In this document: one piece after another, positions 1 to 64,000 of the stretch
How the letters are laid out: every line of letters starts with the position of its first letter
Numbering within the stretch: position 1 is the first letter of the stretch
From: Candidatus Woesearchaeota archaeon
GTDB lineage: Archaea > Nanobdellota > Nanobdellia > Woesearchaeales > JAGVYF01
NCBI GenBank assembly: GCA_018303425.1
Contig: JAGVYF010000003.1
Location: 5,150-69,149 of the forward strand
Direction of reading: 5' to 3'
Length of the DNA stretch: 64,000 bases
Translations under genes and position numbers: made by a program
The notes under the pieces: model-generated
What the model was told of the DNA's origin: nothing
Databases searched by the model: none
The model's input: the letters and a program-made list of their open reading frames with translations, nothing else

Positions 1-1389
1 AGGCTCAAAAGTCCTATTCGCCAAACGTTTGTACCTACGAAATAAATCCAAGATTAAGTTAACAATTTTATCTTTTATATCCTTAATCTGCACAAGTATT
101 TGACTAAAAATGCTTACAACAAAACCGCCGCTTTCTTTTAAGATAATAATAACCTTGTTGGAAATCAGATTTGACCATATAAAGATACTTCTAAAAAGCT
201 CCGATATTCTTGAAAAAACCGCAAATCCTCCAAGAGCTTTGCAAGTTTGAACTTCAGGAATATTAATTTTAGGAATTAACTTTTTAACATTAATTTTAAT
301 ATCTTTAACGTTGTACTTGAAATCCTCTTTTTTATTTTCAACAGTCTTAACAGTATTCCTCTTTAACCTAAACATATCTCTTCTAATATATTTATAAGCT
401 CCTCTAATGACTTTAACTAATAAAAATGACAAAAACCCAAATAACACTTTAAAATCTAAAATGGATTGTTGAATTGCGGGTCTAACAATTAAATAAATTA
501 ATTCTGAAATTGAAAATACCTTATCCATTAAAGGTTTAACCCATAACTTGCAAAATCTTAAAATAATTTCAATAAACCGGATAAACTTATCAAATATTTT
601 GTTAATCTCTGGTTCAGAATTTATTACAGAATTTCGGCTTATTATTAATAAAAAAGATAAAACCAAAAATACAATAAAAAACGATAATGGTCCGTCACGT
701 AAATTATTATAACTCCTATTTGTTAAAATATCGACAACTGACATTGGCGCAACATTCTCTTTAGAAACATTAACATTTAATTCTCTGAAAAATTCAATAA
801 ATTTTGAATTAAAGTTCTCAATCAGATTTTCCCCGGCTAACAATAGAATATTATCAGATTTTAATTCAGGGATACTGCCATTCACCCCGCGTACCCAATC
901 TTTGACAGGTTTATCTATTAAAATAGCATCAATAACTAAATTTCTATCAGCAGATAACTTATTCTGGGTATTAATAAGCGCAATTTTTAATTTATGTACC
1001 CCCAGTCCTAAATCTGTACCAATGTCTCTTTTTATCAAAACTTCATCTTTAGAATACAAGTCATATACAGTTACATTATTATCAAGATAAACCCGAATAA
1101 CTCCTGCGCTTGGTCCTACTTTTAATGCTAATGAAATCACATGTCCTTCAAATTCTACTGATAAGCTAGACCCGGGCTGGTTTGAATAAAGGGCCGACCC
1201 ATCTAGATAATTACCATAAACAGTTGTCCATAACCCTTCCTTGGCGAAATCTAATTCATTTATATCTTTTATAGCAAAATTTGTAATTGTTGCTTGATAA
1301 TACGGGGAATACAGGAACAGAATAGCCAACATAGTAAAAACTAACACAAAGCTAACTTTCATAATCCGCTTATTCGTTTCACTAACCAT
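1..1389 (-). CDS. Membrane protein, N-terminal part of an ORF that runs off the window start (>=460 aa)
   Basis: Minus-strand translation from the ATG at 1389 is open to position 1 with no stop. The N-terminus has a hydrophobic signal/TM segment (MKVSFVLVFTMLAILFL) and a later TM cluster. The ATG overlaps the stop of the upstream gene (ATGGTTAG), which suggests translational coupling. The 902..1090 plus-strand ORF is probably spurious antisense. Confidence 0.45.
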   Translation of the reverse strand, partial: MVSETNKRIMKVSFVLVFTMLAILFLYSPYYQATITNFAIKDINELDFAKEGLWTTVYGNYLDGSALYSNQPGSSLSVEFEGHVISLALKVGPSAGVIRVYLDNNVTVYDLYSKDEVLIKRDIGTDLGLGVHKLKIALINTQNKLSADRNLVIDAILIDKPVKDWVRGVNGSIPELKSDNILLLAGENLIENFNSKFIEFFRELNVNVSKENVAPMSVVDILTNRSYNNLRDGPLSFFIVFLVLSFLLIISRNSVINSEPEINKIFDKFIRFIEIILRFCKLWVKPLMDKVFSISELIYLIVRPAIQQSILDFKVLFGFLSFLLVKVIRGAYKYIRRDMFRLKRNTVKTVENKKEDFKYNVKDIKINVKKLIPKINIPEVQTCKALGGFAVFSRISELFRSIFIWSNLISNKVIIILKESGGFVVSIFSQILVQIKDIKDKIVNLILDLFRRYKRLANRTFEP

Positions 1390-1987
1390 TCTTCTGTAAA
1401 CTCCTCCTATAAATTGTAGAAATTGTAGTTTCGCCCCTGTTTAATTTTTCAGCAATATTTCGATTTGAAAAACCTAAAGATTTTAAATAAAGAACAAGTG
1501 GCCCCAATAGTGAGTCTTTACCTTTAAAAATTAATAAAGGCACATTCAACTCGCTTTTAGTTATAGTAAAAACTTCAGCTTTTCTTTGTTTAGCTTTTTC
1601 ATATGCTAACCAAATACTGCGGTTATCTTTAATTAATAAATCTGAAATCTTCTTATTTGTATTATTTTTATTTTCTCTAAGATATTTTACAAGAGACTGC
1701 AACAAACTTAGCTTTCTCTCAGCAAATATCTCAATAGGCACCAAAATCTCATTTGACATCAAAAGTTTGGCTAAATCGTCAGAACTAATATTAAACTGAT
1801 TCTTAATAATCTCTAAAACTTCGATTAAAACACTTTCTTTCTCATTCTTAATCGTTTCAACAATTTTAAGAACCGCTTTGTTTTTAGCAAATTCAACGGC
1901 AGAAACAGTTTCGTTTTTTTGAGTCTTCAAATTACCTAAAAATTGTAGAATTAATTCTTTTTGTTGAATTTGAGGACTATTTACCAA
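1382..1987 (-). CDS. Putative transcriptional regulator with C-terminal LuxR/GerE-type HTH
   Basis: The C-terminus LKSLGFSNRNIAEKLNRGETTISTIYRRSLQK resembles a LuxR/GerE helix-turn-helix. The ORF is 201 aa. Confidence 0.4.
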   Translation of the reverse strand: MVNSPQIQQKELILQFLGNLKTQKNETVSAVEFAKNKAVLKIVETIKNEKESVLIEVLEIIKNQFNISSDDLAKLLMSNEILVPIEIFAERKLSLLQSLVKYLRENKNNTNKKISDLLIKDNRSIWLAYEKAKQRKAEVFTITKSELNVPLLIFKGKDSLLGPLVLYLKSLGFSNRNIAEKLNRGETTISTIYRRSLQKNG

Positions 1988-2316
1988 AAATTAATCTATT
2001 AAAGTAGTATTAATATATAAAAGTTGCTACTTTAAACTAATTTGGTAGATAAATAATCTATCAAGGTAGTATTAAATATAAGAAACGAGCATTAATCAAT
2101 CAAGACCAGACGCCACCAATGGAGCACATTGGTAGAAAATGTGATATTATGAACCGCCCGCAAGAAGTGAAGCTCCTGCGCACAGAACTTTCAGTTCTTA
2201 TAGAACCAAAGCTAACTTTTGATAAACAAACTTTCTAATTACAAAAGAAATAAAATTTAATATAAAAATGCGAAAATAAAACAGGCCATTGACAAAACTA
2301 TTTCAATGACACATTT

Positions 2317-2721
2317 TTATCTAATGGTAAAAATATTTTTGAGCTTTTTTGGAATACCCTGCAATACCAACAAAGCTAATGGAGCCGCCCAATTTGCCGT
2401 ACGTTCTACAAAATCCCAAATTGGATCTCCGGCGATTGGACGTGACAATGCTGTAGCAAACGCCCACAATACTGCATAGATTAGCACAAGCCTAATCGGC
2501 CAAATAAGCGCCAAAATGGCTACAACTATATCCATTGTTCCAATTATAGGTAGCATTACCCTGGCTGATGATTCAGAAAAACCAAATGCCGTAATAAGTG
2601 GTATCCACCCTTGCTTTATACCTAGCGCAAAAATTCCGTGTCCCAAAAAAGAACCAAATACCCCTATTCGTAAAATCCATTCCGCTATTTTTTGTTGTGA
2701 ATTCATAATACTAAATGTCAA
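2317..2721 (-). CDS. Small integral membrane protein, 4 predicted TM (DoxX-like?)
   Basis: Hydrophobic helices run throughout the 134-aa ORF. The antisense ORF 2516..2725 is rejected. Confidence 0.4.
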   Translation of the reverse strand: MTFSIMNSQQKIAEWILRIGVFGSFLGHGIFALGIKQGWIPLITAFGFSESSARVMLPIIGTMDIVVAILALIWPIRLVLIYAVLWAFATALSRPIAGDPIWDFVERTANWAAPLALLVLQGIPKKLKNIFTIR

Positions 2722-2853
2722 TTAGTGATTCTTTATATATTTTACTGAATTAACATCCAAACCCATTTCACTGAATTTAAGTATCCATATTAATAGACCA
2801 AAGGAAAAACACAATCTATTCAAAAGAGATAAATAAGAAAAAGGTAACAAAAT

Positions 2854-3288
2854 CTAAACTGGAGCCTTTTCCACAGTTTCTACTTTAGGCAGAGGTATAG
2901 GAGAAGGCAGATTTAAATCTCTACTTAGAATAATTGACTGAATATTGCACTTTGCAAGAGCAGTATTTAATACTTGTAAAGTCATTTCTTTTTCAAGATT
3001 TTTATTCTTTTTCCAACCATCTAAAGCTTTTTTAACTTTAACAGCATCTTCCAAGATTAATACTTCCCCCACTAAATCTATATGGGCTAATACATCCTTT
3101 AAATCACTTGCATAATTAACACCATAATCAAAAGTAACTCTTAAACCTGATTGCTTTTCTGTACCTAACTGTAAATCCTTAGATTCAACTTCTTTGATAA
3201 CAATGTTGTTATTTATACTGACTTTACCTTGTAACGCTTTATTTTTTTCAACTACAATTTTATTAAAATTAAATCCTACAACTGTCAT
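2854..3288 (-). CDS. Hypothetical protein
   Basis: A 144-aa ORF with coding-like composition and no recognisable motif. Confidence 0.35.
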   Translation of the reverse strand: MTVVGFNFNKIVVEKNKALQGKVSINNNIVIKEVESKDLQLGTEKQSGLRVTFDYGVNYASDLKDVLAHIDLVGEVLILEDAVKVKKALDGWKKNKNLEKEMTLQVLNTALAKCNIQSIILSRDLNLPSPIPLPKVETVEKAPV

Positions 3289-3381
3289 ATTAAAACCTCC
3301 CTAAACTTTAATCTAAAAAAGCATAATCTAGTATTTAAAGATTTAGATTATATTATAATTGTTATCTAACAAAATATATAA

Positions 3382-3873
3382 ATGCTGAATGCATTAAATA
3401 TATTAATGCTTGAGATATATTTTATTTTAGGACTTTTATCATTTGCGGGCATAATCCTGGGTCTGATATTAGGAATGATTGCTCCAGAAGAATTAAAACC
3501 TGGAGCTCCATGGTTTATCAAATTAAAAAATACAATATTTACATTATTAATATTAATATTATTATATTACAACATTTATAATCTTATAATAATACCATTA
3601 ATTATTTTCTTAATATTATACTGGTACCGAGGAACTTTAGGCGAAGAATCATATATGCTTGAGTATAGTATGATGGGTTCGCTATTTGGAATGGGATATT
3701 ATACCCCCGCCATACCTGAAATAATTGGATTGATTTTTATATATAAAATTACATCAGGAAGTTTGTTAATATACAAAAATAATAATTTCAATTTTTTAAT
3801 AAAATCAATTTGCTTAAGATTAATATTCTATATTTTGGGATTATTATTACCACTTATGTTTGCGAATGTGTAA
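3382..3873 (+). CDS. Hypothetical polytopic membrane protein
   Basis: 163 aa, very hydrophobic and Ile/Leu-rich. It overlaps the 3' end of carS on the opposite strand by about 27 nt. Confidence 0.3.
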   Translation: MLNALNILMLEIYFILGLLSFAGIILGLILGMIAPEELKPGAPWFIKLKNTIFTLLILILLYYNIYNLIIIPLIIFLILYWYRGTLGEESYMLEYSMMGSLFGMGYYTPAIPEIIGLIFIYKITSGSLLIYKNNNFNFLIKSICLRLIFYILGLLLPLMFANV

Positions 3874-4371
3874 AACAAATCCAACATAGCTTAATAAAAG
3901 TTTAAGAAAATAAGTAAAAACTACCATTAAAACAATCTGCAAATATGTAAATTTAATTATAAGGCTTGAAAATAAAATGGCTCCTAATACCGCATCAATT
4001 TGATCTGCAATAAAAAAATTATGCCCGGGAATAATATTTATTCTCCTCTTAATGAACGATTTAAATAAATCCCCAAACATGGCCCCAGTTGCAAGAAAAA
4101 GACCTAATAACACGCTATAATCCTGATATATGATAATACTGTTGATATTAATAACCTTCTGAAAATAAAACATTATAGTGCCAAATAGAATTGCAACCAA
4201 TATCCCCCTAAATGTTTTATGTGCCCCAAATAAAGAATTGCCCTCCAATTTTATCCCTAAGTCCAAAGGAAATTCTAAAGATTTCAATTTATTCCTAAAT
4301 AATAATGGCATAATATCTGCTATATAAACAGGAAATAAAAAATAAATCAATTTCAGACTTTCAGCTAACAT
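3847..4371 (-). CDS. carS: CDP-archaeol synthase (CDP-2,3-di-O-geranylgeranyl-sn-glycerol synthase)
   Basis: 174 aa with 5 TM. The motif GNSLFGAHKTFRGILVAILFG matches the CarS/DUF46 G-x-x-KT-x-EG signature. Confidence 0.6.
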   Translation of the reverse strand: MLAESLKLIYFLFPVYIADIMPLLFRNKLKSLEFPLDLGIKLEGNSLFGAHKTFRGILVAILFGTIMFYFQKVININSIIIYQDYSVLLGLFLATGAMFGDLFKSFIKRRINIIPGHNFFIADQIDAVLGAILFSSLIIKFTYLQIVLMVVFTYFLKLLLSYVGFVLHIRKHKW

Positions 4372-4425
4372 AGATTATTAAAAATATATTGCTTTAATAA
4401 ATCTTATCCTATATCTAGCGAAACG

Positions 4426-4434
4426 TTTATAAAT
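4426..4434 (+). promoter_or_regulatory. TATA box (TTTATAAAT) about 26 nt upstream of the tRNA-Asn 5' end
   Basis: Archaeal TATA consensus at the expected distance from the tRNA start. Confidence 0.3.
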
Positions 4435-4458
4435 GAAGCTCGGATTTCATAATTCAAT

Positions 4459-4604
4459 GTCTCCGTAGCTTAGCGGTGGAGCGTGCGGCTGTTAAATTGG
4501 CGATAAGATTAACTAAAACGTCAATTAAAGAAACCGCAAGGTCCCCAGTTCGAATATTGGCGCCAGATATTTTAGACGCCTGTGAGAAAGTCTGGGCGGA
4601 GACG
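4459..4604 (+). tRNA. tRNA-Asn (GTT) with two introns: 38 nt at canonical 37/38 and ~36 nt in the T-loop (59/60 region)
   Basis: Acceptor GTCTCCG/CGGAGAC. D-stem GCT/AGC. Anticodon stem TGCGG/CCGCA with loop CTGTTA[intron]A. T-stem CCCAG/CTGGG with loop TTCGAAT followed by a 36-nt insert. Discriminator G. CCA is not encoded. Confidence 0.6.
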
Positions 4605-4670
4605 TCAAAAATCTAAGATTTTTGATCGTGCACAGGATTTAAAATCCTGACACGTTTTTTATTTTCACAT

Positions 4671-4801
4671 GAGCTTGTAGCTTAGCCTGGTGGAGCGCAC
4701 GACTGATAACATTTTGTCAGAGATCGTGAGGTCCGGAGTTCAAATATTAACGCCTGAGGCAAAATGCTTCGAACGTCAGTGAGAAAATCTCCGCAAGCTC
4801 A
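4671..4801 (+). tRNA. tRNA-Ile (GAT) with two introns: 14 nt at 37/38 and ~43 nt in the T-loop
   Basis: Acceptor GAGCTTG/CAAGCTC. Anticodon stem CACGA/TCGTG with loop CTGATA[intron]A. T-stem CGGAG/CTCCG with loop TTCAAAT followed by a 43-nt insert. An oligo-T run follows the gene. Confidence 0.6.
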
Positions 4802-4853
4802 TTTTTTAAAATGATACACAAACTTTATAACAAATTACCCAAAAACTATTCTT

Positions 4854-6395
4854 ATGTCTATAAATATTCCTGAATTATGCAAAGATGCCTATATCAATAT
4901 TGCTTTAGACACTATTAGGCTAGGTAAACAAGCGCTAATTTTTACTAATTCAAAACCTGGCGCAGAAAAAAGCGCAGAAGAAATATCTAAAAAAAATAAA
5001 AATAACGAATTATCTGAACTTTCTGAACAAATCCTAAAAACACTGCCTAAACCGACTAAACAATGTGAAAGATTAGCTAAATGCGTTAAACATGGCATTG
5101 CGTTCCACCATTCAGGTTTGCACCCCAAACAAAAAGAAATAATTGAAAATGCTTTTCGGGACGGCACTATCAAAATTATCGCGTGTACACCTACACTTGC
5201 TGCCGGACTTGATATGCCTGCGTTTAGAACAATATTAAGAGAAGTCAAACGCTACACTAATACTGGCTATAACTGGATTCAAACCCTGGAATATTACCAA
5301 ATGGCTGGAAGAGCCGGACGTCCGGGTAAAGAAGATTATGGTGAAAGTATATTGATTGCCAATGACAAAAAACATTCGGAAGAATTACTTAACAGGTTCA
5401 TTTATGGTTCACCTGAAGACATTTTTTCAAAATTAGCCGTTGAACCTGTATTAAGAACATACATCCTTTCATTAATATCAAGTGGCTTTGTAAATTCAAA
5501 AAAAGAAATTATTGATTTCTTTTCTAAAACATTCTGGGCTTTTCAGTTTAGAGATTTGGATAAATTAATTTTCATAATCGAAAAAATGTTGCGCCTATTA
5601 ATAGATTTTAAATTCATCGAAACTTCAAATACAAATAATTTTTCAAGCATTGATGAGATAAACACAAAATTATACATGGCAACAGCCCTAGGTAAAAGAG
5701 TTGCAGAACTTTACATTGACCCATTAACAGCTAACCATATCCTTAATTGTTTAAGCCGGAACGATAACCCCTCTCCGCTGGGGTTACTACAAATGACATC
5801 GCACACTCTGGAGATGATGCCTTTATTAAAAGTAAAAATGAAAGAATTTGACAGCTACCAAAATGAAATAATTAGATACACTGAAGAATTGCTTGAACCA
5901 GAGCCAACAATCTATGATTATGAATACGACGAATTCCTTAATTCATTAAAAACAGCGCTATTCTTTAATGACTGGATTGAAGAAAATTATGAAGATTATC
6001 TTTTAGAAAAATATAATATTACTCCCGGGGCAGTGCACACAAAATTAACTATACTTGACTGGCTGCTTTATACCTCCGCCGAAATAGCAAACATTGCAAA
6101 TTTAAAATCAAGTATTAAGCACATCAACAAAGTTAGATTTAGGATAAAACATGGAATTAAAGAAGAATTAATTCCTCTTTGCAGATTAAATAATATCAGC
6201 AAGATAAGGGCACGTAAACTTTACAACAACGGAATCAAAGATTTAGGCGATATTAAGAAAGCTAACTTCCAAACATTAATCCAAATTTTGGGAGAAAAAA
6301 TTGCATTAAATATTAAAAGCCAAGTTGGACAAAAAATCGAACCTGAAGTAAAACCAACAAAACGTATTGGGCAGATGGGTTTAACCAAATACTGA
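4854..6395 (+). CDS. Hel308/Ski2-like DNA helicase, C-terminal half only (RecA2, winged helix, ratchet and HhH domains); the N-terminal DEAD/RecA1 domain is absent
   Basis: Motifs IV-VI are present: [51 protein letters not shown]. There is an in-frame stop at 4812 and the tRNA genes lie immediately upstream, so no Walker A/B domain can be encoded here. Confidence 0.65.
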
Positions 6396-7487
6396 TTCAA
6401 GAAAACCTTTTTTATTTTTAACTGTTTTATCAAATTCTTTCAACAAATCTTTCTGTTGTTTATTAAGTTTTGTAGGTATATCTATTACAATTTTAACATT
6501 CTGTGAACCTTTCCCATAGCCTTCTAAATTAGAAATTCCATATTCTTTCATTCTAAAAACAGTATTGCATTGAGTGCCTGCAGGGATAGTTAAGGAAGCA
6601 ACACCTTTCAAGGTTGGCACATCAACATTTGCGCCCATCACAGCCTGCGCATAACTAATAGGCAATTCTAAATAAATATCATCTCCCTCCCTCTTAAAAA
6701 TATCATGCTTTTGAACATTAATATATACATAAAGATCTCCTTTATTTCCTCCATTTATACCTGCTTCACCTTCGTTTTTAACTCTCAATCTCGAACCGTC
6801 ATGTATACCACCTGGAATTTCAATTTCAATCTCTCTTGTATTTCTTACTCTCCCATTTCCGCCGCAATTTGAACACGCTTTGCGAATAGTTTTACCATGC
6901 CCATTACAGTCATGGCAAGTAGATGATTGCGCAAATATTCCAAAAGGAGTTCTAACCTCGCTTTTAATTACACCTGAACCTTGACACAAACGGCAATTAA
7001 TAATATCCGAATCAGATTTAGCGCCAGTACCATGACAACTTTTACATGTTTCCATTCGGGGAATATTAATAGTTTTTTTCTTGCCAAACGCGGCATCTTC
7101 TAAATTGATAGTTATTTCAAATTCAATATCACTTCCCCTAACCGAAGAACTCTTCCTGCGCCTTTTTCCTCCAAATAATCCATCAAACATATCACCCAAA
7201 TCAAAATCAAACCCGAAATTTCCGCCTGAAAACCCTGAAAAATCAAACCCGCCCTGTCCTGAACTAAAATTAGTGTCAGCTGTGCCAAATTGATCATACT
7301 GCTGCCTTTTTTTATCATCACCCAATACAGATGCAGCTTCATTAATCTCTTTAAACTTTTCATCCGAATCACTCTCTTTATTCAAGTCTGGATGATATTG
7401 TTTAGCTAACTTTTTATAAGCCTTTTTAATCTCTTCTTTTGAAGCGTCTTTCCCTAACCCTAAAACTTTATAATAATCTTTGCCCAT
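6381..7487 (-). CDS. dnaJ: Chaperone DnaJ (Hsp40)
   Basis: J domain [31 protein letters not shown] Gly/Phe-rich linker follows. Four CxxCxGxG zinc-finger repeats are present. Confidence 0.9.
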
Positions 7488-8247
7488 TTTTTACACCAAA
7501 TATTTCTAAAATTTCCGATTCACCAGAATAAAGAAGTTCAGTTTTTATATCTGATAAGCCTTGTTTCTCCATATTATAATCCATTTCTCGAGCATAAACA
7601 TCCGCAAACCCTGAACAATTTGCATGTGAAATTAATAGTTTTCCGCCCGGTCTTAATATTCTAATCATATTTTGAAATTTATTCCCCATGTTAAAATCAT
7701 TATATTCATAGTCCCGTTCAACACAAGCAGATTCATGTATCATGTTTGAAACTAGAACCATATCAAATGCCTTACTAAATGGCGCAGCTAATAAATCTCC
7801 TTGGACTATCCCAATATTTTTACATCCATATTTTTTAGCTCTTTTTTCCAATTCTGATAATGCTATTGCTTGAACATCTAAAGCAACAAAATAAGTTCCA
7901 GGATTATTTAATGCAAGATACACTGTTTTAAGTCCAGTTCCTGAACCAACATCTAATACTTTTTCACGCCCTTTAACGCTTTTATCCAGATAAGGAAGAA
8001 TAACTTTCACGTCGCTAGCGCGAAAACAATCAACATTGCCAAACAAATTGCATCCATAAATCAAATTATACATTTCTCTTTCTAAAGGCACTAAATCACC
8101 TGACCTTGAACAAATTAACTTTTCAATTTGTGTCAATCTTTGTTCTACTGCGTCACCCATGCCTTTTTTATTCAAATCAACTAACTCCTCTAATGAAATC
8201 TGTTTAATGCCTTCATTCCCAAAATAATCACTTAGCGATATCGTCAT
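7468..8247 (-). CDS. Class I SAM-dependent methyltransferase
   Basis: Motif [17 protein letters not shown]. The gene sits between dnaK and dnaJ. Confidence 0.55.
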
Positions 8248-8271
8248 AAAAATAAAAATTAAGTAAAGCTA

Positions 8272-10167
8272 TTAAGCTTTACCTTTTTTATCATTTTTAA
8301 CTTTGAAATCTGCATCAACAACTTTTTCGCCTTTCTTTTCACTAAAAGCTTTGCTTCTGCGCCCAGAACCCTGTTCTTGGGCTTTAGATTCAGATTTAGT
8401 TTCGGCATCTTTTTTAGCATGTTGTTCCTGAGCAACTTTTTCGTACATTTGAGTTGCAGCTTCTTGTAAAGGTTTTTGGACTTCTTCAAGTTTTTTCTTA
8501 ATAGCCTCCACATTCTTTTCTTTGGCTTCCATTAACTTCTTTAGTTCCACAATGCCTTTCTTAGCTTCATCAAGTTTAGCTTGGTCAGCCTTCCCTTCCA
8601 TGTCTTTCAAAGTTTTTTCTGATGTGTAAATTAAAGCGTCAGCCTGATTAACAACTTCAACTTCTTCTCTTCTTCTAACATCGGTTTCAATGTTAGCTTC
8701 AGCTTCTTTTCTCATCTTCTCAATTTCTTCCTTTGAAAGATTTGAAGATGCAGTAATTGTAATGTTTTGTTGTTTACCGGTTCCAAGATCTTTTGCAGAT
8801 ACATTTACGATGCCATTTGCATCAATATCAAAGGTAACTTCAATCTGTGGTATCCCTCTTGGTGCTGGAGCAATTCCAACTAACTCAAATCTGCCTAATG
8901 TTTTATTATCAGCTGACATTGCCCTGTCTCCCTGCAATACATGAATACTTACAGCGGGTTGATTATCTGCGGCAGTTGAAAATACCTGTGACTTCTTTGA
9001 TGGAATTGTAGTGTTTCTTTCAATTAACTTTGTAAAAACACCCCCCAAAGTCTCAATTCCCAAATCAAGAGGTGTAACATCAAGTAATAAAACATCTTTA
9101 ACATCTCCCCCTAAAATACCCGCTTGAATAGCTGCGCCTACTGCAACAGCTTCATCGGGATTAACAGATTTATCTCCTTCCTTGCCGGTTATCTCTTTTA
9201 CAATAATTTGTACTGCGGGAATTCTTGTTGAACCTCCAACTAATAATACCTTATAGCCATCACTTGATTCTAAACCAGCATCTTTCAATGCTTTTTCTGT
9301 TGGAGCTTTTAATTTTTCAAGAATTTCTGAGATTAAATCTTCAAATTTAGCCCTGCTCAATTCAGTATTAAGATGCTTAGGACCAGACTGATCAGCTGTA
9401 ATAAAAGGCAAACTAATTGAAGCATTGACTTTTGTGCTTAATTCAATCTTAGCTTTTTCAGCAGCTTCCTTTAATCTTTGCAATGCTACTTTGTCTTCTC
9501 TTAAATCTACGCCATGAGACTTTTTAAATTCCGTTGCTAACCAGTCAATCAAAGCATCATCAATATCATCACCACCTAAATGGTTATTGCCTGAAGTTGC
9601 CTTAACTTCAAAAACACCTTCGCTTATTTCCAAAACAGATACATCAAATGTACCCCCACCAAAATCAAATACTAAAATAGTCTGATCCTGAGTTTTATCT
9701 AAACCATAAGCCAGCGCAGCAGCGGTTGGCTCATTAACAATTCTTTTAACATTCAAACCCGCAATTGCACCTGCGTCTTTTGTAGCTTGTCTTTGCGCAT
9801 CATTAAAATATGCCGGTACAGTAATAACTGCGTCAGTAATTTTAGTTCCTAAATAAGCTTCAGCATCTGTTTTTAATTTTTGTAAAATCATAGCTGAAAT
9901 CTCTTGGGGAGTGTACTCCTTACCCTCAATAATTACTTTGTGATTAGTGCCCATGTATCTCTTAATGCTCCTGACGGTGTTTTCAGGATGAACGATTGCC
10001 TGATTCCTTGCTACTTGACCAACAACTCTTTCACCGTTTTTAATACTAACAACACTAGGTGTAGTCCTAGCACCTTCTGCATTAGCAATAATTGTAGGTT
10101 TTCCGCCTTCCATTACAGCAACAGCTGAAAATGTAGTTCCTAAATCAATTCCTATTGTTTTTGCCAT
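8272..10167 (-). CDS. dnaK: Chaperone DnaK (Hsp70)
   Basis: [24 protein letters not shown] and other Hsp70 signatures. The start is placed at [10 protein letters not shown] (ATG 10167) rather than the longer ORF start at 10239. Confidence 0.95.
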
Positions 10168-10302
10168 TTTTTTCTTGCCTCCATGTGAGTTTATTATCTT
10201 AAATTCAGAATCACTAAAATACAAAAACTTCGAACACAAGTTCAGAGGTTTTTGTCATTTTAATTTCTTCCTTATGAATTCTTATCTTCTCATTGTAATT
10301 AA

Positions 10303-10692
10303 TTAACCGAGATACCTAGGAAATTCTCCAGTTTTACCCTCATTCCCTGAATTCTCACTCTTTAATTTTGGTTTTTCCTTTCGAGTCTCCTTTTCCATTT
10401 GTTTTATTGCTTTGGATTTCTCAATTTTACCAAACCTTTTTTCATATTTTTGGACCATGCCTGCCAATACTTCAGCTACTTGTTTTGCATGATAAGGTTC
10501 AAGCATTACGATATTATGTTTTAACTGCATAACTCTTGACCCATCATTTGTTCTAGGATCTATTCTTGGCGTTACACATCTAAAGTCAAATATGAATTGT
10601 GATGGATTAAAATTAATTGACATATCATGGCTAAAAAATGGTTCACCTTCTACAATTGAAAATTTAATTTGTTGTTCTTTTTGTTCTGTCAT
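10303..10692 (-). CDS. Hypothetical protein (DUF3467-like), in the dnaK operon
   Basis: 129 aa with a lysine-rich C-terminus. It lies between grpE and dnaK. Confidence 0.35.
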   Translation of the reverse strand: MTEQKEQQIKFSIVEGEPFFSHDMSINFNPSQFIFDFRCVTPRIDPRTNDGSRVMQLKHNIVMLEPYHAKQVAEVLAGMVQKYEKRFGKIEKSKAIKQMEKETRKEKPKLKSENSGNEGKTGEFPRYLG

Positions 10693-10702
10693 ATTTTTAC
10701 CT

Positions 10703-11209
10703 TTAATCTTTTTTACCTATTTTTACTTTTACGGGCCTTAAGACCTTATCATTAAGCTTGTAGCCTTTTTGCAGTTCTTCAAGTACAATATTGTCCTTAT
10801 CAGATTTTTCCTGCAATAAAGCTTCATGTAAATATGGATTAAACTCTTTATCTTTGGCATCAATTTTCTTTAAACCGATATCTTCTAATATTTTTACCAT
10901 TTGTTCATGAATCATTGCAATGCCCGCAATAAAATCATCATTTAAGCATTTGTTCTGTAATGCTAAATCAAAATTATCAATAATTGGTAAAAGTTTAAAC
11001 ATTAAGCTTGAATTTGCAAATTTCATAAATTCTTGCTTTTCATTATCAGTGCGTTTTTTGTAATTTTCAAATTCTGCTTGAACTCTTTGTAATGTTAGTA
11101 TCAAATCTTTTTTTTCAAAATCTGATTTTTCCTGTAATTCCTTTAACAGCTTTTGCATATCTTCAACTGGAGTTTTTAGTTCAGCAGGATTATCTTTTTT
11201 TTGTTTCAT
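10703..11209 (-). CDS. grpE: Nucleotide exchange factor GrpE
   Basis: FENYKKRTDNEKQ, LLPIIDNFDLAL and a C-terminal beta domain. The start is trimmed to MKQKKD (ATG 11209). Confidence 0.8.
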   Translation of the reverse strand: MKQKKDNPAELKTPVEDMQKLLKELQEKSDFEKKDLILTLQRVQAEFENYKKRTDNEKQEFMKFANSSLMFKLLPIIDNFDLALQNKCLNDDFIAGIAMIHEQMVKILEDIGLKKIDAKDKEFNPYLHEALLQEKSDKDNIVLEELQKGYKLNDKVLRPVKVKIGKKD

Positions 11210-11321
11210 TTTAAGCACCGTTGTTGAGTTTAGCTCAACTATGTTGAATTGGATATACCGACTTGTATATAAACTTTTCGGCAAAAGTATTTATATTGAT
11301 TCAAGTATATTGATTTTAGCC

Positions 11322-11759
11322 ATGATAATCAAACACGAAGAAATCCATTCCGGACCGCTTATAGAACATAAGATTACTATTATTAGTATGCATAAGCCGA
11401 GGATTGCAGATATTAATCAAGAACTTCAGTGGTTTGGCACATCATTAGGACTATTTAATTTGAGGGATAAAGACAAATCTTGTTTTAGGCTGTTTATTGA
11501 GTTATTAAAAGCCACAAAAATGCAAAATCCAGTTAGCTCAGATGAACTTGCAGTAAGAACTGGTTTAACAAGAGGAACTGTGGTGCATCACTTGAATAAA
11601 TTGATAGACGCAGGGATTATTATCACAACCAGAAATAAATACGTATTAAGAGCAGATACGCTTAAAGGGCTTGTTGAAGAGCTCAAAAAAGACATGGATG
11701 ATTCTTTTGAAAACCTTGTTGAGATAGGGGATATTATAGACAATAAGCTGGGTTTGTAA
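11322..11759 (+). CDS. Winged-helix transcriptional regulator, divergent from the grpE-dnaK-dnaJ operon (candidate heat-shock regulator)
   Basis: wHTH SDELAVRTGLTRGTVVHHLNKLIDAGIIITTRNKYVL. The longer ORF start at 11241 would overlap grpE, so the internal ATG at 11322 is preferred. Confidence 0.45.
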   Translation: MIIKHEEIHSGPLIEHKITIISMHKPRIADINQELQWFGTSLGLFNLRDKDKSCFRLFIELLKATKMQNPVSSDELAVRTGLTRGTVVHHLNKLIDAGIIITTRNKYVLRADTLKGLVEELKKDMDDSFENLVEIGDIIDNKLGL

Positions 11760-11872
11760 AATTAGGGACCATCAACCCACAAACTTTATATACTATTTCT
11801 ACTGTAAATAAATAACTAATCCTAAAATTAGCAAATCCAATTAACAAAATAAAAAATAAAGGTGATATTAAA

Positions 11873-12235
11873 ATGTTTAATAAAAACAACAAAGGTCAAG
11901 GTCTTTCTATTAATACAATCATTCTGGCTGCATTGGCAGTAGTTGTACTGGTTGTGCTCATTGCGATATTTACGGGCAGATTGGGAATGTTTAGTAGTGT
12001 ACTTAGTTCAACTAATGCCGAAAAAACTAAAGATTCTGCATTAAATAGTTGTATTCCTATGGATAAATATTATCAAAATATAGAAATTGCACAAATTGAA
12101 TATAACAAAGATGAAAGTACAAGAGAAAATTTAGACAAAGAGATCCAATTAAAGAATGATGAACTTGCAAAGTGTAAAGGAAATAATATAGTAAATGCTT
12201 GTGCTTCAAGTAAGTGTCAATGGGTAGGTAACTAA
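11873..12235 (+). CDS. Archaeal type IV pilin-like protein with class III signal peptide
   Basis: N-terminus MFNKNNKGQGLS followed by a 22-aa hydrophobic helix, as in a PibD/FlaK-processed prepilin. Cys residues lie in the C-terminal domain. Confidence 0.5.
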   Translation: MFNKNNKGQGLSINTIILAALAVVVLVVLIAIFTGRLGMFSSVLSSTNAEKTKDSALNSCIPMDKYYQNIEIAQIEYNKDESTRENLDKEIQLKNDELAKCKGNNIVNACASSKCQWVGN

Positions 12236-12333
12236 ACTCATTCCTTTTTCTTTTTTATTCTTTCTAATACACTAATTCTGTAATAAAATCGTAAAGCTTA
12301 AATATAAACTTAACTTTACAAGTATAAACTAAA

Positions 12334-12873
12334 ATGGATACATATAAACTTGACTTTACTATACTAGAACTAGAGATATTTACTTATCTAAGTATTAGAA
12401 CCGGAGAAATGTTTAGCCAGAGAGATATTGCAAAAGCGCTTAAAGTATCTCCAACAGCAGTTTCAAATGCGATAAAGAATCTTACAATAAAAGATTTAGT
12501 AAAATTAAACAAAACAAAAACAATCAATTTTATATCATTTAACAGAGATAACCATAAAGCGATTGAGCTTAAAAAAGTTGAAAATCTAAAACAGATTTAT
12601 ATTTCAGGATTTTCGGATTTTTTGGAAGAAAAACTTGCAGGATCCACAATAATATTATTTGGTTCCTACTCTAGAGGGGAAGACACAAAAACATCAGATA
12701 TAGATATAGCCATAATTGGAAGAAAAGAAAAAACGCTTAGTCTAGAAAAGTTTGAAAAAACTCTCAATAGAAAGATAAATTTAAATTTTTATGATTCGTT
12801 AAGGGGGATACACAAACATTTAAAAAATAACATATTAAATGGCATTATAATACATGGTAGTGTTGAACTATAA
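12334..12873 (+). CDS. Minimal nucleotidyltransferase (MNT/MntA-like antitoxin) with N-terminal wHTH
   Basis: GSYSRGEDTKTSDIDIAI is the GS-x-DxD NTase signature. Confidence 0.65.
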   Translation: MDTYKLDFTILELEIFTYLSIRTGEMFSQRDIAKALKVSPTAVSNAIKNLTIKDLVKLNKTKTINFISFNRDNHKAIELKKVENLKQIYISGFSDFLEEKLAGSTIILFGSYSRGEDTKTSDIDIAIIGRKEKTLSLEKFEKTLNRKINLNFYDSLRGIHKHLKNNILNGIIIHGSVEL

Positions 12874-13304
12874 TGGTTATAAAAATATTTAAAGAATACA
12901 TTAATGAAGGAACCATCCGACAAATTTCACCAGATAAGGAAAGAGCACAAGATTTATTTCTCGAATCCGAAAGAAAGTTCAATCTTTTAGAAGAAACCAT
13001 ACAAAAGATGGACATACGTGATGATAATGCAAATGATTATGTTGAATATTGTTACAACATAATAATGTTCTTAATAAGAGCAAAAATGCTGGAAAAAGGT
13101 TATATAAGTTCAGGACAAGGAGCTCATGAAGCAGAAGTAGCTTTTGCAAGAAATTTTAAATTAAATGATTCAGAGGTTCGACTTTTAAACCAACTAAGAT
13201 ATTTCAGGAATGGTATTCTTTACTATGGCAAAAGGTTTGATAAAGAATATGCAGAAAAGATTATTAAATTTACACACAAGATATACCAATTGATTAAAAA
13301 ATAG
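12873..13304 (+). CDS. HEPN-domain protein (HepT-like toxin partner of the MNT)
   Basis: Overlaps the MNT stop by 1 nt. 143 aa, helical. A paralogue downstream shares the LRYFRNG-LYYG block. Confidence 0.5.
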   Translation: MVIKIFKEYINEGTIRQISPDKERAQDLFLESERKFNLLEETIQKMDIRDDNANDYVEYCYNIIMFLIRAKMLEKGYISSGQGAHEAEVAFARNFKLNDSEVRLLNQLRYFRNGILYYGKRFDKEYAEKIIKFTHKIYQLIKK

Positions 13305-13411
13305 TATATTAGTTTCTTTTCTTCGTTCTAAATTTTTTAGGGTTTGAAAGTGTCATATTTCTTAATACTTCAAAAACATATCAACGCAATGTATGTAAAA
13401 AATCAGATGCA

Positions 13412-13530
13412 AAAAGTTAGCTTCACTTCCGTGACGACTAATCGCTTCGCTTATCTAACAAGCTGGCTTGTTTTTTCATTATATATGAATAGCCGAACCG
13501 AAGCTAACTTTTGATAGGCAGACTTTCTAC
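13412..13530. repeat. MITE-like repeat family A, copy 1 (terminal IRs AAAAGTTAGCTTC / GAAGCTAACTTTT)
   Basis: Homologous copy at 39527..39640 and a half copy at 2208..2240. It lies in the convergent intergenic region between HEPN and Fic. Confidence 0.5.
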
Positions 13531-13636
13531 GTACAACGCAATTATCAAACTCACAACTAAACTAAATTAATCGCGATAAATTAAATATAGAATATTTTTA
13601 CCCTTTATTTTACCTAACTAGATATTAAAGGGTAAA

Positions 13637-14665
13637 CTAAAGAAATAAACGCCAATAATTGCTTACAAATTCATTGGCAATAAATTCAACAAGTTCTTTG
13701 TATTTTACAACATCAAAATCATCAATAGTAAGCTTATCTGCTTGATTAAGAGCAGAAAGATATTTTGCTCTTGTTTTTTGGCTTATTATAATTGGAGGAT
13801 AACCATGACTCAAAAATATATAATTCATCAAGATTCTGCCTGTTCTTCCATTTCCATCCATAAAAGGATGAATTTTTTCAAATTTATGATGAAATATTGC
13901 AGCAAGAACAAGTGGGTGTAATTTTGATTTATAATCACTATAACGCTTCAAAAGCATTTTCATATCAGCAAACACATAAGGTGAAGGAGTTGATTCAAAT
14001 TGAGACTTAAATACCCTCACGTCTGTAGTTCTATAACCTATCCTGCTATCAATATTTTTTAAAAGTGACTGATGAATTTCACAAATAAATTCATGATTAA
14101 TATCTTTAGGAAGATTTTCAAAAAGATTCAAAAATACAGTTTCAGTATTTTGCAAATCATATACTTCTCTTAGAGTCTTATCCTTTGGAGTTAAATGTTC
14201 TAAAAATAGTTTTTTTGCCTCACGCAAAGTAATTGTATTTCCTTCTATAGATGCAGTATTAAATGCAAATTCAATAACAAAATTTTTTATTATTTCAGCT
14301 TTAGTCTCTTTATCCAATTTTTCAAAAACACTATGCCAATGGAGCTTGCATGCCTCAATATTTTCCAGCAAATGTTTTGACAGATATGAGTTTGATTTAA
14401 ACTTCATTGACTTTACTTTTTCAATAAACCTGTTTGATTCGATAAATCGGTTTAAAGTTTTATATGCCTTTCTAATATCTGAAGAATATTTCGCAGGCAT
14501 TTTTGAAAGTTTTTCTTTAACTTCATCAATATTTAAACCCAAATAAACAATATCTTTAGTTACGAGACGTTTTCCTTGTTTTAAAGAAGCTCTCAAATAG
14601 TAATAGGATCTTCCCCCTTTAATTTTTACATAAATATATACCATTATATTCAAAAATTTAAACAA
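13637..14665 (-). CDS. Fic/DOC family protein (putative AMPylase)
   Basis: Canonical Fic motif HPFMDGNGRTGRILMNY. Confidence 0.8.
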   Translation of the reverse strand: MFKFLNIMVYIYVKIKGGRSYYYLRASLKQGKRLVTKDIVYLGLNIDEVKEKLSKMPAKYSSDIRKAYKTLNRFIESNRFIEKVKSMKFKSNSYLSKHLLENIEACKLHWHSVFEKLDKETKAEIIKNFVIEFAFNTASIEGNTITLREAKKLFLEHLTPKDKTLREVYDLQNTETVFLNLFENLPKDINHEFICEIHQSLLKNIDSRIGYRTTDVRVFKSQFESTPSPYVFADMKMLLKRYSDYKSKLHPLVLAAIFHHKFEKIHPFMDGNGRTGRILMNYIFLSHGYPPIIISQKTRAKYLSALNQADKLTIDDFDVVKYKELVEFIANEFVSNYWRLFL

Positions 14666-14930
14666 CTATATAAACTTACCCTTTATTTTTCAATATTTTT
14701 ATTTAAAGGGTAAACATCAATTTGATACTAAACTAACTCTATGCAACATGCCAATTTGTACGTGATAGCTAACGTCAATTCGTGAAGTTATCTATCCACA
14801 TTCTATGTAAGCTTAACTTACATTATATTAGAATCATAACAACCCCTGAATTTACATTTCACCGAAAATTATATAAAATTGAGTTAATGTCAGTTAACTA
14901 TGGTAAATATATAAACTCAAGTTAACAGGT

Positions 14931-15446
14931 TTGCAACAAGAAATACTAAGACTTCTATTCATTAAATCGGGCAAGTCCCTAAATCAATTACAAATTGCCC
15001 GTTTTTTAAAAGTCAGCCAACCAGCAATTATGAAATCCTTACCCAAATTAGGACAAGAAGAATATATTAAGTCTTCTCAAGATAAAGAAACTAAAAGATG
15101 GTCAATTGGATTAAACCGAAATAATCCCCAAATTATGCAATTAAAAAAAATTGACAATTTGAGATTAATTTACGAATCAAATCTGGCAGATTATTTAGAA
15201 GAAAAATTTGCTGAAACAACAATTATCTTATTTGGAAGTTACTCAAGAGGAGAAGATATAATCAATTCTGATATTGATATTGCAATAATTGGTAGAAAAG
15301 ATAAATTGATTGACTTATCGAGTTATGAAAACATTTTAGAACGAAAAATCAATATAAATTGTTATGACTCATTGAAAAATATAAATAAACACTTAAAAGA
15401 AAATTTATTCAATGGCATTTTACTTGCAGGCGGGTTTGAGATATGA
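14931..15446 (+). CDS. Minimal nucleotidyltransferase (MNT) with N-terminal wHTH; paralogue of 12334..12873
   Basis: GSYSRGEDIINSDIDIAI. It aligns with the first MNT over its whole length. Confidence 0.65.
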   Translation: MQQEILRLLFIKSGKSLNQLQIARFLKVSQPAIMKSLPKLGQEEYIKSSQDKETKRWSIGLNRNNPQIMQLKKIDNLRLIYESNLADYLEEKFAETTIILFGSYSRGEDIINSDIDIAIIGRKDKLIDLSSYENILERKININCYDSLKNINKHLKENLFNGILLAGGFEI

Positions 15447-15885
15447 AAGCGATACTAAATTTTGGAGAATTTATAAAAGAAAATATTGTTAAAATACAAA
15501 GCGTTGACAGTTCAAGGGCAAATTTTCTCATCCATGAATCTATAAATAGTTATAATAATCTTAAAGAAAAAATTGAAAAAATAAAACTAACAGATAACAA
15601 TGCAAATAATTTCATAAAATCAGGTTACGATATAATTATGGAAATAATTCGAGCAAAATGCTTCTAAAAGGTTATAATGCATCAGGTTTTAGTGCGCATA
15701 AAGCAGAAGTATCATATATGAGACTTCTTAAATTCAATGAAAAAGATGTGCAATTTGCAAATCAGTTAAGATATTTCAGAAACGGAATGTTATATTATGG
15801 GACTAGTTTAGATAAAGAATATGCAAAAGAAGTAATAAAATTTACAAAAAAGGTTTATAATACTCCCAAGATTGACAATCTCTAA
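15443..15885 (+). pseudogene. HEPN-domain gene disrupted by a -1 frameshift in a poly-A run (two ORFs 15443..15667 and 15658..15885)
   Basis: Joined, the two ORFs read IIRAK|MLLKGYNASGFSAHKAEV, collinear with the intact paralogue LIRAKMLEKGYISSGQGAHEAEV. The junction is GCAAAATGC (4 A where 5 are expected). Confidence 0.5.
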
Positions 15886-16058
15886 AACCCATTATCAATT
15901 ATTCTTATTTTATAATACAATTCACAAACCAATAATCTATATTAATAGTCAAAAGCACTAATTTCTATACAAGCTTTTGACTGCGGAATGAACGCCAGTC
16001 ATAAACAGGTAGAAAGACAGCATTATATTCCAATTAAAATTATAGGTGATAGTATAAA

Positions 16059-16730
16059 ATGGGTTTAATTTCAACAGTAAAAACATTATTTGTAGGTAAA
16101 ACCTTATTCTACCCCGGTTGCGTTACAAAATATAAGTTAAAAGAAATCAAAAACAATTATCTTGACATCCTGAATGAATTAGGATATAAAGTAGTAACAT
16201 TGGAAGATGAGTTATGTTGCGGACTGCCGGCATTAAACATGGGCTATAATGAAGACTTTGAAAGGCTAAGGCATGAAAACATTAAACTGTTTGAAAAGCA
16301 CCATATTAAAAATATTATCACAAACTGTCCGGCTTGCGCATCAATGTTCAAAGAAAACTATAACATACCTACGCAACACGTTACTGAAGTCATCCCTGAA
16401 CAAGACATTACTGAAGATAGGGGCGAAGTTTCATACCACGACCCTTGCCATTTGGCCAGAAAATGTAATTCTACTGAACAGCCAAGAAAACTTATCAAAA
16501 GTTTAGGTTTTAAAATAAAAGATAACCTTAACCAGGGCAAAGAAACCAGTTGTTGCGGTACAGGACACATTGACTTTGATAAGCCCTTATGTAAACAAAT
16601 AGCTGAAAAAAGGTTAAAAGATTTCAGTACAAGAAGAATTATCACTACCTGCCCACTTTGTTACAAACACTTGAAAGATGGCGTAGAAGAAAATGAAATT
16701 ATTGAATTAAGTGAAGTGATTATGAAATGA
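16059..16730 (+). CDS. Cysteine-rich CCG-domain Fe-S oxidoreductase subunit (GlcF/HdrB-like)
   Basis: Two CCG-type cysteine clusters (CCGLPALNMGY...NCPAC and CCGTGH...CPLC). Confidence 0.55.
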   Translation: MGLISTVKTLFVGKTLFYPGCVTKYKLKEIKNNYLDILNELGYKVVTLEDELCCGLPALNMGYNEDFERLRHENIKLFEKHHIKNIITNCPACASMFKENYNIPTQHVTEVIPEQDITEDRGEVSYHDPCHLARKCNSTEQPRKLIKSLGFKIKDNLNQGKETSCCGTGHIDFDKPLCKQIAEKRLKDFSTRRIITTCPLCYKHLKDGVEENEIIELSEVIMK

Positions 16731-17878
16731 AACTTATAGAAAAATTGTCTGAAATTGTTGGTGAAAAAAACGTTTCAACAAAATCAGATGATTTAAAAAG
16801 TTACGCAACCGACGCTTCACAATTAGAAGGAATAGCCGAAGCAATCGTCTGGCCAACAGAAATTCAGCAGATTAGACAAATAATCCGTTTAGCTAACATT
16901 AGAAATTTTAACATTGTGCCCAGAGGAGCTGGAACTTCTTTAGAAGGCGGTACAATACCTCAAAATTCAGTAATTCTCGATCTTAATAAACTTGATAAGA
17001 TTAAAACCTTGCACAGAGATGAACATTATGTTGTCGTTGAACCGGGAGTCACTCTAAAAAGATTAAACGAAGTGCTTTCAAATTACAATTTATTTTTCCC
17101 AATTATCCCTAGTTCATTTAAAGTGTGTACTATCGGGGGAATGGTTGCCAATAACAGTTTTGGCAACTACTCTTACCGATTCGGTAGAACAGCCGACTGG
17201 GTAATAGAACTTGAAATACTTGACGGTTCAGGTAAATTAATCACAATAAAAGACCCGGCTAAAATCACCGGTACTGAAGGCGTAATGGCAATTATTACAT
17301 GCATAAAATTAAAGCTTGTCAAACCTTTTAAAACTATATCAAATAACATCTTCACTTTTAACAACGCAAGTGACATGTTAGAAAAAATTAAAGAACTAGA
17401 ATCCGACGATTCAGTATTATCAATGCATTATCAAAGCAAAACATGTTCAATGCTATTAAAAGAACCTGAATCGCATAAATTATTAGTTGAATACAGTTTA
17501 GAACTGAAAGGCGAAGCCGGAACTTTACAAAATCAACGAAATATCTTATTAAAAACATTGCATAAGACAAAGCACCACATTGTAAAAAATGTTCTGATTC
17601 CAAAACCATCTATTCCATTATTTTTAAAATTTATGCGGCAAAACAAGATTGCAGCAACCGGGCACATTTCAAACGGAATTTTCCAATTATATTTTACCAA
17701 CATGCAAAAAAAAAGAGTGCATGAAACAATAGAACACATTAAACATTTGCAGGGCTTACCGTTAAATATTGGCATTTCTAATAAAAACTTTATTTCTGAA
17801 ACAAAAAAAGAAGAAATGTTGAATCTTAAGAAGATTTATGATCCTGCGCATATCTTAAACAGGGGTAAAATAATATGA
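16727..17878 (+). CDS. FAD-linked oxidase (GlcD / D-lactate dehydrogenase family)
   Basis: PCMH-type FAD-binding domain with VPRGAGTSLEGG. Overlaps the upstream gene by 4 nt. Confidence 0.65.
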   Translation: MKLIEKLSEIVGEKNVSTKSDDLKSYATDASQLEGIAEAIVWPTEIQQIRQIIRLANIRNFNIVPRGAGTSLEGGTIPQNSVILDLNKLDKIKTLHRDEHYVVVEPGVTLKRLNEVLSNYNLFFPIIPSSFKVCTIGGMVANNSFGNYSYRFGRTADWVIELEILDGSGKLITIKDPAKITGTEGVMAIITCIKLKLVKPFKTISNNIFTFNNASDMLEKIKELESDDSVLSMHYQSKTCSMLLKEPESHKLLVEYSLELKGEAGTLQNQRNILLKTLHKTKHHIVKNVLIPKPSIPLFLKFMRQNKIAATGHISNGIFQLYFTNMQKKRVHETIEHIKHLQGLPLNIGISNKNFISETKKEEMLNLKKIYDPAHILNRGKII

Positions 17879-18180
17879 GTTTCCAAAAATGCAACACCTG
17901 CGGACTATGCAAAGCAATTTGTCCTGTTTATAACATAACCAAAAACGAAACTAAAAGTCCAAGGTCAAAACTAGTCCTGATTAAAGAAAATTTACTGAGC
18001 GAACAATTTCACGAATGTTTAATGTGCGATTCATGTAAACATGAATGCCCTTCAGAAATTGACATTCCAAAAGAAGTTAAAAAGGTTAGGACTGTTTTAG
18101 TCAATACATTTCAAGAATCTGATGAAGGCAAAGTAATTATGAAAAATCTAAGAGACAAAGGCAATATTTACGGAATTTAA
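17875..18180 (+). CDS. 4Fe-4S ferredoxin-domain protein
   Basis: CNTCGLCKAICP and CLMCDSCKHECP cluster motifs. Overlaps the upstream gene by 4 nt. Confidence 0.5.
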   Translation: MSFQKCNTCGLCKAICPVYNITKNETKSPRSKLVLIKENLLSEQFHECLMCDSCKHECPSEIDIPKEVKKVRTVLVNTFQESDEGKVIMKNLRDKGNIYGI

Positions 18181-18456
18181 CTTATTCTTAAGAAACATTT
18201 ATATACATTAAAATAGATTATTTTAAGATAAAGAGAGGTAATGGAAATTTTAAACTAATTTTCTGACCTCTTAAAAAAAAGGTGATTGCATGGCATTTAC
18301 TATGGAAGAAATAAGTCTGTACATAATTCTGGGAATTTTATTTGCGATAGCTTATAGTTTAAAAAGAATTTTTTTATTAGAAACACAGATTGCAAACATT
18401 GACAAAAATATTCAAAACATGATAAAACCTAAAAAGATAATAAAACCTAAGAAAAG

Positions 18457-19356
18457 ATGAATCTGCAAAAAGTTGTTAAGGATATCAAGACATTAAAAAT
18501 ACAAGGAGCAACTAATATTGCATTAGCTGGCTCAAAAGCTCTTAATTTAGTAGCGCAAAATTCTCAGCAAAAAACTAAAAAAGATTTCCTTAAAGAAATT
18601 AATAATGCCCAATTTTTACTTGTTAACGCAAGAGTAACCGAACCTAAGCTTAAAAATAGTTTAAAATACATTCTTCTAAAACTCAGATCAAGAACAGTAC
18701 CGGAATTAAAAGAACAAATTAAACAAAAAAGTGAATACGTGCTAAAACATTTAACAGAAAGTAAAGATTATATTGGCCATATTGGTTCATTAAAAATTAA
18801 AAATAACATGATAATCTTTACGCATTGCCATTCATCCACTGTTATCAAAATCCTAAAATATGCAAAAACTAAACATAGAAGATTCTATGTCCACAATACT
18901 GAATCCAGACCATTATATCAAGGCAGAATTACTGCAAAAGAACTAGCCAAAGCAAAAATTCCGATTCAACACTATGTTGATTCTGCAGCTATAGAAGCAT
19001 TAAAAAATGCAGATATTATGTTAATTGGAGCAGATGCAATCACGGCAAATGGTGATATCGTGAATAAAATAGGTTCAAGATTATTTGCAGAAACAGCTGA
19101 GCGTTATAATGTTAAGATTTACGCTTGCACAGATTCATGGTCATATGACCCGGAAACAAAACATCACAAAGAAAAAATTGAACAACGTGATCCTTCAGAG
19201 GTATGGAAACACCCCCCTAAACACGTAAAAATTATTAATCCTGCATTTGAAGTCATTCCGGCTAAACTTGTTGATGGAATTATTTCAGAACTAGGCTTTT
19301 ACAAACCAGAACATTTTCTGCATAAAGTAAAAAGAAACTATCCTTGGCTCAGATGA
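18457..19356 (+). CDS. eIF-2B alpha/beta/delta family protein (aIF-2BI / ribose-1,5-bisphosphate or MTR-1-P isomerase-like)
   Basis: GATNIALAG near the N-terminus and ADIMLIGADAITANGDIVNKIGS, characteristic of the IF-2B family. Confidence 0.65.
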   Translation: MNLQKVVKDIKTLKIQGATNIALAGSKALNLVAQNSQQKTKKDFLKEINNAQFLLVNARVTEPKLKNSLKYILLKLRSRTVPELKEQIKQKSEYVLKHLTESKDYIGHIGSLKIKNNMIIFTHCHSSTVIKILKYAKTKHRRFYVHNTESRPLYQGRITAKELAKAKIPIQHYVDSAAIEALKNADIMLIGADAITANGDIVNKIGSRLFAETAERYNVKIYACTDSWSYDPETKHHKEKIEQRDPSEVWKHPPKHVKIINPAFEVIPAKLVDGIISELGFYKPEHFLHKVKRNYPWLR

Positions 19357-19759
19357 GCCGTTGTTGTTTAAATAACCCTATTAACTCATCAAATACTAAC
19401 CCTTTTTGTTTTGCAATTGCAAACGTAGCGCTAAACCCGTTAGGACTTTTATTTAAATCTTCAATATTCAAGAAATACCACTGATCATTATCAAAACGTA
19501 TACCTATCCATGGTTCAACTCCAAACTTTTGAGAAAACTCTTGCAGTTCTAAAATTTCAGTACGCTTAAAATATTTTTTTCTTTCATGAATAGCCTTACA
19601 TTCAATTGCTAATCGGCGTATGCCATTCCCTGCCAAAACATCTGGTGAAGGATAACTCATCGAACCAGAACCTGCAACTCTAACACCTGCCCAGCCTACC
19701 CCCCAAAACATATGAACTAATTCACGTTCAGCGTTCGTACCCTTCTGTTTAACTTTCAC
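19349..19759 (-). CDS. hjc: Holliday junction resolvase Hjc
   Basis: GTNAERELVHMF, VAGSGS and LAIECKA with the catalytic E/K arrangement of archaeal Hjc. 136 aa. Confidence 0.7.
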   Translation of the reverse strand: MKVKQKGTNAERELVHMFWGVGWAGVRVAGSGSMSYPSPDVLAGNGIRRLAIECKAIHERKKYFKRTEILELQEFSQKFGVEPWIGIRFDNDQWYFLNIEDLNKSPNGFSATFAIAKQKGLVFDELIGLFKQQRLI

Positions 19760-19799
19760 AAAAAGAATAATGTATAATAAGTTAAAATAGATTATTGTG

Positions 19800-20732
19800 C
19801 TACAGATTAAGTTTCATATAATCATCCGCGCATATGACATTATCAAAATACATTGCCGCGTCATCTTGCAATGGCAAACTATTTTTATACCTTTGAGAAA
19901 AATGTGTTAACACAAGCTTTTTAACACCCGCTTTATTCGCTAACAGTGCTGCATCTTTAGAAGTCATATGTTTATACTTTTCACCTTTTTCAGCAAGTTC
20001 ACTTGTATATACTGCTTCAGAAATTAAAATATCCGCATCTTTTGCAAGTTTGATTGCGTTAGTACAAAGTGCAGTATCTAAAATACATGAAACTTTTTTA
20101 CCTTCAACAACAAATGTAGCATTTTTTACATTAACCTTTTTACCTTTATAAACGATAGATTTGCCTTCCTGCAATTTCCTTAAGTGCGGCCCATCAAGAA
20201 TATTATTTTTCTTTAAATATTCGGTATTTACTTTTAATTTATTTTTTTCAATAAATGAATAACCTAAACAGGGAATGCCATGATCAAGTAAAGCGCATTC
20301 CAAAATAAAATCTTCATTTTCAAAAAAGGTTTTTATGCTTTGGGGGTTTAACTCAACTATTTTTAAACCAATTTTCACATCAAAATAACACGATTTCAAT
20401 AAATGCGACATATACTTCTTTGTACCATTCGGTCCATAAATTTCAACTACCGACAAATTATCTTCATTACCCAAAGTTTGAATTAATCCAATCAAACCGC
20501 CAATATGATCCCCATGCCAGTGGCTAACTAAAATTTTGGTAATCTTGGTTCTTTTAATGCCAGTAATATTCATTTGTCTCTGCGTCCCTTCACCGCAATC
20601 AAATAAAATTCCCTCAGATTTATAACTAAGAAAAATACCCGATACATTCCTTTCTTTTGTCGGTACCATTGAAGAAGTACCTAAAAATGTTAGTTCCATT
20701 TTATTCGTAATTGGTGAACTTGAGTTCGCCAT
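19800..20732 (-). CDS. rnz: Ribonuclease Z (tRNA 3' endonuclease), metallo-beta-lactamase fold
   Basis: TFLGTSS near the N-terminus and HWHGDHIGGL. An alternative start is MELTFLGT (ATG 20699). Confidence 0.75.
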   Translation of the reverse strand: MANSSSPITNKMELTFLGTSSMVPTKERNVSGIFLSYKSEGILFDCGEGTQRQMNITGIKRTKITKILVSHWHGDHIGGLIGLIQTLGNEDNLSVVEIYGPNGTKKYMSHLLKSCYFDVKIGLKIVELNPQSIKTFFENEDFILECALLDHGIPCLGYSFIEKNKLKVNTEYLKKNNILDGPHLRKLQEGKSIVYKGKKVNVKNATFVVEGKKVSCILDTALCTNAIKLAKDADILISEAVYTSELAEKGEKYKHMTSKDAALLANKAGVKKLVLTHFSQRYKNSLPLQDDAAMYFDNVICADDYMKLNL

Positions 20733-20950
20733 GTTTTCCCCGGGCTTTTATTAAAAGGCCGGTACCTAAAAATGTTAGTTCCATTTTATTCACGACTGAT
20801 AAGCTTTATGCTCACCTTATTTTGATCAAGCTTTTTTAAAAGGTTATATTAATCCACTAATAATAACAAATTAAAATGAAATTTATAAACTTAACTAAAT
20901 ATAGCTTGTAATAGTTACATTTATAAAGCAATTTTCATACCTTTCTTAAT

Positions 20951-21481
20951 ATGAGTAAAAAAGAAATTATTAAAGCAACTTTCATGAATGAAAGAGTATT
21001 AACTGAAAATACGGATTTAGCAAGAGAACTCTATAATCAAGGCTCATATGGTTCAATTGTTGACAATAAAGTACAACTTTCATTGGTTGAAGCTCTTTAT
21101 CTTATGGAAAAAAAAAGAGTTGAAGTTATGAATGGTAGGAACAAAGAATTTGATGTTGCAAAGTTCATTAAAAGATCGCAAAAAATTGAAAAAACTTTTT
21201 GGATAAGATACTGCGTTTATAAGGACATGAGAGACAGAGGATATGTGATTAAACCAGCTTTAAAATTTGGAGCAGATTTCGCTGTCTACGATAGAGGCAT
21301 TAAACCTGGAGAAGACCATGCAAAATGGATTGTTTACCCTGTGCATGAAGGAACTTCATTAACATGGTACGAGTTTGCTGCAAAAAACAGGGTTGCACAT
21401 TCTACTAAAAAAAGACTTTTGATTGGTATTGTGGGCGACAGAGACGTTACTTATTATGAAATTAGGTGGGTCAGGCCTTAG
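20951..21481 (+). CDS. endA: tRNA-splicing endonuclease
   Basis: 176 aa. C-terminal catalytic domain with KFGADFAVYDRG and AHSTKKRLLIGIV (Tyr/His/Lys triad context). Confidence 0.7.
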   Translation: MSKKEIIKATFMNERVLTENTDLARELYNQGSYGSIVDNKVQLSLVEALYLMEKKRVEVMNGRNKEFDVAKFIKRSQKIEKTFWIRYCVYKDMRDRGYVIKPALKFGADFAVYDRGIKPGEDHAKWIVYPVHEGTSLTWYEFAAKNRVAHSTKKRLLIGIVGDRDVTYYEIRWVRP

Positions 21482-21687
21482 AAATTCTATTTATTTAATT
21501 TAATTTTAATATTGATCATATAAACCATTTGTTTCATTAAAATATATAAATTTACATTATCATAACTTTGGATTTAATTCTGAAAATTAATTACTTTATA
21601 AAGAAACAAATTAATGCCCGATTAAAATAAACCAAATTTAATCTTTACAGTTTCGAAATCCTTATATAACTATCAAACCTAATTCTC

Positions 21688-22686
21688 ATGATGATTACAC
21701 AAGAACAAATTCTCGATTTTGTACGACTTAAAGGACCTGTTTTACCAATACATATTGCGCGAGAAACAAAACTTAGCATGCTTTTTGCAGGCGCATATTT
21801 AGCTGAGCTTACTTCAAGCAAAAAAGTCCTAATCTCTAAACTGGTAGTTGGTACGTCACCTCTTTATTATGTGGCTGGACAAGAAGCAAAATTACAAAAT
21901 TATTCTAAATATTTAGAAAATAAGGAACAGGAAGCGTTAAATCTTTTAAGAGAAACTCAGATTTTGAAAGACAAACTGCTTGAACCGGTTGTCAGAGTAG
22001 CTTTAAGAAATATCCCTGATTTCGCTATACCGGTGAAAGTAAATCTAAAAACCGATTCAGAGCTTTTCTGGAAATGGTACCTTATACCAAACAATGATGC
22101 AGAAATAATGATAAGAGATTTTATTAACCAAAAAATGGAGGAAGAAAAAACCATAAACGCCGGGCTTTTGCAGCAGATACCTGAACCGAAACAAGAAATC
22201 ATTGAAAAAAAATCTGAAATTCAACAAAAAAAAATAGAATTAATACAAGAACCAAACCCCGTTGAAAAGTCACAAAAAATAATTAAGAAAAAACAGTTAA
22301 AGACTAAAAAAGTTGTGCAAAAAGAATTAATTGAAAGAGCAACTAAGCCAATTCAAGACAATATAGATGTTAATGACCCATTATTTGATAAGGTAAAAAT
22401 AAGTTTTGATGAAAAAAGCATTATCATCAATAGTTGTGAAATTATAACTGCAGGAAAAGAACTTCAACTTGTTATAATAATTCCCACCATGATTGGAAAT
22501 TTGCCCTATTTTTGTAAAGTCAAAAGAAAGGTTAGAAGTACTGAAAACGATTTATTTGAAACAATGCTTGCTGCGCAAAAAAAAGGTTTACCTGGACTGT
22601 TTGTTTCAACCGGCACAATTAACAAAAAAGGTAAAGACCTCTTAAATTCTCAATCAGCCACTATTCAATTTTTAAGCATAAAATAA
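21688..22686 (+). CDS. Hypothetical DNA-binding protein with N-terminal winged helix, Lys/Glu-rich linker and a C-terminal restriction-endonuclease-like region
   Basis: The N-terminal 60 aa are wHTH-like. The middle is low-complexity KKEIQQKK. The C-terminus reads SCEIITAGKELQLVIIIPT...FCKVKRK. Confidence 0.3.
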   Translation: MMITQEQILDFVRLKGPVLPIHIARETKLSMLFAGAYLAELTSSKKVLISKLVVGTSPLYYVAGQEAKLQNYSKYLENKEQEALNLLRETQILKDKLLEPVVRVALRNIPDFAIPVKVNLKTDSELFWKWYLIPNNDAEIMIRDFINQKMEEEKTINAGLLQQIPEPKQEIIEKKSEIQQKKIELIQEPNPVEKSQKIIKKKQLKTKKVVQKELIERATKPIQDNIDVNDPLFDKVKISFDEKSIIINSCEIITAGKELQLVIIIPTMIGNLPYFCKVKRKVRSTENDLFETMLAAQKKGLPGLFVSTGTINKKGKDLLNSQSATIQFLSIK

Positions 22687-22711
22687 TTATCCTTTCATAT
22701 TAATATTAAAA

Positions 22712-23734
22712 ATGGGCACAAAAATATTTGAACTAATATCTAAGAAAGACATTGAAATAAGCGAACTAAATAATAAGATCATTGTTGTTGACGCTTCGCT
22801 GTACCTCTACCAATTTCTTGCAACAATTAGGCAGGCAGATGGTTCATTATTGACAGATTCTAAAGGACAAGTAACAAGCCACCTGGTCGGATTATTTGCA
22901 AGAACTACAAGCTTAATGGAACAAGGTTTAAAATTAGCATTTTGTTTTGATGGTAAACCCCCTGCGCTAAAATCACGAGAACGTGAAAGAAGAAAAGATA
23001 TCAAGATTAAAGCGCAAACCGAATATGAAGTTGCAAAAAAACGTGAGGATATTGAACTTATGAAAAAATATGCCGCCAGAACTTCTAAAATAACTCCTGA
23101 AATGATGCAAGAATCTAAAGATTTACTTACCGCCCTCGGCTTACCGGTAATACAGTCCCCTTCTGAAGGAGAAGCCCAAGCAGCATATATGGTCAAAAAT
23201 AAAGATGCTTATGCTGTAAGCACAAATGACGCAGATTCATTGTTATTCGGCGCACCAAAACTCATTAAAAATTTATCTATAAGTCAAAAGAAAAAAATAC
23301 ATGGTAAGTCTGCCTATTCGTCAGCAAAACCCCAGCTTATTGAACTAGAATCAGTACTCAAAGAACTAAGTATTAACCAGGATCAGCTAATTACGCTTGC
23401 AATACTAGTGGGAACAGATTATAACTATGGCGGAATTAAAGGCATAGGCCACAAAACTGCTTTAAAACTTGTTAAAGAATATAAATCTGATTTTAAAACA
23501 TTATTTGAAAAAATAGAATGGGATAAATTCTACAATTTTAGCTGGAAAGAAATATTTGACACAATTAAAAATATGCCTGTGGAAAAAAAATATGAACTTA
23601 AATGGGATTTGCCAAACATTAAAAAAATTAAAGAAATTTTATGCGAAAGACATGATTTTGCTGAAGCCAATATTGACAATAAGCTTGCAAAAATCAAGAG
23701 TAAGTCTCAACAAGGATTAAATAAATTCTTTTAA
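22712..23734 (+). CDS. fen: Flap endonuclease 1
   Basis: IVVDASLYLYQFL, FCFDGKPP and GTDYNYGGIKGIG (H3TH motif). Confidence 0.9.
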   Translation: MGTKIFELISKKDIEISELNNKIIVVDASLYLYQFLATIRQADGSLLTDSKGQVTSHLVGLFARTTSLMEQGLKLAFCFDGKPPALKSRERERRKDIKIKAQTEYEVAKKREDIELMKKYAARTSKITPEMMQESKDLLTALGLPVIQSPSEGEAQAAYMVKNKDAYAVSTNDADSLLFGAPKLIKNLSISQKKKIHGKSAYSSAKPQLIELESVLKELSINQDQLITLAILVGTDYNYGGIKGIGHKTALKLVKEYKSDFKTLFEKIEWDKFYNFSWKEIFDTIKNMPVEKKYELKWDLPNIKKIKEILCERHDFAEANIDNKLAKIKSKSQQGLNKFF

Positions 23735-23773
23735 CCACAAACTTATTAAACCAATTTAATTATTCTAAAAGAA

Positions 23774-24823
23774 ATGATAGTATTAGAAGTTCCACTTAAA
23801 ACAACTGAAAAAGTAAAAAAAACATTAATCGCAAAAGAATTGATTGACCATAATTATAAACCGCTTAAAGATAATAATTTCTTTTATTTCCCGCTTAAAA
23901 AAGCAGTTAAAATTCCCAACACCAGATTGATTGACAAAAAACTAGAACCCTTCCAAAAAAAAGAAACTAGCCTTAAAGAAAGATTAAAATATTATCTTAC
24001 TAAAGAAGAATTAAAACTATTAAAAACCAGTTATGATATTATTGGCTCTATTGCAGTTATTGAAATACCCCCTGAGCTTGAACCAAAAGAAACTATCATT
24101 GCCGAAGAACTGTTAAAACTTAATCCGAGCCTTAAAACCGTTGTCAAAAAAAAGAATATCCATCACGGCACTTTCAGAACTCAACAAACCGGGCATCTCG
24201 CAGGTAAAAAAAATAAAACTTCGATATATAAAGAAAATGGCATAAAATTAAAAGTTAACCTTGACAAAACTTATTTTTCAATACGCCTGGGAACAGAAAG
24301 AAAACGTATTGCTAAACAAGTGAAGGTTGGAGAAAATATTTTAGTAATGTTTTCAGGCGTAGCTCCATATCCTTGTATATTAGCAAAAACTACAAAAGCA
24401 AATTCAATAGTCGGTATAGAAATAAACCCGTATGCCCACAAACTGGGGCAAGAAAATATAAAACTGAACAAAATAACAAATGTAACCCTAATCAATGATA
24501 ATGTAAAAAAAGCCGTGCCCAGACTGAAACTAATCTTTGACAGAATCTTAATGCCCCTTCCAAAAACTGCCGATGAATTCTTAAGCACTGCATTACAAGC
24601 ATCAAAACAAGGCACAATTATACATTTCTACGATTTTCTGAATGAAAACAAATTCAAAGAAGCATGTGCCAAAATCAAAGATACTTGTAAAAAAGCAAAC
24701 TTAAACTGCAAAATTCTTAAAACTGTCAAATGCGGACAGCATGCGCCAAAAGTTTATAGGATTTGTGTAGATTTTAAAATAGTCAATCGAAACCCGACAC
24801 CGCCAGTTACCGCTTCGTTATAG
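23774..24823 (+). CDS. trm5: tRNA (guanine37-N1)-methyltransferase Trm5 / Tyw2 family
   Basis: Met-10+ like core with VMFSGVAPY and IVGIEINPYA. The last ~10 codons lie within repeat R1. Confidence 0.55.
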   Translation: MIVLEVPLKTTEKVKKTLIAKELIDHNYKPLKDNNFFYFPLKKAVKIPNTRLIDKKLEPFQKKETSLKERLKYYLTKEELKLLKTSYDIIGSIAVIEIPPELEPKETIIAEELLKLNPSLKTVVKKKNIHHGTFRTQQTGHLAGKKNKTSIYKENGIKLKVNLDKTYFSIRLGTERKRIAKQVKVGENILVMFSGVAPYPCILAKTTKANSIVGIEINPYAHKLGQENIKLNKITNVTLINDNVKKAVPRLKLIFDRILMPLPKTADEFLSTALQASKQGTIIHFYDFLNENKFKEACAKIKDTCKKANLNCKILKTVKCGQHAPKVYRICVDFKIVNRNPTPPVTASL

Positions 24824-24943
24824 ACTAATAACATACTCATCTTATTTTGTCGGGTTTCTCATACCCTCATTTTCCACTCACTAAATAATTAAAAGATAAA
24901 CCACCTGTGAAACACACTCGTAGAAAATGAGATTTTAAAATAT
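24790..24943. repeat. Repeat family B copy R1 (~155 bp), in inverted orientation relative to R2 at 27457..27592
   Basis: Shared blocks AAACCCGACACCGCCAGTYACCGCTT, CATTTTCCAC, TAAATAATTAAAAGATAAAC and AAAATGAGATTTTAAA. Internal hairpin GAAACCCGACA...TGTCGGGTTTC. Confidence 0.5.
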
Positions 24944-24948
24944 CTATT

Positions 24949-25521
24949 TTATACCCTTATAACCTTATATCCGATACACACATAAAAAACTTCTTTACTT
25001 TTCTTTTTAGATCCTTCGGGCTTAGAGGTTTTGACAAGTTTAAATTCTTTTCGTAACTCGCGCAAAAAATCATCTCCTTCTTTACTTTGAAAAATTTTAC
25101 ATAAGAAATTGCCATTACCTCTTAATACATGAGTAGCAATAAACCATGCGCGTTCACAAAGCACTAAACTACTTTCTTGATCAACAAAAGTTTGTCCCGT
25201 AGTTTTAGGCGCCATATCAGAAATTATAACATCAAACTTAGACTTATACTTTTGAATCTCCTTAACAATATCTTCATCCATCACGTTTTTTTTAAGAAAA
25301 TATGCGCCTTTAACATCTTCAACATCAGAAATATCGACTCCAAGCACATATCTGCAAAACCTTGACAAATACTGCATCCATGAACCTGGTGAAGCCCCTA
25401 AATCTAGAACACTATCAGTAGGTTTAACAAATTGATATTTTTTAACAATATCTTTCAATTTAAATACAGACCTTGCCCTGTATCCTTGAGCTTTCGCCCG
25501 TTTGGTAAAATGATCTTGCAT
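24949..25521 (-). CDS. rlmE: 23S rRNA (uridine-2'-O-)-methyltransferase RlmE/FtsJ
   Basis: RSVFKLKDIVKKY and LDLGASPGSWMQY. The start is trimmed to MQDHF (ATG 25521). Confidence 0.7.
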   Translation of the reverse strand: MQDHFTKRAKAQGYRARSVFKLKDIVKKYQFVKPTDSVLDLGASPGSWMQYLSRFCRYVLGVDISDVEDVKGAYFLKKNVMDEDIVKEIQKYKSKFDVIISDMAPKTTGQTFVDQESSLVLCERAWFIATHVLRGNGNFLCKIFQSKEGDDFLRELRKEFKLVKTSKPEGSKKKSKEVFYVCIGYKVIRV

Positions 25522-25576
25522 AATATAGATAAAATCACATGAATCTATAAAAGGTTTTCTAGTAATAAAACAAAAT

Positions 25577-26143
25577 ATGGCCAAAATATCATACCTCAAA
25601 TTAATTATGGTTTTACTAACCCTATTTTTCATATGGAAAGGCATCAAAGAATTTTATAGTCAAAATCCTGAACTATTATTTGACAACTTCCTAACAATAG
25701 CCTTACTTTTGATATTGCTGTTTCAATACAGCAAATGGAAATTTAACAAATTGTCAGTAATAATTGCATTATCAGCATTAGGACTGCATCACGCTAAATT
25801 GTATGGCACATTTTTTTATTCAATTCCATTTGACAGGATAATGCATTTTGTAGGGACGTTTGCATTGGCTTTAATCATTTATCAGATGATAAAACCTTCA
25901 CAAAAAAATGTATTTACTACTGCACTTATCACAATTTTAATTACAATGGGCCTGGGCACGATAATTGAACATCAAGAATTTATAGGATATTCAATCATTG
26001 GAGAAGGTGAAGGTATTCTGGGCTATGGCGCAGGCGACTGGGGAGAATGGAACAATATTTCTTGGGATTTAATATATAATACTTTGGGCGCGATTGTTGC
26101 AGCACTATTATCTCTGCTAAGCTATAAAAATATTGAAAAATAA
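25577..26143 (+). CDS. Hypothetical polytopic membrane protein
   Basis: 188 aa with 5-6 TM helices. Confidence 0.4.
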   Translation: MAKISYLKLIMVLLTLFFIWKGIKEFYSQNPELLFDNFLTIALLLILLFQYSKWKFNKLSVIIALSALGLHHAKLYGTFFYSIPFDRIMHFVGTFALALIIYQMIKPSQKNVFTTALITILITMGLGTIIEHQEFIGYSIIGEGEGILGYGAGDWGEWNNISWDLIYNTLGAIVAALLSLLSYKNIEK

Positions 26144-26152
26144 AAAATCTAA

Positions 26153-27286
26153 TTAACCTAGTACTTTCATAAAATCAGTTTCTTCTTCTTCACATTTAAC
26201 TTTGGTTACGGCGCTAAAAAAATCTTCTTTTCCAACTTTGCCCCGATTATCACGAATAGCGAAATATCCTGCTTCAGTACATACAGATTTAATCTCTGCG
26301 CCTGAAAATCCATTCATTAACATCGCAATTTCGGCAAGATCCACAGACTTATGTAATTTGATATTCTTTGCATGAATCTTTAATATTTCATATACCCCAG
26401 CATCATCTGGATTAGGAACCTCAATTAACCTGTCAAGTCTTCCTGGACGAAGAATTGCCGGATCAAGAATATCCATCCTATTGGTGCACCCTATAACTTT
26501 CACATTACCTAAATTTTTAAACCCGTCAAGTTCAGCTAAAAACTGCATAAATGTTCTTTGTACTTCTCTTTCCCCGGAGGTACCAAGCTCAACCCTCGTA
26601 GCAGCTAATGCATCAATTTCATCAATAAATATAATTGTTGGTGCTTTCTCTTTTGCTAACTGAAATATTTCTTTCACAAGCTTAGCTCCTTCACCAATAA
26701 ACTTTTGCACTAATTCAGAACCCACAATTTCAATAAATGTTGAATTTGTACTTGCAGCAACTGCTTTAGCAAGTAAAGTTTTCCCTGTTCCGGGAGGGCC
26801 ATAAAGTAATATTCCTTTAGGCGGCGTTATACCTATTTTCTTAAAAAGCTCAGGTTTTAACAACGGCAATTCAATAACTTCTTTAACTTCTCTTACTTCA
26901 TTATATAATCCCCCAACTTCATCCCACGAAGTTGTTGGTTTTTCCATAATAACAAATTTTTCTACATTAAACTTTTTATTATTGTCAAGCTTGCTTATAA
27001 CAGTTAAATTCTTTTGCTCAACTAAAACCGAATCACCAGATAAAAGTTTGGGGCAATCAGATGCAATATTGACATGAAACATATTGCCGTTAGGAATTTT
27101 AATAACTGCATTGCTGCCGTTAATCTCCCTAATTTCACAAACCATTAAAGGATTTTGTCTATATCTATCTAATTCATTTTTCAACTGAGAAACAGTTTCT
27201 CGTAAAATTCTGTTTTCTTGTTCTAACTGATTAGTTTCAGCAGTATATGTATACATGATTTTTGAAATTTCATCTTGAGTTGTCAT
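26153..27286 (-). CDS. pan: Proteasome-activating nucleotidase (AAA+ ATPase)
   Basis: N-terminal coiled coil and OB segment. A single AAA module with GPPGTGKTLLAKAVA, DEIDA and the second region of homology. Confidence 0.8.
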   Translation of the reverse strand: MTTQDEISKIMYTYTAETNQLEQENRILRETVSQLKNELDRYRQNPLMVCEIREINGSNAVIKIPNGNMFHVNIASDCPKLLSGDSVLVEQKNLTVISKLDNNKKFNVEKFVIMEKPTTSWDEVGGLYNEVREVKEVIELPLLKPELFKKIGITPPKGILLYGPPGTGKTLLAKAVAASTNSTFIEIVGSELVQKFIGEGAKLVKEIFQLAKEKAPTIIFIDEIDALAATRVELGTSGEREVQRTFMQFLAELDGFKNLGNVKVIGCTNRMDILDPAILRPGRLDRLIEVPNPDDAGVYEILKIHAKNIKLHKSVDLAEIAMLMNGFSGAEIKSVCTEAGYFAIRDNRGKVGKEDFFSAVTKVKCEEEETDFMKVLG

Positions 27287-27456
27287 ATTGCCAGCCTTGA
27301 TTTAGTATATTAAAAGAGATGTATTTTTAAATGTTTCTTATAATTCTTAAAATTTATTAAAATAATCTATAAATGATTATTTTCTGAATATATAACAAAT
27401 ATCCCATCATTAAGATAAAAACCAAATAATATTAATAAAAATTTATTTAAAATCTC

Positions 27457-27592
27457 ATTTTCCACCAGTGTCTTTCACTGAAAGTTTATCTTTTAATTAT
27501 TTAACTAATGGAAAATAGGGCCTTAGAAACCAGACAAAGCGAAACAAACATATTATCATAAATAAAGCGGTGACTGGCGGTGTCGGGTTTAG
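27457..27592. repeat. Repeat family B copy R2 (inverted relative to R1)
   Basis: See R1. Together the pair brackets the rlmE-membrane-pan segment. Confidence 0.5.
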
Positions 27593-27634
27593 ATTAACAA
27601 TTAAACATATGCCTTAATTAAAATAACATTGCAA

Positions 27635-29893
27635 TTACTTTTTCTTTTTCACAGGCTTATTTTTGGTTTTCTCAAGTCCTTCTTTCTTATCTACAGTTGA
27701 AAGACGTTCCGTATATTTACATTGAGGATATTTACTGCATCCTAAAAATTGCCCATAAATGCTTGACCTTAAAACCAGCTCACCAACACATTTAGGACAT
27801 TTCTTTTTAAAGGCTCCTGACAAAATATTTTTAGCTTCTTGACTTGCTTCGACAGATAATTTTTTAGTTGGGCAATCGGGATTAATGCAAGCCTCCCTTG
27901 GCCTTTTGCCTTTATTAATTACTAGGATTAAAGGATAATTGCATTCTTTACACTTTTTATCCGTAGGTTGTACTAGCCCAAAACTTGGAACTGAAAAGGT
28001 AACCTTGCATTCCGGATATTTTGAACACGCAATAAACTGCCCATATTTGCCTCTTTTCATCTGAAGCTCCCCTTTACACGACGGACATTCTCCAACAAAT
28101 GCAGCCTGCTGCATACTTTCACGGTTAGCAGAAAGCAATTCTTTTCCAATATTATTTTTATTTTTATTAAATTGTTCAAATATTTTTAGTAAAACTTTTT
28201 TAGCTTGGTCAAGTATCTTTTTTTGATTGCTTTTTTTTTCACGTATTTTTTCCATATCAGTTTCAAAGTCTCTAGTTAATTCTTCATCAACAATTGTAGG
28301 ACAGTATTTGGAAAGTGTATCAACCATCCTTATACCAAGTAAAGTTGCTTCTAAAGATTTACCCACCACATAACCTCTTTGTACAAGCGTATCAATTATA
28401 CTGGCCCTAGTAGATTTAGTGCCCAGATTCCTTTTCTCCAGTTCTTTTATTATAGAACTCTCAGTATAACGTTTAGGTGGCAAAGTTTCTTTGTCCAGTT
28501 TTTCAATCTTTTTAACTTGAACCTTATCACCCTCATGCAATTTAGGCAACTCTTCTTCTTTAAATATTGCAAATCTTCCATATAACACATGCCAGCCTTT
28601 TTCCAGAGTTGTTGTGCCTTTTGCTATAAACATTTCTTTATTACAGTCAATTGTAAATTTCAATGTTTCCCTTAATGCAGCTTCACCAAACACCGCTAAA
28701 AATCTCCTTACGATCAAATCATATAAATTTTGATTTGGACCGGTTATGGCTTTAGGAACAATACCCGTTGGAAAAATGGCCGGATGCGCGGCATCATTCT
28801 TAGGGCCTTCATTCGGTTTTAAAGTTTTTAAACTTAATAACATTTTAATCTCTTTTGAATAACCAGATTGTTTAGATAAATCTGATAATATTTTTTTATA
28901 ACCAATTGCAACTGGCAATTTCTGAGATGATGTTCTAGGATATGAAATATACCCCGAAATATACAAATTTTGAGCAACTGACAATGTTTGTTTAGGGCTT
29001 ATATGTAACAACCTATAAGCTTCAACTTGTAACGAAGTTAAATCGAACGGGAAGGGGGGATTTTGATTAAACTTTTTAGATTCAACTTTAGAAACTATTG
29101 CGGTTTTAATACCCTTAACTTTCTTCATAACGTTATCTGCTTCTTTCTCGTCCCAAAATATATCTTTTTCATGTAATGCAGTAAGATCTTTTTGCGCATG
29201 GCCTAATAAGGAAATTTCCCAATATGGCTCAGACTTAAACGATTGGATCTGTTTTTCTTTATCAACAATTAATTTTAATGCCGGACCTTGAACACGCCCA
29301 GTTGACATTACTTTGAAAGCGCCTGCTGATTTAATAGAATCAGTTAATGCTCTGCTAAGGTTTATACCGAAAAACCAATCTAACATATGCCTAGTTTCAC
29401 CTGCTTCAGCTTGTGGCCAATCGATATGCGGTGAAGCGGTTTCATAAGCCTTAACAAGATCCGGTTTAGTCTGTGTAGAAAATTTCATACGTTTCGCATC
29501 TTCTTGACCGGCAGCATATCTTACAACATTCAAACCTATAACTTCCCCTTCAACATCATAATCGCATGCAACAATAAATGTTTTAGCCTTTTTTGAAAGT
29601 TTTTTTATAATATTAATGAACTTATTAGTATTAGATAAAGATTTGTCAATCTCAGAGGTCGGTACCCATTCAATATCAAATATTGGGTATGTCCACTTCT
29701 TCTTTTGATCTTTTTGGGCTAAACCATATAAATGGCCAATTGCAGAAACAACAACAATATCTGTTTTACCGCGCGTAACTTCATAATAAGAAACCCCTTT
29801 ATCATTTCGTAATATTGGCTTACCGTCTGCCAGAGCATTAGCCATATTTTTTGCAGCAGAAGGTTTTTCACAAATAATTAATTCATATGACAT
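27635..29893 (-). CDS. topA: DNA topoisomerase, type IA (Topo I/III) with C-terminal zinc ribbons
   Basis: TOPRIM start MSYELIICEKPSAAKN. Active-site region GYISYPRTSSQ. Three C4 zinc-ribbon motifs in the C-terminal 200 aa. Confidence 0.85.
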   Translation of the reverse strand: MSYELIICEKPSAAKNMANALADGKPILRNDKGVSYYEVTRGKTDIVVVSAIGHLYGLAQKDQKKKWTYPIFDIEWVPTSEIDKSLSNTNKFINIIKKLSKKAKTFIVACDYDVEGEVIGLNVVRYAAGQEDAKRMKFSTQTKPDLVKAYETASPHIDWPQAEAGETRHMLDWFFGINLSRALTDSIKSAGAFKVMSTGRVQGPALKLIVDKEKQIQSFKSEPYWEISLLGHAQKDLTALHEKDIFWDEKEADNVMKKVKGIKTAIVSKVESKKFNQNPPFPFDLTSLQVEAYRLLHISPKQTLSVAQNLYISGYISYPRTSSQKLPVAIGYKKILSDLSKQSGYSKEIKMLLSLKTLKPNEGPKNDAAHPAIFPTGIVPKAITGPNQNLYDLIVRRFLAVFGEAALRETLKFTIDCNKEMFIAKGTTTLEKGWHVLYGRFAIFKEEELPKLHEGDKVQVKKIEKLDKETLPPKRYTESSIIKELEKRNLGTKSTRASIIDTLVQRGYVVGKSLEATLLGIRMVDTLSKYCPTIVDEELTRDFETDMEKIREKKSNQKKILDQAKKVLLKIFEQFNKNKNNIGKELLSANRESMQQAAFVGECPSCKGELQMKRGKYGQFIACSKYPECKVTFSVPSFGLVQPTDKKCKECNYPLILVINKGKRPREACINPDCPTKKLSVEASQEAKNILSGAFKKKCPKCVGELVLRSSIYGQFLGCSKYPQCKYTERLSTVDKKEGLEKTKNKPVKKKK

Positions 29894-30006
29894 AAAATTA
29901 GTAAAGAAAGAAGCCTTTTAAAAAGGTTTCGTATAAATAACGTCCTTGTTTAATCAAGAAATAAAGTAACATTTTTTGTAGTATTTAAAAGACTAAACAC
30001 TGCATA

Positions 30007-30134
30007 CATATAATGGGCGCTGTCCAGAGTCATTCAGATTTAGCTATAACTGCAAAAACGTTCTTGGCTACTTTATGTTTCAAATTATATACTAATATAC
30101 AGACAATGAACTTTCTGGACAGCGCCATATAATG
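30007..30134. repeat. Palindromic IR element (family C): ATATAATGGGCGCTGTCCAGA ... TCTGGACAGCGCCATATAAT flanking an ~85-bp AT-rich loop
   Basis: 13-bp perfect core IR. A half copy lies at 53704..53744. Both sit just upstream of plus-strand gene promoters. Confidence 0.5.
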
Positions 30135-30204
30135 ACAAATTATATAAACATAATAAGCGATTAACTCAATTGATATACCAATATTATAAGAGAGGAAATT
30201 TTCA

Positions 30205-31860
30205 ATGCTTAATCAGATAAGGTATGATATAAAAAATATCAACAGGTTTAAACAAATTTTGTCAGTATTTTTTGCAGAAGGTTTTGGGTATTTAATTGAT
30301 GAAACTCCATTAAAAACATATATTCCTTATCACGAAAGAATTAAAAAAACAATTTTAAAAGATAGTGAGAATTCATTTCCAATAAGAATACGAAAAGCAT
30401 TTGAGAAATTAGGTCCAACATTTATCAAACTCGGCCAAATCTTAAGTTTAAGGCCAGATTTAATTCCTCCAGAATATGTCATAGAATTTGAAAAAATGCT
30501 TGATAAAGTTCCAACTTTCTCAGGTAAAGCGGCTATAAAGATAATTGAAACTGAATTAAAAAAACCCATTAAAGAAATTTTTTTATCATTTGATGAAACC
30601 CCATTTGCTTCTGCATCCCTTGCGCAAGTGCATAGAGCTGTGCTTTTTAATAAAAAAGAGGTTGCTGTTAAAGTCCAACGTCCCGGTATTGAAGAGATCA
30701 TGAAAAATGATTTAGAAATAATGAAATATATAGCAAGAATTCTTGATAAACATTTCAAAAAATATAATTTTCATATTACAACTATAATCACTGAATTTTC
30801 TCGCTGGACTGAATCAGAATTAAATTTTTACGTAGAAGCGATTAATGCCGAAAGATTTAGGGAAAATTTCAAAAATAGTAAATTAGTTTATATCCCTGAA
30901 ATCTATAAAAAATATACAACCCCTAAAGTTTTAACAAGCGAATTATTAAAAGGTATAAAACTAAATGATATAAATAATCCTAAATACAAAAATATAGACA
31001 AAACAAAGATAATTAATAATGGATTTGAAGCATTAATACTGCAAGTTTTTAAATACGGATTTTTTCATGCAGACCCGCATCCCGGAAATTTTGTAGTATT
31101 AAAAGATAATAGATTGGGAATTGTAGATTTTGGGATAGTGGGTGAGTTTGATAAAAGATTAAAACATAAAACTTTAAAAATCTATAATGCCATCATAAAT
31201 CAAGATTTAAAAAATATTGCCTCCGGAATTCTCTCGTTAGACCCTCGAAATAATCAAATTGACATAAATGAATTTGAAAGAGATTTACGTTATGTGATTT
31301 TTCCTATGCAACTGGACTCATTGAATCATACTCAAATAACTGGATCAATATTAAATATATTAAATATTGCGATGAAACATCAGTTAAAAATACCAATAGA
31401 TTTCGTATTATTTGGAAAAACCTTAATGACCATTGAAGGAATTGCAGTTAAATTTGCTCCGGATTTTAAAATAAAAAAAGAAAGTGTAAGGATAATAAAC
31501 AAACTATTGCATAATAATAATTGGCCTAAAAAAATTATAGAAGAAATCAAAAACCATTCTTTTGACCTCGTTGAAATGGAAGATGGGTTGCCCGATTATA
31601 CCAGAGATGTGCTTGAACGTTTAAGATCAGGTAAAATCAATGTTGACCTTGAAAATAATAATGTTGAAAGTTTTGTTAATGAATTCGAAAAATTTTCAGG
31701 AAATCTGTCTTTTGGCATAATTATTGGGGCATTAGTTATTGGTTCATCACTAGTTTTTACATTAGAAGCCTTCAGATATTTAGCAGTAATAGGATACTCA
31801 TTATCGCTGATTTTAAGCATGTGGCTAATTAAACGAACAATCTTTACCGGTAATGAATAA
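30205..31860 (+). CDS. ABC1/UbiB family atypical kinase
   Basis: ASASLAQVHRA, EVAVKVQRPG and HADPHPGN motifs. C-terminal TM helix. Confidence 0.7.
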   Translation: MLNQIRYDIKNINRFKQILSVFFAEGFGYLIDETPLKTYIPYHERIKKTILKDSENSFPIRIRKAFEKLGPTFIKLGQILSLRPDLIPPEYVIEFEKMLDKVPTFSGKAAIKIIETELKKPIKEIFLSFDETPFASASLAQVHRAVLFNKKEVAVKVQRPGIEEIMKNDLEIMKYIARILDKHFKKYNFHITTIITEFSRWTESELNFYVEAINAERFRENFKNSKLVYIPEIYKKYTTPKVLTSELLKGIKLNDINNPKYKNIDKTKIINNGFEALILQVFKYGFFHADPHPGNFVVLKDNRLGIVDFGIVGEFDKRLKHKTLKIYNAIINQDLKNIASGILSLDPRNNQIDINEFERDLRYVIFPMQLDSLNHTQITGSILNILNIAMKHQLKIPIDFVLFGKTLMTIEGIAVKFAPDFKIKKESVRIINKLLHNNNWPKKIIEEIKNHSFDLVEMEDGLPDYTRDVLERLRSGKINVDLENNNVESFVNEFEKFSGNLSFGIIIGALVIGSSLVFTLEAFRYLAVIGYSLSLILSMWLIKRTIFTGNE

Positions 31861-31914
31861 AAAGAAAGTTTTAAAAATATAAAAATAAATATACTCTAAA
31901 AGAGGTGAATTCAT

Positions 31915-32247
31915 ATGATGAAAAGGAGAATAAAAAGAGCATTTAGACTACTTCTTAGTCTTACTAAAAGAGAATCCCGCAGAATTGCCCAAAGCAAAGA
32001 AGCAAAAGAATTAATGAGCGAATTTAGAGAAGGTGCAAAATTAGGAGAAGCTAAACTTGCTAAAGGAGTTAGAAGTGCCAGAATAAAAGGAATGGCTCTT
32101 TCAAAGAAAGTTATAAAAAAAGCCAAATCTGTAGGTAGAACAATAAAACATAAAGCTGTTGTTAAAAAAACAAATAAGCGAAAAGCTATAAAACATACCG
32201 TAAAAAGAAAAATTGCACAAAAAAAATCTAAAAAGAGAAGAAGATAA
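31915..32247 (+). CDS. Small highly basic (Lys/Arg-rich) protein, possible nucleic-acid binding
   Basis: 110 aa, about 35% K+R. A strong SD (AGAGGTGA) lies 8 nt upstream. The antisense ORF 31911..32273 is rejected. Confidence 0.4.
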   Translation: MMKRRIKRAFRLLLSLTKRESRRIAQSKEAKELMSEFREGAKLGEAKLAKGVRSARIKGMALSKKVIKKAKSVGRTIKHKAVVKKTNKRKAIKHTVKRKIAQKKSKKRRR

Positions 32248-32302
32248 ACTGAAAAACCAAGTTTAGTGAACAATAATCTTTATTTAGATTTTCATATTAT
32301 TT

Positions 32303-33148
32303 TTGATTATGCTAGATTATAATAAAGTTATTAATATAATTAAAAATCATAATTTTAATAAAACCAATTTAACAGTAAGTCATATCATTCCCGATAACCA
32401 GACATACCCATTATGTTTTATTGATGGAGGAAATTCTGAGATTATTTCTAGCCCAAAACTTTCATTACAAGCAATAAAGATTGTGGCAATAATATTAAAA
32501 GAAAATAAGATAAATAAGATTATTATTAAAAAGGAATTGGTTTTAATTAAAGCAAATAACTCAGGATATGAAATAGAAATCATCAACAAACAAAAATTTA
32601 ACATTGTTTTATGCAAAAACATTCATGAAGTGGGAAATATAATTAGAAATGCCCTGGAACTAAAAATGTATACGCAAATGCAAGGCATATTTAATGGTTT
32701 AATTATTAAAGACGGTGGATTTGAAGCATTTACTGAACTCGAGAGAAAAGAAATTAATGGATTAAATACGTTTTGTGGCCTTTCCAAAACTTCTGAAAAC
32801 AAAGATAACTCTCTATTTAATTCAATATCTGGATGTTGGTACTTGGAAAAAGAAAAATATTATATTACAAAATTAAATTCTCATTCTAGTTATTCTTTCA
32901 AGCTTGAACTTAAAAATTTAGAAATTAACAGAGTAATACAAAAATTGATATCTAATTCTAAAGATTATATTTACCCCGGTTATCCATACGGATTAATGCT
33001 TGTTGACAGATTGGCGCGAGTAAGTAATCAGGAAATTTTAAATTTGAAAGTGTATTTAGAAACAAAATTAGGTAAAGATTGGGAAAAAATTAAATTTTTA
33101 GAAAATTCAATCAATGCCCATCAGCTCCTTGATAATCTAGTTTTCTAG
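32303..33148 (+). CDS. Hypothetical protein, possible NurA-like (RNase H-fold) nuclease
   Basis: CFIDGGNSEI resembles NurA motif I (IDGS). GYPYGLMLVDRLARV resembles the NurA C-terminal Y-x-AD-x-AR block. Weak. Confidence 0.3.
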   Translation: MIMLDYNKVINIIKNHNFNKTNLTVSHIIPDNQTYPLCFIDGGNSEIISSPKLSLQAIKIVAIILKENKINKIIIKKELVLIKANNSGYEIEIINKQKFNIVLCKNIHEVGNIIRNALELKMYTQMQGIFNGLIIKDGGFEAFTELERKEINGLNTFCGLSKTSENKDNSLFNSISGCWYLEKEKYYITKLNSHSSYSFKLELKNLEINRVIQKLISNSKDYIYPGYPYGLMLVDRLARVSNQEILNLKVYLETKLGKDWEKIKFLENSINAHQLLDNLVF

Positions 33149-33243
33149 CATATTTATGAAAACATATATAAATGAGTAAATCTAATAAATAATTGTAGTA
33201 ATACATTTATTACTATTTTTAAAAAAAAGGAGGTAAGATATAA

Positions 33244-33600
33244 ATGGCCAAAAAAAGTCGCGCAAGTAACAAACCCGGGAGATATTCATTCTTAGCTGGA
33301 ATTTTAATCGCTGTAATTGCAGGATTATTTTCTGACATCATCAGAGTGGAAACTGCAACATTCATACTAGCGGTTTTAGGTTTAGTTGTAGGGTTCTTAA
33401 ACGTCACTGCTAAAGAAGTTACAGAATTTTTGGTAGCTGCTATCGCTCTGTTATTGGCAGGCGTTGCAAATGTAACTGTTAGTTTAATTCCAGTCATTGG
33501 AAGTTACTTACAAGCAATTTTAGTAAACATTACAACATTTAGCGCATTTGCTGCATTAATAGTAGCTATTAAATCAGTAGTTATGTTAGCAGAAGAATAA
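33244..33600 (+). CDS. Small membrane protein (3-4 TM)
   Basis: Strong SD AAAGGAGG 7 nt upstream. The antisense ORF 33219..33497 is rejected. Confidence 0.45.
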   Translation: MAKKSRASNKPGRYSFLAGILIAVIAGLFSDIIRVETATFILAVLGLVVGFLNVTAKEVTEFLVAAIALLLAGVANVTVSLIPVIGSYLQAILVNITTFSAFAALIVAIKSVVMLAEE

Positions 33601-33807
33601 TTATTCAAATTTTATTTCTTTTTTTATTTTTTTGTATCTATCAATATAATTTCATTCAAAATAGATAACTTTTTAAATGATTTTCTTATCCCAATACTAA
33701 TTAAACTAATACAAAACTAAGCCCCTATAATATAGTCCCCAACTTTTAATAAAGCTTGACTAAAACAAAGCGACCTAAAACAAATTTAAGTCACTAAAAC
33801 AAACTAC

Positions 33808-33893
33808 GCCTCTGTAGCATAGCAGCTATTGCGTCGGCCTTGTAATATACACAAGAAAGCCGAAGGTCGAGGGTGCAATTCCCTTCAGAGGCT
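33808..33893 (+). tRNA. tRNA-Thr (TGT) with a 13-nt canonical intron
   Basis: Acceptor GCCTCTG/CAGAGGC. Anticodon stem TCGGC/GCCGA with loop CTTGTA[ATATACACAAGAA]A. T-arm GAGGG-TGCAATT-CCCTT. Confidence 0.7.
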
Positions 33894-33932
33894 TTATACA
33901 TTTTTAATCAAAAAGACGAAGAAAGGTTTAAA

Positions 33933-34313
33933 ATGACCATACATCCTTTAAAAAAAGAGTTATCACAAGAAGCTTGGAAAAAAGCAGAAGAAATAGAAAT
34001 ATTAATTAATGCACAATTAAACCCAATATGTAGAAAGATTCAACATTACAAATCAAGAAGAGAAAATATAGAACCGGACATATACACTAAATTCTATTTC
34101 TGTATCAATTGGAGTTATAAAACAAAATATCATTCTTTTATAGGACGCCTCGATACAAAAATACATGATTTAGAAACAAAATTAGATAAAACTTATCAAA
34201 AATTACTTGATAAACATGGACCAGCCTTATCTAATTCACTAGCTTGCATCCTCGGTATTTTTGATAATTACCCGCCAGCAGGTTTAAAAAATGAATCTTA
34301 TACAATTAATTAA
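33933..34313 (+). CDS. Hypothetical protein
   Basis: The ORF-track start at 33873 overlaps tRNA-Thr. The start is moved to MTIHPLKK, which has a GAAAGG SD. Confidence 0.35.
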   Translation: MTIHPLKKELSQEAWKKAEEIEILINAQLNPICRKIQHYKSRRENIEPDIYTKFYFCINWSYKTKYHSFIGRLDTKIHDLETKLDKTYQKLLDKHGPALSNSLACILGIFDNYPPAGLKNESYTIN

Positions 34314-34370
34314 TTCTCTATTACAACAATCTATTTAAGCAAAAACTTCCTAAAAAATGAGGGTGATAAT

Positions 34371-35003
34371 ATGAAAATTGTATTCCTCGGGTCTCCGGGA
34401 GTAGGTAAAGGGACATACGCAGACATTCTTTCAAGATATTATAAGATTCCACACATATCAACTGGAAACATATTTCGAGCAATGAAACATGATAACTCTG
34501 AACTAGGCAAAAAAGTAAAAGCGCTCATAGAGGCAGGACAATTTGTTGATGATAAAACTACCTTAAAAGTAATAGATGATAGGCTTTCAAATCCGGATTG
34601 CAAAAACGGATACATTTTAGACGGTTTTCCTAGAACTTTATATCAAGCAAAACATTTTATTAATATTGATACGGTGCTAAATTTTGACGCAAATGAAAAA
34701 AGAATTATTGAACGCTTATCTGGCAGAAGAACTTGCCTAAACAAATCATGTCAAGCAATATACCATATAAAAAATAATCCGCCAAAAATAAAAGATACTT
34801 GCGACAGATGTGGTGGTAGTTTAGTGCAAAGAAAAGATGAACGACCAGAAATTATTAAAGAAAGGTTAAGAATTTATGAAGAAAAAACTAAGCCTTTAAT
34901 CACTTTTTATAAACCTAAAAATAAATTGCATGAAATTAATGCAAATGGGAAAATTCCGGAAATTATTGAAGAATGTAAAAAAGTTCTCGACTTATTCAAA
35001 TAA
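34371..35003 (+). CDS. adk: Adenylate kinase, long form with Zn-binding lid
   Basis: P-loop GSPGVGKGT. Lid cysteines CLNKSC...CDRCGG. Confidence 0.85.
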   Translation: MKIVFLGSPGVGKGTYADILSRYYKIPHISTGNIFRAMKHDNSELGKKVKALIEAGQFVDDKTTLKVIDDRLSNPDCKNGYILDGFPRTLYQAKHFINIDTVLNFDANEKRIIERLSGRRTCLNKSCQAIYHIKNNPPKIKDTCDRCGGSLVQRKDERPEIIKERLRIYEEKTKPLITFYKPKNKLHEINANGKIPEIIEECKKVLDLFK

Positions 35004-35933
35004 TTGACGGACAACTTCAGTCGCATAACTTCCTTTGCCTAATTGAAAATTTAAATTTAGAGTTTTTCCTTTTTGTTCCATATTAAACTCCTTAATATCC
35101 ATATAAATCTTACGATTATCACCTTCAGCACTTAAATCTGGCAAAGCCCGAACAATAAAATCTCTAAAATTTAATCTGTCAACCTTCATTATCCGATTAA
35201 CAATTTCCTTAAGCTCCAAATTTTCAATATTTAAACCAAACCCTATCATCGGAACTTCAATATTTTCCCCCGGTTGATTATTTTTCAAATAAGATTTAAC
35301 GGTTTCATTCCACATATAAGATTGATAAGAATTCACATAAAGTTTTAATAACTTTTTAGGCATTAATTTTAAAGCATTGACAAAATCATTGGGCTTTTTG
35401 TCTAAATATGCTTCCAATTTTCTAAAATAAAAAGAATCACTTTTTTCAATCAATTGTACAGCAATATTAAAATCACTTTTTATAAGAGATTTCCCAATTG
35501 CTATATTATAATCGGAAAACCTTTGTTCACCAAAATAATTAATAAAATTATTTTTCTTAACTGCTTTCCGGATTACATTTCTTAAAACAATTTTAAACTT
35601 ATTTCCATCAAGTTCTCCTAAATGTAATGGTTCATCTCTATAACCAAAAAACCTTAAGTCTATATCTTTAAACTTTAATTTTTCAATTTGTACCCTGTTT
35701 TTACCTTTTATAGAAATTAATTGTGTAGTAATGGCAACCTTGTCTTTAGTTCCGGCAAAATTGATAAATTTAGGCTGAGTATGCAACGCTTTTGCGATAT
35801 ATTCTATGGCTTGCAACGTATTAAGATTTGTTTTCTTTAACCAAAAACATATAAACTTTCCATCTTTAGAAGGTTCAACATTTGTAACTTCTTCAACTAC
35901 AAAATCCTCCGGCTTTTCTTTAATTGTATACAT
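34992..35933 (-). CDS. truD: tRNA pseudouridine synthase TruD family
   Basis: The N-terminal PEDFVVEE...FAGTKDKVAITTQ matches the TruD signature around the catalytic Asp. Confidence 0.6.
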   Translation of the reverse strand: MYTIKEKPEDFVVEEVTNVEPSKDGKFICFWLKKTNLNTLQAIEYIAKALHTQPKFINFAGTKDKVAITTQLISIKGKNRVQIEKLKFKDIDLRFFGYRDEPLHLGELDGNKFKIVLRNVIRKAVKKNNFINYFGEQRFSDYNIAIGKSLIKSDFNIAVQLIEKSDSFYFRKLEAYLDKKPNDFVNALKLMPKKLLKLYVNSYQSYMWNETVKSYLKNNQPGENIEVPMIGFGLNIENLELKEIVNRIMKVDRLNFRDFIVRALPDLSAEGDNRKIYMDIKEFNMEQKGKTLNLNFQLGKGSYATEVVRQLFE

Positions 35934-35986
35934 ATATATTGAGTTATCTATAAATCTTTATAAAGCTTCCATAAAATTATAAGTGC

Positions 35987-37078
35987 ATGATATCAATTAT
36001 AGGTGGCGGACCGGCTGGAGCATATTCAGCTTATTTACTTTCTAAAGAAGGCTTTGATGTTGACATTTATGAAGAACATGATACTATTGGTCAGCCAGTC
36101 CAATGCACAGGCATAGTAACTTCTGCTATAAAAGACATTTTACATATTAAACCAGATATAATTGTTAATAAGATTAAAACTTTAAAAATCATTAGTCCTG
36201 AGCAAAAAAGATTAGAAATTAAATTAAAACAACCAGACCTTATCTTAAACAGAACAAAATTTGATCAATATTTAATTGAAAAAGCAATTGAAACCGGCGC
36301 AGGAGTATTTCATAACCACAGATTAACTGGAATAGAAAATAAGAAATTAAAATTTTCAATTAACGGCGAAACTAAATATGTGACTCAAAATAAATATATT
36401 GTCGGCGCTGACGGACCTTTATCAGTTGTTGGCAAAAGTATGGGTTCCGGCATCAAAAATTTTTTTATAGGTTCACAAGCAATAATAGAAGGTAATTTTG
36501 AAAAAGATATAGTTGAAACTTTCTTGTTCAAACAAGGTTTTGGATGGGTAGTTCCGGAAAATGAAAAAATTGCAAGAGTGGGAATATTTAGTTATAAAGA
36601 AAGTGGAACGAAACTAGATCACTTGTTAAAAACAAGTTATAACAATGCCAAAATAATCGAAAGACAAGGCGGTTTAATTCCAGTATATGATCCATCACTT
36701 AAAACTTATCAAACCAATACATATCTTATAGGAGATGCGGCAGGCATGATAAAAGCTACTACAGGCGGAGGCATTGTCCCTTCATTGCAAGCAGCAGAAC
36801 AACTTACAAAAAGCATCAAAACAAAACAAAATTATGAAACTTTATGGAAACATAAACTTGGTAAGTCATTAAACTTGCATCTTTGGACAAGAAAAATTTT
36901 AGACAGGTTAAATAATAACTCATTAAACAAACTGGTAAGTCTTTCAAATCAAGATAAAATCCAAGATATCCTTGGCACGCATAACAGAGACCAAATATTA
37001 CAGATGAGTCTTAAAATGTTATCAAAAGAACCTAGATACTTCTTGTTCTTAAAAGATATTTTAATTAATAATTCTTAA
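35987..37078 (+). CDS. Geranylgeranyl reductase family flavoprotein (digeranylgeranylglycerophospholipid reductase-like)
   Basis: FAD fold IIGGGPAGAYSAYLL...DIYE. GDAAG-like LIGDAAGMI. Confidence 0.7.
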   Translation: MISIIGGGPAGAYSAYLLSKEGFDVDIYEEHDTIGQPVQCTGIVTSAIKDILHIKPDIIVNKIKTLKIISPEQKRLEIKLKQPDLILNRTKFDQYLIEKAIETGAGVFHNHRLTGIENKKLKFSINGETKYVTQNKYIVGADGPLSVVGKSMGSGIKNFFIGSQAIIEGNFEKDIVETFLFKQGFGWVVPENEKIARVGIFSYKESGTKLDHLLKTSYNNAKIIERQGGLIPVYDPSLKTYQTNTYLIGDAAGMIKATTGGGIVPSLQAAEQLTKSIKTKQNYETLWKHKLGKSLNLHLWTRKILDRLNNNSLNKLVSLSNQDKIQDILGTHNRDQILQMSLKMLSKEPRYFLFLKDILINNS

Positions 37079-37182
37079 TACATCTAAACATAATTAATTG
37101 ACAATGAAACTACTCCGGATGAACCCACAAATACGAAAGATATATAAGGTTAAATATCTAAATATTAAAAAAGGTGGAGTAT

Positions 37183-37926
37183 ATGAACATTAAAGATATT
37201 ACAATTCTGACAACATTATTATTAATTTTTTCAAATTTGGTAATTGCAGCTGAAGATATTACCGGCGAAGCAACTTATGGAACAATTGAATTTAGCAAAC
37301 ACTGGGAAAAATTATCAGCTGTTGAGCCAACAAAATTCCTTGCTAATAATGAAGAATTTAACATTAGAGAGATTTGGATTAATGTCAATACAGAAACTGA
37401 AAATTCCGTATTCAAACTTATAAAACTACCCTACAGACCTGTAACAACCCCAATACTGAATACAGAAAGCTATCAATTTTATGAATTCAAAACATCTAAT
37501 ATTTTAAAAAGCAATACTAGAACGTCAAAAATAATATTTAGAGTTAAAAAAGAATGGGTTGAAAATAATTCTATTGATGAAGATAATATAAGATTAAATG
37601 TTTTCAAAGACATTGATTGGATAAAATTATCTACAAAAAAAAGAATCTCAATAAATGAAGAATTTTATGAATTTGAATCTGATGTCAATGAATTTTTGCA
37701 ATATTATGCAATTTCAGCTCCAAAAAAAGTATTTTATGATGAAAAAACAACTTCTGAAAACCCTGAAACTATTAAAAAAACAGAAACCATATCTGAAAAA
37801 CCCGCGAAATTAGAAACCTTCGATAAGGCAGGCTGGATAATATCATTTCTGCTTTTGTTAACATTGATTTATATTTTTTACCAAAAAAACAATAAAATCA
37901 ATCATCAAAAACATAAACTTAACTAA
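37183..37926 (+). CDS. Secreted protein with N-terminal signal peptide and C-terminal TM anchor
   Basis: SD AAGGTGGA precedes the ATG. The N-terminal hydrophobic segment ends in AAEDI. The C-terminus WIISFLLLLTLIYIFY is followed by basic residues. Confidence 0.45.
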   Translation: MNIKDITILTTLLLIFSNLVIAAEDITGEATYGTIEFSKHWEKLSAVEPTKFLANNEEFNIREIWINVNTETENSVFKLIKLPYRPVTTPILNTESYQFYEFKTSNILKSNTRTSKIIFRVKKEWVENNSIDEDNIRLNVFKDIDWIKLSTKKRISINEEFYEFESDVNEFLQYYAISAPKKVFYDEKTTSENPETIKKTETISEKPAKLETFDKAGWIISFLLLLTLIYIFYQKNNKINHQKHKLN

Positions 37927-38030
37927 ACCGCATTAATGTTACTTTTGTATCTGCGCAGCGGCACATTACTAAATTTATTACTACCGTAACATAATTACGG
38001 TTTAGAACACTACTATAACATAATTAATGT
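37917..38030. repeat. Repeat family D element with internal IR (CGCATTAATGTTAC ... GTAACATAATTAATG) and ACCGTAA-CATAA-TTACGGT hairpin
   Basis: Its 5' 47 nt recur at 51051..51097 (AACTAAACCGCATTAATGTTACTTTTGTATCTG). Confidence 0.4.
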
Positions 38031-38113
38031 TTAAAAAAATCAAGACCACCGAAAGCCTTATATAATTTCTTAGAATAGATAGGTATAATAGTTAGACTGT
38101 TAAAGGTGAAAGA

Positions 38114-38665
38114 TTGAACCACGAACAACTTCTAAAAAAACATGATTTTAAGCAAGAAAAAGCTAATGCTAATTATTTAGATGAACCCGATTTAGCTTTC
38201 CCACAATCTATTAAAAGATACAAATTAGTTTTAGAATCTTATGGAATGAGTATAGAAGAACCATACTTTTGGATTCTGAACATGCTACGTGAAGGAATGC
38301 AATACGTTGATATTATAAAACTTAAAGATGTGTTCACAGCAACAGAAACTTCGTCATTCTTTGGTTTAACAGGCACAAGATTAGAAAGACAGCAAACTCT
38401 TGCAATGCAATATCTTGCGCAGATTGGCAAATTCATAAAAGAACTTTTTGGTATGATTCGCGAATTAAAAACAATTGATTTAAGGCTTGAAATGTATACC
38501 GAAAGCAACAAAAAATTTAGAAATAACGAAAAAGATAAAATCGAAAATAAAAATTTAAACAGGTCTGAAAGCCAATCTGCAGAAATCGCGTTAAAAAACT
38601 TATGGATAGAATTAGTAGAAGGCGGCGCTAAAAATTCAAATTCAGTTTTTGGATTAATGTGTTAA
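38114..38665 (+). CDS. Hypothetical protein (TTG start)
   Basis: SD AAAGGTGA lies 5 nt upstream of the TTG. 183 aa. Overlaps the next ORF by 7 nt. Confidence 0.35.
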   Translation: MNHEQLLKKHDFKQEKANANYLDEPDLAFPQSIKRYKLVLESYGMSIEEPYFWILNMLREGMQYVDIIKLKDVFTATETSSFFGLTGTRLERQQTLAMQYLAQIGKFIKELFGMIRELKTIDLRLEMYTESNKKFRNNEKDKIENKNLNRSESQSAEIALKNLWIELVEGGAKNSNSVFGLMC

Positions 38666-39504
38666 AATCAAAACTTTATTCTTATTTTTCATGGAAAGAA
38701 AAAAGTTATTATGAATATGTAAACCGAAGAAAATTCATGATAAAATATTTAAGACAACATTATGAAATAATCAGAACATACATGAACTGGGTTCGTCCTT
38801 ATTTAACACAGGCAAAAAGATTAAGTTCAGATTTAGAAAGAATAAAAAGTCCGGATTTAGTCGGTGCTTTTGAACAGTCAATGATTGAAGTTGAGTTCCT
38901 TGCAAAGAAAAAAGGCGCCCCGCATAATCGGTGTATACTTGTCCATTTCCTTTACAAAACAAGGCCCGCTTTAGAGTTTCATAAAGAAAATTATCAACAT
39001 AAAGGAGCTATCCATGTTGGAAGAGTTGAAGTAAGTTTTAGGGGTTATACGTGGAAAAATGAAGAAATTGATGCATTTAAGAAATTAAGGGAAGATGAAG
39101 ATTTTGAATTATTAGGTTCAGTTGATACTTCAATCAGCGCTGCAATGGAAGTGCTTAAAGATGATTTAAAAGCTTATTTAAAAGAGGCGGGGCTTGAAAC
39201 ATTCAAAGAAGACGAAAAAACTGCAAAAGAGAAAGAAGAGGATAAACCTAAACCCCCCAGACAATCATTGTTTGAACCATTTACAGAACTCGCTAAAGCA
39301 ACAATATCGCCACTCAAAATGATGGGCGAAGGTTTTGCTGAAATGGTTGGAATAGACCTTTCAAGAAAAGTAGAAAAAGCTAAACCTAAAAAAGAAGTTG
39401 ATGCAGAAAAAACAGACAAAAGTAAAGCCGAAAAAGATGTTCAGATGACACTTTACCTACTTTTCAACTTATACAAAAAGGCCCATGGAATGGCCTCATT
39501 CTAA
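38659..39504 (+). CDS. Hypothetical protein with Lys/Glu-rich C-terminal tail
   Basis: 281 aa with no recognisable motif. Coupled to the upstream ORF. Confidence 0.35.
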   Translation: MLKSKLYSYFSWKEKSYYEYVNRRKFMIKYLRQHYEIIRTYMNWVRPYLTQAKRLSSDLERIKSPDLVGAFEQSMIEVEFLAKKKGAPHNRCILVHFLYKTRPALEFHKENYQHKGAIHVGRVEVSFRGYTWKNEEIDAFKKLREDEDFELLGSVDTSISAAMEVLKDDLKAYLKEAGLETFKEDEKTAKEKEEDKPKPPRQSLFEPFTELAKATISPLKMMGEGFAEMVGIDLSRKVEKAKPKKEVDAEKTDKSKAEKDVQMTLYLLFNLYKKAHGMASF

Positions 39505-39526
39505 ACCAATAGAAAATCAATTACAA

Positions 39527-39640
39527 GAAAGTTAGCTTCACTCCTATGAGAGCTAACCATTTTGTTTATTCAACAAATATAGTTTGTCTTTTGCCATAGA
39601 TGAATAGCTTAACAGAAGCTAATTTTTGATAAACCGGCTT
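39527..39640. repeat. MITE-like repeat family A, copy 2
   Basis: GAAAGTTAGCTTCAC ... GAAGCTAATTTTTGATAAACCGGCTTTCTAA. About 75% identical to the copy at 13412..13530. Confidence 0.5.
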
Positions 39641-39717
39641 TCTAAATATTATTCTATGTAGTATCAGGACATTATTCTAAGCAAATTTTATATAGTCCAA
39701 ATAGAAGATATAACTAA

Positions 39718-41679
39718 ATGGTAGAAATTAATCTGGGCTATTATCATAGCATGGACAGAGAATATGAAATGTTAAATAATTTACAAAGTGAAAATAGAGC
39801 AAGTAAAAACATGTCTAAACCTTTATTAAGCATTGAAGAAATAGGTACAAGTGTTACTGAAGGGAAACCGGTACAAGGTCAAAGATTAAGGCAAACTGTA
39901 ACGGCTGCAATGGGCCGGGGAGTTAAAGAGATTGAGCTTTCTATGCAGGCAAGCAACGTGTTTGAAGGTCCTGGCAGTTACAGCCCGGAAGAACGTGAAG
40001 AATTAAGAGAAATGGCCCGCATAAATCAGGTAAGATTTACAAGTACTCATGTTAGTCCTGGAACAGTTGGAAATTTATCTGGCCTAGGACAAAGAGGATT
40101 TTCTGAACAGGAAAGACAAAGACAGCTGGGTGAAATTAGAGAAGCTATCCAGTTCGCAGGAGAAACAGCGCTAGGCGGAGCAATTGTTGTTCATACCGGA
40201 GAATTTCCAAGGTCTATCTCAAAAGCAGACAAAGACGGAACTCTTTTTTCAGAATTTGCAGGCGAAGAAGGAAAAAAAGAAAGGGTGCATCATCTTATTG
40301 ACAAAAAGACTGGACAAATAATCCAAACAGTGAGAGAAGACCAGGTGAACTACGATTTTTATTATGAAGGCTTAAATGGCGAAATGGTTACTGATGAAAA
40401 ACTTGCAAAAACAGAAACTATAGCTGGTGAAAAAGTTCCAAAATTGTATGTAAACGAGAAAGGCGAATATGAGTCATTTAAAAAAACTTGGAATTATTAC
40501 GAAAATCAAGCCCATAAAATACAAAAAGAAACAGGTAAAAATATTGACCCGGGTAAATTATTTTTTGATGAAACATTAAAAACTCAGATGCAAAAAGCTA
40601 ACAGCCAATCGCTCGATTACCAATCAAGATATTTTGAGGCCAAAGAAGGCGCAGACAAAGTAAAAGAGGAAATAAACAAAATTAAAGAATATATTAAAAC
40701 TTATCCTGCAAGTGAAGAATTAGAAAGAATAGAAGATCAGATTTCAAAAATCATTTTTATCCCTGAATCTGAAAAGGGCAACAAAGATTTAATTTTAAAA
40801 AGACTAGACCAGCAAATTAAAAATAATGAAAGAAAAGTAGAATCGTTTAAAGAAGCAACGATGTCAAGTCAAAGAAATATAAAAGAACTTGAAAGAGTGC
40901 AAGAAACAACTGACTCAATTAGCAATTATGCAAAAAATAAAAGTATAAACTCTCTAGCTAGTTTGGGGATAGATGCAATGAAAGAAACACAAAAAGCCGA
41001 AGCAAAATTTGGCAAAATCCAAAAAGTCCGAGACATTTTTATTGCGCCTGAAAATATATTCGCAGAAATGGGTCATGGCAGCCATCCTGATGAACTTATT
41101 GAACTTGTACAGGAATCAAGAAAAAGTATGGCTGAGCGATTACATAAAGAACAAAATATTGAAATGTCTGAAGCAGAAAAACTTGCAAACAGACACATTA
41201 AATCAACATTGGACACAGAACATTTAGGTATGTGGAAACGTTATTTTCAAAAAAAACCTGGCGAATCTGAAGAAAAATTTGATAAAAGATTCGAAAAGTG
41301 GTACCTTGAACAAATAAAAAAATTGGGTGAAGCTGATGTTATAGGTCATGTGCACATAGCTGATACTTTTGGTTACTCTCAGAGCCAATTGCCTGCTGGA
41401 CACGGGGCGATGCCTTTATATGACGCAATAAAATATCTAAAAGAAAAAGGATACAAAGGAACTTTTGAATCTGAAGGCTGGGGAGATCCAGTAAAACAAG
41501 AAACATCAGCATGGAGTTATTTTGGAAGCCCAATATACTCTATAAAATCATCCAAACCTGTGCAATTCGGCCAGGTTCATCAAGGTTATTTTGCCAGCAG
41601 ATCCCCTTATAGAAATGTAACTCCCCCATATTACCCCTCTGAAGATTGGCAACTATGGAGCGAAGTACCTTTAGATTAA
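39718..41679 (+). CDS. Xylose-isomerase-like TIM-barrel protein (sugar-phosphate isomerase/epimerase or AP-endonuclease-2 fold) interrupted by a ~330-aa charged coiled-coil insert
   Basis: N-terminal part GRGVKEIELSMQ...VRFTSTHV. C-terminal part DVIGHVHIADTFG...YLKEKGYKGTFESEGWGD. The middle is K/E-rich. G+C is higher than the neighbours by eye. Confidence 0.45.
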   Translation: MVEINLGYYHSMDREYEMLNNLQSENRASKNMSKPLLSIEEIGTSVTEGKPVQGQRLRQTVTAAMGRGVKEIELSMQASNVFEGPGSYSPEEREELREMARINQVRFTSTHVSPGTVGNLSGLGQRGFSEQERQRQLGEIREAIQFAGETALGGAIVVHTGEFPRSISKADKDGTLFSEFAGEEGKKERVHHLIDKKTGQIIQTVREDQVNYDFYYEGLNGEMVTDEKLAKTETIAGEKVPKLYVNEKGEYESFKKTWNYYENQAHKIQKETGKNIDPGKLFFDETLKTQMQKANSQSLDYQSRYFEAKEGADKVKEEINKIKEYIKTYPASEELERIEDQISKIIFIPESEKGNKDLILKRLDQQIKNNERKVESFKEATMSSQRNIKELERVQETTDSISNYAKNKSINSLASLGIDAMKETQKAEAKFGKIQKVRDIFIAPENIFAEMGHGSHPDELIELVQESRKSMAERLHKEQNIEMSEAEKLANRHIKSTLDTEHLGMWKRYFQKKPGESEEKFDKRFEKWYLEQIKKLGEADVIGHVHIADTFGYSQSQLPAGHGAMPLYDAIKYLKEKGYKGTFESEGWGDPVKQETSAWSYFGSPIYSIKSSKPVQFGQVHQGYFASRSPYRNVTPPYYPSEDWQLWSEVPLD

Positions 41680-41871
41680 ACAAAAATTATTCCGGCATTG
41701 CAAAAATCTTTCCCATTATTGAATGAACAATATGAGCATTATCATATCTGAGTTTACTCTTAGTATTCCAGTAAATAATATTTTTATCATTTAAACAACC
41801 CATATGAAAGAATTTCTGCAAAGCGGTATTGACCACAAATAATATAAATCAAACCTAAATTATAATCTAAA

Positions 41872-42495
41872 ATGGAAAAACTAGAAATTAAAAGTTGGAT
41901 AGATCTCGGATATTTACATACCCGGATAATTTTCGAAATAGTGGGCAAACCAAAAGAACATATAGAAGAAACGATTAAGAAATATGTTGAAACTATTACA
42001 AAAAGCACCACAATTAAAATGATTTCAAAAGAAATTGCAGAGGCAAAAGAACAGGAAATTCCAACAGAAACAGGCGGAGAGGAAAAAGAAAAAATATGGA
42101 GTACTTTTGCCGAAATAGAATTCCTTATTAAAGGTGTTTCAAACCTTGTAGGATTTTGCTTTGATTACATGCCCGCTTCAGTTGAAATCCTGGGTCCTGA
42201 TAAAATCATATTTAATCACCATACAATTACAGATTTTATTAATGATCTACAAGCGAAACTCCATAAGATGGATGCTGTATTAAAAAATCAAAATAACGAA
42301 AATATATTCCTAAAAAAGAACATGCAAACAACAATACTAAACCTTTTACTGGTTTCATTGCATAATAAAAAATTAAAAGAAGAAGAATTATCAAAACTTT
42401 GTGGAATCCCTGAAGAAGGTTTAAAACCATTCATTGAAATATTATTAAAAGACAATAAGATTAAAAAAGAAGAAGAGTATTATTATTTATCATAA
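41872..42495 (+). CDS. Hypothetical protein; by position possibly a divergent kleisin (ScpA-like)
   Basis: Lies immediately upstream of scpB. The C-terminus is winged-helix-like. No EGPLD motif is present. Confidence 0.3.
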   Translation: MEKLEIKSWIDLGYLHTRIIFEIVGKPKEHIEETIKKYVETITKSTTIKMISKEIAEAKEQEIPTETGGEEKEKIWSTFAEIEFLIKGVSNLVGFCFDYMPASVEILGPDKIIFNHHTITDFINDLQAKLHKMDAVLKNQNNENIFLKKNMQTTILNLLLVSLHNKKLKEEELSKLCGIPEEGLKPFIEILLKDNKIKKEEEYYYLS

Positions 42496-42496
42496 A

Positions 42497-43177
42497 ATGA
42501 CACAAACCCCTAAAAAAAAAGTGGAAGCAGTATTATTTACAATCGGCAAACACATATCTTTAAATGAAATCAAAAAATTGTCTGGAATTACTGAAGATAG
42601 CCTTCTTAACCAATACCTTAATGAGTTAAAGGAAGAATATGAAAAAAATGATTCATCGCTCCGTCTTATCCAAGATAACGAATTTTGGAAAATGGGAGTT
42701 AAAGAAGAATATTGCGATATCGTAGAAAATATTGTTAGCGATACAGAGCTAAGTAAAAGTGTAATGGAAACCCTAGGGGTTATAGCATGGAAACATCCCG
42801 CGCTCCAAGCTGATGTCGTACACATTAGAACAAATAAAGCATATGACGACATAAAAGAACTTGAAGAGTTAGGCTTTATTTCAAGAATTAAATCTGGAAG
42901 AACCAAAAAAATAAATTTAACGGAAAAATTCTTTAATTATTTTGATTTACCTACACATAAAAAAGAAAAAGAAGTTCTAAAAAATTTAGTCCCTGAAAAT
43001 ATTAAGGATAAAATAGATGAAACTGAGATTGAAATTCATGAAGGAGAAAAAGCGGTTGAAAATCATAAAATTAAGTCAGAACTGCAAAAACAAAAGCAGG
43101 AACAGCTTAAAACTTTTAATGATGCTGAAAAAGAGATTCATCTTGCAATTGAATCCATAAAAGAAGAACGAACCTAA
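42497..43177 (+). CDS. scpB: Segregation and condensation protein B
   Basis: N-terminal EAVLFTIGKHISLNEIKKL and a second wHTH LGVIAWKHPALQADVVHIR, the tandem-winged-helix ScpB pattern. Confidence 0.6.
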   Translation: MTQTPKKKVEAVLFTIGKHISLNEIKKLSGITEDSLLNQYLNELKEEYEKNDSSLRLIQDNEFWKMGVKEEYCDIVENIVSDTELSKSVMETLGVIAWKHPALQADVVHIRTNKAYDDIKELEELGFISRIKSGRTKKINLTEKFFNYFDLPTHKKEKEVLKNLVPENIKDKIDETEIEIHEGEKAVENHKIKSELQKQKQEQLKTFNDAEKEIHLAIESIKEERT

Positions 43178-43294
43178 TAATTGATATTTCTAAATTTAGG
43201 GGTTATAGACGCTATAACCCCTAAATTTAACACCAAAAGGCTTATAAATAATGCAATTTTCTAATTTAATAAACATTAAAATTATAGGTATAAA

Positions 43295-45985
43295 ATGGAA
43301 GAAGAAATTGCAGTGCAAAATCATGCAGAAACAGGAAATGTTGTTCTCAAATTAATTGAAAATGAAATGAAAAAATCTTATCTAGATTATGCCATGTCTG
43401 TTATTGTAAGCAGGGCTCTACCGGATGTGAGAGATGGTTTAAAACCGGTGCATAGAAGAGTTCTTTTTGCAATGAACGAAATGGGAATGTTCCACAACAA
43501 GCCTTATAAAAAATCGGCAAGAATTGTGGGAGAATGCCTTGGTAAATATCACCCTCACGGGGATTCAGCAGTTTATGATACAATGGTAAGAATGGCCCAA
43601 CCATGGTCATTAAGATATATTTTAATTGATGGGCAGGGCAACTTCGGAAGTGTTGATGGTGATAATGCCGCTGCAATGAGATATACAGAAGCAAGGTTAA
43701 AATCGATTGCAGAGCAATTATTAAGCGATATTAAAAAAGAAACAGTAGATTTTCAACCTAATTTTGACGGTTCATTAAAAGAGCCAACTGTTCTGCCTTC
43801 GAGAGTCCCAAATTTACTTGTTAATGGAACAAGCGGAATTGCAGTAGGAATGGCTACAAACATGCCTCCCCATAACATTGTAGAAGTTATTGATGGCATT
43901 ATACATTACATTGAAAACCCCGAAGCTTCTGTATACGATATAATGCATTATATTAAAGGTCCAGATTTCCCGACAGGAGGAACCATTTTAGGAAACGCAG
44001 GTATAAAGCAAGCATATTTAACTGGCCGTGGAAAATTAATAATAAGAGCAAAAGCTGAAGAAGAAGAAAAAAAAAGTAGGAAAAATATCATTATTACGGA
44101 ATTACCTTACCAGGTAAACAAGAGCGCTTTAATTGAGCAAATTGCGGATCTAATAAGAGATAAACACGTGCAAGGCATTGCCGATCTAAAAGATGAATCC
44201 GATAGAGAAGGAATGAGAATTGTTATAACCCTAAAAAAAGATGCAAATTCAGAAATTGTTTTAAATCAGCTTTACAAACATAGCAGACTGCAAGTTACTT
44301 TTGGTGTTAATTCATTGGCGCTTGTAGATCAACAGCCAAAAACATTAAACCTGATACAAATAATCAATCATTTTATTAATCACCGTATTGAAGTTGTCAC
44401 AAGAAGAACACAATATGATTTAATAAAATCAGAAGAAAAAAGTCACATCCTCGAGGGATTAGTAATAGCATTAGAAAATATTGATTCTGTTATAACATTA
44501 ATCAAAGCTGCAAAATCTGCAATTGAAGCAAAGATAGATTTAACTGAAAAATATAATTTAACTGAAAAACAATCTCAAGCTATTCTTGATATGAGGTTGC
44601 AGAGACTTACAAATCTTGAACAAGACAAAATCAGATATGAACACAAAGAAACAATGTTATTGATCAGTGAATTAAAATCAATTTTAGATTCTAAGATTAA
44701 ATTAATGGATATTATTAAATTTGAACTTAAAGAGATAAAAGAAAAATTCAAGGACGAAAGAAGAACAAAAATCAACGAAGGCGGAGACCTTGAAATTGAT
44801 AACGAAGACCTAATTGAAGAAGAAAAAGTCGTTGTAACTATAACCCATAAAGGATATATCAAAAGACAAAGTATGGATTCATATAAAACCCAAAACCGCG
44901 GCGGGAAAGGAATAATTGGTACAAGCACAACGGAAGAAGATTTTGTAGAGAATTTATTTGTAGCGTCAACACATTCGCATATGCTCCTATTCACGGATAA
45001 AGGCCAGTTGCACTGGTTAAAAGTGTATATGATACCCGATGGATCAAGAACATCAAAAGGCAAGGCTTTGATCAACTTAATCAGGTTAGATGCAGATGAA
45101 CGTATTACTGCAATGATTCCAGTCAAGGAGTTTAACCGCGATAGTTATTTAGTCATGATAACAAAAGATGGCACTATCAAAAGATGTTTATTAAACTTAT
45201 TTAATAGACCGCGCAATGGCGGGATAAGGGCCATTTCATTAGATGCAAATAATCAACTTGTTAATGTTTTAATGACTTCCGGAAATAATGAGGTTATGAT
45301 TGCTACAAAGAATGGAATGGCAGTAAAATTTAACGAAAAGGACGCAAGATCAATTGGAAGAAATGCCCGCGGAGTAAAGGGAATTACTCTTAAAAAAAAT
45401 GATCAAGTAATTGACGCAATAATTTGTGAAAATAATGAAACGATATTAACAGTCACTGAAAAAGGTTATGGAAAAAGAACTCCGGTTTCAGACTACAGAA
45501 TAGTTAGAAGAGGGGGAATTGGAGTAATTAACATAAAATGTACTGAAAAAAACGGCAAAGTTGTTGCAACTAAATGCGTTAAAGATAAAGATGAAATTAT
45601 GATGATTTCTCAAAGCGGAATCATGATAAGAATAAATGCTAAACATGTTCCAAATATTGGAAGAAATACTCAAGGAGTAAGGCTAATGCGATTAAATCAA
45701 GGTGATGCAGTAAGAGCTATTGCAAAAATAATTCCAGAAGACAATCCTGAATCTGAAATAATTCAAAATAAAGATCCAATTCAATCATCAAACATGCCCC
45801 CTACCAATGAGGATATCATGCCAATAAAAGAATCTGAATTTAAAAAAGAAGCAGTTCCAGAACAGATGCCAGCAGAACCAAAAAATAACTCTGAAATGCC
45901 GAATTATAACCCTAAGCCCAATCCTGAAAATGTCCCTACATTGGAAGAATTAAAAAAACGTCAAATGATGAAGGCCAGATATTAA
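43295..45985 (+). CDS. gyrA: DNA gyrase subunit A
   Basis: [11 protein letters not shown] active-site region with the Tyr. GyrA-box region. C-terminal beta-pinwheel repeats. Pro/Glu-rich C-terminal tail. Confidence 0.9.
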
Positions 45986-45986
45986 T

Positions 45987-47126
45987 ATGAAAATTATAGC
46001 CTTATGTTTTCCTGGAACAGAAGATATCTGCGCAACTGAAATAAGAGAACTATGCGGTGTTGATTCTTCACAACATGAAAGCGCCGTAATTTTTGAGTTA
46101 AACGAGGCTAAAGTTTTAAATTATTGTTACATGTCGCAGACTCCAACAAAAGTGCTTGGTTTTTTAGGTATGCTAAAATTTAATTCACTTGAAGAAATAT
46201 TAGATTATGTTAAAAAAATTAAACTGATAGGCTGGACAAATAAAAATACAACTTTCAAAGTTAAATGTACTCGTTCCGGAGAACATAAATTTTCAAGTGA
46301 AACTATTATGCAGGAAGTTGGTGAAATATTCTATGAAAAGGACCAGTTAAAAGTTGACCTTGATAATCCAGAAATTTTAATATATGTTTATATCCATGAT
46401 AATAATTGTTATATAGGGATTGATTTAACTCTGTTAGACCTTTCAAAACGTGATTATAAAATGTTTTCATCTGCTGAAACCATAAAAGGTCCAATTGCAT
46501 ATAGCATGGTCAGAATTGCGGATTATAATGAGAAAGATGTATTATTAAACCCTGCTACAGGTTCAGGCGCAATTGAAATTGAAGCCGCATTATTTATGCT
46601 GCAAAAATCGGTCAACTTTTACAGAAAAAATAAATTCTGCTTTGAGCGTTTACTTCCTTTCAAAGAAACGTTTTACGAGGGCTATTTTGATGAACTGGAT
46701 AACATAAAAACCTGTAAACTTAAAATTTACGGATATGCCAGTCTGCTTTCTCATGTGAAATATGCCCAAAAAAATGCAAAAATTGCAGGTGTAGATAAGG
46801 ATATACATAATACAAAAATTGATATTGAATGGCTTGACACAAAGTTTGAAAAACAAACAGTAAACAAATTAGTAACATACCTGCCTTGTCCTTCTAAACG
46901 CAGATCTGAACATGAAATAATAAAAATATATAAAGAACTTTTTTATCAAATAGAATATATTTTAAATCAAAATGGTTTATTTGTTGCATTGACGCAAAAA
47001 AATGAGCTTCTTAAAAAAATGGCTGAAGAAAACAAACTCCGGATGATTCATGAAAGAATAATTATGCAGGGCAAAACTAAATTCTGGCTAAATGTATTTG
47101 AAAAACAGGCTTCATCCAAAAAATAA
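45987..47126 (+). CDS. THUMP-domain RNA methyltransferase (Trm14/TrmN-like tRNA m2G methyltransferase)
   Basis: The N-terminal THUMP region is followed by the class I methyltransferase motif LLNPATGSGAIEIEAA. Confidence 0.55.
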   Translation: MKIIALCFPGTEDICATEIRELCGVDSSQHESAVIFELNEAKVLNYCYMSQTPTKVLGFLGMLKFNSLEEILDYVKKIKLIGWTNKNTTFKVKCTRSGEHKFSSETIMQEVGEIFYEKDQLKVDLDNPEILIYVYIHDNNCYIGIDLTLLDLSKRDYKMFSSAETIKGPIAYSMVRIADYNEKDVLLNPATGSGAIEIEAALFMLQKSVNFYRKNKFCFERLLPFKETFYEGYFDELDNIKTCKLKIYGYASLLSHVKYAQKNAKIAGVDKDIHNTKIDIEWLDTKFEKQTVNKLVTYLPCPSKRRSEHEIIKIYKELFYQIEYILNQNGLFVALTQKNELLKKMAEENKLRMIHERIIMQGKTKFWLNVFEKQASSKK

Positions 47127-47233
47127 AAATTACACTGGAAACAGAACTCCGAAATATTTTTAATTTTTATGGTTAAAATCAAGAATCACTGGTAAAAACT
47201 AGCGGCATGACTGGACATTGGCAACGCTAAAAC

Positions 47234-48236
47234 TGTGTTATCCCTCAAATATTTCGCACTTGTTTAAAGTATGATAAAGCTGTTGCTTTATCCATGAAAT
47301 TAATAATTAAAAAACAGGTGCGTATAGTGAAAAGAAAACAAAATAGATTGTCATCAGCTTTAATCGCTAAGCAGTTTAATATTTCAAAACGCAGAGTGGA
47401 GCAAGTTTGGAGCTATTTCTGTAAAAATACCGCATATCTCCCGATACAAAAGCCAGGAAGGAAGCCTTATAGGAAGGAAATCCCTAATCTAAAAGATAGG
47501 ATACTTAGAATCCATAAGAAGCATAATTTTGGTGCTACTTATATTGCGAAATTTTTACGAGATAAACTTAAAATACCAATCTCAAATAATTATATTCATC
47601 AAATATTGCTTGATGGGGGATTAGCAATGCCAAATAAATGCAAACAAAAACGTAGAAAACCTTGGGTTAGGTATGAAAGGAGACATAGCTTGTCTGCGGT
47701 ACATATGGATTGGCATTATAGCTCTAAATTGAATAAATGGATGTGTGCAGTATTAGATGATGCTTCAAGAAAAATTATATCTGGTGGGGAGTATGATAAC
47801 GCATATGCAAGTCATTGTATAGATATGCTTGAAAAAGCATATGAGAAAAATAAACAGATAATTGGCATTAGGGAAGTGATTACCGATCATGGATCTCAAT
47901 TTTTTGCAAATAAAAAGAAAAACGATGGAGACCAATCTGAAAGTAAATTCCAGGAATACTGCAAGAATAAAGGAATTAATCATATTTTCTGTAAGTATCA
48001 TCATCCACAGACAAATGGGAAATTTGAAAAATGGAATCATACCTATGAACTACATAGATATAGGTTTAATTTTTTTGAAGAATTTGTCGATTGGTATAAC
48101 AATCGACCTCACGGAAGCCTTAATTTTATGACTCCGGAACAAGCGTTCTGGTTCAAAGCACAAGATATTATTTTAGGGTGGTTTTTTAAATGGGCAGAAC
48201 TAAATTAAAGATGCGAAATAATTACGAGATAACACA
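47234..48236 (+). mobile_element. Insertion sequence (IS481-like), ~1.0 kb, imperfect ~25-bp terminal IRs (TGTGTTATCC...TTTCGCA), 9-bp TSD ACGCTAAAA
   Basis: Left end TGTGTTATCCCTCAAATATTTCGCA. Right end (reverse complement) TGTGTTATCTCGTAATTATTTCGCA. Direct repeats ACGCTAAAA at 47224..47232 and 48237..48245. Confidence 0.7.
47294..48208 (+). CDS. Transposase, rve (DDE integrase-core) family with N-terminal HTH
   Basis: VHMDWHY, ITDHGSQF and HPQTNGKFEKWN form the DDE triad context. Confidence 0.75.
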   Translation: MKLIIKKQVRIVKRKQNRLSSALIAKQFNISKRRVEQVWSYFCKNTAYLPIQKPGRKPYRKEIPNLKDRILRIHKKHNFGATYIAKFLRDKLKIPISNNYIHQILLDGGLAMPNKCKQKRRKPWVRYERRHSLSAVHMDWHYSSKLNKWMCAVLDDASRKIISGGEYDNAYASHCIDMLEKAYEKNKQIIGIREVITDHGSQFFANKKKNDGDQSESKFQEYCKNKGINHIFCKYHHPQTNGKFEKWNHTYELHRYRFNFFEEFVDWYNNRPHGSLNFMTPEQAFWFKAQDIILGWFFKWAELN

Positions 48237-48258
48237 ACGCTAAAAAAAAACAGCAACC

Positions 48259-48268
48259 TTTATAAATA
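48259..48268 (+). promoter_or_regulatory. TATA box (TTTATAAATA) about 25 nt upstream of RNase P RNA
   Basis: Archaeal promoter spacing. It lies just after the IS right-hand TSD. Confidence 0.35.
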
Positions 48269-48287
48269 ATCCGAAAAGCATAAACCC

Positions 48288-48653
48288 TGAAGTAGAAAGT
48301 TACTTAACCAACGGTAAACTATGAAAATTCAAGTGTTAAATCACTGAATTTTAAAGTTCACTGAGGAAAGTCCGTCCACCCCATATTTTATATGGAAGTA
48401 ATTGCTCATGAAAATGAGGCGGAGCAATCTGCGGCTCTGGGTAAGAAACACACGGCCATTAAGAATAGGAATGATGTGCGCGAAGCATTGGGTGACCGAT
48501 GTTAGTTAACCCACAGACGACCTTAATGGAAACGATGAAATCCGAACCCCTTTTGGTGCAAGTCATGTTGACGCTTAGTTGAATGTTAAGACAGTCTGTT
48601 CGACACTTTGTAACGAAGACTGACAAAAGACGGCTTATTACTCTCTACTTCAA
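48288..48653 (+). ncRNA. rnpB: RNase P RNA (archaeal)
   Basis: CR-I GAGGAAAGTCCG and CR-V ACAAAAGACGGCTTA are present. P4 forms as AAG-U-CCG with CGGCTT. P1 pairs TGAAGTAGAAAGT with ACTCTCTACTTCA (13 bp, 1 mismatch). Oligo-T terminator follows. Confidence 0.7.
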
Positions 48654-48699
48654 TTTTTACCCAAACTTTTAAAAATAGCAATATATTCTTATAATTAAC

Positions 48700-48873
48700 A
48701 TGACACAAGATAAAATTTCAATGCCTTCATCACAAAGCGGTTTAGTGCGTTATTATGAAGAATACAAGTCAAAAATTTTATTCAAACCTGAACACATTAT
48801 TCTTATTGCTGTTATCATAATAACTATAGAAATATTGCTTCATACATATGGCAATTCATTTTTGGGGTTATAA
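48700..48873 (+). CDS. Preprotein translocase subunit Sec61-beta (SecG archaeal type)
   Basis: 57 aa, not in the ORF track. SGLVRYYEE is followed by a single C-terminal TM helix IILIAVIIITIEILLH. Confidence 0.6.
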   Translation: MTQDKISMPSSQSGLVRYYEEYKSKILFKPEHIILIAVIIITIEILLHTYGNSFLGL

Positions 48874-48878
48874 ACAAT

Positions 48879-49217
48879 ATGTTTCCAGGCATGAATCCAC
48901 GAAAAATGCAGCAGATGATGAAACAGTTAGGTGTTAAACAAGAAGAAATCTCTGCTGAAGAAGTAATAATTAAAACTAAAAATAAAGAGCTTGTTTTTTC
49001 AAATCCGCAAGTGACAAAAGTTAATATGATGGGACAAGATACTTTCCAGTTAGTAGGAAACTTTATTGAAAGACAAATTTCGAGTATTCCTCAAATTGAC
49101 GAAGATGATATAAATACTGTTGCTGAACAAGCAAATGTTTCAACTGAAAAAGCAAAAGAGTCACTTAAAAAACATAAAGGAGACATTGCAGCGGCAATTC
49201 TAGACTTCCATGAATAA
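48879..49217 (+). CDS. nac: Nascent polypeptide-associated complex protein (NAC alpha with UBA domain)
   Basis: The NAC-domain beta core IIKTKNKELVFSNPQVTKV is followed by a C-terminal UBA-like helix bundle. Confidence 0.75.
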   Translation: MFPGMNPRKMQQMMKQLGVKQEEISAEEVIIKTKNKELVFSNPQVTKVNMMGQDTFQLVGNFIERQISSIPQIDEDDINTVAEQANVSTEKAKESLKKHKGDIAAAILDFHE

Positions 49218-49400
49218 TTTTGAAAAAAATAGATTAAGAATTAATTATTTCTAAACTAAAAATTAAGTTAATTAAACCAAATAAACATTACTTTTTAAAT
49301 TTAAGCATAACAACTTTGACATTAACAACCAATAAAAAGAACCCTTATATAACTCTACAATAATAATATTTAAAAACCTATATAACATATATATTATAGA

Positions 49401-49886
49401 ATGAGTGTTTATGATAAATATCTTCGAGAAGCTTCTAGGACATTTAAAATTGCAGACCACATGGTTTCGGTTACTTACCCGTTGGTAAAGGACACCAAAC
49501 TATTACTGGCAGTTCTAGAAAATTTAAATTTAACCCTAAAAAACTCAATTGCCGCCCTAGTCTATTATGATAGACACTACAAACGTTTACCCCCATTCCA
49601 AGACTCGTTCGAATCGCAATTTAATGTATTCAGAGCTAAAAGTGTTGAAAGGTATAAAATTGACAAATCATATATAACACTAATCCAAAATATTGAATCG
49701 CTAATCAAGGATCATAAAGCAAGTCCAATGGAATTTATCCGAAAAGACAAATTTGTTATTTGTTCAGATAACTATAACATTAAAACATTTTCACTCGAAA
49801 ATATCCGTGAATATGTCTCAAAAATAAAAGAATTTAAGGATAAAATATGTTTAATAATAAAAGAAAATGAAAGAATCTCTCCGTGA
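49401..49886 (+). CDS. Hypothetical protein, paralogue A of a tandem 161-aa pair
   Basis: LREASRTFKIADHMVSVTYPLVKD aligns with LRDALEEIKRVDHLIYVSLKY of the next ORF. Confidence 0.4.
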   Translation: MSVYDKYLREASRTFKIADHMVSVTYPLVKDTKLLLAVLENLNLTLKNSIAALVYYDRHYKRLPPFQDSFESQFNVFRAKSVERYKIDKSYITLIQNIESLIKDHKASPMEFIRKDKFVICSDNYNIKTFSLENIREYVSKIKEFKDKICLIIKENERISP

Positions 49887-50352
49887 TGCATTAGAAGAAA
49901 TAAAAAGAGTCGACCATTTGATTTATGTTAGTTTAAAATATACCCGAACGGTTGATGTAATAAAAAGCATTGTACAAAGAATGGTTGATGCAATGGATTT
50001 TCTAATAATGGCTAATCTTTTAACTGAAAAAGAATCCACCGCCGAAATTTTCCCGCAACATGCATCTGAAAGAGCAAGGTTACTAAAGTCTAACTTCCCG
50101 CAAAATAACCAATTACAAGATTATTTGGAATTTTATTTGTTGCTTAGAAAAGTATTAAGAGCAAAATATACTGCTTCACAAGAATTTAGAAGACATGTTA
50201 CAATGTCAGTAAATTTCACTGATGCAGATGAAAATTTAGATATAAATATTGATTTAATCTATGAATATTACGAAAAATTAAAAAACTTCTTTGATTATAC
50301 ATATCAATTAGTTGAAAATGCAGAAAAAACAAACGGCAAAGAAACGCCATAA
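49867..50352 (+). CDS. Hypothetical protein, paralogue B of the tandem pair
   Basis: Overlaps paralogue A by 20 nt and the downstream membrane ORF by 41 nt. Confidence 0.4.
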   Translation: MKESLRDALEEIKRVDHLIYVSLKYTRTVDVIKSIVQRMVDAMDFLIMANLLTEKESTAEIFPQHASERARLLKSNFPQNNQLQDYLEFYLLLRKVLRAKYTASQEFRRHVTMSVNFTDADENLDINIDLIYEYYEKLKNFFDYTYQLVENAEKTNGKETP

Positions 50353-50821
50353 TCAAAAAATAAGTAAAAGTTACAAACCACACTTTAATGTGCCATTAAG
50401 GCAAATAAATATGCCTCAGAGAAATAATGTTACATTTTGGATGGCTTTAGTAGTACTTTTGGTCTCAAATTTTACAATTTCAATTGTGCTTATTCCGTTT
50501 TTAATCATTCTTGAAAAAATGCCGTTATATACACTAATATTTTTAATTGGAATAATGTTTGGTTCATTATTTAAACTAACCTTAGACTCAATAAATAATT
50601 TAGAAAAAAAACATCAGAATATAGCAACATTTTTTATCCCTGCGCTTGCCATTGTAAATATAGCAGTTATTACCACGCTTAGCAATAAAATGGCTGAATT
50701 ACTTGAACTTAGCATAGCACATAATCCACCTATAATTGGATTAACATATGCATTAGCTTTTATTACGCCGTTCATTTACAAATCAATTCTAGATAAATTA
50801 AACTTTTTGATTTATAAATAA
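50312..50821 (+). CDS. Hypothetical membrane protein (4 TM), third gene of the operon
   Basis: Basic N-terminus followed by four hydrophobic helices. Confidence 0.4.
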   Translation: MKMQKKQTAKKRHNQKISKSYKPHFNVPLRQINMPQRNNVTFWMALVVLLVSNFTISIVLIPFLIILEKMPLYTLIFLIGIMFGSLFKLTLDSINNLEKKHQNIATFFIPALAIVNIAVITTLSNKMAELLELSIAHNPPIIGLTYALAFITPFIYKSILDKLNFLIYK

Positions 50822-50826
50822 AAAAA

Positions 50827-50990
50827 GGGCAGCGAGAGGGAGTCGAACCCTCCTCACAGGATTTCTGCAATTTGCCTTTAACCATCAGAAATGAGCTAAA
50901 ATAAAGTTTTTGCTCGCTGATTTTGGTCAAGCTTTTTGCTTGGCAAAAAGGTTGCCACAGTCCCATATTCTACCGATGAACTACCGCCGC
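50827..50990 (-). tRNA. tRNA-His (GTG) with encoded G-1 and a ~93-nt canonical intron
   Basis: Minus strand reads G-GCGGCGG-TA-GTTC-ATCGGTA-GAAT-A-TGGGA-CTGTGG[93 nt]A-TCCTG-TGAG-GAGGG-TTCGACT-CCCTC-TCGCTGC-C. Discriminator C73 pairs with G-1. A TATA box lies at about +51015..51025. Confidence 0.6.
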
Positions 50991-51050
50991 CATATATTTT
51001 TAAGTGGTTTTATCTCCTTTATAAACCTTATTATAAATAATTATAAAATG

Positions 51051-51097
51051 AACTAAACCGCATTAATGTTACTTTTGTATCTGTGTAGTGGCATGAA
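51051..51097. repeat. Repeat family D partial copy
   Basis: AACTAAACCGCATTAATGTTACTTTTGTATCTGTGTAGTGGCA matches 37917..37962. Confidence 0.4.
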
Positions 51098-51400
51098 ACC
51101 CGCCGTCTCCATCCCTCTTTATGCGAAAGAAATAATTTGATCTACTAGAAAAAATTGATTGAATATTTAATCATCTAACGGGCTTTTAATATTGCGAATA
51201 TTCTTGTTTGAAACTTTAGTATATATTAGAGTGGTACTTATATCCGAAACCTTAGGAAGATAAATTAACTCAAGTAGAAGGTTGTAGTTTAAATGCTGAA
51301 CCAGCCGATTATGGTTCATTAATATAATGCAAAGGCTACATCAAACATAAATTAATTAATTATAGAAACCTTTATATAATAGTTATATCTAGATTAAACT

Positions 51401-52021
51401 ATGAGAAGGAGAGAACTTCTGCAAAAACTAGCTGGAATTCAAACTATGGGTTCGGTTATGGATATACTTAAAGTAGATAAAAGAATGGCAATTTATTACA
51501 TACACCGCCTTAGAAAAGAAGGTTATGTTAAAACCAAGAGACAGAGCAATAATCGAAGAGTTTACAATATCTCACTTGAGAATAAATTAGGTGGCAAGAG
51601 CTATTACGAGATTATTAATCAACATTCCCCCATTAAAATCTCAACGCCAGTAATCTATAGAATATACGGTAAAGAACCAAGCCTAGAAGAAACCTTAATT
51701 TATGCAATAAAAACTAAAAGTATCAGGACTATTCTTGCGTCATTGGCTTTATTTGGAAAAATTATTAATTGGGTAGAATTATATAATATAGCTAAAAAGA
51801 ATAATATTGAAAGACAAGTTGGGGCATTATATGATCTTGCTCGCCAGATTATGAAGGTGAGAAAAATGTCTCCTAAATTTAGAAGTAGTACTCTCCCAAA
51901 AGAAAAATATAAGTTTGAATATGTTGTTCCAAAATTAAAATCTAGAGATTTTACTGGAATAGAAAAAATATGGAAAATTTATCTTCCGTTTAACAAGAAA
52001 GATTTGGAGGAGTACAAATGA
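51401..52021 (+). CDS. AbiEi-like antitoxin / transcriptional regulator (N-terminal wHTH)
   Basis: The N-terminal 60 aa are wHTH. 206 aa. The stop overlaps the next start (ATGA). Confidence 0.45.
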   Translation: MRRRELLQKLAGIQTMGSVMDILKVDKRMAIYYIHRLRKEGYVKTKRQSNNRRVYNISLENKLGGKSYYEIINQHSPIKISTPVIYRIYGKEPSLEETLIYAIKTKSIRTILASLALFGKIINWVELYNIAKKNNIERQVGALYDLARQIMKVRKMSPKFRSSTLPKEKYKFEYVVPKLKSRDFTGIEKIWKIYLPFNKKDLEEYK

Positions 52022-52686
52022 TTACTATAGACCAACAGCAAAAATTATTATTAAATGTTGCTAGAAGACTTAGCAAGAAAATAACTATTTACGCCATTGG
52101 CGGAACTGCCATGATGTTCCTTGGTTTTAAAGATGCAACTTTAGATATTGATCTAGTCTTTAAGAATGAAAAAGACCGCGCTGTATTCAAAGAAGCTGTA
52201 AAATCTTTAGGTTATTTAGAAATGGACGCTATTAAGATTTACGGAGTAAAACGAAATACACCTGAGATGTTTAAGCTTAACGATGAACGCTTTGATTTAT
52301 TTGTAGTAGAAGTAGTTGATTTTATCTTTTCAGAAAATATGAAACAAAGAACCGAACAAACGCATCAGTTCGGAGAAACACTCATTCTAAAAATAGCCAA
52401 TCCCCATGATATTATCCTTATGAAATGTGCTACTGATCGTTTAAAAGACAAAGACGATGCAAGAAGAATTATTAATTCCACAAAAATAAATTGGGATACC
52501 ATTATAGGAGAAGCTAAAAACCAAATGGAATTGGGAAAAGAAAGAGCAGTATTTGATTTAACTTGTTTTTTAGAAGATCTTAGAAAAATGATGGGAGTAA
52601 ATATTCCTTCAGAAATTATGGACAAACTCTTTGATTTAATTGAAAGACAGGTAAAAGAAAAAAAGAAAAAGGCTAGAGAAAATTAA
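52018..52686 (+). CDS. AbiEii-like nucleotidyltransferase toxin (DUF1814-type)
   Basis: IYAIGGTAMMFLGFKDATLDIDLV is the GGTAL...DID motif of AbiEii/AbiGii NTases. Confidence 0.5.
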   Translation: MITIDQQQKLLLNVARRLSKKITIYAIGGTAMMFLGFKDATLDIDLVFKNEKDRAVFKEAVKSLGYLEMDAIKIYGVKRNTPEMFKLNDERFDLFVVEVVDFIFSENMKQRTEQTHQFGETLILKIANPHDIILMKCATDRLKDKDDARRIINSTKINWDTIIGEAKNQMELGKERAVFDLTCFLEDLRKMMGVNIPSEIMDKLFDLIERQVKEKKKKAREN

Positions 52687-52930
52687 CTTCCGATTCCCCC
52701 CGCGAAACGACTAACTGAAAATTACCCCTTGATACTTATTCTTGATGCACTGAGAAATTAAAGATTTCTGGTGTCCCAAAAAGCTTTGCTTTTTGAGGAG
52801 CTCACTGTGTTCGCTTGATTGAATACACTCCTGAAATTACTTTAATTTTTTGCTATTCGAGCATCATTGCACTAAAATCTCGTCCTCATTTCATTCAGAG
52901 AAACTAACAGCGATCGCGATGTTATACGCA

Positions 52931-52967
52931 ATTTCTTTCCACTAAATCAAAAATAAGGCACCTGGCC
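52931..52967. repeat. Left inverted repeat of the toxin-antitoxin cassette (TTTCTTTCCACTAA...AAGGCACCTGGCC)
   Basis: Reverse complement of 53565..53595: 14 + 12 bp matching around a short gap. Confidence 0.55.
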
Positions 52968-53015
52968 AAAAGGTTTATTAATAAGTTCTACTTATATGGA
53001 ATTAGGTTAACTAAT

Positions 53016-53255
53016 ATGGTACAAGCACTTGTAGAAATTAATGATAATACGAATCGTGTGTTAAATGTTGTTAAGGCAAAATTCGGACTTAAGGATAAAG
53101 GTAAGGCTATCGAATTTGTTGTTTCTGAATTTATTGAGTTTGAGAACGAGCCTGAATTAGCACCTGGTTTTATTCAAAAGATTGAAGAAATTAAGAAACA
53201 AAAAAGCATTAAAGTAACTGATTTTGCAAAACGATATGGACTTAAAAGTTCATAA
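53016..53255 (+). CDS. Putative antitoxin of the RelE/ParE-type pair
   Basis: 79 aa. Lies 14 nt upstream of the toxin gene. Confidence 0.45.
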   Translation: MVQALVEINDNTNRVLNVVKAKFGLKDKGKAIEFVVSEFIEFENEPELAPGFIQKIEEIKKQKSIKVTDFAKRYGLKSS

Positions 53256-53269
53256 AAAAGAGTTGATAA

Positions 53270-53548
53270 TTGATATATGATCTAAAGATTAAACCTGAAA
53301 TTGATAAGATATTCTCAAAACTAGCAAAGAAGAATCCTCAGCAATTGATGATTATTGACAAGAAAATAAATGAAATTCGAGAAGATCCTTCGGGTTATAA
53401 GTTCTTAAGAAAGCCTCTTAATGGTTTTAATAGAGTCCATATCGATAAGCACTTCGTCCTTATATTTCAAGTAAACCATCATAAAAAAGTGGTAGAAATT
53501 TACTATTTCGACCATCACGATTCTGTATACGCTTGGAGACCGAAGTAA
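53270..53548 (+). CDS. RelE/ParE-family toxin
   Basis: LRKPLNGFNRVHIDKHFVLIFQVNHHKKVVEIYYFDHHDSVY matches the RelE/ParE C-terminal signature. Confidence 0.6.
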   Translation: MIYDLKIKPEIDKIFSKLAKKNPQQLMIIDKKINEIREDPSGYKFLRKPLNGFNRVHIDKHFVLIFQVNHHKKVVEIYYFDHHDSVYAWRPK

Positions 53549-53564
53549 TTTTAGGGCCAGGTGC

Positions 53565-53595
53565 CTTTAAGTTAGTGGAAAGAAACTTCTTCGCT
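53565..53595. repeat. Right inverted repeat of the toxin-antitoxin cassette (GGCCAGGTGCCTT...TTAGTGGAAAGAAA)
   Basis: See the left IR. Confidence 0.55.
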
Positions 53596-53749
53596 TCGCT
53601 CAGACCGCGCTGCGCTTTCGGCTTCGCCTCAGGGAGCATAACAGAGCTTAACCGACTACGAAATCTTGCAGGTTTCCCCACCCAAATTTATTTTTAAAAA
53701 TTAACATACAGACAATAAAATTTTTGGACAGCGCCCATTTAACAATAAC

Positions 53750-53758
53750 TTTATAAAT
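53750..53758 (+). promoter_or_regulatory. TATA box (TTTATAAAT) 27 nt upstream of the ileS ATG (leaderless mRNA likely)
   Basis: Spacing is consistent with a transcription start at or next to the ATG. Preceded by the family C half-repeat TGGACAGCGCC. Confidence 0.3.
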
Positions 53759-53780
53759 GCGTTATCTATTCTGAAAATAC

Positions 53781-56700
53781 ATGGAAGTTAAGAATTATAA
53801 CCCATTACTATCTGAACAAAAAACAATTGAATATTGGAAAGAAAATCAAATATATCGAAAAATTAAAGAACGAAATAAGGGCAAAGAAAAATTCTATTTT
53901 TTGCAAGGTCCGCCATATACCAGCGGAAAACTTCACGTGGCTCATGCGTGGAATAATACACTAAAAGATGCTATTCTAAGATATAAACGTATGAAAGGTT
54001 TTGATGTTTGGGACCGCGGGGGATATGATATGCACGGACTTCCAACAGAACTTAAAGTGCAGGCAAAATTTAACCTCGAAACTAAAGAAGACATTATTGA
54101 ATTTGGAGAAGAAAAGTTTGCTAAAGAATGCGAAAAATGGTCAATTGAAAAAGCAAATGATATGACTACCGACCTCTGGAGATTAGGCGTATGGATGGAT
54201 CATGATAACGCATATATGCCAATCAAAAATACTTTTATGGAAAATGAATGGTGGCTAATCAAAACTGCATATGAAAAAGGCAAAGTCTATGAAGGTAAAA
54301 AAACAATTTCATGGTGTGCAAGCTGTGCAACTGCGCTAGCAAAGCATGAATGTGAATATAAAGAATTAAACGAAAAATCTATATTTGTAAAATTTAAAGT
54401 AAAAGATAAAAATAATGAATTCCTAATTATATGGACAACTACTCCTTGGACGATTGCTTTTAACATGGCAGTCATGGTAAACCCTGAACTTGATTATGTA
54501 AGAGTTGAAGTTGATAATGAAATTTGGATAGTTGCAAAACAATTAGCAAGTCCATTAATCCAAATGGTAATTAATAAACCATTAAAAATTGTTGAAGAAT
54601 TTAAAGGAGAAAAGCTTGAGGGTACTGAATATATGCATCCTTGGGAATCAGAAATACCATACTTTATAGAAACAAAAAAAGAATTCCCTAAAACTCATAC
54701 AGTTATTATGTCAACCGAATTCGTTGACACTACTGCCGGTTCAGGTTTGGTGCACTGTGCGCCAGGCTGCGGTCCTGAAGATTATGAAGTAGGCCACAGA
54801 AACAATATTCCTGCTTTCAATAACATCTCTGAGAAAGGTAGATTCCCTGAAGAGACTGGAAAATTTGCCGGATTAAAAGCTAAAACAGATGACAAAAAAT
54901 TTATTGAAGCATTGAATGAAGCAGGAGCACTAATCGCAGTTACAGATGTGTCCCATGACTATGCGCATTGCTGGAGATGTAAAGAACCAGTAGTGTTCAG
55001 AGCAACAAAACAGTGGTTCTTTAAGATTGAAGATTTAAAAGACCGAATGATTGAAGCAAACAAAAAAGTTCATTGGGTGCCGAATGAAGGTTCAAATGCA
55101 TTAGAACTATGGACAAAAAATCTTCGTGATGACTCAATAACAAAACAAAGATTCTGGGGAACACCTGTACCTATATGGAAATGCAATAAATGCGAAGATG
55201 TTACGGTAGTAGCATCTGCAAAAGAACTAGAAGAACTTGGTGCAGAAGTACCTGAAAATTTACACAAGCCCTGGATTGACAGAGTTATATTTGACTGTAA
55301 ATGCGGTGGCAAAAAAATAAGACTTCCGGATGTACTTGACGTATGGATTGATGCAGGAACAGCTGCATGGAACTGTTTAGATTATCCTAATCACACTGAT
55401 TTAATGAACAAATGGTGGCCAGCTGACTTTATACTTGAAGGGAAAGAACAAACCAGATTATGGTTTAGTATGCTCCTTAAATGTTCAATGTTAGCAATGG
55501 ATCAACCATGTTACAAAAATGTTTACATGCATGGTATGTTATTGGGTGTTGACGGCGTTAAAATGTCAAAATCTTTAGGAAACGTGATTTCACCATACGA
55601 AATTACTGATAAATATGGAGCTGACACATTAAGATACTACTTAAACAGCGTAAATGCAGGTGAAAATATTAATTTTTCATGGGACGAAATAAAACTCAAA
55701 TATAGAAACTTAACGGTTTTCTGGAACCTTCACAAATATTTATTGGATCTCTCAAGTGAAATAGGTAAAATCCCCCTAAATCTTCCTTCCGGACTAGAAG
55801 ATCTTTTTGAAATTGAAGAAAAATATATCATTTCAAAATTAAATAATACAATAAAAAATGTAACTCTCGCCTTTGATGAATATAGGTTAGACGATATTCC
55901 CGATTTAATTGAAAACTTATACCTGGAATTATCAAGAACTTACATCCAACAAATTAGAGAAAAAGTCACATTAGGCACTGAAAAAGAAAAAGAAGTTGTA
56001 CTTTATACAATATATAAAGTTATGAGTGGCCTCATTAAAATAAGCTCTCCTTTTTTACCATTCATTGCTGAAACCATATTTTTAAACTTTAAAAAATCGT
56101 TTAACTTAACAAAAGAATCTGTGCACATGTATGAATGGCCAAATTATACCCAAGCATCAATTGATGAAGAATTAGAAACAAATATGTTAATTTCCCAATC
56201 AATTATACAAAGTATATTAAGCGCAAGAGAAAAAGCTCAAATTGGATTAAGATGGCCGGTAAAGGAGGTTATTATTGAATGCGAAGAGCAATTTATAAAA
56301 TCCATTAAAAAAATGCAAAAAACCATCAAAGCGCAGACTAATATTAAAACGTTGTTAATCAATAGCAATCTTCCTGAATTAAATATAGAAATTGAACCAA
56401 ACCACCAAAAATTAGGTCCAGAATTTGGTGCAATTACTCCAAAAGTAATAGAATATCTTAAAACGATAAAAGGAAATAAACTGCTTGCTGAAATAAAAAC
56501 TAAAGGTAAACATATTTTTAAAATAAATGATAAAGAACTAGAATTAAGAGAAAGCCATATTAAAATTGAAAAACAAGTACCTGAACCATACATACTTGGT
56601 GAATTCAAACAAGGACACATTTATTTAAATCAAGAACGGGACACAGAATTAAACAATGAAGGTTTTGCTCGTGAAATAACTAGGAGAATACAACAAGCAA

Positions 56701-56915
56701 GAAAAGAAAAGGGTTTAATCAAATCTGATAGCATCAAACTTTATATTAAAACTAGTATGAGTGAGGAATTAAATAATTGGTTAGAACAGATACAAATAAA
56801 AGTAGGCGCAGAAAATATAATCATTAGTAACGATGAACCTCAAGAAATATATGAGAACACTTTTGTGGAAAAAGTAAAGGATCAAGAGATAATTATATTA
56901 TTTAATAAAGGGTAA
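53781..56915 (+). CDS. ileS: Isoleucyl-tRNA synthetase
   Basis: HIGH region PPYTSGKLHVAHAWN. KMSKS (KMSKSLGN). Editing CP1 domain. Zn-binding C-terminus. Confidence 0.9.
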   Translation: MEVKNYNPLLSEQKTIEYWKENQIYRKIKERNKGKEKFYFLQGPPYTSGKLHVAHAWNNTLKDAILRYKRMKGFDVWDRGGYDMHGLPTELKVQAKFNLETKEDIIEFGEEKFAKECEKWSIEKANDMTTDLWRLGVWMDHDNAYMPIKNTFMENEWWLIKTAYEKGKVYEGKKTISWCASCATALAKHECEYKELNEKSIFVKFKVKDKNNEFLIIWTTTPWTIAFNMAVMVNPELDYVRVEVDNEIWIVAKQLASPLIQMVINKPLKIVEEFKGEKLEGTEYMHPWESEIPYFIETKKEFPKTHTVIMSTEFVDTTAGSGLVHCAPGCGPEDYEVGHRNNIPAFNNISEKGRFPEETGKFAGLKAKTDDKKFIEALNEAGALIAVTDVSHDYAHCWRCKEPVVFRATKQWFFKIEDLKDRMIEANKKVHWVPNEGSNALELWTKNLRDDSITKQRFWGTPVPIWKCNKCEDVTVVASAKELEELGAEVPENLHKPWIDRVIFDCKCGGKKIRLPDVLDVWIDAGTAAWNCLDYPNHTDLMNKWWPADFILEGKEQTRLWFSMLLKCSMLAMDQPCYKNVYMHGMLLGVDGVKMSKSLGNVISPYEITDKYGADTLRYYLNSVNAGENINFSWDEIKLKYRNLTVFWNLHKYLLDLSSEIGKIPLNLPSGLEDLFEIEEKYIISKLNNTIKNVTLAFDEYRLDDIPDLIENLYLELSRTYIQQIREKVTLGTEKEKEVVLYTIYKVMSGLIKISSPFLPFIAETIFLNFKKSFNLTKESVHMYEWPNYTQASIDEELETNMLISQSIIQSILSAREKAQIGLRWPVKEVIIECEEQFIKSIKKMQKTIKAQTNIKTLLINSNLPELNIEIEPNHQKLGPEFGAITPKVIEYLKTIKGNKLLAEIKTKGKHIFKINDKELELRESHIKIEKQVPEPYILGEFKQGHIYLNQERDTELNNEGFAREITRRIQQARKEKGLIKSDSIKLYIKTSMSEELNNWLEQIQIKVGAENIIISNDEPQEIYENTFVEKVKDQEIIILFNKG

Positions 56916-56946
56916 TATTTATATATATTAGAATCCTTATTATTTT

Positions 56947-57357
56947 ATGATTGCGCAATACTTTAATGGGCAAGGTATTTTAATTTTTAAATTATTTCTT
57001 GCAGCAATATTAGGATTCATAGCCGCCCTAGATAGAAAAAAATATGGAAAAGGCGCAGGAATGCGAACATATGCCTTAATCGCCATGGGGGCATGTTTAT
57101 TTGGAATTATATCTAACCAGTATTTAAATGACCAAACAAGAATCGCTGCAAACATTGTTAGCGGTATAGGATTTATAGGCGCAGGCCTTATTTGGCAAAA
57201 AAGGGGAAATATAATTGGAGTAACAACTGCAGCAGGTATCTGGGCTACTGCCGCAATAGGACTTGCAGTTGCAGCTGATTTGTGGTTACTTGCAATCTTT
57301 GCAACACTAATGCTAACATTAATATTTAATATTAGATGGATTATGCCTTGGACATAG
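56947..57357 (+). CDS. MgtC/SapB family membrane protein
   Basis: ALDRKKYGKGAGMRTYALIAMGACLFGII and GIGFIGAGLIW match the MgtC family. Confidence 0.55.
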   Translation: MIAQYFNGQGILIFKLFLAAILGFIAALDRKKYGKGAGMRTYALIAMGACLFGIISNQYLNDQTRIAANIVSGIGFIGAGLIWQKRGNIIGVTTAAGIWATAAIGLAVAADLWLLAIFATLMLTLIFNIRWIMPWT

Positions 57358-57440
57358 ATAACTATATAAATCTTAAATTATACATAAATATAAAAACATT
57401 TAAAAATAAGTTAACCTATTAAATATAATAGAGGTGCATA

Positions 57441-57896
57441 ATGGGATTGTTTAATTGGGGAAAAAAAAAGGAAGAAACTGAAAATATTTCTAATGTATCT
57501 AATGTAAATACATTACCAGAACCCCCATCTATTGAAAACGCTCAATTACCTTTACCATCTAAAAAATCCACGCAACGATTTCCAAGAATGCCAATAACTA
57601 AATCTTTACTAGTTTCTAAAAATTTTGAAAAGGATATATACGGAGAAGAAAAAGAGAGATTGAATCAGAGAAATATGCTAGAAGTTATTCAGCCCTTATT
57701 TGTCCGTGGTCCGCAATTCCAAAATATGATAATCGATTTAATAGAATCAAAGGTCGAACTTAAAAAAGCTGAAAACTTTACAACAAAATTTAGAGAAATA
57801 CATGAACTTAAAGAAATAAGTTTCGAAGATTTAAGAAAAAATATTGAGATTATACAGCATAAATTAATATTTATGGATAAATCTTTATTTAAATAG
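57441..57896 (+). CDS. Hypothetical protein
   Basis: 151 aa. First of three consecutive small charged proteins. Confidence 0.35.
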   Translation: MGLFNWGKKKEETENISNVSNVNTLPEPPSIENAQLPLPSKKSTQRFPRMPITKSLLVSKNFEKDIYGEEKERLNQRNMLEVIQPLFVRGPQFQNMIIDLIESKVELKKAENFTTKFREIHELKEISFEDLRKNIEIIQHKLIFMDKSLFK

Positions 57897-57904
57897 GTGA
57901 TAAA

Positions 57905-58135
57905 ATGGAAGACCCACTACAAGTATTTGTAAAAATTGATCAATATAAAGACGTTCTTGAAATAATGAATATGATTAAAAATAAAATGGAAGATACAAAA
58001 GAAATCCTTGCTAGGATTAACAGATTAAAAAACGAAGAAGATTCTGAACTAGAATTATGGCAGACTAGTTTAAAAGAAGCTGAAAAACGTCTTGATCACA
58101 TTGACAAAATATTATTTGAACCTGAAAAATTATAA
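57905..58135 (+). CDS. Hypothetical small coiled-coil protein
   Basis: 76 aa, K/E-rich helical. Confidence 0.35.
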   Translation: MEDPLQVFVKIDQYKDVLEIMNMIKNKMEDTKEILARINRLKNEEDSELELWQTSLKEAEKRLDHIDKILFEPEKL

Positions 58136-58140
58136 TAAAA

Positions 58141-58722
58141 ATGACTGTTAAAAGAAAAAAAGCTGTAAAATTGAAGACTTTGAAAATGAAATCAGTTAAA
58201 TCTAAAAAGCAAAATATTAAACATAAAAACAAAATTTCCATTAAGTCAGCTAAATCAATTAAATTTGCAAGAAAAACAGTTAAAAGTCCAAAAAAAACAA
58301 TCAGAAAAACAGAAAATGTCTCTTTTGCAAAAGAAGAAATATTCTACATGGGTATATCTAACCCAATTGAAATTCGACGTAACATTTTAGAAAGTGCGCG
58401 TGATATGGTCCAATTTTTACAAATGTTTGAAAAATTTAGAATTATCCGTGAAGAAAAAAAGCAAGCAACACTGATACTAAAAAAACAAATTAAAGATCTT
58501 AATATAATAACTAATAAACTTAAAGCAAGACTGCCTAAAGCTTCAATGCGTTATAAAACTGAAAAAGAAAAAACGCCAGAACCGGCAATAATTGAAAATA
58601 AAAAAGTTGAGATAACAAAAGAAACACCAATTAGATCTGAAATGCCCGATATTGATATCAATGATATTGAAGCTTTAGAAACAGAATTAAAAGATATTGA
58701 AGATAAGCTCCATTTCCTTTAA
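58141..58722 (+). CDS. Hypothetical protein with lysine-rich (histone H1-like) N-terminal tail
   Basis: The N-terminal 60 aa are about 40% Lys. The C-terminal part is coiled coil. Confidence 0.35.
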   Translation: MTVKRKKAVKLKTLKMKSVKSKKQNIKHKNKISIKSAKSIKFARKTVKSPKKTIRKTENVSFAKEEIFYMGISNPIEIRRNILESARDMVQFLQMFEKFRIIREEKKQATLILKKQIKDLNIITNKLKARLPKASMRYKTEKEKTPEPAIIENKKVEITKETPIRSEMPDIDINDIEALETELKDIEDKLHFL

Positions 58723-58780
58723 AACTTAAATCTATTATTTAGTTAATTTTTTAAATGAAGACTAGTTCTACTCTTATAAT

Positions 58781-58864
58781 GCGGTGTTGCCAGAGTGGTC
58801 AAATGGGATGGACTCAAGATCCATTAGCTTAGTGCTTACACAGGTTCGAGCCCTGTACGCCGCA
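58781..58864 (+). tRNA. tRNA-Leu (CAA), type II with long variable arm, no intron
   Basis: Acceptor GCGGTGT/ACGCCGC. Anticodon stem ATGGA/TCCAT with loop CTCAAGA. Variable arm TAGCTTAGTGCTTACA. T-arm ACAGG-TTCGAGC-CCTGT. A TATA box lies about 26 nt upstream. Confidence 0.75.
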
Positions 58865-59071
58865 TTTTATTTTCTCTAATTTAAAATGAAGTGAACATAG
58901 CGAACGCAGGTCTTATTGTTTTTAATGGGCTTTTTTTAAAAGATCGGCTCAATACACCCCATTTTTTATGGCTTAAAGATAGAATGAACATAACTTTTAA
59001 AATAATACCAAATTATAATAAATTACACATAGTAACCTTTAAAAATACATTTCTATTGTCCTTATTCTATT

Positions 59072-61693
59072 ATGGAATTTAGAAAAATTGAACAAAAATG
59101 GCAAAAAAAATGGGAAGAATCCAAAATATATGAAGTAACAGAAATTTCAAACAAACCAAAATATTACGTTCTTGATATGTTCCCTTATCCTTCCGGTGCA
59201 GGTTTACATATAGGACATGCCTTTGTATTTTCATTGGGAGACATTTTTGCAAGATTTAAAAGGTTACAAGGATATAATGTCCTTTATCCTATCGGTTACG
59301 ATGCTTTAGGTTTGCCTGCCGAAAACGCCGCAATCAAAGATAACACGCATCCAGAAGATTATACAAAAAAATCCATTGCAAATTTCATGCGCCAACAAAA
59401 AGCAATGGGGTGGAGTTATGACTGGTCAAGAACAGTTAACACTTCAACACCTGAATTTTATCAATGGGATCAGTGGATATTCTTACAAATGTTAAAGAAA
59501 GGGATTGCCTACAGAAAAAAAGCCCCGGTTAATTGGTGCCATAAATGCCAATCAGTTCTTGCCAATGAACAAGTTACTAATGGTAAATGTTGGAGACACG
59601 AAGATACGAATATTGAAATTAAACACCTAGAACAATGGTTTCTTAAAATAACAAATTATGCCGAGGAATTGCTTAACCATGATAAGCTTAAATGGCCGGA
59701 AACAGCTAAAAAATTACAGAAACATTGGATTGGTAAAAGTTATGGAACTCAAGTAATTTTTAAAGTTAATGATAAAGATTTCCCAATCTTTACAACTAGG
59801 CCTGACACTCTTTATGGCGTTACATTTATGGTAATTTCTGCGCAGCACACAAATTTAATGGACTTTGTTGCAAAAGAACAAGAAACTAAAGTTAAAAATT
59901 TCTTAAAAAAAATTAAATCTGTCAGCGAAAAAGACATGGAAGAACTAGAAAAGGAGGGAGTATTTACAGGCAGCTATGCTGTTAATCCTCTAACTGCGGA
60001 AAAAGTGCCTATATGGGCAGGTAACTTTGTACTCGCTGAATATGGGACAGGAATGGTAATGGCAGTGCCTGCGCATGACCAGAGAGATTTTGAATTCGCT
60101 AAAAAATATGATATTCCCATCAAAATTGTTATTCAACCTGAACAAAAATTAAAACTGGAAGAGACAAAAAAAGCATACACTGAATCGGGTAAACTGATTA
60201 ACTCGGGCGAATTTAACGGTTTAGATAATCAAAAAGCAATTGAAGAAATAACTAAACATTTGGAATCATTGAAACTAGGCAAAAAAACAATACAATACAA
60301 ATTAAGAGACTGGTTAATATCAAGACAAAGATATTGGGGGACTCCAATACCGATTATTTATTGCAAAAAATGTGGAATTACCCCCGTTTCCGAATCAGAA
60401 TTGCCAATTAAACTTCCAAAAGAAGTTACATTTGGAGAAGGCAACCCTTTATTAACAAATGAAAAATGGGTAAATGTAAAATGTCCTAAATGCAACTCTA
60501 ATGCAAGAAGAGAAACAGATACAATGGACACTTTTGCAAACTCTTCGTGGTACTTTTTAAGATATACAGACCCCCATAACAACCAAAAAATATTCGATAC
60601 CAAAAAAGCCAATTACTGGGCTCCCATTGACCAGTATATTGGGGGGCCTGAACATATAACTATGCATTTAATTTACATTAGATTTTATACAAAATTTTTA
60701 AGAGATTTAGGTTTGCTAAATTTTGATGAGCCTGCGCTAAGATACTTTACACAGGGAATTGTTAAAGGCAGTGACGGTGAAAAAATGTCAAAATCAAAGA
60801 ACAACATAGTTGAACCTCTTGAAATGATTGAAAGATTTGGCGCAGATTCGTTAAGACTATATCTAGTGTCAAACTCTGCGCCGGACAGCGATTTTGATTG
60901 GAATGATATTGGTATGATATCAAACCATAAATTCATAGTTAAAGTTTATGAGCGCTTCTCTAACTTTAAATCAGGGGCTACAAATAAAAAAATAGAAAGT
61001 AAGCTGCACAAAACCATCAAAGATATAACTGTATACATTGACGAATTCAAACATAATTTGGCAGTAATAAAATTAAGAGAATTATTTAAAATAATTTCAA
61101 CTGAACCAATTAGTAAAGAAACTGCAGAGTCATTCATTAAAATGTTGCATGTATATTGCCCGTTCATAACTGAAGAGCTATGGGAAAAGCTTGGCAATAA
61201 AAACTTTATTAGCAGTTCTATCTGGCCAAAGTATGACATCGACAAGATAGATCCAATTGCAGAATACAAAGATGAACTTATTGAACATATTAAAGGAGAT
61301 ATTACGAAAGTTCTTGAACTTATCAACCTTAAAAATCCAAATAGGATAACTCTTATTATAAGCGCCCAATGGAAATATGATTTCTTATTAAAATTTAAAC
61401 ATTTAATCCAAGAAACAAGAGACTCAAAATCAATTATCAAATCAATGATGCAAACTGAATTAAAAATACACAGTCAAGACATAATAAAACGTATACCTTT
61501 GCTGCTGAAAGATATTTCAAAAATGCCTTTAATAATTTTAACTCAAGAAACTGAAAAAGAAACGATTGAAAACTCTAAAAATTTACTTGAAAATGAATTT
61601 AATTGCAGCATTGAAATTTATATTGCAGAATCAAGCTCAGAAAAAAAGGCAAACAATGCGATGCCTGGCAAACCTGCGATTTTAATAGAATGA
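59072..61693 (+). CDS. leuS: Leucyl-tRNA synthetase
   Basis: HIGH region PYPSGAGLHIGHAFVF. KMSKS. Zn-finger CHKC...CPKC. Editing domain. Confidence 0.9.
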   Translation: MEFRKIEQKWQKKWEESKIYEVTEISNKPKYYVLDMFPYPSGAGLHIGHAFVFSLGDIFARFKRLQGYNVLYPIGYDALGLPAENAAIKDNTHPEDYTKKSIANFMRQQKAMGWSYDWSRTVNTSTPEFYQWDQWIFLQMLKKGIAYRKKAPVNWCHKCQSVLANEQVTNGKCWRHEDTNIEIKHLEQWFLKITNYAEELLNHDKLKWPETAKKLQKHWIGKSYGTQVIFKVNDKDFPIFTTRPDTLYGVTFMVISAQHTNLMDFVAKEQETKVKNFLKKIKSVSEKDMEELEKEGVFTGSYAVNPLTAEKVPIWAGNFVLAEYGTGMVMAVPAHDQRDFEFAKKYDIPIKIVIQPEQKLKLEETKKAYTESGKLINSGEFNGLDNQKAIEEITKHLESLKLGKKTIQYKLRDWLISRQRYWGTPIPIIYCKKCGITPVSESELPIKLPKEVTFGEGNPLLTNEKWVNVKCPKCNSNARRETDTMDTFANSSWYFLRYTDPHNNQKIFDTKKANYWAPIDQYIGGPEHITMHLIYIRFYTKFLRDLGLLNFDEPALRYFTQGIVKGSDGEKMSKSKNNIVEPLEMIERFGADSLRLYLVSNSAPDSDFDWNDIGMISNHKFIVKVYERFSNFKSGATNKKIESKLHKTIKDITVYIDEFKHNLAVIKLRELFKIISTEPISKETAESFIKMLHVYCPFITEELWEKLGNKNFISSSIWPKYDIDKIDPIAEYKDELIEHIKGDITKVLELINLKNPNRITLIISAQWKYDFLLKFKHLIQETRDSKSIIKSMMQTELKIHSQDIIKRIPLLLKDISKMPLIILTQETEKETIENSKNLLENEFNCSIEIYIAESSSEKKANNAMPGKPAILIE

Positions 61694-62064
61694 AAAAATT
61701 AAATTTTTATACTTTTTACATACTGCCGATTATTCTTTATTGTTCATTAATCTTTTATTATTCATCTCAACCGATTATTTCAGGACCATTAGGAACTCAA
61801 TTAATAAATGACAAACTTAAACATGCAACAGCATACTTAATCCTTGCAGGACTAACATTTCGGGCAGTGCAACAAACAAATTATAAAAAATATTCATACT
61901 TATTTGCAATAATATTTGCAACTTTATATGGTATATTGGATGAATATCGCCAATCATTTGTACCCGGAAGAATAATGTCAATTTATGATATGCTGGCTAA
62001 CTTCATCGGAAGTTCATTAATTTTAATTAGACTTAAAAAAGTAGATAAGCGGGCCCAAAGATGA
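61690..62064 (+). CDS. VanZ-like membrane protein
   Basis: DEYRQSFVPGRIMSIYDMLANFIGS matches the VanZ family block. 4 TM. Overlaps the leuS stop by 4 nt. Confidence 0.55.
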   Translation: MKKLNFYTFYILPIILYCSLIFYYSSQPIISGPLGTQLINDKLKHATAYLILAGLTFRAVQQTNYKKYSYLFAIIFATLYGILDEYRQSFVPGRIMSIYDMLANFIGSSLILIRLKKVDKRAQR

Positions 62065-62078
62065 ATATAAACAAAAAA

Positions 62079-62316
62079 GATTAGCTACCTTAACTCTTTC
62101 TCAATTCTGCTACCCTCTGAACATCAATATTTAAACTTATTGCTGCTTCCGTCAGGACCTGACAAATTTCATAAAAACATCGATCCCAAAGGACAAAATC
62201 TCATTGTACAAGTTAAGACTAAACTTTAAGCATATATCGCTCTTTGGGCTTCGATCCCACCATATAGCCCGTTTGTGGTGACAGGCAAGGGCTAACTACC
62301 CAATCTAGCTTACCTA
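62079..62316 (-). ncRNA. Signal recognition particle RNA (7S/SRP RNA), approximate ends
   Basis: Minus strand TTTGTCAGGTCC-TGAC-GGAAGCAGCAATAAG matches the domain IV (helix 8) consensus GUCAGGUCC-GGAA-GGAAGCAGCACUAAG. The 5' and 3' termini can pair (GGTAAGCTA / TAGCTAATC). TATA-like TTTTTAAATAAA lies upstream. Oligo-T follows. Confidence 0.55.
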
Positions 62317-62404
62317 AAAGGCTTAATAGGACATTTATTTAAAAAGGTTACTATCAAGGCAAGAAATCTTTATTAATCCTATAACATACCTTAATTTATA
62401 CAAG

Positions 62405-63247
62405 ATGAGCTCGAAAATAATATTTTTAGGAACGGCAGGAGATTCTATCGTAACTGGAAAACAGCACAGAGCATCCGGCGGAATAATTATAGACCTAGAT
62501 GACAATTTTTACCACATTAATCCCGGGCCAGGAACATTAGTAAGAGCTTCCCAATATAACATAAACCTAAGACAGAATATTGCGCTTCTTGTTTCTTCAA
62601 ACGATTTAATTGAAGCTAACGATACGAACGCCGTAATAGATTCAATGACATATGCCGGACTGGATATGCGGGGAGTATTAATTGCGCATTCAACCGTAAT
62701 TGAAAAAACCCTTGCTGATAAACAAAAACAACAAATTTCAAAAATAATACATGCTCAGCCGGGTAAAAAACTTGCAATTGAGAATACAGATATTTTGGTA
62801 TTAAAAACTACATCTGAAACAGAGCTCGGTTTCAAGTTCCAGACTTCGGATTTTGTGCTTTCATATACCGGAAATACAGATTATAGTGACGAAATTATTA
62901 ATCAATATGAAAATTCAGACATTATAATTATGAATGTAAACAACCCGGGGAATATGCATGTTGAAGGCCAACTTTGTACAAATGATGCAATAAAAATAAT
63001 CAACAAGTTAAAACCTCAGTTGGTTATATTAACACATTTTGGAATGAAAATGTTAAAAGCCGATCCTATATACGAAGCAAGAGAAATTCAAATGAAAACC
63101 CAAGTACAGACTGTAGCAGCTAAAGATGGCTTTATTCTTATACCGAATAATTTTAATTCTAAAATTAAACAACAAACGTTGTTAGACTTAAAAATTCCTA
63201 AAAAACCTTTAATAAAAAATAATATTGAAGAAGAGGAATTATATTAA
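62405..63247 (+). CDS. Metallo-beta-lactamase-fold hydrolase
   Basis: N-terminal IIFLGTAGDS...HRASGGIIID and C-terminal LTHFGMKM histidine motif. Confidence 0.45.
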   Translation: MSSKIIFLGTAGDSIVTGKQHRASGGIIIDLDDNFYHINPGPGTLVRASQYNINLRQNIALLVSSNDLIEANDTNAVIDSMTYAGLDMRGVLIAHSTVIEKTLADKQKQQISKIIHAQPGKKLAIENTDILVLKTTSETELGFKFQTSDFVLSYTGNTDYSDEIINQYENSDIIIMNVNNPGNMHVEGQLCTNDAIKIINKLKPQLVILTHFGMKMLKADPIYEAREIQMKTQVQTVAAKDGFILIPNNFNSKIKQQTLLDLKIPKKPLIKNNIEEEELY

Positions 63248-63994
63248 TAAAAATACGGCATACCCTACAAAACATCCAATTGACAAAACAGGCATTGCGG
63301 GATAAAATTTACTTTCTTTACTTTTCCAAAATAATAAGCTTAAAGCAATTGTAGCCCCAATTGGAATAACTAAAACCTTCCATAATGCTTGCTGTAAGCT
63401 CATGGTAAGAATCGCATTCTCTAGTACGGCGCCTGCAAAAAATAAGGGAAATGCGATGTCTCCACCGCCCAACATTGCAGTTTTTATCTTTTTAAATGCG
63501 CCAGTCCCTGATTTAAATTTAACTAACTTGCCCATTTTATACGGAATGAATAACCCTGCAAACATTTGCGATTCAGATTGAAACTTTGCAAGCATAATCA
63601 TATGTTTGGATTTCCAAACTGCGTACATATCATAAAGTGAGATTAATACTAATAAAATTATCGCGCTTTTCACGTTAAATATTGACACAAAAAAAGCAGC
63701 CAGTCCGCCATATATAAAAAGTTCAGTAAAGTTATGTAAAATTACTGAAGGCTTGAACACTTTTAACCATGCAAAAATAAGTGCCCCTATTAAAGCATTC
63801 CTTTGACTAACAAAAGCGCCAAAACCCAACAACAATGAAAAAGAAATTGCAGTAAAATACCAAATTTTCCACAAGAGTAATTGCATATATTTAATTAATA
63901 AAAACATTAAAATTGTCCCTATCAAGATTGCAATAAATACATAAACAAATGAATAATCTTTTTCAACCTCTGGTGGTTGTAAATCATAAGGCAA
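63239..63994 (-). CDS. GxGD-type intramembrane aspartyl protease (presenilin/signal-peptide-peptidase-like)
   Basis: LISLYDMYAVW (YD motif) and MLGGGDIAFPLFFAG (GxGD motif) sit in separate TM helices. 7-9 predicted TM. Confidence 0.45.
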   Translation of the reverse strand: MPYDLQPPEVEKDYSFVYVFIAILIGTILMFLLIKYMQLLLWKIWYFTAISFSLLLGFGAFVSQRNALIGALIFAWLKVFKPSVILHNFTELFIYGGLAAFFVSIFNVKSAIILLVLISLYDMYAVWKSKHMIMLAKFQSESQMFAGLFIPYKMGKLVKFKSGTGAFKKIKTAMLGGGDIAFPLFFAGAVLENAILTMSLQQALWKVLVIPIGATIALSLLFWKSKESKFYPAMPVLSIGCFVGYAVFLLI

Positions 63995-64000
63995 TAATTT

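Follow-up and report, generated by a model that had tools for sequence, protein, structure and literature searches.

The euryarchaeal tRNA-Trp intron, which encodes a box C/D guide RNA, is an archaeal tRNA intron conserved far beyond the needs of splicing. To our knowledge, intron “transposition” is well documented in the Thermoproteales only, and the gain and spread of archaeal introns are still debated. Similar introns in different tRNAs of this group have been read as large-scale transposition and rapid intron gain (as summarised in PMC4033280). Non-canonical archaeal introns with bulge-helix-bulge (BHB) junctions, as found in Crenarchaeota/Thermoproteales and in ARMAN-2, are spliced by proteins, lie outside position 37/38, often occur several to a tRNA and have relaxed junctions; the pre-tRNA-Cys of ARMAN-2 carries a T-loop intron whose relaxed BHB is cleaved in vitro (Hirata et al. 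2012, PMC3488258). Multi-intron tRNAs have been reported in DPANN archaea, including one Woesearchaeota genome (PMC5829648), and the survey that covered this one Woesearchaeota genome described DPANN tRNAs as more disrupted and their sets as incomplete (Kaneta et al. 2018, PMC5829648). On the side of the enzyme, the alpha4 and alpha'2 endonucleases are reported to need strict BHBs, and loop insertions to confer broad specificity (PMC3488258, PMC5829648). Finally, tRNA genes are disrupted by integrating mobile elements, for which the 3' part of the tRNA is a hot spot (Sugahara et al. 2012, PMC3293823).

The DNA analysed here, a single stretch of 64 kb referred to as the window, has a G+C content of 31% and carries an archaeal SRP RNA (Rfam), a CDP-archaeol synthase, a DnaK/DnaJ/GrpE operon, endA, rnz and the tRNA-modification genes Trm5/TYW2, FtsJ, TruD and a THUMP methyltransferase. 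This gene content, together with a helicase whose homologues are named Candidatus Woesearchaeota or Nanoarchaeota, identifies the host as a DPANN archaeon of the Woesearchaeota. Adjoining the helicase, on the forward strand, are a tRNA-Asn(GTT) gene (4459-4604; exons 4459-4494, 4533-4555 and 4592-4604) and a tRNA-Ile(GAT) gene (4671-4801; exons 4671-4708, 4723-4745 and 4789-4801). Each is interrupted at the canonical 37/38 position, by 38 nt in tRNA-Asn (4495-4532) and 14 nt in tRNA-Ile (4709-4722), and a second time in the T-loop at 59/60, by 36 nt (4556-4591) and 43 nt (4746-4788), respectively. Because there is a T on each side of the T-loop inserts, 59/60 and 60/61 are equally valid, and the inserts may equivalently be written as 4555-4590 and 4745-4787. 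A TATA-like box, TTTATAAA (4426-4433, forward strand), lies about 29 nt upstream of the 5' end of tRNA-Asn and is presumably an archaeal promoter; a TTTATAAATG motif stands at the same distance upstream of tRNA-Asn in two related loci, L011 and L012. The spacer between the two genes (4605-4670, forward strand) contains two small hairpins and a T-run at 4655-4665, and measures 66 nt in the window as against 4-5 nt in relatives. Another T-run (4802-4807) follows directly after tRNA-Ile.

Both genes escape standard detection. ARAGORN misses them and calls a Leu at 58780 as the sole tRNA of the window, and Rfam at its gathering score misses them while finding three other tRNAs in the window, at 33808, 50828 and 58781; with a relaxed threshold, Rfam returns for 4400-4860 nothing beyond two partial tRNA matches, of 17.3 and 14.9 bits and both sub-threshold. 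When both inserts are removed in silico, ARAGORN finds a perfect 72-nt Asn(GTT) cloverleaf and a perfect 74-nt Ile(GAT) cloverleaf, which bears out the statement in a preliminary description of this DNA that each cloverleaf needs two excisions. Removing the T-loop insert alone yields an intron-containing tRNA call, and with the anticodon-loop intron alone removed ARAGORN detects no tRNA.

The borders of the inserts are fixed by uninterrupted relatives. The arrangement of the tandem Asn-Ile pair and the adjoining helicase is conserved, and the Asn orthologues of L011 and L012, whose helicases are 77% and 65% identical to that of the window, match the window exons, with stem changes that compensate each other, and their T-loop TTCGAAT is unbroken; tRNA-Asn of L011 has only a 13-nt canonical intron and the uninterrupted T-arm GCCAGTTCGAATCTGGC, and that of L012 only a 46-nt canonical intron. 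The tRNA-Ile 5' half is identical in 21 other Woesearchaeota loci, and L025 carries an uninterrupted CGGAGTTCAAATCTCCG identical to the exon T-arm of the window tRNA-Ile. These uninterrupted T-arms show that the T-loop inserts are exactly 36 and 43 nt long, leaving mature loops UUCGAAU and UUCAAAU, so that the lengths and coordinates given earlier for the inserts (38, 36, 14 and 43 nt) and the placement of the second one inside the T-loop hold exactly. Ten contigs, assembled independently and from different samples, agree at 100% identity over the 461-bp region of the tRNA pair, which is therefore no assembly artefact. The best explanation is that tRNA-Asn and tRNA-Ile are functional genes, each interrupted twice, of a Woesearchaeota (DPANN) archaeon.

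A scan of metagenome contigs with a pattern derived from the window, GTTCRAATATT-N(15-45)-GTGAGAAARTC, gave 55 loci, of which about 12 are chance matches and about 43 are T-arms with a similar insert (33 distinct sequences). With the window pair, this makes 35 distinct T-arm and intron sequences, each recognized by ARAGORN as a tRNA after removal of the insert. We refer to these inserts as family A. Their consensus is ATTGGCGCCYGAAGCGRCAATGCTTCGAACGTCAGTGAGAAAGT, of about 44 bases; they are 36-52 nt long, carry no recombinase, are not flanked by duplicated exon sequence, and all follow directly on TTCRAAT in the T-loop at 59/60. Since the scan pattern itself prescribes GTTCRAATATT and GTGAGAAARTC, these ends cannot vary, and the interior alone is an unbiased sample; collecting by pattern underestimates the diversity of the family. 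Likewise, every real copy lies inside the T-loop within a scan that required T-loop context. The host tRNAs represent at least 16 amino-acid identities and 19 anticodons: Asn, Ile, Ser (three anticodons), Arg, Pro, Gln, Cys, Lys, Met, Thr, Trp, Ala (two anticodons), His, Glu, Val and Tyr, with the identity of two Ile genes, mislabelled by ARAGORN on account of anticodon-loop introns, assigned by eye. The contigs range in G+C from 28% to 52% and encode proteins identical to those of MAGs named Candidatus Woesearchaeota or Nanoarchaeota; the copies certain to share one genome are the window pair.

The Ile T-loop intron of the window is a near-consensus member of family A and the Asn one a short-interior member; the conserved interior is also missing from the introns of tRNA-Ala in L047 and L065, tRNA-Asn in L084 and tRNA-Gln in L038. 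Scores with a covariance model, R1, are at least 54 bits for family A in all 19 anticodons and 16-26 bits for other T-loop introns. Rfam holds no known RNA family that matches family A. Literature searches, with subscription journals outside their scope, returned no description of a conserved Woesearchaeota T-loop intron family, an absence that is no proof. Two scans of viral contigs for carriers of the family gave two chance matches in one and none in the other.

The two T-loop inserts of the window are colinearly similar (ATT..CGCC...ACG.C.GTGAGAAA.T; shuffle z = 4.7, p = 2e-4), and R2, a covariance model made from the 33 sequences outside the window, matches the Ile unit with 65.1 bits (E = 3e-18, over 4734-4793) and the Asn unit with 51.6 bits (E = 7e-14, over 4544-4596), with no further real match in the window. 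The homology proposed for the pair is thereby confirmed from copies in other organisms. The string ACGCCTG, on which it had been argued, is indeed present in both inserts, but not colinearly, forming the 5' hairpin arm in Ile and the 3' arm in Asn. A purely local event, in which the Asn T-loop intron was copied within the genome from the adjacent Ile or the reverse, would suit two neighbouring and significantly similar introns, and also the recent gain of the Asn copy that its absence from the nearest relatives, L011 and L012, indicates. We consider such an event improbable, however, since each window copy is nearer the family consensus than the other copy: the Ile intron matches it at 39 of 44 positions (z = 13) and the Asn intron with z = 6.8. 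The Asn copy, moreover, lacks the whole conserved interior of the Ile copy, tRNA-Asn of the unrelated contig L084 also carries a family A intron, and any family member in the genome could be the donor. The comparison thus supports a homology that reflects common membership of a widespread family rather than a private duplication between Asn and Ile; of the earlier suggestion of intron duplication or mobility, mobility is the best explanation and the local copying is disfavoured.

The two inserts of tRNA-Asn do both begin with ATTGGCG, at 4496 and 4556, as had been noticed, and are similar to each other (z = 3.1, p = 0.008). What the Asn 37/38 intron has in common with family A is ATTGGCG...CGTCA (z of about 3, p of about 0.01), and its stem AAUUGGCG/CGUCAAUU resembles the family A stem; it is one candidate only. 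A degenerate search for family-A-like hairpins elsewhere in the fetched loci returned mostly noise, with this intron alone standing out, and the scan pattern itself, as regards related introns at other tRNA positions, required T-loop context.

Folding gives family A a common architecture. The RNAalifold consensus of the 35-sequence alignment A1 consists of the 5-bp T-stem, a 3-nt 3' bulge A-R-U60, a helix H (UUC/GAA), a 3-nt 5' loop R57 A58 A59 opposite a single A, and an 8-bp h' (UAUUGRCG/CGYCAGUG). This rod, extended by the interior, is the unconstrained minimum free energy (MFE) structure in 33 of the 35 sequences, and that of the window Ile T-loop intron is likewise the family fold. Within the fold 99.5% of cells pair and eight pairs show double changes; none of 500 shuffles reaches the observed pairing or covariation, and no slid register comes close. 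An alternative hairpin, CGCY-NNN-RGCG, shows some covariation by eye and overlaps h'; with the rod as MFE in nearly all members it is a minor alternative. The intron hexamer UUCGAA, which equals the T-loop consensus, was considered as a surrogate T-loop and rejected, being base-paired inside the rod in both the MFE and the alifold structures.

At the T-loop, the junction is a relaxed BHB, in which H has three Watson-Crick pairs and one R.A, with the 3-nt 3' bulge and a 5' loop of 3 nt that faces one unpaired base. Thermodynamically, the 5' loop is R57-A58-A59, and textbook cutting there would give a 6-nt T-loop. To regenerate a 7-nt T-loop, cuts would be needed at A59|N and R|U60, and these would fit BHB geometry if H gained a fourth, non-Watson-Crick pair from R57 and the A opposite it, and if the initial U.G of h' came apart to supply the third bulge base. 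The 37/38 junctions differ, with a strict hBHBh' in tRNA-Ile (H CUGA/UCAG, bulges UA|A and AG|A, h' CA/UG) and a relaxed BHB in tRNA-Asn (H CUGU/AAAG, with one G.A mismatch). The check for BHB motifs at the junctions that had been recommended thus finds relaxed motifs throughout, except for the strict one at Ile 37/38.

These junctions bear directly on the idea that the inserts are not spliced introns at all, but either MITE-like DNA insertions that inactivate the genes or an additional arm that the mature tRNA keeps. Some miniature transposable elements do resemble a dispersed, conserved, hairpin-forming repeat with a fixed target, and reading the genes uninterrupted fails, as ARAGORN and Rfam call neither as it stands. 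Yet the junctions always build a BHB-like motif with covariation, all 35 distinct cases, from 19 anticodons, keep perfect exons in which changes compensate each other, and the affected genes include essential tRNAs of single-copy type at conserved syntenic positions. Neither terminal inverted repeats nor target-site duplications are visible at the family A borders, and the T-loop/D-loop elbow would not survive an insert that stayed in the T-loop. We therefore regard both versions of this idea as very improbable.

The endonuclease expected to act on these junctions is encoded in the window. The endA gene (20951-21481, forward strand) specifies a single-unit protein of 176 aa with the Pfam domains tRNA_int_endo_N and tRNA_int_endo; among solved structures it matches best the catalytic alpha subunit of the N. 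equitans enzyme (3iey_A, E = 6e-36), and it aligns without gaps and colinearly with the M. jannaschii alpha4 enzyme. CSL, ASL and NEQ-type loops are all missing from it; between the catalytic Tyr and His, where the N. equitans-specific loop (as defined in PMC3488258) adds six residues, the window EndA has no insertion. Its Woesearchaeota homologues are also single-unit proteins, of 176-238 aa, about 70% identical and with an invariant RG(V/I)KPGEDH; most have a Lys-rich N-terminal tail, which the window EndA does not. The window EndA would thus fall in the alpha4 class reported to be strict, yet the T-loop motifs are relaxed, which speaks against the splicing proposed here. We infer that EndA is the enzyme that removes all four introns. 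Within the 64-kb window neither a beta-like EndA partner nor RtcB was found. The preliminary description had singled out endA and a neighbouring rnz (tRNase Z; 19800-20732, reverse strand, with an HxHxDH motif and Pfam Lactamase_B_2 and Lactamase_B_4) as unusual company for the tRNA pair; both genes are real by Pfam, but they are housekeeping genes about 16 kb away and their proximity is uninformative, and rnz encodes the general tRNA 3'-end processing enzyme, with no specific bearing on these introns.

In the mechanism that we propose, the pre-tRNA would fold so that each insert, with flanking exon bases, forms a BHB or near-BHB motif, EndA would cut in both bulges and an RNA ligase would then join the exons; RtcB is the ligase expected from established archaeal biology. 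For the T-loop introns, helix h would be the T-stem, and the central H would consist of U54-A, U55-A, C56-G and the non-Watson-Crick R57.A, with A-R-U60 as 3' bulge, A58-A59-N as 5' bulge opposite one unpaired purine, and the long intron hairpin AUUGRCG/CGYCAGU as h'. A cut at 59/60 would restore the 7-nt loop UUCRAAU. Family A would then spread by transposition or gene conversion, a spread suggested by the fact that the intron 3' end (GAGAAAGU) needs only the near-universal UUC of the T-loop to build the splice motif, so that any tRNA is a potential target. Similar introns are indeed found in tRNAs of different identity, across the 19 anticodons. Splicing, the exact cut sites and the mode of movement are all predicted here, and it is the distribution of the copies, rather than an observed mechanism or intermediate, that points to mobility. 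Taken as a whole, we consider it probable that these are EndA-spliced introns of a transposing, T-loop-targeting family, the DPANN counterpart of the intron transposition described in the Thermoproteales.

The distribution in question is uneven. L011, with a helicase identity of 77%, has in tRNA-Ile a 14-nt canonical intron and a 30-nt T-loop intron of unrelated sequence (similarity to the window Ile T-loop intron not significant, p = 0.07); L012, at 65%, has in tRNA-Ile a canonical intron and a variable-region intron, with no T-loop intron; and L060, at 47%, carries family A in tRNA-Ile and has kept the Asn-Ile-helicase synteny. Along the series of 77%, 65% and 47% helicase identity, a small sample, one thus passes from a different intron through none to family A. 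None of the Asn orthologues in L011, L012, L060, L073 and L083 has the Asn T-loop intron, and in 19 GTDB genomes with the exact Ile 5' half there is no T-loop intron in tRNA-Ile. Family A therefore appears, in this small sample, to be patchily distributed and not to follow the species phylogeny.

Where family A does occur in orthologous genes, it is as conserved as the tRNA exons. In the six tRNA-Ile(GAT) genes that carry it (window, L051, L060, L073, L083 and L087), the mean pairwise identity is 83.5% for the exons and 84.7% for the T-loop introns, and the part of the intron interior that is unfixed by the scan pattern reaches 79%, compared with 57% in shuffled sequences (99th percentile 68%). 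The 37/38 introns of the same six genes, of 0-44 nt, are unrelated, with 39% identity. Fourteen members are exactly 44 nt long. Of the positions that the scan pattern leaves free, those invariant in them include unpaired bases, namely C8, G16, A19, A20 and U21 of an apical loop GNNAAU, and A28 and A29 of the internal loop, and the stem positions vary with compensation.

This pattern raises the question of whether family A is more than a passenger, namely a functional RNA module under purifying selection, a reading compatible with splicing. Such a module might give a protein or a tertiary contact a place to dock, and so enable a loop-less EndA of the alpha type to cleave within the T-loop; it might be a handle for pre-tRNA maturation or T-loop modification; or it might persist as a stable circular RNA after excision. 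Exon-level conservation between genomes whose helicases are only 47% identical speaks for it, as do the invariant unpaired bases set among stems that vary with compensation. The other T-loop introns of the clade speak for it too. When all fetched loci were searched generically and with R1, more introns at 59/60 came to light, with sequences unlike that of family A, in tRNA-Ile of L011, tRNA-Asn of L016 (90 nt), tRNA-Pro and tRNA-Ala of L024, tRNA-Gly of L028 (14 nt), tRNA-Asp of L040, tRNA-Gly of L048 (130 nt) and tRNA-Asp of L063, which makes the T-loop 59/60 position a general intron site in the clade. They end in ...GAAAGU, except for that of L040 (...GGAAUGU), and the L011 Ile intron forms a true 4-bp H (UUCA/UGAA) between two 3-nt bulges, the 5' one facing a single unpaired base. 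Since their sequences differ, the need for a BHB does not by itself dictate the sequence of family A.

Nevertheless, we hold a functional module to be possible rather than likely. It has no match in Rfam, and C/D boxes, H/ACA boxes and a K-turn consensus are absent from it; a box C/D, H/ACA or K-turn interpretation of GUGAGAAAGU and of CUGA-like strings was rejected, as the consensus is unmet and Rfam gives no match, and in the alignment the C box RUGAUGA is present in no family A member and CUGA is not conserved. The short-interior members, without the conserved interior, would lack the function. Part of the asymmetric conservation is explained by G/U-rich 3' strands, which tolerate transitions on the opposite strand, and ascertainment by pattern inflates the apparent conservation. 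With similar reserve, we offer as a tentative proposal that family A is a T-loop-homing RNA element, its unpaired bases kept by selection as strongly as exons, that would use UUC as its dock and so could colonise any tRNA.

Set beside the systems described at the outset, the probable EndA-spliced, transposing family has a combination of traits of its own. From the non-canonical BHB introns of Crenarchaeota/Thermoproteales and ARMAN-2 it differs in being one conserved sequence family at a single site, in 16 amino-acid identities and many genomes, and in a host EndA of the single-unit alpha type without the CSL, ASL and NEQ loops that are linked to cleavage of relaxed motifs. It has in common with the Thermoproteales introns (as summarised in PMC4033280) the occurrence of similar intron sequences in different tRNA species; it differs from them in its host lineage (DPANN, mesophilic and AT-rich), in its single preferred target, T-loop 59/60, where the intron 3' end would pair with the universal UUC, and in exon-level conservation between distant genomes and not just within a genome. 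Unlike the tRNA-Trp intron, it has no C/D boxes, guide elements or Rfam match, and occurs in many tRNAs and not one. Its position in the 3' part of the tRNA recalls the hot spot of integrating elements (PMC3293823), but at 36-52 nt it has neither the recombinase nor the flanking duplicated exon sequence of such elements. Duplicated tRNA 3' portions, a likeness to those elements, were seen downstream of tRNAs in L012, L019, L020 and L022. A candidate family A remnant downstream of tRNA-Ile in L012, GGTGAGAAAAAT, aligned instead as a decayed, att-like duplicate of the tRNA 3' half (TCGTGAGGA...) and was discarded.

The rarity first ascribed to tRNAs with 59/60 or double introns was overstated, given the T-loop introns (PMC3488258) and multiple introns (PMC5829648) already documented in DPANN. 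What would be new, going by the literature searched, is a conserved T-loop intron family in Woesearchaeota, T-loop and multiple archaeal introns being already known. Family A spans many tRNAs and genomes of an abundant uncultured lineage, and because standard tRNA finders miss the interrupted genes, DPANN tRNA complements and completeness estimates come out too low. A single universal target and defined junctions provide a much cleaner system in which to study the mechanisms of intron mobility and the specificity of the endonuclease, and conservation at the level of exons alongside a loop-less EndA calls into question the rule that ties EndA architecture to substrate range. If family A does prove to be a functional module, it would represent a novel class of archaeal tRNA introns, conserved and target-specific, and not a neutral passenger. 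It may then make a strict alpha-type endonuclease competent for the T-loop, control the maturation of the tRNA or the modification of its T-loop, or form a stable circular RNA.

The window holds five tRNA genes, of which four are interrupted. Besides tRNA-Asn and tRNA-Ile, these are tRNA-Tyr(GTA) (50827-50990, minus strand), whose anticodon loop carries an insert of 92 nt, and tRNA-Thr(TGT) (33808-33893, plus strand), which has a 13-nt canonical intron; the fifth, tRNA-Leu(CAA) (58780-58865, plus strand), is intron-free. A T-loop intron is found in none of the Tyr, Thr and Leu genes. In the closest relative (locus L011, helicase identity 77%) the Asn-Ile pair, at 5090-5280, stands in inverted orientation with respect to its neighbours, the CarS and helicase genes, and the spacer between the two tRNAs is 5 nt long compared with 66 nt in the window.

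Related loci also contain introns that lie outside family A, the conserved intron family at T-loop position 59/60. In two different genomes tRNA-Ile has a second conserved non-canonical intron, which sits in its variable region, at about 9815-9836 of L012 and about 7600-7620 of L024; both copies have the 3' end ...TCCCGATAAAGG in common. Long T-loop introns interrupt tRNA-Asn of L016 (3550-3660, 90 nt) and tRNA-Gly of L048 (6936-7082, 130 nt). These share the internal segment GAGCGACATT[T]CGCT...GTCCCTCGG, and may represent a second T-loop intron family.

In L012 (9869-9990), in L022 (about 6470-6550) and in L019 and L020, where the tRNA has the T-arm CGGAGTTCGATT, an intact tRNA gene is followed, 60-115 nt further downstream, by a direct repeat of the tRNA 3' portion. 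All these repeats begin around T-loop position 59, and in L012 the distal copy duplicates the entire tRNA 3' half in decayed form. These duplications look like att-site scars left by integrating elements, and they start at the spot occupied by the T-loop introns.

Within the window, the rve integrase core domain encoded by an ORF at 47294-48208 (plus strand) indicates an IS element or integrase. The protein at 4852-6990 of locus L087 was deposited at NCBI under the label “Candidatus Nomurabacteria bacterium”; the same contig bears a tRNA-Ile of archaeal type that contains a family-A intron, and the label probably reflects a mis-binned contig.

The Hel308/Ski2-like helicase adjoining the window tRNAs (4854-6395, plus strand) lacks the DEAD/RecA1 domain at its N-terminus and consists only of the second RecA domain (Helicase_C), an HTH and domain 4. 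Because this RecA1-less form of about 515 residues is kept in thousands of Woesearchaeota homologues, the protein may be a split or truncated helicase.

Alignment of homologues of the tRNA-splicing endonuclease EndA (alignment A3) reveals that the window protein is without a lysine-rich N-terminal extension, a feature of 15-40 residues that is present in most Woesearchaeota EndA proteins. This lysine-rich tail could bind RNA, and could thereby be relevant to the substrate range of the enzyme.

Follow-up and report, generated by a model that had tools for sequence, protein, structure and literature searches.

A Hel308-type helicase probably encoded as two unlinked genes across a lineage of Woesearchaeota

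The gene at positions 4854 to 6395 of the window, i.e., of the whole 64,000-nucleotide stretch of Woesearchaeota DNA that was analyzed, encodes the rear two-thirds of a Hel308-type helicase and lacks the N-terminal part, as an earlier note on this DNA had read from the letters and as Pfam and alignment to PDB structures bear out. We consider it highly probable, on the sequence comparisons presented here, that this gene is one half (the C-half) of a Hel308 that is split throughout a lineage and that assembles non-covalently with its other half (the N-half). The split is evidently a derived fission common to a large Woesearchaeota/Nanoarchaeia lineage and not an accident of this locus. Among the explanations put forward in the earlier note, that of a split gene with its halves encoded apart is upheld by a C-half-only form that is conserved with its motifs intact and by a family of ~220-aa RecA1 proteins in the same taxon.

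Content and surroundings of the C-half gene

The open reading frame list gives an uninterrupted, ATG-initiated frame of 513 codons and a stop (Table 1), the product of which matches residues ~228–711 of Hel308/Hjm, comprising motifs IV–VI, the winged helix, the ratchet, and the helix-hairpin-helix (HhH) domain. In phmmer comparisons with the PDB, query residues 15–503 align with P. furiosus Hjm 228–711 (E 1e-85) and residues 27–492 with A. fulgidus Hel308 245–683 (E 1e-78). The DEAD/RecA1 domain is absent from the 513-aa protein according to Pfam, and the Hjm alignment begins only at 228. RecA2 is present as Helicase_C (residues 71–158, 46 bits), and both the winged helix and the ratchet exceed their Pfam cut-offs. 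The HHH_5 region aligns with domain 5 of Hjm and Hel308 in phmmer, and two relatives pass the cut-off that it falls below (P0121, 27.9 bits; P0128, 30.3 bits). Under NCBIfam NF002654, the C-half spans profile positions 225–708 of 739 with 444.7 bits, below the equivalog cut-off of 887, and it likewise stays below that of NF040935 helicase_Hel308 (302.4 vs 1200 bits); a fused DPANN protein, P0151, is also under the NF002654 cut-off with 725.5 bits.

The best structural matches of the AlphaFold model of the C-half are Hjm/Hel308, with Foldseek E ~1e-25. In the AF2 model of the C-half alone, pLDDT is below 50 at residues 114–169 and 181–195, i.e., in the motif V–VI part of RecA2, and the model is otherwise confident, with a short dip at residues 261–269 in the winged helix/ratchet region. 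The poorly modeled RecA2 part could reflect the missing partner or, equally, the shallow alignment of 23 sequences.

Table 1. Features of the C-half gene and its 5' flank, in window positions
Feature	Position	Strand	Evidence or remark
In-frame TGA, 14 codons 5' of the start codon	4812..4814	+	Translation of 4785-4883
TTTATAA, archaeal TATA-box-like	4824..4830	+	Read from sequence; ends 23 nt 5' of the ATG
C-half gene of the predicted split Hel308	4854..6395	+	ORF list, PDB, NF002654, Foldseek
Motif IV region, residues 25-39	4926..4970	+	Q26, F30, K34, A37, E38, K39 invariant in 23 C-halves
Motif V, residues 112-123	5187..5222	+	T112, P113, L115, A116, G118, P122, A123 invariant in 23 C-halves
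Motif VI with arginine finger, residues 149-158	5298..5327	+	Q149, G152, R153, A154, G155, R156, P157 invariant
Winged-helix domain 3	5340..5621	+	Pfam HTH_61, residues 163-256, 27.6 bits vs cut-off 24.3
Ratchet domain 4	5778..6155	+	Helicase_dom4_arc, residues 309-434, E 2.9e-28, 98.7 bits
HhH domain 5	6180..6320	+	HHH_5, residues 443-489, 19.5 bits, under cut-off 27
PIP-box-like tail GQMGLTKY, Q-x-x-[LIV]-x-x-[YFW]	6369..6392	+	Putative PCNA-binding site

The protein ends in a PIP-box-like tail, the pattern of which recurs in 23/23 aligned C-halves, 0–3 residues from the end, with G506 and Q507 invariant. At least the fused relatives P0140 and P0153 also end in Q-x-x-L-x-x-[YF]. An interaction of Hjm with PCNA is known, and the tail suggests that the C-half may dock on PCNA.

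The earlier note had argued that the frame cannot extend upstream, and this holds: an in-frame TGA precedes the gene, and the translation contains no ATG, GTG, or TTG between it and position 4854. The TATA-box-like element in the same interval suggests that the C-half gene may have its own promoter and a near-leaderless mRNA; a bacterial promoter/terminator scan was uninformative for this archaeal locus. The tRNA pair on the 5' side is genuine, as manual splicing followed by ARAGORN yielded tRNA-Asn(GTT) at 4459–4604 and tRNA-Ile(GAT) at 4671–4801, the latter with the end at 4801 that had been assigned to it. Each of the two tRNAs has one anticodon-loop and one T-loop intron, because of which ARAGORN overlooks the unspliced genes and the Rfam tRNA model reaches only 17 bits.

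The Walker A/DExH domain is not encoded at the locus, in agreement with the earlier reading, as judged by Pfam, a motif scan, and tblastn of the 64-kb window. Walker A and DExH patterns do not occur together in any ORF within the window in all frames, except in an AAA ATPase at 26156–27301, and tblastn with real N-halves found no N-half in the window.

Conservation of the truncated form among relatives

A search of 5.8 billion proteins with the C-half returned 3334 matches at E<=1e-20. The best 120 of these are 52–100% identical to the query and 347–578 aa long, mostly 500–530; PF00270 occurs in none of them, Helicase_C and domain 4 are present, and their names, where given, are 'helicase-related protein' or 'hypothetical protein' from Woesearchaeota/Nanoarchaeota MAGs. 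In an alignment of 23 C-halves, motifs IV, V (TPTLAxG..PA), and VI (Q..GRAGRP) are invariant at a mean column identity of 65%, and the N-termini coincide to within a few residues. The subclade of the window protein (P0003, P0005, P0008; 62–77% identity) stands somewhat apart from the main C-half group. Inteins (Intein_splicing and LAGLIDADG_3) are found in C-half-only relatives, within motif V of P0121 and motif VI of P0128. Since more divergent and GC-rich sequences likewise include C-half-only proteins whose initial Met falls at this point (P0154, P0157, P0159, P0251, P0260; 38–44% identity), the split may extend beyond Woesearchaeales. Four proteins that start in the middle of RecA2 (P0167, P0181, P0201, P0215) were considered as another architecture and were rejected as mostly contig-end fragments.

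Species-representative genomes contain at least 583 matching stretches, of which the best 80 were fetched with their flanks and checked for architecture. An in-frame stop lies no more than 133 codons (median 9.5) upstream of the residue-1 equivalent in 90 of the 91 loci formed by the window and 90 related loci, and the sole exception is truncated by the end of its contig. That an error of sequencing or assembly before position 4854 conceals the N-terminal domain, an objection named in the earlier note, has a negligible probability: the identical protein with the same start is present in an independent ENA assembly (L003), the same architecture recurs in the ninety related loci from independent assemblies, and two well-formed tRNA genes occupy the upstream 400 bp.

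In favor of the decay of a full-length Hel308, truncated when the neighboring tRNA genes underwent integration or rearrangement, the gene lies 52 bp 3' of two tRNA genes, which are classic integration targets, and the arrangement of the locus differs from that in a 62%-identical relative. However, the 90 related loci share the truncated form and its start point although their upstream genes are unrelated; relatives in which this place is taken by a 495-aa protein (L001) or by PKD-domain proteins (L275, L281) have no tRNAs there. Because the upstream neighbors differ between lineages, the break is unrelated to the tRNAs at the window locus. The C-half gene contains no frameshifts or internal stops, its catalytic motifs are invariant, and an identical gene exists in the independent assembly. 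Integrase or att-site remnants, which the earlier note had proposed to look for near the tRNAs, did not come to light either; no second copy of the tRNA-Asn or tRNA-Ile 3' end occurs within the 64-kb window, and a scan of five ORFs on the 5' side of the tRNAs detected no integrase domain. Truncation by decay or integration is thus extremely improbable.

The N-half family, the break point, and the separation of the two genes

The closest full-length relatives, which emerged when cluster representatives were searched exhaustively by HMMER with the C-half as query, are fused DPANN proteins (P0140, P0151, P0143, P0153, P0155) of 714–738 aa with 43–49% identity to the C-half. Their N-terminal ~225 residues were aligned to build a search profile for the N-half, and the top 120 matches to it are almost all 219–227 aa with PF00270 as the only domain, annotated as 'DEAD/DEAH box helicase [Candidatus Woesearchaeota archaeon]'. 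One of these N-halves, P0368, used as a query, gave 4777 matches at E<=1e-20, the top 120 of which are all 220–274 aa. The N-half genes are complete and lie in the interior of their contigs, which reach 408 kb, and are thus not contig-end fragments. This ~220-aa family retains the motif set Q, I, Ia, Ib, II, and III in full; the invariant elements of an alignment of 25 members include the Q motif, TPTxSGKT, VPxxALAxEK, TxEKxDSLxR, DExH, and SAT. The N-halves are 50–59% identical to the N-terminal part of P0140, which is itself 83% identical to a protein annotated as Aenigmatarchaeota. A scan of a viral contig collection with degenerate DExH..SAT..RPV and PTxxGKTLxAE patterns found no split or close helicase, and the matches were fused Ski2-like helicases, from giant viruses among other sources.

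Alignment to full-length Hel308, which had been proposed as a means of locating the break, places the end of the N-half at A. fulgidus ~220 and the beginning of the C-half at ~224–227. The start of the C-half had been assigned to the linker before RecA2; it lies instead ~20–25 residues into domain 2, past the RPVxL β-hairpin, with the domain boundary taken to be the one reportedly given in the 2P6R paper. This first β-hairpin of domain 2 belongs to the N-half, which ends in ...WRPVKLxKGxYxxGEIEF(x), and the C-half begins 0–5 columns further on when both are aligned on the fused relatives. The halves are thereby complementary on the fused homologues, with neither overlap nor a missing segment. 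The N-half spans positions 5–217 of NF002654 with 283 bits, and the summed scores of the two halves (283 + 445) equal, in round terms, that of fused P0151.

The joining of the halves by a split intein, which would restore a normal single-chain Hel308 through protein trans-splicing, has a DPANN precedent in the PolB of Nanoarchaeum equitans, and inteins are common in the C-half family. It is nevertheless very improbable, as no intein fragments are present at the N-half ends or the C-half starts. The N-halves comprise only ~220 aa and terminate in ...GEIEF(D/Y/E) without a ~100-aa N-intein starting with Cys/Ser, the C-halves begin 10–25 residues before the first RecA2 helix without a ~35-aa C-intein (HN followed by Cys/Ser/Thr), and the junction residues are variable. 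Since neither end bears intein fragments, the halves would have to associate non-covalently.

The two genes lie apart: no locus examined has both within 10 kb. The 1.28 Mb surrounding 91 C-halves yielded no N-half in tblastn, with A. fulgidus RecA1 and then with real N-halves; the search with the N-terminus of A. fulgidus Hel308, a query identical to PDB 2P6R (100%) and with which the positive control worked, covered the window and 83 related loci. No C-half was found in 167 kb around 22 N-half places, which represent about five distinct N-half proteins or organisms, several of them sampled repeatedly. Because the halves are never adjacent, operon structure gives no argument for their co-regulation.

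Both halves are held by one MAG, GCA_016185915.1 (JACPMP01), on different contigs of matching GC content: N-half P0368 on JACPMP010000092.1 (34.2%) and C-half L033 on JACPMP010000044.1 (35.4%). This is the only same-MAG match between the N-halves and the fetched C-half loci; P0344, P0337, P0386, and P0290, as well as P0384 (DUGW01), P0466 (JACPJQ01), and P0436 (CAZUWB01), belong to MAGs other than those of the fetched C-half loci. A run of consecutive accessions from groundwater Woesearchaeota includes five N-halves (MBI2650793, 2652669, 2655980, 2656593, 2657431) and three C-halves (MBI2654390, 2660118, 2663967) at distances of 600–3800 accession numbers, a spacing that would fit about one N-half and one C-half in each genome. 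No pair of halves on the same contig was found among the matches compared. Two candidate pairs were dismissed, as the equal 6042 bp value of P0291 and P0085 was coincidental and the 99,180-bp and 99,008-bp contigs belong to different organisms. The top 120 of the 4777 matches to P0368 included no N-half from the 311-kb contig that carries L017. The genome of the window itself presumably also contains an N-half.

Proposed assembly, significance, and comparison with known systems

The C-half might conceivably act alone in a new, ATP-independent role, for instance as a PCNA-tethered DNA-binding or fork-recognition factor that works through its winged helix, ratchet, and HhH domain, with the ~220-aa RecA1 protein not being an obligate partner. 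Such a role would agree with two genes that are never neighbors and whose contexts are different and partly conserved, as well as with the good conservation of the C-terminal domains and the PIP-like tail. However, invariant motifs IV, V, and especially VI (QxxGRAGRP) are hard to explain without an ATPase partner, since the arginine finger of motif VI acts only on ATP bound to RecA1. Moreover, the N-half family stops exactly at the C-half start, occurs in the same taxon at similar abundance, and keeps 20 domain-2 residues that have no role alone. We therefore regard a stand-alone C-half as quite improbable.

In the split Hel308 that is favored here, two genes at separate sites, apparently under promoters of their own, would supply two subunits. 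The larger one, the C-half, would provide domains 3–5, the region of the strand-separating hairpin, and most of RecA2, including motifs IV–VI and the arginine finger, while the ~220-residue partner encoded elsewhere in the genome would contribute RecA1 with its Q motif, Walker A, Ia, Ib, DExH, and SAT, and would also donate the first β-hairpin of domain 2. In the resulting heterodimer, the Walker A and DExH motifs on the small subunit would lie opposite the arginines of motif VI on the large one, which would place the ATP site at the interface. The hairpin of the N-half probably completes the RecA2 sheet and helps to lock the subunits together. The complex is expected to be an ordinary 3'–5' Hel308-type repair/fork helicase, with ATPase and unwinding activities, and probably docks on PCNA via the conserved C-terminal Q-x-x-L-x-x-Y tail.

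It is also conceivable, although unlikely, that the fission created a switchable two-component motor, in which the C-half waits inert on PCNA or forked DNA until free RecA1 docks, making assembly the control point; the small RecA1 subunit might then also serve other RecA2-type partners. If true, this would constitute a control point that is not found in single-chain SF2 helicases.

In reviews, the split genes of DPANN archaea are portrayed as having arisen late and only in a few very reduced genomes. The split Hel308, in contrast, appears to be an old, stably inherited fission in hundreds of species with ~1-Mb genomes (the best 80 checked for architecture), which suggests that such fissions can be fixed and long maintained. 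Annotation pipelines call one half 'helicase-related protein' or 'hypothetical protein' and the other 'DEAD/DEAH box helicase'; because the halves are so named and fall under the equivalog cut-offs, surveys of DPANN repair could score Hel308 as absent or degraded, whereas the lineage actually retains it under strong constraint. A natural SF2 helicase with its ATP site over two polypeptides, retained throughout a large radiation, would offer a system to study how RecA1–RecA2 closure is coupled to the ratchet, and to ask what holds the lobes together without a covalent linker.

With respect to archaeal Hel308/Hjm (A. fulgidus 2P6R, P. furiosus 2ZJ2, S. solfataricus 2VA8), the C-half has domains 2–5 in the same order, at E 1e-70 to 1e-85 and about 30–34% identity, and the N-half and C-half together hold all Hel308 motifs I–VI. 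However, the characterized Hel308/Hjm are single chains of 690–720 aa, whereas the split form is cut at ~220–225 with RecA1 and RecA2 at unlinked loci. The fused DPANN Hel308 are single genes in which a short variable stretch at ~220–225 joins what Woesearchaeota encode as two proteins, and a P-T-[KE]-Q-C motif is common to the split C-half and fused P0140, P0151, and P0153. That the nearest of the fused relatives (P0140, P0151, P0153; 46–49% identity) are DPANN Hel308 of ~730 aa fits a fission within the lineage that has the split.

No mention of a split Hel308 in DPANN was found in the searchable literature, including two papers of 2024, one a survey of the Ski2-like helicases of archaea (PMC10946056) and the other devoted to archaeal fusion/fission families (PMC11237513). 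Split genes for information-processing proteins, such as reverse gyrase, tRNA synthetases, and Dph1/2, are known in some DPANN archaea, and the splits of N. equitans are reported only from a few very reduced genomes (PMC6349945). The split Hel308 is an addition to this already recognized class and resembles its members in that an information-processing enzyme is encoded, in a reduced DPANN genome, by two unlinked genes, the products of which must associate. The split genes of N. equitans described by Waters et al. in 2003 reportedly include those for reverse gyrase, alanyl-tRNA synthetase, topoisomerase I, and a 'large helicase-related protein'. Split reverse gyrase is cut between its helicase and topoisomerase modules, whereas the cut in the split Hel308 runs through the motor itself and parts RecA1 from RecA2, so that the ATP site would be formed in trans and is predicted to be composite. 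Unlike the N. equitans splits, moreover, the split Hel308 spans a large and diverse lineage, as seen in the 80 species-level genomes examined.

Gene surroundings of the two halves

The gene for the back half of the split Hel308 (the C-half), together with the DnaJ-DnaK-DUF3467-GrpE block (window 4854-10700), is syntenic with the 1.0-Mb contig L001 of a 62%-identical relative, in which a topoisomerase-ABC1-ADK-TruD-oxidoreductase block lies a few genes upstream; in the window, that block is found at 27.6-37 kb, and the flanks upstream of the syntenic stretch are unlike between the two; the window has, besides, a methyltransferase gene inside its DnaJ-DnaK stretch. The two tRNA genes upstream of the C-half gene were missed or scored too low by ARAGORN and Rfam, and were read by ARAGORN after manual removal of their introns; a standard tRNA tally for this genome would come out too low.

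The context of the gene for the proposed front half (the N-half), a separate RecA1/DEAD-domain protein of Woesearchaeota, is partly conserved (loci L263/L264, L283, L282 and L292), with GINS, L44e, S27e, eIF2-alpha, Nop10, PAC2 and enolase upstream and the convergent SRP54, prefoldin and PRPP synthase downstream, the latter three being replaced by archease and RtcB in one lineage. None of these neighbours, from GINS through RtcB, is present in the 64-kb window. In one N-half protein (P0271, 274 aa, from a 1.4-kb contig), the stretch from motif II to motif III (DEIHLLND...AEWLNADL) is present internally as two tandem copies, which is probably an assembly artefact.

Features in and around the C-half gene
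Feature	Window position	Strand	C-half residues	Remarks
tRNA-Asn(GTT)	4459-4604			two introns: anticodon loop ~4496-4533, T-loop ~4556-4591
tRNA-Ile(GAT)	4671-4801			two introns: anticodon loop ~4710-4723, T-loop ~4746-4788
P-T-K-Q-C-E-R-L-A-x-C motif	5052-5084		67-77	contains C71 and C77
Tail GQMGLTKY	6369-6392		506-513	fits Q-x-x-[LIV]-x-x-[YFW]
DnaJ gene	6381-7487	minus		convergent with C-half gene
C-half/DnaJ overlap	6381-6395			15 bp, at the 3' ends of both genes
Methyltransferase gene	7468-8247			separates DnaJ from DnaK

Inteins and short fused relatives

Two C-half-only relatives are interrupted by LAGLIDADG inteins, which lie within motif V in P0121 (1040 aa; TPTL/C...HN/SAG) and within motif VI in P0128 (996 aa; EYEQM/C...HN/CGRAGRPG). 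Lengths of 890-1700 aa were found for about 30 of the best 150 cluster representatives, and these long proteins probably bear inteins too. Near the split family, two proteins join RecA1 to RecA2 and terminate just past motif VI (GRAGR): P0273, with 389 aa on a contig of 12 kb, and P0375, with 378 aa on a contig of 65 kb. Their ends may mark a second break point, between the motor and the winged helix, ratchet and HhH domains, or may be a gene-calling artefact.

C-terminal tail and cysteine pair

The Q-x-x-[LIV]-x-x-[YFW] pattern lies in the tail of all 23 aligned C-halves, with 0-3 residues between it and the C-terminus, and it is kept in the fused single-chain relatives P0140 and P0153 as well. 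The tail is PIP-box-like, a candidate PCNA-binding motif. The cysteines C71 and C77 are invariant (23/23), and both are found in the fused DPANN relatives P0140, P0151 and P0153; the A. fulgidus enzyme has only the second cysteine of the pair, and that of P. furiosus has neither.

Follow-up and report, generated by a model that had tools for sequence, protein, structure and literature searches.

The islet at positions 11873–15885 of the window, i.e., of the whole 64,000-nt stretch of DNA analysed, raises the question of what its two nucleotidyltransferase (NTase)–HEPN gene pairs are, and of what the break in the second HEPN gene means for them. According to the ORF calls, the islet comprises a pilin-like gene, pair 1 (12334–13304, + strand; NT1 followed by HEPN1), a Fic gene, and pair 2 (14900–15885, + strand; NT2 followed by HEPN2). 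The gene list and positions of the initial annotation, with two pairs around an oppositely oriented Fic gene, were confirmed in every element. NT1 and NT2 share 49% identity, HEPN1 and HEPN2 share 50%, and the two pairs are paralogous copies of a single two-gene operon found widely in DPANN. With a GC content of 27.9%, compared to 31.4% for the window, it is a low-GC accessory region in a Woesearchaeota-like DPANN archaeon, flanked by a regulator beside grpE-dnaK-dnaJ on one side and a CCG/FAD oxidoreductase operon on the other. The NTases, the HEPNs and Fic all match PADLOC models of candidate or known defence systems (PDC-M05A/B, PDC-S04 and SoFic); since all of these have been catalogued before as candidate defence or toxin–antitoxin families, the finding is real, yet largely ordinary. 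The explanation that we favour, and consider fairly probable, is that of a wHTH-NTase/HEPN operon of Class II type, with an intact copy 1, a decayed copy 2, and an independent Fic gene.

The intact copy and its relatives

NT1 (12334–12873, + strand; 179 aa) was identified by Pfam, PADLOC and structure matching as a MarR-like wHTH fused to a minimal nucleotidyltransferase (NTP_transf_2, PF01909, E-value, 1.5e-11; MarR_2, E-value, 4.2e-6), and its GSx10DxD motif is intact. The PADLOC profile PDC-M05A, which spans the wHTH part too, matches both NTases (E-value, 6.6e-14 for NT1 and 1.7e-16 for the second copy). The best solved relative of NT1 is MntA (5yep; E-value, 5e-6); the NCBIfam MntA scores (36 bits for NT1 and 30 bits for NT2) lie under the cut-off of 60. 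HEPN1 (12873–13304, + strand; 143 aa), recognised by its ORF and fold, is an intact HEPN-fold protein overlapping NT1 by 4 nt (ATGA); copy 1 (12334–13304) as a whole is intact. HEPN1 has H85 and R112-N-G-I-L-Y117-Y118-G, and no Rx4-6H. HEPN1 is borderline for Pfam HEPN (PF05168; 21.2 bits, cut-off 22), and the threshold is reached by none of 29 HEPN relatives. A PDB sequence search with HEPN gave no match, and DUF86 and NTase_sub_bind gave none either. In fold comparison, HepT structures rank among the top matches, and the PDC-M05B matches are weak (E-value, 4.7e-5 and 1.5e-3).

A repeat search located a direct repeat of about 20 nt at NT1 (12299–12359, + strand), the two copies of which, TAAATATAAACTTAACTTTAC and TACATATAAACTTGACTTTAC, lie 40 nt apart, one over a TATA-like box and the other over codons 2–9. 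Of 87 orthologous loci, 79 show the −40 spacing; the copies agree at a median of 14/16 bases, versus 10/16 for control 16-mers, and the repeat may serve the wHTH domain as an operator.

Comparison of gene order in related genomes, proposed in the initial annotation, demonstrated that the NTase-to-HEPN order is kept in 84/84 loci, with Fic beside the pair in only 3/84 others. The 4-nt overlap is found in 86 of the 90 pairs, GSx10DxD in 81/82 NTases, and RNG..YYG in 77/82 HEPNs. The HEPN had been expected to belong to the Rx4-6H motif class; this did not hold, as R-N-G-x-x-Y-Y-G, the form found in the family, lacks a His in the corresponding position, and a HepT-type RNase toxin is therefore not indicated.

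Possible functions of the pair

With its wHTH fusion, the operon belongs to the 'Class II' HEPN/MNT modules (PF05168-like HEPN, PF01909 NTase; PADLOC candidate PDC-M05), in which the MNT keeps GSX10DXD and the HEPN is devoid of RX4H but keeps a Tyr (PMC7641770). Like these mainly archaeal modules (Makarova 2009; Yao et al. 2020, PMC7641770), the archaeal pair described here is an adjacent MNT-then-HEPN operon with GSX10DXD in the NTase, no RX4H in the HEPN, and a conserved Tyr. It differs from them by the N-terminal MarR-like wHTH of the NTase, by HEPNs that fall under the PF05168 threshold (HEPN1 just, all relatives well below), and by being far more conserved than usual and largely confined to DPANN. 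PDC-M05 is an archaeal-enriched candidate defence system (PMC12988326) whose models match both genes, M05B weakly, but the context of the pair is mostly housekeeping. With MntA/HepT-type systems the pair shares gene order, GSx10DxD, a helical-bundle HEPN, and a Tyr beside the motif Arg that, judging by sequence, could accept AMP; in contrast to them, it has R-N-G-x-x-Y-Y-G instead of R-x4-H-x-Y, no catalytic His, no DUF86/NTase_sub_bind match, and a wHTH fusion in the NTase. Finally, cls.004259 (NEQ050; Makarova et al. 2019, PMC6393860), compared by description only, is likewise an unusually conserved DPANN MNT and HEPN combination in housekeeping contexts, but it is described as 'MNT fused to HEPN', while the present pair consists of two overlapping genes.

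Both here and in the literature (PMC7641770, PMC12988326, PMC6393860), the pair is no more than a candidate toxin–antitoxin or defence system. In the mechanism that we propose, the wHTH would bind the conserved direct repeats over the TATA box and first codons of its own operon, resulting in autoregulation. The HEPN is translationally coupled to the NTase by the ATGA overlap. The GSx10DxD site may nucleotidylate the partner HEPN, probably by AMPylation, and the target, by analogy to MntA acting on HepT, is probably one invariant Tyr of R-N-G-x-x-Y-Y-G (Tyr117/118). The HEPN partner itself is probably not a HepT-type RNase because the catalytic His of Rx4-6H is absent.

Conservation of the family is unusually high, about 70% identity (66–75%) across many DPANN lineages, and most of the genes around it have housekeeping roles (AspRS, exosome, enolase, proteasome, FEN1, Trm5), a neighbourhood atypical for toxin–antitoxin or defence genes. 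It is possible, though less probable, that the pair has a conserved housekeeping role in DPANN, as a two-subunit nucleotidyltransferase like KNTase or HI0073/HI0074, with HEPN as the substrate-binding subunit and a wHTH that only tunes expression; the window would then show the ordinary loss of a redundant paralog. Such a role would agree with the high identity and the neighbours, with the description of the DPANN-specific MNT/HEPN cluster as 'typically in house-keeping context' (Makarova et al., PMC6393860), with the missing RNase His, and with the absence of relatives of the pair from IMG/VR. However, the pair is often found disrupted in nature (with out-of-frame tails in at least 37 representative fragments, 2–3 broken copies among 82 genomic ones, and two truncated lineages), which argues against essentiality of the pair. 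The number of pairs per locus varies from 0 to 2 or more, and at locus L016 the two pair types are placed around methyltransferase/DUF2779 cargo. Moreover, among sequence relatives of the NTase the MntA antitoxin ranks first, and PADLOC built PDC-M05 from defence-island embedding.

Decay of the second copy

NT2 (14900–15446, + strand) is an ortholog of the conserved DPANN wHTH-NTase (NTP_transf_2, E-value, 2.3e-9, plus a MarR-type wHTH), which protein and DNA alignment with orthologs found to be disrupted. Two nucleotides are lost in an (AT) run (14907–14913) just past the ancestral ATG at 14900, from which the frame now reads MVNI-stop. This second frameshift, absent from the initial annotation, was present in 20/20 contigs. 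The remaining ORF starts either at TTG 14931 (171 aa, 14931–15446), from which NT2 could still be translated, or at ATG 15030 (138 aa, without the HTH). The promoter/codon repeat was found by repeat search at NT2 as well (TATATAAAATTGAGTTAAT and ATATATAAACTCAAGTTAAC; 14870–14926, + strand), with a spacing that is shortened because of the 2-nt deletion.

HEPN2 (15443–15885, + strand), an ortholog of the conserved DPANN HEPN, is split according to the ORFs and alignment into halves of 74 aa (15443–15667) and 75 aa (15658–15885). The single-base loss in an A run reported in the initial annotation was reproduced: HEPN2 has gcaaaatg (A4, 15655–15658) where HEPN1 has gcaaaaatg (A5). All 18 independent metagenome contigs covering the site, which derive from assemblies in ENA, JGI and Logan and differ in sample and assembler, carry A4, and none carries A5. 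The two indels of copy 2, each in a simple-sequence run, are fixed in the natural population.

NT2 departs from its relatives at five columns conserved at ≥90% (median 2), and its population SNPs include Gly->Glu in GSYSRGED. A repaired, i.e., intact, HEPN2 departs at 13 of 101 columns conserved at ≥80% (median 5; 4 of 120 relatives are equally deviant), and lacks the otherwise invariant Glu of GAHEAE. Among 5.8 billion protein clusters, an intact allele was absent and no match to this repaired protein exceeded 76% identity, whereas records of the 75-aa fragment exist in 33 blocks. At the sequence level, copy 2 thus shows signs of relaxed constraint. Copy 2 (14900–15885), orthologous to the most conserved DPANN clade, is now a pseudo-operon.

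The overlap between the stop and start of the two halves (ATG 15658, TAA 15665–15667) makes residual expression possible. That HEPN2 is still functional, either as a two-piece protein with the stop at 15665–15667 coupled to re-initiation at ATG 15658, or by a −1 slip on the A run, the break being regulatory or phase-variable, is nevertheless unlikely. The C-terminal ORF does begin exactly at the conserved Met of the family (RAK|M), with a 10-nt overlap with the upstream stop, tRNA-Lys might re-pair one base back on AAAA, and lineages P0296 and P0308 also break at or beside this junction. However, the latter two are not split genes, as their 3′ half is replaced by unrelated DNA, and breaks in the family range over positions 48–128. 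The run is only 4 nt long, a stimulatory structure was not found, and the lack of A5 among the 18 contigs gives no sign of switching. Furthermore, the upstream NT2, to which translation of HEPN2 is coupled, is without its own start, and the invariant Glu is gone.

Still less credit can be given to an MntA/HepT-type reading in which, as in one option of the initial annotation, the toxin is inactivated by the frameshift and only an orphan antitoxin is left. It is consistent with the overlapping MNT-then-HEPN order, the intact GSx10DxD, MntA as the best solved relative of the NTase, and the HepT-like folds; yet no family member has RX4HXY, the NCBIfam MntA scores are under cut-off, and DUF86 and NTase_sub_bind are not matched. 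The frameshift is genuine, but NT2 itself has lost its ancestral start through the 2-nt deletion, and pair 2 is therefore a decaying pseudo-operon instead of an orphan antitoxin. The other option raised there, a sequencing or assembly artefact at a homopolymer, can practically be discarded, since the same A4 occurs in all of the independent assemblies from different samples, assemblers and archives, the run is just 4–5 nt long, and the operon carries another, independent indel.

Fic and the remaining elements of the islet

The Fic gene (13637–14644 or 14665, − strand; Pfam Fic, E-value, 7.7e-23) encodes 335 aa from ATG 14644 or 342 aa from TTG 14665. Its motif HPFMDGNGRTGR, the degeneration of which the initial annotation had considered, is intact, and alignment of 38–44 orthologs shows invariant columns in the protein. 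The N-terminus carries a three-stranded beta-sheet domain and an inhibitory motif, T-x-x-x-E-G (NTASIEGN). The AF2 model has a pLDDT of 91; among solved structures, BT_2513 and FICD/HYPE match best and SoFic less well, and PADLOC gave PDC-S04 (E-value, 1.5e-37) and SoFic (E-value, 1.5e-29). Based on sequence and model, Fic is predicted to be a self-inhibited class II FICD/SoFic-like AMP-transferase. Similarly to class II Fic proteins (human FICD/HYPE, BT_2513, SoFic), it has HxFx(D/E)GNGRxxR and an N-terminal inhibitory helix with (S/T)xxxE(G/N), and its fold is closest to 3cuc and FICD (Foldseek E-value, 1e-13 to 1e-12). It differs in the extra beta-sheet domain (residues 2–36), not covered by solved Fic structures, in an NCBIfam SoFic score of 46 bits, far under the cut-off of 550, and in belonging to its own conserved DPANN clade of 330–335 aa proteins. 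Fic orthologs are solitary genes in housekeeping neighbourhoods, and the Fic gene located between the pairs is independent of them rather than their partner; a functional unit of pair and Fic finds no support in these solitary orthologs and the 3/84 adjacency.

The palindrome TTACCCTTTA-N18-TAAAGGGTAA is found on both sides of Fic (13598–13635 and 14676–14713; 0 expected by chance). The former, a direct-repeat copy of the latter, abuts the Fic stop codon; the latter, within the Fic promoter region delimited by repeat search (14666–14713, − strand), is directly followed by the TATA-like GTTTATATAG, about 30 nt upstream of the Fic ATG. The layout T(T/C)ACCC-N-GGGTA plus (A/T)TTTATA(A/T)A precedes six other Fic orthologs, and the arms change on both sides (e.g., CCCACTACA/TGTAGTGGG at L101), suggesting that Fic has its own conserved palindromic promoter element. 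Direct repeats flank the Fic orthologs in 7/7 genomes examined.

The 'MITE-like repeat' of the initial annotation is present, but it resolves into this Fic-flanking palindrome and an intergenic inverted-repeat element of about 135 nt (13396–13530), closed by an 18-nt stem (13412–13429/13495–13512). A second copy, 73% identical, lies at about 39510–39650, and a partial one at 2203–2243; the element belongs to no Rfam family, and its minus strand folds (z = −4.1).

The pilin-like small protein (11873–12235, + strand; 120 aa, ORF) has a positively charged N-terminus, then KGQGLSINTIILAALAVVVLVVLIAIFTGR, and a variable C-terminal half with Cys. No Pfam family was found for it, and no homolog lies beside the NTase–HEPN pair in 84 other loci. 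Five of its 11 homologs cover the full length; in the others, similarity is limited to the N-terminal ~36% (64–80% identity). The gene harbors 20 of the 35 variant sites detected in the population.

Islet setting and the NTase–HEPN family

The window is archaeal; an RNA gene search located an archaeal SRP RNA at 62043–62315 together with an intron-bearing tRNA. The window is AT-rich as a whole (G–C content of 31.4%), with 26–29% G–C in the islet compared to 33–37% in its flanks, and the homologs of the islet genes are found in metagenome-assembled genomes of Woesearchaeota, Nanoarchaeota and other DPANN archaea. On one side the islet is bordered by a wHTH gene adjoining grpE-dnaK-dnaJ, on the other by a CCG/FAD-binding operon. 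The ORFs described in the initial annotation were all found: a pilin-like gene (11873–12235), a first nucleotidyltransferase (NTase)–HEPN pair consisting of NT1 (12334–12873) and HEPN1 (12873–13304, with an ATGA overlap), a Fic gene on the minus strand (13637–14644), and a second pair, now represented by a residual NT2 ORF (14931–15446) and by HEPN2 in two ORFs (15443–15667 and 15658–15885). The interpretation of the islet as a toxin-antitoxin and defence locus stood only in part: its families are indeed catalogued as toxin-antitoxin-like or as candidate defence systems, while neither the Rx4-6H class nor the orphan antitoxin was retained.

In loci of other genomes, the NTase gene lies upstream of the HEPN gene in 84 of 84 cases, and a 4-nt gene overlap is present in 86 of 90 pairs. 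NT2 and HEPN2 with its reading frame restored (hereafter, repaired HEPN2) belong to a large family that is very conserved in DPANN archaea (560 matches, the best 120 of which are 66–75% identical and 143–156 aa long). The first pair represents a sister clade, ~50% identical to the second pair and 72–79% identical to its own nearest relatives. The NTase clearly matches PF01909 (E-value, 1.5e-11), has the MntA antitoxin as its best solved relative (E-value, 5e-6), and carries the GSx10DxD motif as GSYSRGEDTKTSDID in NT1 and GSYSRGEDIINSDID in NT2, as do 81 of 82 relatives. The HEPN proteins, which had been proposed to be of the Rx4-6H class, turned out to be different: in HEPN1 and in repaired HEPN2, as in 77 of 82 relatives, neither Arg is followed by a His at a distance of 4–6 residues. 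Their motif is R112-N-G-x-x-Y117-Y118-G, found as R-N-G-x-x-Y-Y-G in 77 of 82 HEPNs, and further invariant residues, among them H85, E86, E88 and R93, are borne by the helix preceding it. The family motif is redefined as R-N-G-x-x-Y-Y-G plus H-E-x-E, instead of Rx4-6H. Neither PF01934 (DUF86) nor PF08780 (NTase_sub_bind) matched the HEPNs; HEPN1 scored 21.2 bits to PF05168 (cut-off 22), which none of 29 relatives matched, and an hhalign alignment of the family to a neighbouring PF05168-like protein fell short of significance. PDB sequence searches with the HEPN profile and with HEPN1 alone returned no relevant solved structure, and IMG/VR held no relatives of the family.

In type VII HepT/MntA systems (Class I HEPN/MNT), a toxic HEPN with an RX4HXY motif is neutralised via oligoAMPylation by the MNT. 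The window pair shares GSX10DXD of the MNT with these systems, in both NT1 and NT2, but its HEPNs lack RX4HXY, and the NCBIfam MntA_antitoxin scores (36.1 and 29.8 bits) fall below the cut-off of 60. In Class II HEPN/MNT modules, a PF01909 NTase is encoded beside a HEPN of the PF05168 type. As delineated by Yao et al. (PMC7641770), these modules are mainly archaeal; their MNT retains GSX10DXD, and their HEPN is devoid of RX4H but keeps a conserved Tyr. By these motifs and its PF01909 match, the window pair fits the description of a Class II module, with HEPN1 just short of the PF05168 cut-off. Neither biochemistry nor proof of toxin-antitoxin function exists for Class II modules in the literature (PMC7641770), and the function of the present module may at best be suggested by analogy with MntA/HepT. 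The findings leave current views in place and provide concrete handles for testing Class II modules biochemically for the first time.

Among the PADLOC profiles, PDC-M05A matched NT1 and NT2 (E-values, 6.6e-14 and 1.7e-16), and PDC-M05B matched HEPN1 and repaired HEPN2 (4.7e-5 and 1.5e-3). At the level of individual profiles, the window thus has adjacent genes matching M05A and M05B. According to a 2026 survey (PMC12988326), PDC-M05 is an archaeal-enriched candidate system whose antiviral role is unconfirmed, and DPANN archaea are enriched in SoFic and several candidate systems of this kind. Makarova et al. (2019; PMC6393860) described an MNT/HEPN cluster (cls.004259; NEQ050) that is specific to DPANN archaea, exceptionally well conserved and set in a housekeeping context; the window pair may correspond to this cluster, which it resembles by description.

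Upstream of the NTase genes, a 16–20-nt sequence (TATATAAACTnAAnTTnA) covers a TATA-like box and recurs 40 nt downstream, over NTase codons 2–9 (12299–12319/12339–12359 at NT1; 14870–14888/14907–14926 at NT2). The 40-nt spacing is kept in 79 of 87 loci, and the two copies agree at a median of 14 of 16 positions, compared to 10 of 16 for control 16-mers from the same genes. On the simplest reading, the fused wHTH would bind this conserved repeat as a candidate autoregulatory operator.

In 42 other loci, the pair has diverse neighbours, which represent 112 Pfam families, each seen at most 6 times among 150 neighbours. A further NTase is the most frequent of them; housekeeping genes (for example exosome, proteasome, MgtE, FEN1 and Trm5) are numerous, and a few neighbours belong to restriction-modification. 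A more distant second type of pair, with an NTase of 189–193 aa and a HEPN-like protein of 164–166 aa, was observed in two of the compared loci (L012, 2848–3910; L190, 246–1296). Archaeon GW2011_AR20 and one other lineage have it directly beside the conserved pair, and its HEPN has R-x4-Y(-Y), not R-x4-H.

Frameshifts in the second pair

The A run of HEPN2 (15655–15658) reads gcaaaatg, compared to gcaaaaatg in HEPN1 and all orthologs. According to the initial annotation, this loss of a single base was either a genuine break or a homopolymer sequencing error. The frameshift is real: four A residues were present in all 18 contigs examined that cover the site and five in none. These contigs are 99.5–100% identical to the window and come from differing samples, assemblers and archives. 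In addition, the 75-aa C-terminal fragment of HEPN2 is recorded in 33 blocks of public assemblies, and the search of repaired HEPN2 against 5.8 billion protein clusters gave no match above 76% identity. Together with the uniform four-A run, the latter result indicates that an intact allele has never been assembled anywhere.

A second frameshift, unnoticed in the initial annotation, is located near the 5' end of NT2. The orthologs of NT2 are 182 aa long and have the 5' end ATGGTAAATATATATAAAC (MVNIYKLKLT), whereas the window has ATGGTAAATATATAAAC at 14900, with an (AT) run two bases shorter, so that translation ends as MVNI-stop. This deletion allele was found in 20 of 20 contigs. What remains of NT2 is an ORF starting at TTG 14931, while the start assigned by gene callers is ATG 15030, which leaves out the HTH. 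Both genes of the second pair are therefore damaged, and the view of a broken toxin that leaves behind an orphan antitoxin had to be abandoned.

Mild signs of relaxed constraint can also be read from the sequences of the second pair. Repaired HEPN2 is off consensus at 13 of 101 columns with at least 80% conservation, compared to a median of 5, a deviation that only 4 of 120 relatives equal; one of the departures is the otherwise invariant Glu of GAHEAE. NT2 departs at 5 columns with at least 90% conservation (median 2), and two of its three population SNPs are non-synonymous, one of them altering the Gly of GSYSRGED. The second pair is read as a doubly frameshifted pseudo-operon that is fixed in nature. 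It represents a clean, population-verified loss of a Class II HEPN/MNT (PDC-M05-type) operon via two simple-sequence indels, with the diverged paralog retained. At least one copy of this strongly conserved DPANN pair can thus be dispensed with.

Searches for exact matches to HEPN1 and to the HEPN2 fragment revealed no strain without Fic or with an intact second pair, and one arrangement was common to all contigs. In contig L003, positions 5836–9789 contain window segment 13396–15546 twice, as an apparent tandem duplication of Fic and NT2 with SNP-ridden junctions, and the ends of contigs L183, L188 and L001 coincide with these junctions. The duplication is either a population structural variant or an assembly or scaffolding artefact.

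Damage to the HEPN gene is common elsewhere too. Among the best 150 HEPN matches in a library of representatives at 50% identity, only 42 are full-length, and at least 37 are N-terminal parts with out-of-frame tails that begin at many positions. Thus, the pair is strongly conserved, and its HEPN gene is nonetheless repeatedly lost. In two other lineages (L189–L191 and L192–L194), HEPN is truncated immediately behind RAK, at the GCAAAAA run whose window counterpart carries the frameshift (L189, 802–1059; L192, 2476–2733); the DNA 3' of the cut is unrelated and the upstream NTase is intact, the one in L192 being called as a 562-aa gene. This junction, directly before the conserved Met of the family, was considered as a recurrent break hotspot, but any such preference is at most mild, because breaks in the family are scattered over positions 48–128.

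The Fic protein and its flanking repeats

The Fic protein (335 aa) contains the catalytic motif HxFx(D/E)GNGRxxR (HPFMDGNGRTGR). On alignment this motif proved not to be degenerate: H259, P260, F261, D263, G264, N265, G266, R267, G269 and R270 are invariant columns in 44 orthologs. The same chain also carries an inhibitory motif of the (S/T)xxxE(G/N) form, T130-x-x-x-E134-G135 (NT[TA]SIEGN), which precedes the Fic core and lies within helix 112–133/140–149 of the structure model; its E134, G135 and N136 are likewise invariant in the 44 orthologs. The model (pLDDT 91) has a three-stranded N-terminal sheet (residues 2–36) followed by a helical core. Among solved structures it is closest to BT_2513, human FICD/HYPE and C. 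elegans Fic-1, with SoFic at a greater distance, and the best folds are those of class II proteins (FICD, BT_2513 and C. difficile Fic). Both the catalytic and the same-chain inhibitory motif are those of class II Fic proteins; the protein is classed as an independent, self-inhibited enzyme and not as a class I FicT toxin dependent on a separate antitoxin. Equivalog-level similarity to S. oneidensis Fic, the mark of the SoFic defence system, is not reached: the protein scores 46.5 bits to NCBIfam ProtAdlyltaseSoFic (cut-off 550), its PADLOC match to SoFic (E-value, 1.5e-29) is weaker than that to PDC-S04 (1.5e-37), and Foldseek matches to the SoFic structures 3eqx and 3zcn have E-values of only ~5e-6.

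The protein belongs to its own conserved DPANN clade (1692 matches at E-values ≤ 1e-10, the best with 55–64% identity), the members of which are solitary genes in housekeeping surroundings. A metagenome scan with the Fic alignment was dominated by generic Fic patterns and returned ~8 close orthologs. Elsewhere, only 3 of 84 loci have a Fic gene beside the NTase–HEPN pair, in each case a distant one; the juxtaposition in the window is therefore local. FICD/HYPE AMPylates the Hsp70 BiP, and the Fic gene of the window lies ~2.4 kb from the grpE-dnaK-dnaJ operon (~5900–11284). This proximity is probably a coincidence, since the orthologs elsewhere are not near dnaK.

A palindrome (14676–14713) abuts a TATA-like box ~30 nt upstream of the Fic ATG (minus strand, 14666–14713). 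The same layout, T(T/C)ACCC-N-GGGTA (N20–26) followed by (A/T)TTTATA(A/T)A, precedes six other Fic orthologs (L096–L101); the sequence of the arms differs between genomes, with both sides changing. Neither IMG/VR nor any unrelated locus contains the palindrome. The N-terminal beta-sheet domain of Fic (residues 2–36) could be its DNA-binding partner. An integron attC site was rejected, as the core sites are unfit and an integrase is absent.

Wherever the flanks of an orthologous locus were usable (7 of 7), Fic is enclosed by direct repeats of local sequence, 14–112 nt long. Measured against 551 control genes, every one of these cases lies at about the 98th percentile or higher. In the window (13598–13635 and 14676–14713) and in L100, the repeat is the palindrome itself. 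L096 has a 112-nt repeat (3731–3841/5009–5120), in L098 the repeated 55 nt are the 3' end of iPGM, the upstream gene (−178 to −124 and +108 to +162 relative to Fic), L099 has 24 nt, L097 a degenerate tRNA 3' end, and L106 is also among the bracketed loci. In two cases the repeat thus corresponds to the 3' end of an upstream gene or tRNA. The repeats look like an integration signature or scar; searches for a recombinase within the ~1.2-kb Fic unit, for an empty site and for a viral copy found none, and IMG/VR contained only generic Fic cores of ~30% identity.

In the related genome L016 (1–6473), a pair of the second type and one of the first, in equal orientation, surround a DUF2779 protein, an N6/N4 DNA methyltransferase and three unknown ORFs, which parallels the window, where the two pair types enclose Fic. 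Paralogous pairs may delimit a spot of variable cargo. Two related, broader readings are together given a low probability. In the first, Fic would be a self-contained single-gene mobile cassette whose N-terminal beta-sheet domain binds DNA at a cognate promoter palindrome; it would insert at host-gene 3' ends and leave att-like repeats of 14–112 nt. Duplicated NTase–HEPN operons might then act as landing sites for changing cargo, namely Fic in the window and the methyltransferase/DUF2779 set in L016. In the second, the conserved NTase–HEPN(Tyr) pair would act as an AMPylation switch with a non-RNase effector, important in DPANN biology. The direct repeats around Fic are the sole observation here with the potential for something new.

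Intergenic repeat and pilin-like gene

The repeat described as MITE-like is a ~135-nt intergenic element (13396–13530), with a further copy at 39510–39644 (73% identical) and a partial one at 2203–2243. A closing stem of 13–18 bp and a 3' tail (GAAGCTAACTTTTGATAAAC..ACTTTCTA) are conserved, while the interior is variable, and the islet copy gives a fold z of −4.1 on the minus strand. Rfam searches of the intergenic regions, this repeat included, yielded no match at the gathering threshold or at E ≤ 5. These repeats may represent a family of small RNA genes or a MITE.

The pilin-like protein has no profile match in Pfam, PADLOC or NCBIfam, and its gene was never a partner of the NTase–HEPN pair in 84 loci elsewhere. 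The N-terminal sequence (KxQGLSINTIIIAAIAVVVLVVLIAIFTGR) recurs in a few DPANN proteins with differing C-termini, the homologs sharing mainly the N-terminal 36%. It has the sequence pattern of a putative class III signal peptide of archaeal type IV pilins: a charged start, a [KR]G/Q cleavage context and a hydrophobic helix of ~20 residues. Among 21 population contigs, 20 of 35 variant sites fall within this 363-nt gene (C-terminal half, window 12060–12214), and the L008/L186 haplotype carries 15 clustered changes with compensating +1/−1 indels. Hypervariability in the region centres on this gene, as would be expected of a surface protein.

Follow-up and report, generated by a model that had tools for sequence, protein, structure and literature searches.

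The window, that is, the whole stretch of 64,000 nucleotides that we analysed, carries two genes at positions 38114..41679, even though three ORFs are found there. The first gene, X501, appears as two of these ORFs and is followed by the gene of a 653-aa protein, hereafter the TIM gene. The features of this region are the following:

38056-38065, + strand: putative X501 promoter, with the TATA-like box CCTTATATAA, from the archaeal promoter consensus
38104-38109, + strand: putative X501 ribosome-binding site AGGTGA, 4 nt 5' of the TTG, from the SD consensus
38114..39504, + strand: X501, a single gene, here disrupted, whose 501-aa product is DPANN-specific, from the comparison with contigs L001, L002, and L004
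38114..38665, + strand: ORF of 183 aa with a TTG start, the N-terminal fragment of X501
38655..38656, no strand: deletion junction, from pairwise alignments to the three contigs
38659..39504, + strand: ORF of 281 aa with a GTG start, the C-terminal fragment of X501
39718..41679, + strand: gene for a predicted xylose-isomerase-like TIM-barrel metalloenzyme of 653 aa, with an insert

An earlier note on this DNA had described the 183-aa and 281-aa ORFs as two coupled genes devoid of recognisable motifs. Their coordinates and the 7 nt that they share were right, but they are not separate genes. Pairwise alignment of the three near-identical contigs showed in each an unbroken X501 ORF of 1506 nt, which differs from the window by 1-4 substitutions and by 115 extra nucleotides at ~38655. 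X501 thus looked like two ORFs because a 115-nt deletion breaks the gene, and the motif-less pair is an artefact of this split. The 183-aa ORF continues out of frame beyond the deletion for two residues and a stop codon, and the 281-aa ORF is the original X501 reading frame 3' of the deletion. The missing nucleotides encode residues 182-220 (AQQVGFGTLPDLFFSNPAKSTEDLDKEMNKLPYNEKVKN), a segment whose conservation is 0.76 (versus 0.64 for the protein average) and in which fall the invariant L190, P191, F194, F195, and N215. The deletion in this one contig costs X501 39 of its best-conserved residues. The split products are present in one public record only: the 183-aa fragment, deposited as MBS3112631.1, is restricted to a single contig, and the 281-aa fragment, deposited as MBS3112632.1, clusters with intact 501-aa proteins. 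In the public annotation of this MAG (locus tags J4418_00915/00920), the broken gene figures as two hypothetical proteins, an entry that can now be corrected. A genuine deletion would leave the module formed by X501 and the TIM gene crippled in this strain, whereas the module would be intact if the gap is an error of the assembly.

X501 is a basic, highly conserved protein of 501 aa that is specific to Woesearchaeota/Nanoarchaeia, and its family exceeds 505 clusters (E~1e-105). Our searches of Pfam and of the PDB sequences returned no match for it, and no full-length fold relative was found in PDB or BFVD. We did find a structural match to KA1 domains (MARK, Chk1, and SAD kinases; METTL16 VCR; TUT1) that concerns ~90 of the 501 residues, at 5-12% identity. 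The KA1-like domain of X501 appears interrupted by a helical hairpin of ~200 aa.

The earlier note had recognised in the 653-aa protein a xylose-isomerase-like TIM barrel split by an insert, based on motifs (IELSMQ, GHVHIADTFG, and GYKGTFESEGWGD) that are all found in the protein. The Pfam profile of this fold (PF01261, AP_endonuc_2) confirms the assignment: it matches in two separated stretches with 46.9 bits, above the cut-off of 31.1 (E 3.8e-12), and is carried by 87 of 88 homologous clusters. In the predicted model, the two halves complete a single closed (beta-alpha)8 barrel of the xylose-isomerase fold, whose strands lie on both sides of the insert. The parts of the protein discussed below are encoded as follows:

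39832..40212, + strand: N-terminal part of the barrel (aa 39-165, beta1-beta4 and alpha1-alpha3), with DSSP strands at 42-47, 71-76, 106-112, and 154-159
40213..40917, + strand: insert (aa 166-400) in the beta4-alpha4 loop
40918..41532, + strand: alpha4 and the C-terminal part of the barrel (aa 401-605, beta5-beta8), with DSSP strands at 440-445, 496-499, 542-547, and 582-585
41380..41388, + strand: codons of Q555-S556-Q557, at the positions of the endonuclease IV third-zinc ligands D229 and H231
41533..41676, + strand: C-terminal tail (aa 606-653, ...PSxDWxLWSxVPLE), predicted disordered

The insert had been described as a charged coiled coil of ~330 aa. It does contain long helices (278-328 and 356-397, each of more than 40 residues) and is richer in K and E than the whole protein (28% versus 22%), but it is only ~235 aa long and includes a beta-rich subdomain. 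It starts directly after the metal-ligand motif HTGE and consists of a linker (166-189), the beta subdomain (190-257), and a helical part (258-400). The model is confident over most of its length, with pLDDT values per 10 residues of 77-79 at 171-190, 71-82 at 331-360, and ~84-95 elsewhere. We found it, at varying length, in all 156 unique homologous sequences; the best 150 of 581 representative clusters, which range from 477 to 773 aa, also all have it. F177, E185, D195, and G199 are its conserved residues. The insert is thus a structured expansion of the beta4-alpha4 loop and a trait of the family. A profile restricted to it matched prefoldin beta best among PDB entries (E 0.34) and no Pfam family consistently. 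It is mildly acidic (pI ~6), which argues against direct binding of nucleic acids by the insert. It probably sits on the barrel's catalytic side, and a structured insert at the active-site face is unprecedented. The C-terminal tail has pLDDT values below 50, yet its columns are as conserved as those of the barrel (0.56), with W647 kept in 97% and E653 in 94% of the sequences. We regard this tail as a putative partner-binding motif.

Such an architecture could in principle be a fusion produced by misassembly, or have been recently acquired by horizontal transfer, as the earlier note had suggested from the G+C richness of the gene. The TIM gene is indeed G+C-rich: its total GC (0.358) is the second highest of the 48 genes (z=1.75). 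However, its GC3 is average (0.243, rank 21 of 48, z=0.17): the surplus of G+C comes from the first and second codon positions and thus reflects the amino-acid composition. The gene order ADK-TruD-GGR-PGF protein-501aa-TIM-MJ0538-ScpB-GyrA is kept in relatives at 70% and 59% identity, and full-length homologues of the family occur in 475 species genomes, all from one lineage. The identical 653-aa protein is encoded on 5-7 independent contigs, and the presence of the insert in all the homologues mentioned above rules out a fusion artefact. We give practically no credence to either scenario: the TIM gene is vertically inherited and native to its lineage, and a false signal of horizontal transfer is removed.

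The barrel carries a conserved, predicted metal site. E73, H111, H159, E162, R165, E445, D499, H502, and H546 are invariant in the 156 sequences, and D549 and E586 are conserved in 155 of them. The Glu-Asp-His-Glu tetrad on beta5-beta8 is present (E445, D499, and H546 in 156/156, E586 in 155/156) and lines up with the motifs of MJ1311, DTE, and Nfo. Several databases label such proteins as sugar or sugar-phosphate isomerases/epimerases, an ordinary enzyme that would use a single Mn/Co site made of E445, D499, H546, and E586 and in which the insert would only be an oligomerisation or lid element. We consider this unlikely. The additional invariant H111, H159, and H502 are not needed by a one-metal epimerase and fit the pattern of endonuclease IV and MJ1311; nor would a single metal require the H/D-x-H motif present in 85% of the members. 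All matches to NCBIfam models, epimerases and isomerases included, are far under the cut-offs (18.7 versus 305 bits). The tight linkage to a basic, non-enzyme-like partner of 500 aa and to an acidic coiled-coil protein (see below) is also atypical of a sugar enzyme. D-tagatose/D-psicose 3-epimerases and related PF01261 proteins (PDB 2qul, 4xsl, 2zvr, 6wn6) align only at beta7-beta8 (E 0.004-0.007), and unlike these sugar isomerases the barrel family has extra invariant His ligands, an insert, and partner genes.

The ligand pattern is common to the barrel family and endonuclease IV (Nfo, EC 3.1.21.2; PDB 1qtw, 2x7w, 3aam). We checked the ligand positions in the Nfo sequence (H69, H109, E145, D179, H182, H216, D229, H231, and E261) and mapped them at the motif level with hhalign in local mode, which gives a weak alignment (probability 0.3%). 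The equivalences of H69 and E145 rest on inspection of the motifs because hhalign places both imprecisely. Seven of the nine positions are occupied in the window protein, and Q555 and Q557 replace the third-zinc ligands D229 and H231. Across the family, 132 of the 156 sequences have H/D-x-H at these positions and 20 have H-x-N; Q-x-Q is confined to the window protein, P0002, and P0003. We read the barrel as a probable active enzyme that would use two or three metals and most likely hydrolyse phosphoesters, because the endonuclease IV/MJ1311 pattern is kept (H111, H159, E445, D499, H502, H546, and E586) and because of the prevalence of H/D-x-H; given Q-x-Q, the clade of the window probably has two metals. 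A DPANN endonuclease IV, acting as AP endonuclease or in 3'-end-cleaning DNA repair, with the insert and X501 providing contacts to DNA or the replisome, would share these ligands, but seems to us quite improbable. No NCBIfam Nfo model matches at E<=1, the third-zinc ligands are replaced in the clade of the window and in the 20 H-x-N members, the 235-aa insert is acidic, and neighbourhoods outside the clade of the window show no DNA-repair theme. Nfo has a DNA-binding groove with the intercalating residues Arg37, Tyr72, and Leu73; Tyr72/Leu73 are not evident in the alignment with the barrel, which is unreliable in this region.

The closest solved relative of the barrel is MJ1311 (PDB 3wqo), the 'D-tagatose 3-epimerase-like protein' of Methanocaldococcus jannaschii, of unknown function. 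Its structure reportedly lacks a DNA-binding groove, which also counts against an endonuclease IV. MJ1311 has 293 aa, without the insert and without the conserved N- and C-terminal tails of the window's family, and only the beta7-beta8 region aligns significantly in sequence with the 653-aa protein. We know of no X501-like partner of MJ1311. We regard the TIM family as a sister of the MJ1311-like proteins, which are insert-free barrels of ~290 aa. The literature on DPANN and Woesearchaeota revealed nothing relevant on xylose-isomerase-like or endonuclease IV proteins.

We analysed the neighbourhood of the TIM gene in the 62 loci whose upstream sequence reaches 2.6 kb or more. X501 is upstream on the same strand in 49 of them, within 1.3 kb in 42 and farther away in 7; the other 13 lack it within 8 kb upstream. 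The broken copy of the window also adjoins the TIM gene, and at locus L006 the genes overlap by 4-7 nt. The next commonest neighbour family was found in only 29 of 80 loci. No other neighbour is linked to the TIM gene nearly as strongly as X501, and this gene order suggests physical contact between the two proteins. The 13 loci devoid of X501 and the apparent separate promoter of the TIM gene in the window (see below) speak against such contact. A small, very acidic coiled-coil protein is usually encoded between them. A search of all frames of the 64-kb window gave no match to its gene (E<=10), which is also missing at the loci of close relatives (L088 and L089); in the window's genome it could be encoded elsewhere. 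The downstream 207-aa gene of the MJ0538 family was considered as a candidate and rejected (BLAST E 0.89). We also rejected a tie between the loss of third-metal ligands in Q-x-Q and the loss of the small gene: this gene accompanies DxH, HxH, and HxN, and HxH is also found where the gene is missing.

This gene organisation is analogous to that of MNIO enzymes (MbnB, TglH; DUF692), in which a TIM barrel with a multi-metal centre is encoded with a partner and a small substrate protein. The barrel could then be an MNIO-like multi-iron enzyme modifying proteins (MbnB/DUF692-type), with the small acidic protein as its substrate and X501 as the partner that binds this substrate. We find this very improbable. 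There is no match to the DUF692 family, and the closest structural similarity lies elsewhere. The explanation that we consider slightly more likely than not is a two-gene module in which the native, insert-bearing barrel is a multi-metal enzyme working with X501. The insert and the conserved disordered tails would most likely gate the active site and dock the enzyme to X501. The latter may deliver or recognise the substrate because its core resembles KA1 domains, which bind polyanions (RNA, acidic lipids). More tentatively, and with clearly less confidence, we suggest that the barrel with its insert, X501, and the small acidic coiled-coil protein might together form a three-protein machine not recognised before, near-universal in and specific to Woesearchaeales/Nanoarchaeia. 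A multi-metal enzyme of the endonuclease IV/MJ1311 type would there be tethered by its helical arm and conserved tails to a partner of new fold; its substrate would be a macromolecular polyanion such as RNA, DNA ends, or host-derived acidic lipids. If true, this machine would be a lineage-defining housekeeping activity of host-dependent archaea. In the tiny genomes of DPANN archaea, much of the conserved gene set lacks a known function. Two families of the lineage are now defined, an insert-bearing barrel with an endonuclease IV/MJ1311-type metal site and an orphan partner of 500 aa. They are mostly encoded side by side in the 475 species-level genomes, and the X501/TIM pair, expressible and with predicted catalytic residues and testable substrates, offers a probe of lineage-specific biology.

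The spacer of 213 nt between X501 and the TIM gene includes two further features:

39529..39645, + strand: repeat element of ~115 nt, with inverted repeats of 11 nt at its ends and a T4-5 run after it
39681..39694, + strand: BRE/TATA-like box GCAAATTTTATATA, 24 nt 5' of the ATG of the TIM gene

The repeat that the earlier note had placed after the small ORFs is bounded by the 11-nt inverted repeats AAGTTAGCTTC ... GAAGCTAAnTT. It does have a second full copy in the window (13414..13520), as well as a partial one (2203..2243); the pattern occurs at 2 loci of the window (0 expected by chance). It matches no Rfam family and is not present in the spacers of 36-38 nt of L088 and L089. Its folding z-scores range from -2.7 to -4.7. 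The region had also been called an operon, which is only partly right here, as the repeat intervenes and the TIM gene has its own TATA-like box. This box, kept in the spacers of the window, L001, L088, and L089, is a putative promoter of the TIM gene.

The gene for the partner protein X501 is broken in the window. The three ORFs that the earlier note had described are present, and the lack of recognisable motifs in the first two was borne out, as neither has any Pfam or family-model match:

38114..38665, +, ORF1, 183 aa
38659..39504, +, ORF2, 281 aa, overlapping ORF1 by 7 nt
39718..41679, +, TIM-barrel protein, 653 aa

An identical 653-aa protein is encoded on four other contigs, three of which have a single 501-aa ORF (X501) upstream of the TIM gene; the fourth begins at the TIM gene and thus offers no upstream comparison. 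Base by base, the window differs from these three contigs by 1–4 substitutions and by 115 nt missing at ~38655. The length of this gap is not divisible by three, and the resulting frameshift gives ORF1 its apparent stop and ORF2 its overlapping GTG start. The missing part of X501 spans 39 residues (182–220), with conservation of 0.76 (vs 0.64 for the remainder) and five invariant positions. An exact-sequence look-up placed the 183-aa and 281-aa products on one 77.6-kb contig only, and on other contigs at least 10 near-identical variants retain the full 501 aa. Given the 115-nt difference and these intact variants, the two ORFs are one broken gene and not, as had been proposed, a translationally coupled pair. 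The split reflects either a pseudogene specific to this strain or an error in the assembly, i.e., a conserved module is damaged or mis-assembled in the window's contig.

The TIM gene itself is native, and its insert is a family trait. When homologues with and without the insert were sought, it was present in all 156 unique sequences, with variable length (20–101 aa for its beta part, 102–188 aa for its helical part), which is at odds with a fusion artefact of misassembly. All 88 clusters from a word-indexed search encode proteins of 524–738 aa. An exhaustive profile search of 1.84 billion representatives gave 581 clusters at E≤1e-30, the best 150 of which are all 477–773 aa long, and only 1,293 at E≤0.001. 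The gene is indeed G+C-richer in total (0.358, second highest of 48 genes), but its GC3 is average (0.243, rank 21); the first and second codon positions of the barrel halves account for the excess, which thus reflects amino-acid composition. The acquisition previously suggested from this composition is contradicted by the GC3 rank and by the gene order on both sides of the gene, which is the same in relatives at 70% and 59% identity. Artefact and horizontal transfer were both excluded on these grounds, together with the presence of relatives in 475 genomes in a scan of one genome per species.

The 653-aa protein scores above threshold against PF01261 (xylose isomerase-like TIM barrel), with the match divided between two separate stretches. 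Based on 40 homologues, the structural model has high confidence (pLDDT 83.5, pTM 0.79) and joins the N- and C-terminal halves into a single barrel, as anticipated, with strands at 42–47, 71–76, 106–112, 154–159, 440–445, 496–499, 542–547, and 582–585 and the expected helices between them. The insert occupies residues 166–400, between beta4 and alpha4, directly after the HTGE motif. In TIM barrels the active site is formed at the C-terminal ends of the strands, which places the modelled insert on the catalytic face. The charged coiled coil of ~330 aa described earlier is K/E-rich (28% K+E; mildly acidic across the family) and has helices of up to 50 residues (258–400), but it is 235 aa long and includes a beta-rich subdomain (190–257) with near-invariant D195 and G199. 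Its pLDDT per 10 residues is 77–79 over 171–190, 71–82 over 331–360, and about 84–95 elsewhere. A profile of the insert alone found no PDB or Pfam relative; its best, non-significant matches were subunits of prefoldin, which are antiparallel coiled-coil hairpins. The C-terminal tail (606–653) is disordered in the model, yet its conservation equals that of the barrel and suggests that it holds a binding motif.

Nine residues are invariant in the 156 sequences (E73, H111, H159, E162, R165, E445, D499, H502, and H546), and two others, D549 and E586, are present in 155. We compared them with the nine zinc ligands of E. coli endonuclease IV (Nfo), verified in the real Nfo sequence. In a local profile alignment, H159 matches H109, D499 and H502 match D179 and H182 (DTGH vs DTCH), H546 matches H216, positions 555/557 match D229/H231, and E586 matches E261; this alignment is statistically weak, and the mapping is therefore one of motifs, with the fold match as support. 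Two further pairs were assigned by motif: H111 with H69, and E445 (APEN) with E145 (IEN). The same motifs align with MJ1311, the closest solved relative, which a published table gives for M. jannaschii as the predicted homologue of Endo IV (PMC2770678). Positions 555/557 read H/D-x-H in 132 of the 156 sequences and H-x-N in 20, and Q-x-Q only in the window and two other homologues (P0002 and P0003). Judging from this mapping and the Q-x-Q, the family appears to consist of Endo IV/MJ1311-type multi-metal enzymes, and the third metal site has probably been lost in the window's clade. The four residues of a one-metal ketose epimerase are all among these ligands, so that epimerase chemistry is possible; even so, we consider a sugar epimerase or isomerase unlikely. 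A bona fide DNA-repair analogue of Endo IV seems to us distinctly improbable. Our preferred reading, held with moderate to low confidence, is a hydrolase with two or three metals, most probably a phosphoesterase.

X501 belongs to a family of more than 505 clusters at 90% identity (E about 1e-105 at 42–45% identity) that is basic (median pI 9.1). Neither a Pfam domain nor a related PDB sequence was identified for it, and its model found no match in a viral structure library. The AlphaFold2 model (pLDDT 77.6, pTM 0.63) starts with a beta-alpha-beta unit, followed by two very long helices (86–131 and 216–277) on either side of the most conserved segment, three long strands (295–352), and further helices.

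The two families are strongly linked across the lineage. All-against-all clustering of 80 loci from different species placed X501 in 58, always on the same strand. Among the 62 loci with enough upstream sequence, X501 lies within 1.3 kb in 42 and further upstream in 7, and it is absent within about 8 kb in 13. Looser neighbours are a Na+/H+ exchanger (29 of 80), a Pol-beta-type nucleotidyltransferase (26), and a small methyltransferase-like protein (25). The X501-TIM pairing is thus conserved far more strongly than the surrounding synteny; on the customary reasoning from gene neighbourhoods, this suggests a functional link. A third gene lies between the two in 41 of the 80 loci:

L005 7245..7895; L006 7381..8004; 39 other loci: small acidic coiled-coil protein

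Its product (140–220 aa, net charge −13, no Pfam match) is a very acidic coiled coil with an N-terminal KKLSPEERIKxLKxLEE and a C-terminal ...YKTAxE...GYKK. The 3' end of the gene overlaps the extended TIM ORF by a median of 9 nt, and in L006 the three genes overlap by 4–7 nt. It is absent from this position in the window and its close relatives. A link with the metal-ligand variants was rejected, as its presence does not track them.

The insert and tails may gate the active site and dock the enzyme to X501, whose KA1-like basic core would recognise a polyanionic substrate; we hold both proposals with moderate to low confidence. That the pair forms an MNIO-like protein-modifying system is very unlikely in our estimation. 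The fold and superfamily are already known. Neither the barrel architecture with its insert, nor the orphan partner family, nor the conserved module that they form appears to have been described: literature searches for the three found no description, and databases label the proteins as hypothetical or as generic sugar isomerases. As a part of DPANN dark matter the module is well defined, widespread, and amenable to experiment, and its function is putative.

In close relatives, 36–38 nt separate the X501 stop from the TIM start, a spacer made up of little more than a BRE/TATA-like box (GCAAATTTTATATA) located 24 nt upstream of the ATG. The spacer is ~175 nt longer in the window and near-identical contigs, including a repeat of about 115 nt that, in this lineage only, lies between the X501 stop and the TIM promoter:

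39529..39645, repeat element
13414..13520, second full copy
2203..2243, partial copy

The element carries inverted repeats of 11 nt at its termini (AAGTTAGCTTC / GAAGCTAAnTT), with a T4-5 run after them. On either strand it folds into a more stable structure than its shuffled controls (z −2.7 to −4.7). No Rfam family matched it, and it may represent a MITE-like element or a module acting as small RNA or terminator. Before its TTG start, X501 has a TATA-like box of its own and a putative AGGTGA ribosome-binding site. With a TATA-like box for each gene and a spacer and T-run-bearing repeat between them, the two are probably transcribed separately in the window's lineage.

The window is a low-GC archaeal genome fragment (mean gene GC 0.31) encoding an archaeal SRP RNA and GyrA, along with the following features:

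37174..37926, +, PGF-pre-PGF protein, 250 aa (TIGR04213, 1.5e-12), with a hydrophobic C-terminal segment
41872..42495, +, MJ0538-family protein, 207 aa (PF27325)
42497..43177, +, ScpB, 1 nt after the PF27325 gene
47294..48208, +, rve integrase-domain ORF, 304 aa (PF00665, annotated on the equivalent gene of homologous locus L003)
50828..50990, −, tRNA, 163-nt span (Rfam match, no ARAGORN call)

The first, directly upstream of X501 in the window's clade, is probably an archaeosortase-type surface protein. The gene of the kleisin ScpA is usually placed immediately before that of ScpB, and from this position the PF27325 protein may be a divergent ScpA-like partner. The integrase ORF suggests that an IS element or an integrated mobile element lies ~5.6 kb downstream of the TIM gene. 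In the public record the studied ORFs are hypothetical proteins from a Candidatus Woesearchaeota MAG, and all their named homologues come from Woesearchaeota, Nanoarchaeota, or Nanoarchaeia. Many contigs with the gene pair (L009–L011, L017, L020, and others, from binchicken co-assemblies) are titled 'uncultured Methanosarcinales archaeon', and L062, which carries this DPANN-specific pair, 'Candidatus Aminicenantes bacterium'; given their gene content, these titles look like taxonomic mislabelling or mis-binning. The span of the tRNA at 50828..50990 fits an intron-containing archaeal tRNA, and another tRNA, at 33808..33893, was likewise detected by Rfam only.
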